24,522 bases of DNA from NCBI GenBank assembly GCA_018238625.1, contig JABCSY010000059.1:1-24522 (forward strand). Direction: 5' to 3'. Below, piece by piece: positions 1-24,522 of this stretch. Numbering within the stretch: the stretch's first letter is position 1; each line of letters opens with the position of its first letter. The DNA comes from Promethearchaeota archaeon (GTDB taxonomy: Archaea > Asgardarchaeota > Lokiarchaeia > Sigyniarchaeales > SOKP01). The notes below the pieces were generated by a model, which was not told the DNA's origin, ran no database searches, and was given only the letters and a program-made list of their open reading frames with translations. The position numbers and the translations under genes were made by a program.

Positions 1-1
1 T

Positions 2-112
2 GTCGCATACATCTGTCTTGCCCCCGCGATACTGGCTTATGACCGGGGTGTTCCGATCAAAATCGTTTCTGGAACCCACAAAGATGGTTATGGTCTTGTT
101 GCAAGCCCGAAT
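2..112 (+). other. Fragment resembling an ABC transporter substrate-binding protein (SsuA/NMT1-THI5-like); probably foreign or chimeric sequence at the window edge
   Basis: Frame +2 reads VAYICLAPAILAYDRGVPIKIVSGTHKDGYGLVASPN, similar to the AYxGxxPAIxAxxxGxPIKIVAG pattern of aliphatic sulfonate/NMT1-type binding proteins. Bases 1-120 are 59/120 GC, well above the rest of the window. Confidence 0.5.
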
Positions 113-117
113 GTCAC

Positions 118-1365
118 ATTACGGGTCAATATGTGCATTCGAATGGGCACAGAAGCCTTTACCAGTTATTACAGCCCCATGAAGAAAATCTTTTTAAGTT
201 TCTTAAGGAAAAAGGCTACGAAGTCATATGGATTGGAAGAAACGATCTTTTTGGAAAAGACGCTATTAAACAAAGCGTAACAAAAAGGTTAAGAACGAAA
301 ACTGGTGCTTGGAAAACTAATCCTTATCCCTTAAACCACCCTTTGAGAAAATCTTTTTATTATGGTGAGAGGACTTTAGAGGAGTCAAAAGATAGTGATT
401 ATCAGGTTATTCAAAAGGCAATTAATTATTTAAATTCTGAACATGAGAATCCTTTTTGCCTCTACATAGCCTTGAGCTTTCCTCATCCTCCTTACACGGT
501 TGAAGAGCCTTACTTTTCTATGTATGACCGAAAATTAGTACCCGCCCCAGTACCGCCTAAATTGGACGATAAGCCAGAATTTATGCGTTTAATTCGTGAA
601 AAATATGGTTTGAACAATTTAGATAAAGATGATTTTAGAGAAATTATCGCTACGTATTACGGAATGGTTTCTCGCGTAGATTACCAATTTGGACAAATAA
701 TTGATAAATTAAAAAGTATCGGAGCCTATGAAAACAGTGCAATATTCTTCTTTGCTGATCACGGAGATTATACTGGAGACTATGGATTAACAGAAAAATG
801 GCCTAACGCGTTCCAAGATTGTCTTATCAACGTTCCGCTAATTGCAAAAATACCTGGTATCGAATCAAAAGGAATTCTATACGAGCAATTAGTTCAAACC
901 ATTGATCTTTTTCCTACAGTGTTAGACATCGCTCAAATTAAAACTCAATATACTCACTTTGGTAAGAATTTAATTCCTTTTCTACAAGGTCGCTCAGAAA
1001 AAATAAGAACTGCTGTTTTTGCTGAGGGAGGATATAACCCTCGCGAACCTCAATGTTTTGAACCAGTTGTTAAAAGTCCTGAAATGCTGGGTATTGGTAT
1101 CTATTACGATAAGACTAATATCCCTCAAGAAAATCCATCCACCGTAGCTCGATCTGTTATGATCAGAACCAAAATATGGAAGCTCGTTATTCGAGATAGC
1201 GGGAAGGAAGAGCTTTACGATTTAATGTACGATCCAAACGAAGCTAGTAATTTAATTGATATATACGGCTACGATAAAATTAAAGCCGATCTTAAAGAGA
1301 AGCTTTTAAGGTGGTTTTTAAGAACGAGCGATAATTCAAATTGGAAACGTGAAAGAAATGTTTGA
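118..1365 (+). CDS. Sulfatase (S1 formylglycine-type, choline-sulfatase-like), N-terminus missing
   Basis: Frame +1 has ITGQYVHSNGHR (the TGxYxHxxG segment that normally follows the catalytic CxPxR), FPHPPY, ADHG, VPLI, DLFPT and ELYDLxxDPNE. The GTG at 133 is internal; no CxPxR is present upstream in frame, and there is an in-frame stop at 40-42. Confidence 0.85.
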   Translation: MTGQYVHSNGHRSLYQLLQPHEENLFKFLKEKGYEVIWIGRNDLFGKDAIKQSVTKRLRTKTGAWKTNPYPLNHPLRKSFYYGERTLEESKDSDYQVIQKAINYLNSEHENPFCLYIALSFPHPPYTVEEPYFSMYDRKLVPAPVPPKLDDKPEFMRLIREKYGLNNLDKDDFREIIATYYGMVSRVDYQFGQIIDKLKSIGAYENSAIFFFADHGDYTGDYGLTEKWPNAFQDCLINVPLIAKIPGIESKGILYEQLVQTIDLFPTVLDIAQIKTQYTHFGKNLIPFLQGRSEKIRTAVFAEGGYNPREPQCFEPVVKSPEMLGIGIYYDKTNIPQENPSTVARSVMIRTKIWKLVIRDSGKEELYDLMYDPNEASNLIDIYGYDKIKADLKEKLLRWFLRTSDNSNWKRERNV

Positions 1366-1480
1366 TTAATTGGTTCAATAAGGTTTTTACAAAAATCTTT
1401 TTTTAGACTTTTTAAAGCTTTTAAAGTTTAAAATCAAATGTATAATTAATACAATTTTTTGATTGGTAGTGAATTTTAAA

Positions 1481-2977
1481 ATGAATAAAAAAGATGTAAA
1501 AATAGAAGTTGTGTTTATAGGAAAACCACAATGGGAAGCTGGATGGCCTTATTTGGGATTTGATAATAACAAAACGATAAATTCCATCAGAAAACATCTA
1601 AACGAGAAATTTAATAAAATCGAGTTTAACTATAGTGAGATTATTACAACATACGATAACGAATTAGTTAACCAGATTAAAAAGGATATCGAATCGGCTG
1701 ACGGAGTTATAGTTTTTACGATAGGGCATTATGGAGATCCCGGAATTGTTCAAGCTGGCATTGAATTTATTGAGAGTAAAAAGCCGGTAATATTAGCCAA
1801 TCTTATTTATGCTGGAGACCATACATTCACAAAAATATTCTCAACTGTTAAAGACAAAAATTATCAGTTATCTATTTTGTCTTCAAAAAATTTAGAAGAT
1901 TTTGACAAAATGTTTGAGAATATGTTTAATCTCGTGCGTTTAAGAGGAAAAAGGGTTTTGGTTTACGCCAAGGACGCTATTAAAATGAACTGGGATGTCG
2001 TATTAGGGCTATTTAATCCCGAACGAATGCGAATAGCTAAAAATCATCCAGAGTTTTTGGATCAGATAGGTAAAATGAGTAGCGATGAGGAATTTGAATT
2101 TTATACCGATACGGTTGGTTTTGATCAAGCACACCAGTGGAGAAAGGATGAAACGCTTTATAAAGAAATTTTAAAAAATGTATTCGATATAGAAATGATT
2201 AGAGGAGATCCAGAGGAGATTCTCAAATATTATAATGAGGTTAACACGGACCAAGCAAAAGAGATCGCTCAAAAATGGATTAAAAATGCTACGATAGTAG
2301 AACCTACGGATAAAACCATTTTAAATTCCGCAAAACTATATCTAGCTTTTAAAAATATTTTAAAAGATAAAGACATTGACATTTTTACTCCCGATTGTGG
2401 TACTTTCTTATTGTGTGGCGTGCTTCCCGCTTATCCTTGCATGGCTTTTTTCGAATTAAGTAAAGAAGAAAAATACGGCATATGTGAATCCGACATGGAT
2501 TCGACCGTAAGCTTTCTTTTTGGACTGTACTTAACTGGTAGACCGGGATATGTGTCCAACCACACTTTTGATATCAAAAAAAATCAAATCACATATATGC
2601 ATTGTGTAGCGCCATGTAATTTGCAAGGGCCAGAGGGTCCACAAGCGCCTTACGATATCGTTTACCATGGTGAAACTCATTTTTTAGGTGCCTCGCCTCG
2701 CGTTAAATTTCCAATAGGGGAACCAGTAACGACTATTAAAATCAGCGTTTTTGAAAAAAAAATCTCAATCCGTACGGGAAAAATAATAGATAACATAGTG
2801 GATGAAAAAGGTTGCGTTTCTAAAATGCTAGTAGAAAGCGATGTTGAAAAAATTATGGAAAACTATGATTGGAACGCATTTGGATGGCATAGAGTAACTT
2901 TCATAGGCGATTGGAAAGAAGAATTCATAAACGGAGCAAAAATTTTAGGTTTGCAAGTTGTCGAAGATGACAAATAA
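1481..2977 (+). CDS. L-fucose/D-arabinose isomerase-like (FucI/AraA superfamily) protein
   Basis: PCMAF...GICESD resembles the CExD metal site; YMHCVAP and C-terminal GWHRVTFIGDW match the FucI/AraA C-terminal beta domain. The ATG at 1481 is preferred over the TTG at 1463. Confidence 0.7.
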   Translation: MNKKDVKIEVVFIGKPQWEAGWPYLGFDNNKTINSIRKHLNEKFNKIEFNYSEIITTYDNELVNQIKKDIESADGVIVFTIGHYGDPGIVQAGIEFIESKKPVILANLIYAGDHTFTKIFSTVKDKNYQLSILSSKNLEDFDKMFENMFNLVRLRGKRVLVYAKDAIKMNWDVVLGLFNPERMRIAKNHPEFLDQIGKMSSDEEFEFYTDTVGFDQAHQWRKDETLYKEILKNVFDIEMIRGDPEEILKYYNEVNTDQAKEIAQKWIKNATIVEPTDKTILNSAKLYLAFKNILKDKDIDIFTPDCGTFLLCGVLPAYPCMAFFELSKEEKYGICESDMDSTVSFLFGLYLTGRPGYVSNHTFDIKKNQITYMHCVAPCNLQGPEGPQAPYDIVYHGETHFLGASPRVKFPIGEPVTTIKISVFEKKISIRTGKIIDNIVDEKGCVSKMLVESDVEKIMENYDWNAFGWHRVTFIGDWKEEFINGAKILGLQVVEDDK

Positions 2978-3053
2978 ATATCAGAAAAACATTAAATAGA
3001 TTCTCAACAAAATTGTATATACATAATTAATAATAACTGAAAAGTGATAAAAT

Positions 3054-4406
3054 ATGAGAGAAAAAGATAGAATTCATTCATTTTCAGGTCATTTTCTTTA
3101 TTCGTTAGCTGCGATTCCAAGCTCATTGCATTACAATATGATCCAATCATTTTTAATATTTTTTTATACTATCGTAGCTGGGTTATCGCTAGGAGCAGCC
3201 GGTTTACTTTTGCTATTATATGGTATTTGGAACGCTGTTAACGACCCACTAATGGGGTATTACATGGATAAATGGAAATTCGAAAAATGGGGTCGACGCA
3301 TCCCTTATATGGTAATTGGAATAATTCCATTTACTGTTGGTTTTATGTTTTTATGGTGGGTTCCGTGGACAGACCAGATGGGAATTTTCTTACATGGTTT
3401 GATTATGCTGTTTTTATTCGATTTCGGTTTCACGTTGGCAATGACCGCATGGTCAGCGTTATATATTGAAATGTATGAAGACGAAAAGGAGCGTGCGTCG
3501 GTTGTTGCCATTAAAGACTTGATTGCTTTTCTGTCCGCGATGATTGGACTAATATTACCTCCTTTATTAGCATCTGCAATGGGATGGCCCATAGTAGGTA
3601 TATTATTTGGCGCTTTAATACCGGTTACTATGTTATTGTCTCTTTTGGGTATAAGGGAAAGGAAGGAATATCAAATCGATGAACCACTCCCTATTTTCAC
3701 GGCATTTAAAGAAACTTTAACGAATATGCCATTTCTAAATATTACATTGACCTACACTTTAATAGATTTCTTTACTGGATTAACACTAACCGTTCTCCCT
3801 TTATATGCCCGATTTATTCTTAAAATGGATGAGGGATTAGTGGGATTTGCGGCAATAGGAATCGCCCTAGGGATTCTTACAAGCGTTTTATTCTGGAAAT
3901 GGATTTATGCCAAAAAAGGTCCAAAGTATGGATTATTGCTCTCTATTGGAATTTTTACGATTGGAATTTGGCCTTTATTCCTTGTTGATAATTTTCCTCT
4001 CCTAATTATTATTACAATAATTCCAGGATTTGGAGCAGGGGGAATGTTAATGACTGAACCAGCTATGAGCGCCGCAATAGATTCAGACGAGTTAAAGACG
4101 GGTAAAAGGCGAGAGGCCACATTTATGGGGATCTTAACTTTTGTAGCAAGACTATCAATGGTTTTTTCAGGTTTAACATTGATAATCGTACAAGTTTTAA
4201 CGGGATTTGATGTAGAAGCCATCACACAATCCCCACAAGCGGAGATTGGATTAAAAGCATTAGTATCGTTCGTTCCAGTCATAGGTGGTTTACTTGCTTT
4301 GTTAGTGTTTAAGTTTTTCCCACTTAACTACGATAAATTCATGGAGCAACAAAAAAAGTTGAGTGAACTTCACGAAGAACGTTTGACTAAATTAAAGAAT
4401 TTATAA
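3054..4406 (+). CDS. GPH-family (MelB/MFS_2) glycoside-pentoside-hexuronide:cation symporter
   Basis: About 12 hydrophobic segments; WNAVNDPLMGYYMD, WGRRIPY, DELKTGKRREA and terminal FPL motifs. Confidence 0.9.
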   Translation: MREKDRIHSFSGHFLYSLAAIPSSLHYNMIQSFLIFFYTIVAGLSLGAAGLLLLLYGIWNAVNDPLMGYYMDKWKFEKWGRRIPYMVIGIIPFTVGFMFLWWVPWTDQMGIFLHGLIMLFLFDFGFTLAMTAWSALYIEMYEDEKERASVVAIKDLIAFLSAMIGLILPPLLASAMGWPIVGILFGALIPVTMLLSLLGIRERKEYQIDEPLPIFTAFKETLTNMPFLNITLTYTLIDFFTGLTLTVLPLYARFILKMDEGLVGFAAIGIALGILTSVLFWKWIYAKKGPKYGLLLSIGIFTIGIWPLFLVDNFPLLIIITIIPGFGAGGMLMTEPAMSAAIDSDELKTGKRREATFMGILTFVARLSMVFSGLTLIIVQVLTGFDVEAITQSPQAEIGLKALVSFVPVIGGLLALLVFKFFPLNYDKFMEQQKKLSELHEERLTKLKNL

Positions 4407-4515
4407 TAAGTTTAAAATAATTTTTATTTTAATTTTTAAGGCTCAATCTCTTTAAAACAACTTTAAATAATGGACATCAAGCATAGTCAAGTCCAAACTA
4501 AAAAACTTACTTATA

Positions 4516-5016
4516 TCAATCTTGAGCAAATTCATTTTTAATAAGATCACTCCAAGACCAAATATAAACATTTTTGGTTTCCGGAATAATTTTTAAAATG
4601 TTACCCAATTCAATATCCTCTGTCAAGAATATTCCTTTTAATGCTGCAGCACTAGCAGCAATTAAACAATCCATAAAATCAGTATGACCGGCATGTTTTA
4701 TGTTAACCGCAATCCTAATTGCTTCAGGATTTAGTAACGGGTTGAAAATTTGTATCGCGCTGGAGGAAAGTATTGAAGGTATTGCTATGGCGTAACGATT
4801 AAGTACATCAACATCTTTATTCTTTCGATATTCCCCATTTAATTTAAACAAAACTTCCATTAAGCATGTTGAGGGTAAGAATAAATTGAATCCTTTTAAT
4901 CCATTCGACCAGAGTACTTTAGAGAATTTTTTAAAATTAGTCAGTTCTATTATTTTAATACCAAATAATGGTAAAATATAGGTTGTATCTATTATTAAAG
5001 GTTTAATGTTCTTCAT
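4516..5016 (-). CDS. vapC: PIN-domain protein (VapC-like toxin)
   Basis: IIDTT, LMEV, DFMDCLIAASA and LTED supply the PIN acidic residues; overlaps the upstream antitoxin gene by 14 nt. Confidence 0.8.
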   Translation of the reverse strand: MKNIKPLIIDTTYILPLFGIKIIELTNFKKFSKVLWSNGLKGFNLFLPSTCLMEVLFKLNGEYRKNKDVDVLNRYAIAIPSILSSSAIQIFNPLLNPEAIRIAVNIKHAGHTDFMDCLIAASAAALKGIFLTEDIELGNILKIIPETKNVYIWSWSDLIKNEFAQD

Positions 5017-5263
5017 TTGTCAATTTCTCTTGTATTTTCATTTCTTCTTCAATATCCTTTTCTACACTTTCAGCTGTTCCTTGCGAAATGATTGGCATTT
5101 CTAGAAGTTCTTCGACAGTGAAAATTTTATTTATTATCAGTCGCCCAGGTTGAGCCTCAATCAATACATTATCTCCAGGTCGGATACCGGAAATTTCTCT
5201 CAAGGGTTTTTTTGGAAGAATCTCCCCTTTTTTACCGACTTTTACTTTCTCATCAATTGTCAT
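5003..5263 (-). CDS. AbrB/MazE/SpoVT-family antitoxin
   Basis: KVKVGKKGEILPKKPLREISGIRPGDNVLI is a swapped-hairpin AbrB motif followed by an acidic tail. The ATG at 5263 lies 23-30 nt downstream of a BRE/TATA-like element, so it is preferred over 5314. Confidence 0.85.
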   Translation of the reverse strand: MTIDEKVKVGKKGEILPKKPLREISGIRPGDNVLIEAQPGRLIINKIFTVEELLEMPIISQGTAESVEKDIEEEMKIQEKLTNEEH

Positions 5264-5285
5264 ATAAACAAAATGGTTGTCAGAA

Positions 5286-5300
5286 TATTTAAGTTTTTTC
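5286..5300 (-). promoter_or_regulatory. Archaeal BRE + TATA box for the AbrB-PIN operon (probably leaderless)
   Basis: The minus strand reads GAAAAAA-CTTAAATA, ending 23 nt upstream of the ATG at 5263. Confidence 0.5.
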
Positions 5301-5410
5301 GGAATATTTTTCAATGTGATATTTATGCTAAATTTATTACATTTAACTTTTAAGATTCAGAACGGAAAAAAAGGTTTAATAAATTATTTAAAAAAAAATT
5401 ATTTTTATTT

Positions 5411-6469
5411 TTAAGTTTCGATCTCTTTAGGTTCTTCTCTAGGTAATCTATCGTCAACTACCGGAAAGGATTTGAATTTCTGGTGTGGCTCTGTTTGATA
5501 CCAGTAAGCTGTTGAAGACCAATCGTCTGATCTTTGATTCGCATGACCGTGCTCGATCTTTACTTTAATATTTTTGTGAAAATATATCGGATCCTCTATA
5601 TGGTATCGATAATAGGATATTTTTCCGCTCCAATTTTTACCTCCCGGTAACGGAATTCCAAAGTAGGGCGAGCAATAGTATTGAGTTGGGCACCACGATG
5701 TACAAAAATAATCTTCTGTGCCAGTTCCGTATAGAATAATTTCACCGTCATCTATCTCTATGTAATCGTCTCCTTCACCAGGCCAATTGTGCTTCTCAGT
5801 CTCATATAAATTATGAATATCTAAATGGAATCCGACAAAATGACCTTCACCTTCAGCGTGCATAACAAAATAATCTTTCTCGTGCGTTGGATTCTTTTTA
5901 AAAGAAAACTCCACTTTCTTCTTTTTATCATAATCGCTTCCTTCACATGGATTTACGCGATTCCAAAAAACGTGAAATCTACCATAAGTAGAGTCTAACG
6001 CGATATATTCTTCGTAATCAATATAAAAATAAACTACCAAGGCGGTATCACTTTCATTTTCAATTTCTATTCGAGCTCGTTTTGAGAATGGCATTGGAAA
6101 AAAACAATTAAATCCTTTTCCATCCTCTGGTCCCATAGAAAGCGGCAAACTCCAAAAATTTGCGGTTTTTGCGTGCCCCATCCCAAAAAAATCACCTATT
6201 GGGCACTCTACTGAAGGGTGCTCTTCGTTATCCCACCACATTCTAATAACTGCTTTTCTCAAGTAAAAAGGATCTCCCGAGGCAATCGTCATCCAGATGT
6301 GTTTTATCATTCCAGCGCCTTCAACGTTACAAATTTCCCTAGTTTCGTTGCCCTTGAAAGTAAAGAAATCCGCATTTGCTCCTGTTTTATCGTAACTAGA
6401 AATCCTTTTTCTCTTCACATCTTTCCTAATCTGGGCTAAATTTGATAAAGAATTAAATCCAAACTCCAT
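5411..6469 (-). CDS. DUF2961 / glycoside hydrolase family 172 protein, no signal peptide
   Basis: SSYDKTGANAD, HIWMT, PIGDFFG, NCFFPMPF, WPGEGD, GTGTEDYF, YRYHIEDPIYF, IEHGHAN and AYWYQ are hallmark DUF2961 motifs; both candidate catalytic Glu residues (GEGD, TEDY) are present. Confidence 0.9.
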   Translation of the reverse strand: MEFGFNSLSNLAQIRKDVKRKRISSYDKTGANADFFTFKGNETREICNVEGAGMIKHIWMTIASGDPFYLRKAVIRMWWDNEEHPSVECPIGDFFGMGHAKTANFWSLPLSMGPEDGKGFNCFFPMPFSKRARIEIENESDTALVVYFYIDYEEYIALDSTYGRFHVFWNRVNPCEGSDYDKKKKVEFSFKKNPTHEKDYFVMHAEGEGHFVGFHLDIHNLYETEKHNWPGEGDDYIEIDDGEIILYGTGTEDYFCTSWCPTQYYCSPYFGIPLPGGKNWSGKISYYRYHIEDPIYFHKNIKVKIEHGHANQRSDDWSSTAYWYQTEPHQKFKSFPVVDDRLPREEPKEIET

Positions 6470-6586
6470 TATTATCCCTTTTTTCCAAAATTAATAACTA
6501 AGATTATGTAATTATGGGTATTAAAAGTTTAAAATATTGCGAAAAATAACTTTAAATTTATTTCTTAATTTCTATAAATGGATTAA

Positions 6587-7825
6587 ATGGGGATTAAAAC
6601 TGAGAATAATTTAAATCGTTCAAAGAGCAATTTTGGAAAGCACGTAAAAATTTTGCTTTTTGTTATCTTGTTTGGAGTATTTTCCAGAAATTTAGGAATA
6701 AGCGTGGTTAATATTGGCTTACCTTCTTTTATTATAAGCCTATCTGGAACTCTTACTGCTTACGGAATCGTAATAGGGATTTTTTCTGTAACGCAAGCGC
6801 TGTTTCAATTTCCATTCGCTGCTGCCTCTGATAAGTATGGTAGAAGATTAGTTGTACTTATCGGTTTGATTATATACGTAATTGGAACTTTTTTATGTTT
6901 TATCGCTCAAGACATTGTTCAACTAATAATCTTTAGAGCAATTCAAGGGGCAGGAGCTTATACATCAATTTTACAAGCAATTATTGGTGATATTTACGAG
7001 AAAGAAGAGCACGGAAAAGGAATGGGATTTTACGCGTTATCGATGTCCTTAGGCTACTTTGGAGGTATCGTTATTGGGGGATATATCTCTTCATATTTAG
7101 GGTTTAGGAACATATTTTCTATTTCGGGGATTTTAACTATAATATCGGGTGTAGTTATGATTATTTTCTTGAAGGAAAAGAGAAACAAAAAGGTGAAATC
7201 CGATTTAGATGGTCCCAAAAATGAGAATAAAATGTCGCTAAATCTATATAACATAAAAATCTTATTACAAGAAAAGCAGTTTGTAATTACTATATTTTTA
7301 AATAGCGTAAGATGGTTTATATTTGGAGGAATTATGGCATATTTAATTTGGGTCTTACAGGTTCAATTTATTTTAGACGAAATTCAAACGAGCTATGCTT
7401 TAATTCTTATTGTAGCAGCTTACATTACTTCTGTGTTTGTCTCGGGTAGATTAACAGATCGTTATAGCCCAAGAAAAATGATGTTAATCGGACAAATAAT
7501 TGTTATCATTTTTGCTCTATCGTTCTTAACTATTTTAGTTTTTGATCTGATTGTATTTTTAACTATTTCAACGCTCGTTGGGATAGGGTTGGCGTTTTAC
7601 GAACCCGCGGGAAACACATTACTATTAAACATTATCGAAAAAATTGACCCGAATTTAAAAGGTACGGGCATCGGATTTAACAACACAATAGGGTTTTTAT
7701 GTAGCGCTATTGGACCAATTGTTATTAGTAGTTTAGGAGAAATATATATATTTGCACCTTTTTACTTAATTAATGGTTTAATAGTTATCACGTTCTTTAT
7801 AACTTTGAAATTAGTAAAGAAATGA
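6587..7825 (+). CDS. MFS transporter (MFS_1, drug:H+ antiporter/YajR-like)
   Basis: About 12 TM segments; motif A SDKYGRR, FRAIQGAGA and second-half GRLTDRYSPRK. Confidence 0.85.
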   Translation: MGIKTENNLNRSKSNFGKHVKILLFVILFGVFSRNLGISVVNIGLPSFIISLSGTLTAYGIVIGIFSVTQALFQFPFAAASDKYGRRLVVLIGLIIYVIGTFLCFIAQDIVQLIIFRAIQGAGAYTSILQAIIGDIYEKEEHGKGMGFYALSMSLGYFGGIVIGGYISSYLGFRNIFSISGILTIISGVVMIIFLKEKRNKKVKSDLDGPKNENKMSLNLYNIKILLQEKQFVITIFLNSVRWFIFGGIMAYLIWVLQVQFILDEIQTSYALILIVAAYITSVFVSGRLTDRYSPRKMMLIGQIIVIIFALSFLTILVFDLIVFLTISTLVGIGLAFYEPAGNTLLLNIIEKIDPNLKGTGIGFNNTIGFLCSAIGPIVISSLGEIYIFAPFYLINGLIVITFFITLKLVKK

Positions 7826-7847
7826 CGTATAATTTATTGACACTCTC

Positions 7848-8270
7848 TTAATTAAGTTCTCCTTGAATTTGGACAAAGACTTTCCTGTTTCGCGGACCAT
7901 CATATTCTGCAAACATCACACCTTGCCATGTTCCAAGCATTAATCTTCCCTCATGAATTAATAGTTCTAACGAGTGTCCTGTTAAAAAGCATTTAATATG
8001 CGCATCTGAGTTACCTTCCATGTGCTTAAATGAATATCCTAAACTTCCGCCTTTTGGTATCAATTTGTTCAAATAATTAGAAATATCTTTCATAACGGAG
8101 GGATCTGCGTTCTCATTAATTGTTATTCCTGCAGTAGTGTGTGGTACAAATACGCGGCAGACACCTTCATTTATACTCGAATTCCTTACAATCTTTCTAA
8201 TTTCATTTGTAATTTCTAGTAAAACTTCTCTTTCTGGGGTTTTTACTCTAAATTCTTCAAACACAATCAT
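7848..8270 (-). CDS. yjbQ: YjbQ / UPF0047 family (secondary thiamine-phosphate synthase)
   Basis: PHTTAGITINENADPSV, EGNSDAHIK and LGTWQGVMFAEYDGPRNRKV; a GGTGA RBS lies just upstream of the ATG. Confidence 0.92.
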   Translation of the reverse strand: MIVFEEFRVKTPEREVLLEITNEIRKIVRNSSINEGVCRVFVPHTTAGITINENADPSVMKDISNYLNKLIPKGGSLGYSFKHMEGNSDAHIKCFLTGHSLELLIHEGRLMLGTWQGVMFAEYDGPRNRKVFVQIQGELN

Positions 8271-8294
8271 CTAATCACCATATTACATATTATG

Positions 8295-9065
8295 TTATAT
8301 ATTGTTAAAATTACCGTGTTTACCTTTACCTTTAGTAAAGTTTTGGCTTCCCTCCATGTATTCTCCGCTTTCTAAGGTTTTTAAACCGTATTCAAATTCA
8401 TTTACCATCGCATCTTTACTATCTAATCCAATTTGTTCATAAGCGGAGAATCGATCGTTTCTCATGCAAGTTTTTGGAAAAGCCGCAATTTCTCTTGCTA
8501 ATTTTTCTGCTTCTATTCTCGCTCGACCTACATCAACTACTCGATTAGCAAGCCCCCACGCGAGCGCTTCTTCAGCATTCACAGGGCGTCCTGTAAGAAT
8601 CATATCCATAGCACGACTCAATCCTATAAGTCTTGGTAATCTTACAGTACCACCATCTATAAGTGGTACTCCAAATCTGCGACAAAACACTCCAAAAATC
8701 GCATCTTTCTCAACGACACGCATATCGCACCATAGAGCAAGCTCTAATCCTCCCGCAACAGCATATCCGGCTATAGCTGCAATAACTGGTTTTGATAAAA
8801 ACATCCGCGTTGGACCCATCGAACCATCTCCCTCTTTTTCAATTCGATTTCCTTTTCCTTCAGCAATAGCTTTCAGATTAGCGCCCGAACAAAACGTTCC
8901 ATTAGCACCCCATAATACCGCAACTAAAGCTCTTTTATCGTTTTCGAATTCTCTAAATGCAACGCTCAATTCTTGAGCTGTAGGGCCATCTACTGCGTTC
9001 TTAACTTCGGGATTTTTAATAACAATGGTAAATACAGGATAATTTTTTTCAATTAATATTGCCAT
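8295..9065 (-). CDS. Enoyl-CoA hydratase/isomerase (crotonase) family protein
   Basis: NAVDG, FCSGANLK, KPVIAAIAGYAVAGGLELALWCDMR and RLPRLIGLSRAMDMILTGRPV. Confidence 0.92.
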   Translation of the reverse strand: MAILIEKNYPVFTIVIKNPEVKNAVDGPTAQELSVAFREFENDKRALVAVLWGANGTFCSGANLKAIAEGKGNRIEKEGDGSMGPTRMFLSKPVIAAIAGYAVAGGLELALWCDMRVVEKDAIFGVFCRRFGVPLIDGGTVRLPRLIGLSRAMDMILTGRPVNAEEALAWGLANRVVDVGRARIEAEKLAREIAAFPKTCMRNDRFSAYEQIGLDSKDAMVNEFEYGLKTLESGEYMEGSQNFTKGKGKHGNFNNI

Positions 9066-9168
9066 GTAAGTTATTAGAATTAGAAAATAGATAAATTTAT
9101 TTTCGGATTATTTCTTTTTTCTTTATCTTATCTAATATGACATTTAAAATTTAAACATCCTAGAAATT

Positions 9169-10302
9169 ATGAACGCGCGAGAAAGAATGTTAAGAGCGTT
9201 AAACCACGAAGAAGTCGATCGTATACCTCTTTTCTGTCAAGAAATAATGCCTGACTTTAGAAAAGAACTATTAAAATATTGGGGCGCTGAATTTAAAAGG
9301 GTTAGAAAATACTTTTATTATTACCTAGATTTCAATTTTCATAAAAAATTAGGGTTTGATTGTTCCTGGGGTTTTGAGGGTTTTCCAGTTCAGTTACCTC
9401 AGAGTTATTTGAACGAACATCCAGTTCCTAAGCCAGAAGACCCTAAAAAATACATTGATATCGATGGCAGACTTTTTCTAAAAAAGCCACCGACGGGCTC
9501 AGAGCTCTCTTGGTATTTGAAAAATTACATCACTACTGAAGAAATGGCAGACTTTTTTTACGATACTTACTACGATGTTGAATGGGAAGAAGCCCCCGAT
9601 TTTGCTTCTAAAATCAATAAAAGGCTTAAAAGATTCCCAATAGACGAAATTGTTCCTTGTGCTCAATTAAGCTACATATTAGAACCAATTTGGGAAGGAA
9701 TTGGCCTAGGATTGCTGATAAAATTAATTAGAAAAAACAAAAGTAAGATAAAAAGATATATTGAATTGAGAACGAAAAAAGCGGTGCAAGCAGCAAAAAT
9801 GTTGGCTGAAACAGATTTTGATATCTTCTTTCTATGTGATGACTCTGCCCTGAAGAATACTACTATGATAAATCCTAAATACCATCGAGAACTCATAATT
9901 CCCGCATATAAGAAAATCGTTCATGAGGTAAAAAAGGCAGGAAAATATGCGATCTTTCACTCGGATGGATTTACTGAACCGTATTTTGATGGGCTAATCG
10001 AAGCAGGTTTTGACGGCGTAGAGTCTCTGGAGCCGATGGCAGGTATGGATTTGAAGTATGTGAAGGAAAAATATGGTGATAAACTATGTTTGGTTGGAAA
10101 TATTGATGTTTCTCAACTTTTACCCTATGGCACGGAAGAAGACGTCGTAAACGCTGTGAAAAAGTGCATTCGGGACGCTGGCGAAGGTGGGGGTTATATT
10201 ATGAGCCCTTGTACAGACATAACGAATTCTTGTAAGTTGGAAAATGTTTTAACGATGATCTCTGCTACAAAGAAATACGGGGAATATCCTTTAAAGTTAT
10301 AG
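9169..10302 (+). CDS. URO-D/MtaA-CmuA superfamily protein (methylcobamide methyltransferase-like), HxD...C type
   Basis: MNARERMLRALNHEEVDRIP, CDDSA, FHSDG, LEPMAGMD, LVGNID and GGGYIMSPC. Confidence 0.85.
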   Translation: MNARERMLRALNHEEVDRIPLFCQEIMPDFRKELLKYWGAEFKRVRKYFYYYLDFNFHKKLGFDCSWGFEGFPVQLPQSYLNEHPVPKPEDPKKYIDIDGRLFLKKPPTGSELSWYLKNYITTEEMADFFYDTYYDVEWEEAPDFASKINKRLKRFPIDEIVPCAQLSYILEPIWEGIGLGLLIKLIRKNKSKIKRYIELRTKKAVQAAKMLAETDFDIFFLCDDSALKNTTMINPKYHRELIIPAYKKIVHEVKKAGKYAIFHSDGFTEPYFDGLIEAGFDGVESLEPMAGMDLKYVKEKYGDKLCLVGNIDVSQLLPYGTEEDVVNAVKKCIRDAGEGGGYIMSPCTDITNSCKLENVLTMISATKKYGEYPLKL

Positions 10303-10358
10303 AATGAGTTTTTAAAAAATAAAGTTTGATTAAAAATAAAAATAAAAAAAAGAATTTT
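10303..10358. terminator. A/T-run tract between convergent genes, probable bidirectional archaeal terminator
   Basis: T runs occur on both strands between the convergent stop codons at 10302 and 10359. Confidence 0.35.
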
Positions 10359-11804
10359 TTAAAAGCCAAGTTCAAGTAGCTTAGCTTTGTTTTCGAACAC
10401 TTTTTCTTGAGTGAGGGGATAGAATTTCCAAAAGATCAAAGTACCTACTAAAAGGACCAACATGGGGATAATCCCTAGAAGAATTCGAATTCCCAATAGA
10501 ATCATATCTACCTCAGCAAGTGTATGAGTTGCAACTAAAGTTGCATAATCCGGAATTCCTGCTTCAAATCCAGTAAGAGTGAATACCAAGGTTATTAACG
10601 CTTCGTCAATAAAAGCCGTTACGAGGCTTAATACTGCCCACGTACCAACAAGTATACCTTTCTGGTTCTTCCCAGTACGCACAACGAAATCATCTTGTGC
10701 GTTCGAAAACAATACTGGCATCCCAATAGTCCACACACATCCATTTCCGAACCCCACAAAAAACATGATAATCATCAAATCAATTTCTGTTTGGAAAAAA
10801 GCGAGTGGTACAATAAGGCCACATAATATAAAGCTTCCGATAACATATAATTTCTTATTGTTATTCATTTTTTTAAGAAGTTTGAGCCATACTGGAATAG
10901 AAATTAATGATCCCATGAGAAATAGTGCGAAATATATGATCATTACATCTGGATCATTAGATTGTAGAAGAAAGGTTGTTAAATATGCAACCATTCCTGT
11001 CATTATTGTTGTAGCCGAAAGCCAGAGAATGTACGAAGTATAGAGAGCCATAAAACTTTTCTGTTTGATAACTAACCATACACCTTTAAATACATGCAGT
11101 CGTTCATATTCTCTTGAGTAATATCGATCAATAATGATCTTATCCTCCCGAGCTCCAGGGATAAATAACACGCCAAAAATAATCGCTATTAAAGCTATAA
11201 TTGCTGCCATAACGGTGTATGATAATGTTGTGCTTCCAAAAAACAGAAGAAGTGGTGGAAGCATCATTCCAAGGACCTGTGCGATCATGTCAAAGAAACC
11301 CCACGATCCGGCATACTTCCTTCTTTCTGTTTCGGTGCGAAATTTATCAGCACGAAGTATAGCTACATGGATATCTACAAGCGTAATAAATAAATCAAAC
11401 ACGAACAGGGACATCAAAAGCCAAAGCATAACTGGCAAAGGATTTGCTGGATCGAGTTCTGGAGCAGAAAATATCATGATTAAAGATAGAGACTGTGGAA
11501 TAAATCCGATTACTATCCACGGAAAGCGCCTACCCCATTTTCTTGTCCACTTAAAATTTCGATCGGTTAGCCACCCAATTAAAGGGTCGTTAAGACCAGC
11601 CCACACTGTATTTATAGCAACAACAGTCAAGATCCACCCCGGCTCAAGACCAACTACTGTGTGATAATAAAAAAACATGAAGAGGCTCATTGTTGCCGTA
11701 GGAATCGTCCAGAGAATATTGTACATCCCAAAAGATAGATAAGTCATAAAAGAATGTCTTGAAGTTTCATTTCTAGTTTCAATTTGAGTTTCATTTTCAA
11801 CCAT
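10359..11804 (-). CDS. GPH-family (MFS_2) sugar:cation symporter, tandem copy 2
   Basis: LNDPLIGWLTDR, WGRRFPW, RTGKNQKG and FYPL...ENKAKLLELGF; the ATG at 11804 is preceded by GGTGA. Confidence 0.9.
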   Translation of the reverse strand: MVENETQIETRNETSRHSFMTYLSFGMYNILWTIPTATMSLFMFFYYHTVVGLEPGWILTVVAINTVWAGLNDPLIGWLTDRNFKWTRKWGRRFPWIVIGFIPQSLSLIMIFSAPELDPANPLPVMLWLLMSLFVFDLFITLVDIHVAILRADKFRTETERRKYAGSWGFFDMIAQVLGMMLPPLLLFFGSTTLSYTVMAAIIALIAIIFGVLFIPGAREDKIIIDRYYSREYERLHVFKGVWLVIKQKSFMALYTSYILWLSATTIMTGMVAYLTTFLLQSNDPDVMIIYFALFLMGSLISIPVWLKLLKKMNNNKKLYVIGSFILCGLIVPLAFFQTEIDLMIIMFFVGFGNGCVWTIGMPVLFSNAQDDFVVRTGKNQKGILVGTWAVLSLVTAFIDEALITLVFTLTGFEAGIPDYATLVATHTLAEVDMILLGIRILLGIIPMLVLLVGTLIFWKFYPLTQEKVFENKAKLLELGF

Positions 11805-12061
11805 AAAAATCACCAATTTTAGATTTTTAGATATTTTTAATATGTAAATTTTTTATATAAAATTTTAATTATTACTAATCAATTTTACTTATTTTAAAGA
11901 TTTCTAATTTTATATTGAATATTTATGCTAAAAATGACAATAAGAATAAATTTGACACATTAGATATAAAAAATTAGTTTAGACTATCCCTAAATAATCA
12001 TTTTCGTATAATTCTTACAAAAACAAATGATTCTTAGATTATAAAAAAAAAAGAGGATTAT

Positions 12062-13486
12062 TTAAAAGCCAAGTTCCTCGAGTTTTGCTTTATTTTCAGC
12101 TACTTTTTCTGGATCAAGGGGATAGAATTTCCAAAAAATTAATACGCCTAATAAAAGAACGCACATAGGTATAATTCCTATTAGAAATCGAAGTCCCCAT
12201 TGTATCAGCTCAACATTTGCTCCGCTGGCTATTAAATCTTCTAGAGTTGAAATTCCCGCTGGAAACATCGTTATTGCAAATACAATTGTAATAAATAATT
12301 CGTCAAAGAAAGCCATGAATCTGCTAATCAGTGCCCATGTCCCCAATATCATACCTTTCTGGTTCTTTCCTGTTCGTACAACGTAATCGTCTTGTACATC
12401 AGATAACACCACTGGTATACCTAATGTCCAAATGCATCCCATTGCTAAACCAGCAATGAAAAAGAAAAGCATAAAATCGACTAAAGTAACGAAGAAAGAC
12501 AAGGGAATTAAAGCTGCGCATAATAGAAAACCCCCAATTGTATATACCTTTTTAGTATTATTAACTTTCTTAAGGTATTTATGCCATATGAAAACAGAAA
12601 TCATAGCTCCTATTAGAAAAGATGCCATTAACATTATAAATATATCTTCTCCACCGTTGAAAATGAAAGTCACCAAATATAAACCCATTGCTGTCATTAG
12701 AGTTGTTGCTATGCCAAAGGTAGTGTATGAAGCGTAAAATACCATAAAGCTTTTCTGTTTAACTACTTCTTTCATTCCTTTAAAAAATCCCATCCTTTCG
12801 TATTCTTTTGAATAATAGCGATCAATAATGGTTTTATCCTCTCGGACACCTGGTAAGAATAAAATGGCACAAATTATTGCGATAACAACAATAAATGCCG
12901 CCATAAGGGCATATGAGGCTCGATCGTTACCAAAGAGAAAAAGCGGAGGGATCATCGTACCAATAGCTACAGCAATCATATCTATAGGTCCAAAGAATTT
13001 AGAATATCTTTTACGTTGAGCATCAGAGCGAAATTTATCCGCGCGAAGAGTTCCAACATTTACATCCAGTATAGTAACAAAAGTGTCAAATATGAAAAAG
13101 GACATTATTAGCCAACCAAAAACGGGCCAAGGATTTATCGCAGGATCAACATTAGGTGGAGTGTAAATAAGGTAAAAAGAAAGGCACCATGGAATAATAC
13201 TAACTACCACCCATGGAAAACGTCTACCCCACTTTCGGGTCCACTTGAAGTTCCTGTCGACTAAAAAACCGATTAAAGGTTCGTTGATTGAATCCCATAC
13301 CATAAAAATAGCCATAGCAAGAAATATTAGAACGGGCTCGAGCCCGACCACTGTATGATAGAAGAAAAAGTAGGTCATATTTAAAGCAGAAACAATAATT
13401 GTCCACACGATTTGGTACATACTAAATGATAGTATATTTAAACCGGAGTATCTCGTTTCTTTTAATTCTACATCTGTTTGATTCAT
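12062..13486 (-). CDS. GPH-family (MFS_2) sugar:cation symporter, tandem copy 1
   Basis: WDSINEPLIGFLVDR, WGRRFPW, RTGKNQKG and FYPL...ENKAKLEELGF; a clear paralogue of 10359-11804. Confidence 0.9.
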   Translation of the reverse strand: MNQTDVELKETRYSGLNILSFSMYQIVWTIIVSALNMTYFFFYHTVVGLEPVLIFLAMAIFMVWDSINEPLIGFLVDRNFKWTRKWGRRFPWVVVSIIPWCLSFYLIYTPPNVDPAINPWPVFGWLIMSFFIFDTFVTILDVNVGTLRADKFRSDAQRKRYSKFFGPIDMIAVAIGTMIPPLFLFGNDRASYALMAAFIVVIAIICAILFLPGVREDKTIIDRYYSKEYERMGFFKGMKEVVKQKSFMVFYASYTTFGIATTLMTAMGLYLVTFIFNGGEDIFIMLMASFLIGAMISVFIWHKYLKKVNNTKKVYTIGGFLLCAALIPLSFFVTLVDFMLFFFIAGLAMGCIWTLGIPVVLSDVQDDYVVRTGKNQKGMILGTWALISRFMAFFDELFITIVFAITMFPAGISTLEDLIASGANVELIQWGLRFLIGIIPMCVLLLGVLIFWKFYPLDPEKVAENKAKLEELGF

Positions 13487-13639
13487 TTATTATACATCTC
13501 TGTAAATCTTTCTATTAAAATTAAAGATTAAATAATTTTAATCTAAGTTGTATTTATAGGTTTATCTTTTAACCTAAAATACTTTTAAAATATTGAAATA
13601 TATAATTTACAACAAAATTAACAATAATAGCGATTCTTA

Positions 13640-15781
13640 ATGAGTGGAACTCGTCATACTATATCAAATCAATATTGGGAATTGGAAATTCAAAATAATA
13701 ATAGAAATGGGTTTATTTATAAGTTAATTAGCAAAGATAATGACAAAATCTACGCAGATCAGGATTATCATTATAGTATTTTAACTTCTGGAAAAAGAGG
13801 TTCTCGGTATGCGTATTTATCTCATTTAGGGGAGGAATACAAAGCAAAAAAATTGCAGACAAGAACTATACACTTGATCGATGATAATACGCTCGTGATT
13901 AAAGGAACGTTTCAAAACACGAACATTGAAATCGAACATAAGATTGAGTTAGAACCTAATAATAAATGGTTGAACGAATATATCACACTAATCAATCACG
14001 GGAATAAAAGAGTTAAATTCGGGTTGATTAATTTTGGATTTAAGAAGGCGCTATTCAAGCAACATCAAGGTTGGATCGATCATTTAGATGAATATACACT
14101 GACTTCAATCCCCACTCGAAGGTTTTTGGGGTATGGAGAGGATAGAAGAAAGGAAAAGTTCAGCGCTAATGACATATTATTTGGGGCATGGGTCGCTAAA
14201 GAAGCAGAAATGCCAGGATATTGTGCCGAAGGGTGGCTCTGGGGGCCGGATGACGGTGGATTACTCATATGTAAATATAATCCTTCACAAATAGAACATT
14301 CAAGGTTTAACCGAATCTCAACCACATTACCGGGAAGAGGTGTTGAAGATGTATTCATCCTCTTTGGCGGAGTCTCTCTATACGGTGGTAATCCCGAATT
14401 GGCAACTACCTTAGAACCCCATCAAAGTTATACTTTTGGCGTTTCGAGATATGCTGTTTATGAGGGCGATTATCGGGAGGGGTATTACCTATATAGAAGT
14501 CACCTTGAGGAAAAGGGTCATAAATATAAAAAAGATTATAATCCACCAGTCCATTGGAACGAATTATATAATTTAGGTTGGGCAGCAGAAAAAGTCGGAT
14601 TCTTCGTGGATAAGGCAGAATTTGAAGTCTATACATTAGAACAGCTCTACAATGAAGCAGAGATTGCTCGAGATATTGGAGCTGAATGTCTTTATTTGGA
14701 TCCTGGCTGGAATATTGCTCTTGGTTCTGAAATTTGGAACGAACAAAGATTCGGTACTCTAAAAGAGTTTTCAAAAACCATCCATGAAACATACGGATTA
14801 AAGCTTGCGTTGCATCTCATGATGAATTTTGAGGGGGAAAATGAACCAGATGAATTTTATCTCAGATCTCGAAAAGGAGTAAAGCTTGTTGCAGATCCGT
14901 ACATGAATCTTTTTAGTTTGTGTGCTAATGAACATTGGTTGAAGGAAAAATCCCGAAGACTATTAGAATTAGCCAAGGAAGGAATAGATTTTTTCATGTT
15001 TGATTTTACTGATTTTTCAACATTCATGGCAGACAATCTCGGATGTTTCAGTAAAGAACATGGGCATGAAGTTCCGATGAGAAGACAAACTCACGCTGAA
15101 AACATATTAAAGGTAATTCAAAGCGTTAAAAAAGAATATCCACACATACTCATCGAAGCACATGACAGGGGAGTAAAGCCTCGACATCCACTCTATTATC
15201 AACAAAACCTTCCATACAGTTTCGATGAGAACTGGGGGTTTGAATGCATGTGGAATCCAATGCAAGACATTTTATCTGGAAGGTCGACTCAATTGTTTGA
15301 ATATAACTTAGCTTATTTAATTCCTCTGTATCTACATATTAACGAAAATAGCGACAATGAAAACATGCTACAATTCTGGTGGTATGCCTCTTTAGTAAGG
15401 CATTTAGGGATTGGGGGTCTAAAAGATAAAGATACTCCAAAATACAAAGCTTTAAAACAAGCAATGGTACTATATAAAAAAATTAAGCCAATATTAGCTA
15501 GAGGGACATTTTATGGAATTAAGAACAATATTCACCTCCATGTGGATGAAACTGACAAGTCAGGAGTTATTACTGCCTATAATTTAAGTAGTCGAGTTCA
15601 AATGATAGAAATTCAATTTGATCCTATAAAATATGGTCTGGAAGTTAACACTGTAGAAATTTATAATGGGATAAATCAAAAGATTTCTACTATAAATTTA
15701 ACTCAGAATTCAAGCAATATTTATCGATTTAATGTAGAAATCTCTCCTTTATCACCGATAATCGCAATTCTCAAAAAATAG
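13640..15781 (+). CDS. Divergent GH36-like (clan GH-D) glycoside hydrolase
   Basis: Beta-rich N-terminal region, then PVHWNE / YLDPGW / YGLKLALH / GIDFFMFDF / YPHILIEAH in the order of GH36 barrel motifs (PxxxNxW / LDDGW / GxxFGLW / IDYIKWD / FPxxxFExC), then a beta-rich C-terminal region. Confidence 0.6.
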   Translation: MSGTRHTISNQYWELEIQNNNRNGFIYKLISKDNDKIYADQDYHYSILTSGKRGSRYAYLSHLGEEYKAKKLQTRTIHLIDDNTLVIKGTFQNTNIEIEHKIELEPNNKWLNEYITLINHGNKRVKFGLINFGFKKALFKQHQGWIDHLDEYTLTSIPTRRFLGYGEDRRKEKFSANDILFGAWVAKEAEMPGYCAEGWLWGPDDGGLLICKYNPSQIEHSRFNRISTTLPGRGVEDVFILFGGVSLYGGNPELATTLEPHQSYTFGVSRYAVYEGDYREGYYLYRSHLEEKGHKYKKDYNPPVHWNELYNLGWAAEKVGFFVDKAEFEVYTLEQLYNEAEIARDIGAECLYLDPGWNIALGSEIWNEQRFGTLKEFSKTIHETYGLKLALHLMMNFEGENEPDEFYLRSRKGVKLVADPYMNLFSLCANEHWLKEKSRRLLELAKEGIDFFMFDFTDFSTFMADNLGCFSKEHGHEVPMRRQTHAENILKVIQSVKKEYPHILIEAHDRGVKPRHPLYYQQNLPYSFDENWGFECMWNPMQDILSGRSTQLFEYNLAYLIPLYLHINENSDNENMLQFWWYASLVRHLGIGGLKDKDTPKYKALKQAMVLYKKIKPILARGTFYGIKNNIHLHVDETDKSGVITAYNLSSRVQMIEIQFDPIKYGLEVNTVEIYNGINQKISTINLTQNSSNIYRFNVEISPLSPIIAILKK

Positions 15782-15810
15782 GGTTTTTAATTCTGTTTTA
15801 CTGATGTCTT

Positions 15811-16986
15811 TTAATTTAGATTTAACGGATATTTTCGATATTTTTCAATTGCATTTCTTAATACCACAATATTTTCCCAAGGAGCATTCAATATATTATG
15901 GGAGGGACCAACAAAATAACCACCATTATACCCCGCTGATTTCACGCAGCGTTTTACCTCCTGTACAATGTCGTCAGGTGTTCCAAAATTAAGAATTCGA
16001 CTTGAATCTATTCCTCCCATAAAACTTAATTTATCACCAAGATTTTGCTTTAGAGAAGCCAAATCGACACCTGCAGCAGGTTCAAGTGCTTGAATACAAT
16101 TAAGTCCCGCTTCTGCCATATAGGGTAAATTTTCATCAATATATCCACAAGAGTGCTGAACGATAAACATTCCTCTTTGCTCACAAGCTTTATACAGTTT
16201 TTTATAATAAGGAAGAATGAACTTTTTAAACTGTTCAATTGATAAAATTGAGCGCCCTTTATACCCTAAATCGTCTGAGTAGAAAATTATATCTACACCA
16301 GCTTCATGAACGCGCTTAATAACTTCTATGTTTAATTTAGTATACTCGTTGAGAACCTCGTGAATAAATGAGGGGTTTTTTCGCATATAATAGGCTACAC
16401 GGCTCATTGTCATCCCTTCAAATAAAGATTCATGAATAGCTACCGGTACGAACGCCATCGGATATAAATACTTTTTTAGAGAATCTACATACCCATCCCA
16501 AATTTGAGGTGTATAATTAAGCTTATCATTAACCTGCTCTGAAGGTTTTCCATATTTATCCCAATAATAGTGAACTATTTCCGGAGTTCGAAAATGTCCA
16601 TCTACATACCATAGATAAGCTAGACCCGTATCAACTTGTTTAACCAGTTTCCACACACATCCGTTAAGCGCACTGATCATGCAATCTGGATATTCTGGAG
16701 GAGCACGCTTTACAGGTTCTTTGTATTTTTTGGGACCCCATGGATCCATGGAATGGCAATCAACATTCCAGAATCGTAATTCAGTAATATCGCCTGCCCA
16801 ACAATATTTTGCCCTAGAGAAATCGTTTTCTATGATTGTCTTATACTTGTTATATTCATCAGTTTTCAGAAATCTTTGATAAGAACTAGTAGTAAATTCA
16901 AAACCCAGATAATGAACGGGTAGCATGTCAATATTATCATCGAGTTCTAAGGTCCTGATAACTCGTTCTCTTTTTGATAATGTCAT
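15811..16986 (-). CDS. URO-D/MtaA-CmuA superfamily protein, HxC...H type
   Basis: SKRERV, SDDLG, QHSCG, LEPAAGVD, FMGGID and GGYFVGPSHN. Confidence 0.85.
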   Translation of the reverse strand: MTLSKRERVIRTLELDDNIDMLPVHYLGFEFTTSSYQRFLKTDEYNKYKTIIENDFSRAKYCWAGDITELRFWNVDCHSMDPWGPKKYKEPVKRAPPEYPDCMISALNGCVWKLVKQVDTGLAYLWYVDGHFRTPEIVHYYWDKYGKPSEQVNDKLNYTPQIWDGYVDSLKKYLYPMAFVPVAIHESLFEGMTMSRVAYYMRKNPSFIHEVLNEYTKLNIEVIKRVHEAGVDIIFYSDDLGYKGRSILSIEQFKKFILPYYKKLYKACEQRGMFIVQHSCGYIDENLPYMAEAGLNCIQALEPAAGVDLASLKQNLGDKLSFMGGIDSSRILNFGTPDDIVQEVKRCVKSAGYNGGYFVGPSHNILNAPWENIVVLRNAIEKYRKYPLNLN

Positions 16987-17025
16987 GATAAAGGTTTCTG
17001 TTTAAATGGTAATGTAAAAAAGGAA

Positions 17026-18333
17026 TTAATCGTTTTCCCGTAATTTATTTTTTTCAGACTCATTTTCTATATCGTTTAGTTCCTCTTTTAATTCATTATA
17101 TAACGAGATAAAACTTGCTGCGGTACTTTCTGGAGTGCGAAATATTTCAGATTTGATGAAATCAAACTCTTCTTCGTCTTTGATAATTGTTTTAAGGTCC
17201 GTATCTAACGTTAAAGGGAGTTTTAATAATCTTTCAGTCAAAAGCAAAGGTTTTCTCTTGTGAGAAATTATTCTGGAAGGGAAATTGGAAAAGTACTTCT
17301 CAACTAATTCGTCAGCGCTTTCATACGCTCTCATATCTTTATTTCCTTCCTTCAGCATTTTTTCAAATTTATTTTCAAAATCACATGTAAAATTGGTTAC
17401 AGAATACCTGAGTAGCTTTGATGATTTTGATGTTATTAATCCAACGGTTATATTATCAGATTCGTGAAGAATTAGAATCCCATCTTTTAATTGGATGTCG
17501 AGTAAGCCTCCTATATTCATAATTTCTTCACTCATAAGTTGGATGGCATTAATAAATCCAGTGAAGATATTTTCACTTATTTCCGATTTAGACCAATCGT
17601 GATCAAATAACGGATATCCCTCGCGATCTTTCACCACAATCCTATAAACCGTAAAGGGTAAAATATAAAGCAATTTGGGTTCAATTATTACAGATAAAGC
17701 TGTTATTAGAAAACCAATCAATAAAGTAAAATCAGCTATTAGAATATAAAAAGTGTCAATTAAATTTAATAAGTAAAAAAACATTGTTACAACCGAGGCT
17801 AAGAATATTCCAATGAAGAATACACGAGCTTCTTTTTTAATCAAAAATGGAGCATTCTTAAGAGTTTTTATACCCCAATAAAACAAATAAATTTCACTTA
17901 TAATTGTAAGTATCATTCCAATATTGCCAAATAGACCCATCCAAGGTAGGCGTATATATCCTCCTTGCATCTGGATATCAACGGCATTTGGCTGAAAACC
18001 AAGATATATTAATAAAACGCTCAATCCTATTACTACTACAAATCCAAGTGAGTAAAAATCTTCTTTTATAATGTATGTTATCCCGATTACTAATGATAAG
18101 GTTAAAGGTATAAGGGTAAAACCAGTAATTATACTCAGAAACTTACTTATATAGAGGATAGCTAATCCATCTAGTAAAATGAAGATACTAGAACTAAAGA
18201 TTGCTAACCTAATGTAATTTAATGATGTAATCCTTTTAGTTTTTGGTTTAATGTAAGTTGTTATAGTTAAAATAAATCCACAAACAGCTACGATAAAATC
18301 TACAATAACTTCAGGTGTCAGATTCAATGTCAT
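17026..18333 (-). CDS. Seven-TM membrane protein with a C-terminal longin/roadblock-like cytoplasmic domain
   Basis: Seven hydrophobic segments in the first ~218 aa, followed by RIVVKDREGYPLFDHDW...IFTGFINAIQLMSEEI...IQLKDGILIL...VGLITSKSSKLLRYSVTNFTCDFENKF (beta-beta-alpha-beta-beta-beta-alpha-alpha pattern). AGGAGGT RBS in the 3' end of the upstream gene. Confidence 0.6.
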   Translation of the reverse strand: MTLNLTPEVIVDFIVAVCGFILTITTYIKPKTKRITSLNYIRLAIFSSSIFILLDGLAILYISKFLSIITGFTLIPLTLSLVIGITYIIKEDFYSLGFVVVIGLSVLLIYLGFQPNAVDIQMQGGYIRLPWMGLFGNIGMILTIISEIYLFYWGIKTLKNAPFLIKKEARVFFIGIFLASVVTMFFYLLNLIDTFYILIADFTLLIGFLITALSVIIEPKLLYILPFTVYRIVVKDREGYPLFDHDWSKSEISENIFTGFINAIQLMSEEIMNIGGLLDIQLKDGILILHESDNITVGLITSKSSKLLRYSVTNFTCDFENKFEKMLKEGNKDMRAYESADELVEKYFSNFPSRIISHKRKPLLLTERLLKLPLTLDTDLKTIIKDEEEFDFIKSEIFRTPESTAASFISLYNELKEELNDIENESEKNKLREND

Positions 18334-18340
18334 TTAATTT

Positions 18341-19096
18341 TTAACCTCCTTTCTCGTTATTGAAATTTAATTTTTTAATTTGGGGTTTATTTTGCGAAAG
18401 CGTCTTTATTATTGAGATTAGATCGTCTTTCTTTCTTGAATTAAGAACGAGAGAATTATTATCTCCATTTAATTTAATAATATTAAATTCGATAAGGTTA
18501 TTAATTCGATAGTAAATTGTCTCTCTTTTTTCGTTTACCAATTTATGGACTTCACTCCTTTTGAGTTTTTCATTGCTTATCAGTAAAGAGATAATTTTAA
18601 GGTATATCTCATCGCGTAAAATAAAATAAATCAAACCGATTTCGTCATCAATCTCATACGGAAGAAAGACAGTGTAATTTTTAATTTTAATCTTTTTAAT
18701 ATAATTAAATTTGATAAGCATTTCCAAATGCCATATTAACTGGCCAGAACTTCCCATGTTACCACTACTATCTGTTATGATTTGTTTTCTTATTGTTGAG
18801 AAATGGACTCCTAAATTGGAGGTCAAAAAACTATAAAGTTTAAACCTATACCTATTATTAAGAACATCATCTCTGGTGTATTTTGAGCCCTCAACTAACA
18901 CTTTTTTATTAATAAGTAATTGTATGATGTTTAGGAGCCCTTTTCGGGGAAGTTTTAACTGTCTTTTAGCAAGAGTATAAAGTAATTCTGTATCTAACAC
19001 TTTTTTATTATTTATTACCTCTTTTGCGATCTCTATAACTCTTTGTACGCTTGGATGATTCAGCGTTAGTGAAAGTGTTAGGTTTAAATTAGACAT
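18341..19096 (-). CDS. Multi-winged-helix transcriptional regulator
   Basis: Repeated wHTH-like units: RFKLYSFLTSNLGVHFSTIRK...GQLIWHLEMLIKFNYI and RSEVHKLVNEKRETIYYRINNLIEFNII. It ends 7 nt before the 7TM gene. Confidence 0.75.
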   Translation of the reverse strand: MSNLNLTLSLTLNHPSVQRVIEIAKEVINNKKVLDTELLYTLAKRQLKLPRKGLLNIIQLLINKKVLVEGSKYTRDDVLNNRYRFKLYSFLTSNLGVHFSTIRKQIITDSSGNMGSSGQLIWHLEMLIKFNYIKKIKIKNYTVFLPYEIDDEIGLIYFILRDEIYLKIISLLISNEKLKRSEVHKLVNEKRETIYYRINNLIEFNIIKLNGDNNSLVLNSRKKDDLISIIKTLSQNKPQIKKLNFNNEKGG

Positions 19097-19374
19097 TTTT
19101 GGGTAATTTTTATCCGATTGAAGATAGATCGTTAGTAAATATTTGTTATATTCAAATTTAATAATATAGTTTTTTGTAAAAATTCAATCCTAATACTTTT
19201 AAATACTCTGGATAAATAATCTTTCATGTCAAGTTTATTTTATTACACTTGACGCTATTGATGGAGATAATTAGAAATAGAGGGCTATTTTTAATAAAAA
19301 TTTTAACCAATTCCATCAGTTTATCGTGTTTTAAACTCAATTAAACTTATTATAAAAATTTCATAATAATTCAT

Positions 19375-20274
19375 ATGAGATTTGGAATTTCACCTTTATC
19401 ACTCGATCTTATTATTGATAACCTAAAAGAAAAGGGTTTGGCGGGATTAGCACAATTTAAGCTCTCGGATCTTATCGAAGGCGTTGCTAAAGCGGGATTT
19501 AAGCACTGTGAGATTATTCTAGACATCTTCCAACTATTTCCTATTCAGATAACAGAGCAAGAAATTGAGAAACTTAAGAGTATAAAACAAGAATATGATA
19601 TTACCTATTCAGCCCACTTTCCTTTCATAAGCATTGAACTTGCAAGTCCTAACAAATTCATTCGTGAAGGGAGTATTAACTCGATAGTTGATGCGTATAA
19701 TACCTTTATCGAATTAGAAGATGATATAGAAGTCTATGTATTACATGCAACAGGTGAATTTATTGCTGATGCAATGAATTTTATAACGGATCCAAATATC
19801 TATCCCGTTGCAACAAAATTATTCGCAGATTTATCAATTCAGAGCATAAATGAAATTGTTAAAAGGACAGGAATAGATAGAAAGAAAATTGCGATAGAAA
19901 ATATCGTGTTTCCCTTTGAAGCTACAATTAAAATCATTGAAGAATTAGGTACGAAATTATGTATTGATACGGCACATACTCTAGGTGGTTTCTCGGGAGA
20001 ATGCGATTTGGTTGATATTGCGGAAAAATATTTAGATATCACAGCTGAAATTCATTTACAAGACTACAATGAAAAAGGAATAATTGATCATGGTGCTTTA
20101 GGTACGGGGAAGAATTTTCCACCGGAGTTTTTAAATTTACTTCACCAGAGAAATTTTAACGGACCAGTAGTTTTTGAACTACCAAGAATCGACGCATTAA
20201 AGTCTATTGAGTATATTAAAAAATTCGCTCCCAAAATAGAACTACCAAATATTAAAGATCAACCTTTCTATTAA
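19375..20274 (+). CDS. AP endonuclease 2 / xylose isomerase-like TIM barrel; resembles the family annotated as cobamide-remodelling phosphodiesterase CbiR
   Basis: Metal-ligand motifs AHFP, LHATG, IEN, IDTAH, IHLQD, DH and VFE. The CbiR-like call comes from recalled family resemblance (AIENxxFPFE, LCIDTAH), not from a search. Confidence 0.7.
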   Translation: MRFGISPLSLDLIIDNLKEKGLAGLAQFKLSDLIEGVAKAGFKHCEIILDIFQLFPIQITEQEIEKLKSIKQEYDITYSAHFPFISIELASPNKFIREGSINSIVDAYNTFIELEDDIEVYVLHATGEFIADAMNFITDPNIYPVATKLFADLSIQSINEIVKRTGIDRKKIAIENIVFPFEATIKIIEELGTKLCIDTAHTLGGFSGECDLVDIAEKYLDITAEIHLQDYNEKGIIDHGALGTGKNFPPEFLNLLHQRNFNGPVVFELPRIDALKSIEYIKKFAPKIELPNIKDQPFY

Positions 20275-20423
20275 AAGAAAAATAAACTATTCCAAAATCT
20301 TCAGGTTTCTGTCTTTCTCTCTCAACCAACTCTTTTTAATTTTTTAAACTCTCATTCCAGTTTGAATGTACTACATTATTGTAAAATGAAAAGATTAATT
20401 TGTTTTGTTTTAATATTTTTTTT

Positions 20424-21680
20424 ATGGAATATAAAGAGGATATTGGTGAAGCGAAAGAACGCATGGATGCATGGTGGAACCACGAAATAATTGATCGTCC
20501 GGTTTTTAGTTATTATTTTCCTAAAAAAAGGGGAAAACTTGGTGCGTATTTAGATATCGTCGGTGAAAATTGGGATTTAGCACAAGACCATGAAGGAATT
20601 GAAAATACTCTTGATGGGATTGAAAAACGAGCCGAAATTACGTACCATGGAGGTGAATCTATTCCTACATATTTCCCGAATTATGGTCCTGGAATTGTGG
20701 CAGCGGTTTTTGGAGTTAAACCAAAATTCCAATCAAACACAGTTTGGTTTAGTCGTCCAACAAAAATAGAGGATATCACAGAATACCTTGAAAGCGTTAT
20801 ATTGAATCAAAACAATGAATGGTATTCACGACTATTAAAAATCACTGAATATGCGGCAAAACGAGCCGGTAGAAACTATACAATAGCACAAACTGATTTA
20901 GGAGGTGTTTTAGATACGCTTTCAGCATTTTTAGGACCGACTAATATAATTTTAACTATGAAGAGAAAGCCTGAAATTATTGACACATGTCGTTCAATCA
21001 TACTTGAAAAACTATTACACATTTATGATAAATTACAAGATATTATTGATAAATATGGAGATGGATGTAGTAGTTGGCTCAATGTATGGTGTGGAAAAAG
21101 GAGTTATCCCATGCAATGTGATTTTAGCGCGATGTTAAACCCAAAATGGTTTAAAAGGTTTGCCTTACCGGATCTTGTAGCTCAAGCAGAACATCTAGAT
21201 TACGCAATTTACCATCTAGACGGTCCCAACGCACTCCATCACTTAGATCCCTTATTGGCCGAACCGTCTATAACGGGGATTCAATGGGTTCCAGGTGCAG
21301 GAAGTGCACCAATGGGTTCAGAAGTATGGATATCGCTTTATAAGAAAATTCAAAAAGCAGGTAAGAATTTGGTAATAGACGCCTCGCCAGAGCAAGTTTC
21401 TAATTTATATAAAAATCTTGACTATAAAGGGTTATTTGTAAGAACCTTCTACCGAACAGAATTTATTACAAATCTCTACTTACCGAAATTTATGGGCGGT
21501 AATGATGGCAAATTAATATTTAAAGCAAGAAATTGGATAGAAAAACAAGGGAAAAAGAAAATAACGAAAGAAGAATTAGAGGAGTTCTTAATAATAGATG
21601 GAATTGAATTAAATAACAAGCTTAAAAAAGATTTGCTTAAGGAGATTAATAGTTCTATGACGGAAAAAAACCTTGTATAG
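20424..21680 (+). CDS. URO-D-like protein of the YHLDG/IQWVPGAG subtype, with a C-terminal helical extension
   Basis: AWWNHEIIDRP, NYGPG, TDLGG, QCDFSAM, YHLDGP and IQWVPGAG. The ATG at 20424 is preferred over the TTG at 20400. Confidence 0.75.
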   Translation: MEYKEDIGEAKERMDAWWNHEIIDRPVFSYYFPKKRGKLGAYLDIVGENWDLAQDHEGIENTLDGIEKRAEITYHGGESIPTYFPNYGPGIVAAVFGVKPKFQSNTVWFSRPTKIEDITEYLESVILNQNNEWYSRLLKITEYAAKRAGRNYTIAQTDLGGVLDTLSAFLGPTNIILTMKRKPEIIDTCRSIILEKLLHIYDKLQDIIDKYGDGCSSWLNVWCGKRSYPMQCDFSAMLNPKWFKRFALPDLVAQAEHLDYAIYHLDGPNALHHLDPLLAEPSITGIQWVPGAGSAPMGSEVWISLYKKIQKAGKNLVIDASPEQVSNLYKNLDYKGLFVRTFYRTEFITNLYLPKFMGGNDGKLIFKARNWIEKQGKKKITKEELEEFLIIDGIELNNKLKKDLLKEINSSMTEKNLV

Positions 21681-21698
21681 TATTTCACTAATATTTTC

Positions 21699-22859
21699 TC
21701 AAAGTTTTAATGGATATTTTCGATATTTCTCTATAGCGGCTCTCATTGCTAAAACATTCTCCCACGGCATGTTTAAGATGTCGTGACTAGGTCCTACGAA
21801 GAATCCACCACCTTTACCAGCTTTCATTATTGTGCTCCTTACATTTTCGTACACATCTTCGGGAGTTCCATGAGTTAAAACCCCTGAGGAGTCCAATCCA
21901 CCCATAAAGCACAAACGATCTCCTAGCGATTCTTTTAACCCAGCTAAGTCAACTCCTGCTGTTGCTTCTAAAGATTGAATGCAGTTAAGACCAATATCAA
22001 CTAAATCAGGTAAATATTGATCAACTTTCCCACAAGAATGGAGTACAACGATCACACCCCTTTTTTTGCAAGCTTGGTAAATTCTTTTGTGATATGGAAG
22101 GATAAATTCTCGAAAGACTTTTAAAGAAAAAAATCCATTGTCCTTATAACCCAAATCATCGCCAAACATTACTATATCAACGCCTACTTCAGCTAAACGC
22201 TTAATTATTTCAATATTAACCTTCGTGTACTCGTCCATAATTTCGTGAATAAATTTTGGGTTTTTACGTATATAATAAGCAAAACGAGTAAAAGAAAGCC
22301 CTCCAATCAAGACTTCGGAGGGATTCAAGGGTAAATTTGCCATTGGATAGAAATAAGGTGCAAGGGCTTCAACAAATCCTTCCCACTTTTGAGTCGAGTA
22401 TTTAACTCTATCGTTAATCAATTCAGTTGGTTTTCCATACTGGTCCCAATAAGAGTGCAAGATCTCCGGACTTGTAAAATAACCACCGACATACCAAGCA
22501 TATTCTAAACCCGTATTAACTTGTTTCACAGTTCTATATAACCTGCCGTCCATCCTATTAAGACGACAGCCAGCGTACTCAGGAGGGGCGTTTTCGTACC
22601 TCACTTTTATTTTATTTTCCCCAAAGGGGTCCATTCCATAAAGATCGGCGTTCCAAAAGCGTTGTTCTGTAATATAGTATTTAACGTTAGATTTCGTATT
22701 TTTTACGGAACTATGATATCTTTTCCTTTCTTCTGATTCTTTAAAAGCCTGGAAAGAAAGACCTGTTTGCTCAAAGCCAAATAAATGTATAGGAACCATA
22801 TCGGGTTCACCATCAAGCTCGAGAGCTTTGAATACCCGTTCACGTTTTGATAATACCAT
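21699..22859 (-). CDS. URO-D/MtaA-CmuA superfamily protein, HxC...H type (paralogue of 15811-16986)
   Basis: SKRERV, GDDLG, LHSCG, FMGGLD, GGFFVGPSHD and AIEKYRKYPL; collinear with the 15811-16986 protein. Confidence 0.85.
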   Translation of the reverse strand: MVLSKRERVFKALELDGEPDMVPIHLFGFEQTGLSFQAFKESEERKRYHSSVKNTKSNVKYYITEQRFWNADLYGMDPFGENKIKVRYENAPPEYAGCRLNRMDGRLYRTVKQVNTGLEYAWYVGGYFTSPEILHSYWDQYGKPTELINDRVKYSTQKWEGFVEALAPYFYPMANLPLNPSEVLIGGLSFTRFAYYIRKNPKFIHEIMDEYTKVNIEIIKRLAEVGVDIVMFGDDLGYKDNGFFSLKVFREFILPYHKRIYQACKKRGVIVVLHSCGKVDQYLPDLVDIGLNCIQSLEATAGVDLAGLKESLGDRLCFMGGLDSSGVLTHGTPEDVYENVRSTIMKAGKGGGFFVGPSHDILNMPWENVLAMRAAIEKYRKYPLKL

Positions 22860-22996
22860 AATTTATGCGAAAATTAGTTGGTTTAAAATTAAAAGAGATT
22901 AATGATGAGTAGAATAATAATACATTAAAAAAGATTAGTTAATATTTTGTTTCCTTTTAGTTCTTACGACCCATATAGATTTATGTGTATATACTT

Positions 22997-23400
22997 TCAA
23001 TAGTTAATTACCTTAATTTCTTCGACTGTTCAAATTGTTTTATATTTTTAGTAATGATTTGATTAATTCCATTGCTGAGCATAATTCCTATAATTAAGAT
23101 ATCATTATCGTCAATGAGCTGCCCTTTTGATTCTAATTTATCGTAAATCTCTGCCGCTTTCTCTGCTTCCTTAAAGCTTAACGAAAACACCTCCATTCCG
23201 CTGATAAGTTCCATCCAGCTTTTATATAACTCTTTATATCGTTGTTCAGAAATTTTCCTTCTAGTTCTTTCTAAACCAATACTAACTTCATAGACTGTTA
23301 TCGAAGTTATGTGAATTAGGTTTTCTTGTTCAAATATAACTTTTTTAAGTTGCTTGTTACCATTTAAATAATCAATACAGGCGGTTGTATCAAGAATTAT
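22997..23400 (-). pseudogene. vapC: VapC/PIN toxin with non-canonical (ATA) start and probable 3' frameshift
   Basis: The frame of ORF 23008-23214 stays open up to ILDTTACIDYL...ITVYEV at 23400 with no ATG/GTG/TTG start before ILDT; ATA(23400) overlaps the antitoxin TAA. After TKNIKQFEQ a shifted frame gives VEEIKVINY* (stop at 22997-22999), a typical VapC ending. Confidence 0.7.
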
Positions 23401-23639
23401 AATTCTAATTCACCGATGTCTGTTTTTTTCCATTTACGTCCAGGTCGATTCGTAATGTCGCCCCATATTTCCTTCGATTCCTTTTCATTTAAATTCCACG
23501 CTCCAAATGTTTTTTCAAAGTTGATTTTTTGGACACTTAATAATCTTAAGAATAATTCGGAGAAGCTCTCATTCTCTCGTTTAATTTTCATTAATTTGTT
23601 ATAAACTTCCTCAGTAATACTAATATTTTTTGAAGTCAT
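23397..23639 (-). CDS. vapB: VapB-type antitoxin (archaeal DUF217-like family)
   Basis: MTSKNISITEEVYNKLMKIKRENESFSELFLRLL...FGAW. A TATA-like ATTAAATA sits 24-31 nt upstream of ATG 23639. Confidence 0.85.
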   Translation of the reverse strand: MTSKNISITEEVYNKLMKIKRENESFSELFLRLLSVQKINFEKTFGAWNLNEKESKEIWGDITNRPGRKWKKTDIGELEL

Positions 23640-23670
23640 ATGTGTACATATATGCATACACATATTTAAT
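23638..23670 (-). promoter_or_regulatory. Inverted-repeat operator overlapping the vapB TATA box and start
   Basis: ATATGTGTA (23638-23646), a 10-nt spacer and TACACATAT (23657-23665) form a perfect 9-bp inverted repeat; the TATA-like element is at 23663-23670. Confidence 0.6.
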
Positions 23671-23785
23671 CATTTCTTTTTCTTCTAATCTTAAAGATAT
23701 TTAATCATTTACTTTAAATTCTTGCATATACCACACCTATACTCAGTATTTATAGAATATTATAAATTCTTAGATGTAAAATTAA

Positions 23786-23878
23786 TCAAGAATTAGGATT
23801 CAGCATCCTTCCAATAAATAAAATCGTTTTGGTTTGAGAATCTTGAATCATGAATAGAAAGGGATGGTCTGCTTTAAA
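23786..23878 (-). pseudogene. Serpin C-terminal remnant
   Basis: The minus strand reads FKADHPFLFMIQDSQTKTILFIGRMLNPNS*, matching the serpin signature FxADHPFLFxI and terminal ILFxGRxxNP. There is an in-frame stop 10 codons upstream, no start codon before the motif and no hinge/RCL sequence. Confidence 0.85.
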
Positions 23879-24085
23879 GCCACATAGAATGAAAATCTTG
23901 AAAAATTACTTAGATTTGTAATGAAGCAAAATATAAGATAAAAGATCTATAAATAGAAAATGAATAAGGATCTGTAAATCTTTTTAAGTATCAAAACTTT
24001 AGGAAGATAATTAAAAAAAAAGTCATATTACTCTTTAAAGCGAGTTCTAATATGCTTTTTTAAAAAAAAACAGAGAGAAAATATT

Positions 24086-24522
24086 ATGGAAAAAAGATTC
24101 AGAATGCCGATTGTCGTTTCAATTTTTCTCCTTATCGTTGTGATAATTCTCAATTTCCTTCCTTTAATGATTGGTAGAACTATAGATGATTTGATTCCAA
24201 TAATACCTGGCGGTACATTTTCAGATTTGGTGATCTCCATATTAATACCCTTCCTATTCATGATTATAATGCTCTTTCTCGGGCCAATAGTGACCATAGT
24301 CATGGTGAGAATGCATAAAATAATAAAATTGAATAAATACAATTATTTCATCATTCCCATAGAAAAAAAGATTTCTGGAAAGAGGATTCTGCTACGAGCA
24401 ATATTTCCAGGCTTATTAGCAGTTAATATAGCAATCTACATGAGTTTATCCAGTGGGCTCAATCAATTATTTTATTACGGTGGAGGAGAGGCTGAGAATA
24501 TTGCAGTTATAATAGAATATAT
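24086..24522 (+). CDS. Uncharacterised multi-pass membrane protein, partial (runs off the window)
   Basis: Open from ATG 24086 to the end: MEKRFRMPIVVSIFLLIVVIILNFLPLMIG...LVISILIPFLFMIIMLFLGPIVTIVMV...RILLRAIFPGLLAVNIAIYM, with at least 3 TM segments. Absent from the ORF track because it has no stop in the window. Confidence 0.8.
   Translation, partial: MEKRFRMPIVVSIFLLIVVIILNFLPLMIGRTIDDLIPIIPGGTFSDLVISILIPFLFMIIMLFLGPIVTIVMVRMHKIIKLNKYNYFIIPIEKKISGKRILLRAIFPGLLAVNIAIYMSLSSGLNQLFYYGGGEAENIAVIIEY

Follow-up and report, generated by a model that had tools for sequence, protein, structure and literature searches.

The pair of genes described here encodes a protein of three winged helices and a putative membrane receptor, in which seven helices are followed on the cytoplasmic side by a longin domain and a helical tail. 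Our preferred reading, in which we place roughly even confidence, is that the two form a kinase-free transmembrane signalling pair, in which the longin domain and the tail of the receptor bind the co-expressed winged-helix protein and so control gene expression. In the data examined the pair was found almost only in Asgard archaea. It lies in a 24,522-nucleotide stretch of DNA from a Promethearchaeota archaeon (contig JABCSY010000059.1), which is referred to as the window.

Both genes are on the minus strand, the ORF of the 251-aa regulator preceding that of the 435-aa receptor with 7 nt between TAA and ATG (Table 1). The two-gene unit, the short gap and the AGGAGGT sequence embedded in the last codons of the regulator, all of which had been pointed out in an earlier note on this DNA, were found in place. 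The receptor reading frame is not a chance ORF, since it is matched by 402 database proteins (among 7998 scored candidates) and by 612 cluster representatives, both at E <= 0.001. Each of the two genes has more than 300 homologues. A Pfam search with the 435-aa receptor returned no family at E <= 0.1, hence no HisKA, HATPase_c or cyclase domain, in agreement with the earlier description of a protein lacking kinase and cyclase.

Table 1. Features of the gene pair (window coordinates; residues are numbered in the respective protein)
Feature	Coordinates	Strand	Details	Basis
Winged-helix regulator gene	18341..19096	-	251 aa, three winged-helix domains	ORF list
WH1	18875..19054	-	residues 15-74	AlphaFold2 model
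WH2	18659..18853	-	residues 82-146	AlphaFold2 model
WH3 + C-terminal helix	18392..18628	-	residues 157-235	AlphaFold2 model, structure matches
Shine-Dalgarno-like AGGAGGT	18344..18350	-	within the last codons of the regulator, 10 nt ahead of the receptor ATG	read directly from the sequence
Membrane receptor gene	17026..18333	-	435 aa	ORF list
Seven-helix membrane domain	17665..18333	-	residues 1-223	hydropathy, AlphaFold2 model, 7TM superposition
Cytoplasmic longin domain	17287..17652	-	residues 228-349	AlphaFold2 fold, structure matches, profile match
Linker + three-helix C-terminal tail	17029..17268	-	linker about 356-373 (low confidence), tail 374-434	AlphaFold2 model
Candidate promoter of the pair	19180..19205	-	TATA-like box 19197-19205, directly followed by 16-mer TATTAGGATTGAATTT at 19180-19195	

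The helical tail that had been expected behind the longin domain is present in the AlphaFold2 model as three helices (374-383, 387-399 and 402-434), and three of its residues (P401, F408 and Y412) are invariant among 13 close homologues. This tail is confined to the receptor subfamily that is paired with a winged-helix gene. Such a gene stood directly upstream, on the same strand, of 70 of the 78 tail-bearing receptor genes that had enough flanking sequence (75 loci), and in four of the eight remaining cases the gene is the second receptor of an HTH-receptor-receptor array, which has one regulator for two receptors. The pairing is thus strongly conserved. No winged-helix gene was adjacent to any of 21 tail-less receptor genes (20 genomes); the sole trace among the tail-less loci was a weak winged-helix match (E 3e-4) about 2.6 kb off in locus L107. 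The tail-bearing, partnered receptors form one clade in a midpoint-rooted FastTree tree, read without its supports, so the co-occurrence of tail and partner may reflect one ancestral event and not repeated association. A second full pair is encoded elsewhere in the same genome, on contig C125, with 50% and 49% identity to the pair of the window. In one genome both proteins are joined in a single chain of 676/682 aa (P0122 = G019:C223). As this is a single case, it may have arisen by loss of a stop codon or by faulty assembly; when the winged-helix half of P0122 was searched, with limited sensitivity, among proteins of 371-1183 aa, P0122 itself was the only one retrieved.

The 251-aa partner was modelled with good scores (pLDDT 86.6, pTM 0.79) as a chain of three winged helices, which bears out the wHTH assignment of the earlier note. 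The third domain (residues 157-241) was matched by AspA (Z 12.4), by CzrA and DNA-bound Rv2887 (each Z 11.9) and by chains of the MarR family (Z 11-11.7); in the model it has the winged helix-turn-helix fold of the ArsR/MarR/PadR type and is predicted to bind DNA. The Pfam matches of the partner itself stay under cut-off: HTH_34 was matched at E 2e-4, and HTH_HVO_0163_N (PF24266) at E 0.003 with 18.1 bits, where 31 bits are required. Its paralog on C125 clears the latter cut-off (32.0 bits), many homologues carry a precomputed PF24266 annotation, and distant paralogs exceed the Pfam cut-offs for HTH_HVO_0163_N and HTH_24. Among described regulators, the double winged-helix proteins of the HVO_0163 type (PF24266 + HTH_24) correspond to WH2 and WH3, from which the partner differs by its additional N-terminal winged helix, its fixed operon with the receptor and its lower score (18.1 vs 31 bits).

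A candidate control element was found upstream of the pair, where the 16-mer ends 83 nt ahead of the regulator ATG. The composite of TATA-like box and 16-mer is conserved in five ortholog loci, and in this genome it occurs beside the two full pairs only, that of the window and, as an inverted copy, that of C125. When related loci were searched with up to 2 mismatches, 23 matches were obtained against 7 with the reversed control, and they clustered by the pairs. Judged from these sequence comparisons, the element is a putative promoter/operator of the pair. An inverted motif was also seen downstream of the receptor gene in 11 loci of the paralog group, and these copies are unexplained by a simple operator model. 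A loose 14-mer version was not enriched genome-wide (7 matches, 6 in the control). The upstream region as a whole is not unusually conserved: DNA identity among the orthologs (0.73-0.91) is no higher than that of third codon positions (0.76-0.87). A small ORF in the conserved upstream block was rejected, the ATG not being conserved and 1-nt indels breaking the frame, and Rfam gave no match to the block better than E 0.14. A second conserved upstream block (19263-19284) has no further copy in the genome.

Regulation of the nearby catabolic genes, raised as a possibility in the earlier note, found no support: the neighbours recur in only one of 75 related loci (L016), the element lies in this genome beside full pairs only, a window-wide repeat search detected no promoter motif common to the neighbouring genes, and no link was found between the pair and the neighbouring sugar-use genes.

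In the mechanism that we envisage, the seven-helix bundle, which is variable in sequence, would sense a small or membrane-borne signal. The helix-7 junction, together with a conserved loop on the cytoplasmic side, would then relay a conformational change to the longin domain, which would act as transmitter. The longin domain and the three-helix tail would bind the three-winged-helix protein and hold it at the membrane or release it, and this would control DNA binding of the partner at the TATA-proximal site in the promoter of the pair itself. Signalling would thus run directly from receptor to transcription factor, one of the two routes considered earlier. A regulator gene at the head of its operon is, however, also typical of simple autoregulation without protein contact, and the conserved TATA-proximal motif would fit this. 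The partner, whose WH3 is a classical ArsR/MarR-type domain, might regulate its own operon only and never touch the receptor, which would signal to an unlinked partner, and the tail-less relatives do work without a winged-helix protein. We regard this alternative as rather unlikely, because the tail is confined to the partnered clade, the natural fusion joins both proteins in one chain, and the HTH-receptor-receptor arrays keep a single regulator for two receptors.

The cytoplasmic domain of the receptor had been called longin/roadblock-like, and of this the longin part stands. In the model (receptor pLDDT 89.3, pTM 0.79) its elements follow the order beta-beta-alpha-beta-beta-beta-alpha-alpha without an N-terminal helix (strands 229-236, 241-246, 277-282, 285-291 and 295-301; helices 254-274, 306-329 and 334-348). 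The best solved counterparts were Sec22b (1ifq_A; Z 14.0, rmsd 2.6, 122 of 127 residues) and VAMP7 (4afi_B; Z 13.0, rmsd 2.5, 120 residues), followed by Sec22 (Z 12.6), AP-3 sigma (Z 11.9), synbindin (Z 11.7) and SRX (Z 11.1). Alignment of the family profile with a profile of Asgard longins by hhalign gave a probability of 97.5% (E 6.6e-12) over 113 columns, covering residues 234-348; 11 of the 20 members of the latter profile match Fuz_longin_1, and the Asgard proteins behind the link match Fuz_longin_1, Clat_adaptor_s and Longin. By the predicted fold and by profile homology to Asgard longins the domain is thus a longin. Other searches gave less: direct Pfam scans of the receptor missed the domain, Fuz_longin_1 was matched in one of 63 family members (E 0.0014), plain Foldseek gave weak matches (CopZ1, E 3.6e-3, TM 0.51), and the domain alone found no PDB sequence at E <= 10. 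The protein atlas offered a sub-threshold lead only, to a cluster named Roadblock/LAMTOR2 (0.82). In a Roadblock/LC7 domain (PF03259) a helix precedes strands 1 and 2, and no more than one helix follows at the C-terminal end. In the receptor a short helix (219-223) runs straight into strand 1 and two helices follow at the C-terminal end, and Roadblock chains aligned by Foldseek over 79-99 columns only; this identity was rejected.

The role of the longin domain is illuminated by a paralog of 628 aa in the same genome (C192), in which HisKA (E 4e-19) and HATPase_c (E 4e-29) come after the 7TM-plus-longin core; a receiver-like ORF lies downstream. A protein of 629 aa (P0200) has the same layout when read by eye. 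Since the core is here fused to a histidine kinase, it behaves as a sensor input, and the receptor of the window is plausibly a membrane sensor, as had been assumed. The former label of output domain is too strong for the longin, which in the paralog stands behind the membrane part and ahead of the kinase in the manner of a PAS/GAF-type transmitter.

Fusions of longins with domains of two-component systems have been reported from Asgard archaea (Liu et al., bioRxiv 10.1101/2020.10.19.343400). They place a longin in a prokaryote-style signalling protein, and the kinase paralog is precisely a fusion of this kind. The accessible part of that report makes no mention of a seven-helix input, of the kinase-free form with a tail or of an operon with a three-winged-helix protein, although its Fig. 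5c may show related architectures. The longins are named NPRL2-like there; the NPR2 model (PF06218), which with its 440 positions can let weak matches escape, matched nothing in the present genome at E <= 1. Genome scans with PF07695 and PF19036 did not touch the receptor gene either. While longin fusions to two-component domains are thus already published, no description of the seven-helix-longin architecture or of the gene pair was found in the text of the literature searched. In the genome studied here, two single-pass proteins (C142, 686 aa; C63, at least 887 aa) match receptor residues 227-359. They carry the same type of longin just inside the membrane, but a single membrane helix and a large ectodomain take the place of the seven helices, and a winged-helix end, where there is one, belongs to the same chain and not to a separate gene. 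Homology of WH1 to this winged-helix-like end was rejected (3.3 bits, not significant).

The eukaryotic longins (Sec22b, VAMP7, AP sigma, synbindin/TRAPPC4 and the SRX domain of SR-alpha) share fold and order with the receptor domain over 120-122 residues (rmsd 2.5-3.1, Z 11-14). They differ from it in sequence (8-12% identity) and in context, the receptor longin being placed behind seven membrane helices without SNARE motif or coat. As some of these closest folds (SRX, synbindin/TRAPP, AP sigma) bind GTPases or coat proteins, the membrane-anchored longin might instead dock or regulate one of the many small GTPases of the genome, with a secondary role for the winged-helix protein. Fusions of longin domains to GTPases do occur in Asgard genomes (described in the accessible part of PMC10933270), and among 37 genes flanking the tail-less relatives there were one Ras-family GTPase (convergent) and, beside another relative, one Roadblock protein. 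One GTPase in 37 genes, and none in the 24.5-kb window, nevertheless speaks against signalling to a GTPase, the other route considered in the earlier note; moreover, it is the winged-helix gene that is conserved next to the receptor, and in the C192 paralog the longin feeds a kinase and not a GTPase. We consider this possibility unlikely.

If the receptor does bind its winged-helix partner, this would define a kinase-free pathway from membrane to gene in archaea and would lend weight to the idea that many longins of Asgard archaea are PAS/GAF-like signalling modules and not trafficking parts. Longin domains occur by the dozen in Asgard genomes, and arguments for eukaryote-like trafficking rest on them. 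The receptor family gives such a longin a defined context, with a seven-helix input, exchange with a kinase output and, in one large clade, a genetic tie to a predicted DNA-binding protein, and the question of what an Asgard longin binds can now be tested with two small soluble pieces, the 218-435 part of the receptor and the 251-aa protein. A much bolder proposal, to which we give little credence, is that the 7TM-plus-longin core is an ancestral Asgard receptor-to-transducer unit with the longin as general coupling module, standing alone in most lineages, feeding a kinase in some and, in Loki-type archaea, having captured a transcription factor through the added tail. If true, the core would prefigure the eukaryotic coupling of membrane sensors to longin-domain regulators and would functionally bridge the one- and two-component signalling of prokaryotes and the longin/GTPase platforms of eukaryotes, a link so far missing. 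Eukaryotic examples of such coupling are the SRX domain of SR-alpha on SR-beta and the GPCR-like lysosomal sensor LYCHOS, which acts on the longin-containing GATOR1 complex.

That the partner is a regulator at all might be questioned on the ground that Foldseek, run with the whole chain, ranked proteins with several winged helices highest (ESCRT-II 2zme_B with E 1e-3, SelB WH2-4, Pol III RPC34/62 and Roco COR). An ESCRT-II-like adaptor that does not bind DNA and assembles on the longin receptor as a membrane scaffold would also suit the natural fusion, in which it would be permanently membrane-bound. Yet these matches are weak (TM 0.2-0.38, rmsd > 10), WH3 is far better matched by DNA-bound repressors, and the relatives bear HTH_24 and MarR signatures, so that such a scaffold appears very doubtful.

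The seven membrane helices that had been proposed were recovered from two sources. Six clear hydrophobic stretches were obtained from Kyte-Doolittle windows at 1.6, and the AlphaFold2 model added one more, the fifth helix, which falls under this threshold yet is helical in the model (7-33, 36-61, 64-90, 96-112, 133-160, 163-189 and 195-217). Also as proposed, a loop (residues 113-132) connects helices 4 and 5; it contains a hairpin of two beta strands (121-123 and 126-128) that would lie on the outer side. By our reading of the hydropathy profile, the N-terminus is outside and the C-terminus inside, as indicated by Lys/Arg clusters at 29-34 and 156-170. About 200 residues of receptor 1-220 superpose on solved 7TM bundles: ACER3 (Z 14.6), a class C GPCR 7TM domain (Z 14.4) and Ste2 (Z 14.3), over 194-205 residues with rmsd 3.5-3.6. 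Adhesion GPCRs reached Z of about 12 and GPCR folds in general rmsd 3.5-4.5 with 5-11% identity, values to be read against unrelated helical bundles, which also reach Z near 14. The top match to ACER3 would suit a ceramidase/PAQR-type enzyme or a transporter, only regulated or localised by its longin, but this is highly improbable given that unrelated bundles score as well, that the same core serves as kinase input in the C192 paralog, and that W153 and K166 are the only invariant residues of the membrane part among 13 close homologues, so that an invariant set of His, Asp or Cys, such as the His-rich zinc site of ACER/PAQR enzymes, is lacking there.

Among known receptors, the nearest in logic are the bacterial 7TMR-DISM (PF07695) and archaeal HisKA_7TM kinase families, in which a 7TM input is combined with diverse intracellular signalling modules (accessible part of PMC5847659). 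In the present family the interchangeable cytoplasmic module is nothing, a kinase, or the tail with its partner. PF07695 had no match in the receptor by Pfam (nor at E <= 1 in the genome scan mentioned above) and touched four of 63 family members under cut-off, the best at E 0.0026. To our knowledge a longin transmitter is not among the modules listed for these families. No evident ligand site was seen in the receptor. Conservation is low in the membrane helices and highest on the cytoplasmic face, where the loop at about 153-170 (YWGIKT..NAPFLIKKEA) is conserved across the homologues. This pattern, together with as many as nine matches in some genomes, fits a receptor family with varied ligands.

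The receptor showed six clear hydrophobic stretches by hydropathy (threshold 1.6), with helix 5 under the threshold, and its AlphaFold2 model, built on an alignment of 63 sequences (pLDDT 89.3, pTM 0.79), has seven membrane helices, a beta hairpin (residues 121-128) in the helix 4-helix 5 loop, a cytoplasmic domain (228-349) and, after a low-confidence linker, three helices (374-434) that form the tail. The Lys/Arg clusters of the loops can be read as orienting the protein with its N-terminus outside and its C-terminus inside. Pfam and NCBIfam assigned no family to the protein. The model thus bears out the seven TM helices, TM4-TM5 loop, cytoplasmic domain and helical tail described in the earlier note, and the database searches its claim that kinase and cyclase domains are absent. 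The seven-helix part superposed on ACER3 (Z 14.6), class C GPCR membrane domains (Z 14.4) and Ste2 (Z 14.3). Because, as cautioned in the structure-comparison notes, helical bundles attain Z scores of about 14 without kinship, we refer to this part as a 7TM bundle and claim no homology.

The cytoplasmic domain, previously described as longin- or roadblock-like, is a longin domain: in the model its strands and helices follow the longin and not the roadblock order. When the receptor was compared with about 48,000 solved chains, all chains matching residues 228-353 were longin domains, among them VAMP7 (Z 13.0, rmsd 2.5, 120 residues aligned), Sec22 (Z 12.6, rmsd 3.1, 121 residues), AP-3 sigma (Z 11.9, rmsd 2.5, 121 residues), synbindin (Z 11.7, rmsd 3.5, 123 residues) and SRX (Z 11.1, rmsd 3.2, 120 residues). 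Re-comparison of Foldseek candidates yielded Sec22b (Z 14.0, rmsd 2.6, 122/127 residues); plain Foldseek matches were weak, all above E 1e-3, and direct Pfam models did not detect the domain. The receptor-family profile matched, over residues 234-348 (probability 97.5%, E 6.6e-12), an Asgard longin profile made from 20 longin-domain segments of small and larger Asgard proteins, of which 11 match Fuz_longin_1, three Clat_adaptor_s and two Longin.

A 628-aa paralog on contig C192 of the same genome has the seven helices and the longin domain as in the receptor, followed by HisKA and HATPase_c domains (Pfam); a receiver-like ORF, recognized by eye, lies downstream. At least six long open frames, candidates for this kinase form, were found among the 150 family-profile matches listed, with Pfam confirmation in the C192 copy only; in the database protein P0200 the kinase domains were read by eye. 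Taking the kinase-fused paralog as evidence, the sequences suggest that the 7TM-plus-longin core likely acts as a sensor input, and the earlier interpretation is correct on the architecture of the receptor and on this likely role. The C192 paralog fits the many NPRL2-like longin/two-component domain fusions of Asgard archaea described in the accessible part of Liu et al. (bioRxiv 10.1101/2020.10.19.343400). The available portions of Tran et al. (PMC10933270) and Dey et al. (PMC4917890) report 41 longin domains in Lokiarchaeum and mention longin-GTPase fusions but no membrane form, and those of Galperin et al. (PMC5847659) list archaeal kinase sensor domains without a 7TM-longin type. Asgard 7TM and class C GPCR-like clusters are mentioned without details in the available text of a 2026 preprint (10.64898/2026.10.28.762692), from which no link to the receptor family could be established.

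The partner structure, predicted from its own family alignment (pLDDT 86.6, pTM 0.79), consists of three winged-helix units (15-74, 82-146 and 163-218) and a helix (220-235). As a whole chain it gave weak matches to multi-winged-helix proteins (ESCRT-II, E 1e-3; SelB; Pol III subunits), and its third unit matched DNA-binding ArsR/MarR/PadR domains, DNA-bound structures included, with Z 11-12.4. Its own Pfam matches fell under the cut-off; that of HTH_HVO_0163_N was passed by the paralog on contig C125 and by more distant paralogs of the same genome, which also passed that of HTH_24.

The two-gene unit proposed earlier was confirmed by the ORFs and the sequence: 7 nt separate the partner stop codon from the receptor ATG, and AGGAGGT lies within the final codons of the partner gene, 10 nt 5' of that ATG.

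Positions of the gene pair, its candidate promoter and other features of the window
Feature	Position	Strand	Remark
Receptor ORF, 435 aa	17026..18333	-	
Partner ORF, 251 aa	18341..19096	-	
TATA-like box directly followed by 16-mer TATTAGGAYTGAATTT	19180-19205	-	candidate promoter of the pair
16-mer	19180-19195		ends 83 nt upstream of partner ATG
URO-D/MtaA-like gene	15811-16986	-	39 nt downstream of receptor gene, same strand
URO-D/MtaA-CmuA-like paralog	9169-10302	+	
URO-D/MtaA-CmuA-like paralog	21699-22859	-	
Direct repeat	16454-16644 / 22339-22529		71% identity
MFS_2 gene	10359-11816	-	
MFS_2 gene	12062-13486	-	
Repeats of MFS_2 duplicate	10309-11222 / 12012-12916		families D1, D3, D6; 72-75% identity
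ORF, 504 aa	1463-2977	+	no Pfam family
ORF, 426 aa	20400-21680	+	no Pfam family or NCBIfam match

The pairing is conserved. In 75 loci of a species-representative genome collection, 80 receptor genes had an intact N-terminus and 78 of these at least 800 nt of upstream sequence; a winged-helix gene was directly upstream on the same strand in 70 of the 78. Four of the eight exceptions were second receptors of HTH-receptor-receptor arrays, the others being L062, L064 (partner downstream), L075 and L087. The same genome carries a second full pair (C125) and a third (G000:C102:2620-3012; L004/L015) cut by the contig end; since only the final ~60 codons of the latter's partner lie within one open frame, this copy may be degraded or frameshifted. 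The winged-helix partner gene was found beside none of 21 tail-less receptor genes, chosen by length from 20 other genomes, whose 37 flanking genes were heterogeneous and included one Roadblock protein and one MarR regulator. With a single Ras-family GTPase among these 37 and no GTPase gene in the window, the suggested signalling to a GTPase finds no support.

In one locus (L111:2440-4485, G019:C223) receptor, tail and three-winged-helix protein are encoded, in the reverse of the operon order, by one open frame of 682 codons, whose product shares 675/676 residues with the database protein P0122. As our search found no further fused protein, a lost stop codon is possible. A FastTree phylogeny of 83 sequences, computed on the first 370 residues, which the forms share, and rooted at the midpoint (supports not inspected), grouped the fusion with all 30 tail-bearing forms in one clade nested among tail-less forms; the two kinase forms lay outside it. 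Tail and partner may therefore have been acquired once, their co-occurrence in these sequences representing one event, not many. Binding of the winged-helix protein by the receptor would be the central step of the proposed pathway.

Five ortholog loci preserve the TATA/16-mer block; overall upstream identity of the orthologs was no higher than third-codon-position identity. Four exact copies of the 16-mer occur in the 4.29-Mb genome: in the window, beside the C125 pair, in an intergenic spacer (contig C74) and inside a gene (contig C97), the TATA box being present only at the two pair-linked copies. The C125 copy (G000:C125:8907-8922) closely follows the paralogous pair, in inverted orientation. 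At up to two mismatches the motif gave 23 matches in the 75 loci, versus 7 for the reversed control. Six matches were upstream of the partner gene in 5 ortholog loci, and in eleven paralog-group loci the motif was inverted and lay past the 3' end of the receptor gene, at a distance of 60-360 nt, where a shared operator or a promoter for antisense transcription would both be guesses.

Judged by the source names of its homologs, the organism belongs to the Loki-type Asgard archaea. Searches with the receptor gave 402 database matches (7998 candidates scored) and 612 cluster representatives at E <= 0.001, 408 of the latter at 1e-10 or better. Of 201 genomes sampled from the phylum, 161 had receptor-family profile matches (E <= 1e-10), some to the longin part only; for high-quality genomes the figure was 80 of 85. 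Three forms were distinguished: tail-less (~355-385 aa), with tail (~430 aa) and with extra C-terminal domains (525-650 aa). All named records were Asgard except one labelled Thermoplasmatota (L082, JAIWHQ010000057.1), an 8-kb contig of very low coverage that carries the 16-mer motif and part of a receptor gene (53% identity); this probably reflects misbinning and not an occurrence outside Asgard archaea. Two large single-pass surface proteins of the same genome, on contigs C142 (L006:1303-3363, -, 686 aa) and C63 (L007:670-3333, -, at least 887 aa), have a cytoplasmic domain matching receptor residues 227-359 and then, by eye, a winged-helix-looking end.

The window holds a sugar-use-type cluster with five transporters (four MFS_2, one MFS_1), three URO-D/MtaA-like paralogs, a sulfatase, DUF2961, a weak GH31-like protein, a xylose-isomerase-like TIM barrel and an enoyl-CoA hydratase. 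Control of these catabolic genes by the pair, as put forward in the earlier note, is left without support because the neighbours recur in only one of the 75 related loci, that of the closest relative (L016), where the 426-aa ORF has 93% identity. The three URO-D/MtaA-CmuA-like paralogs lie within 13 kb, among the four MFS_2 transporters, the sulfatase and DUF2961; the direct repeat is inside two of them, and the two neighbouring MFS_2 genes of the table are a tandem duplicate.
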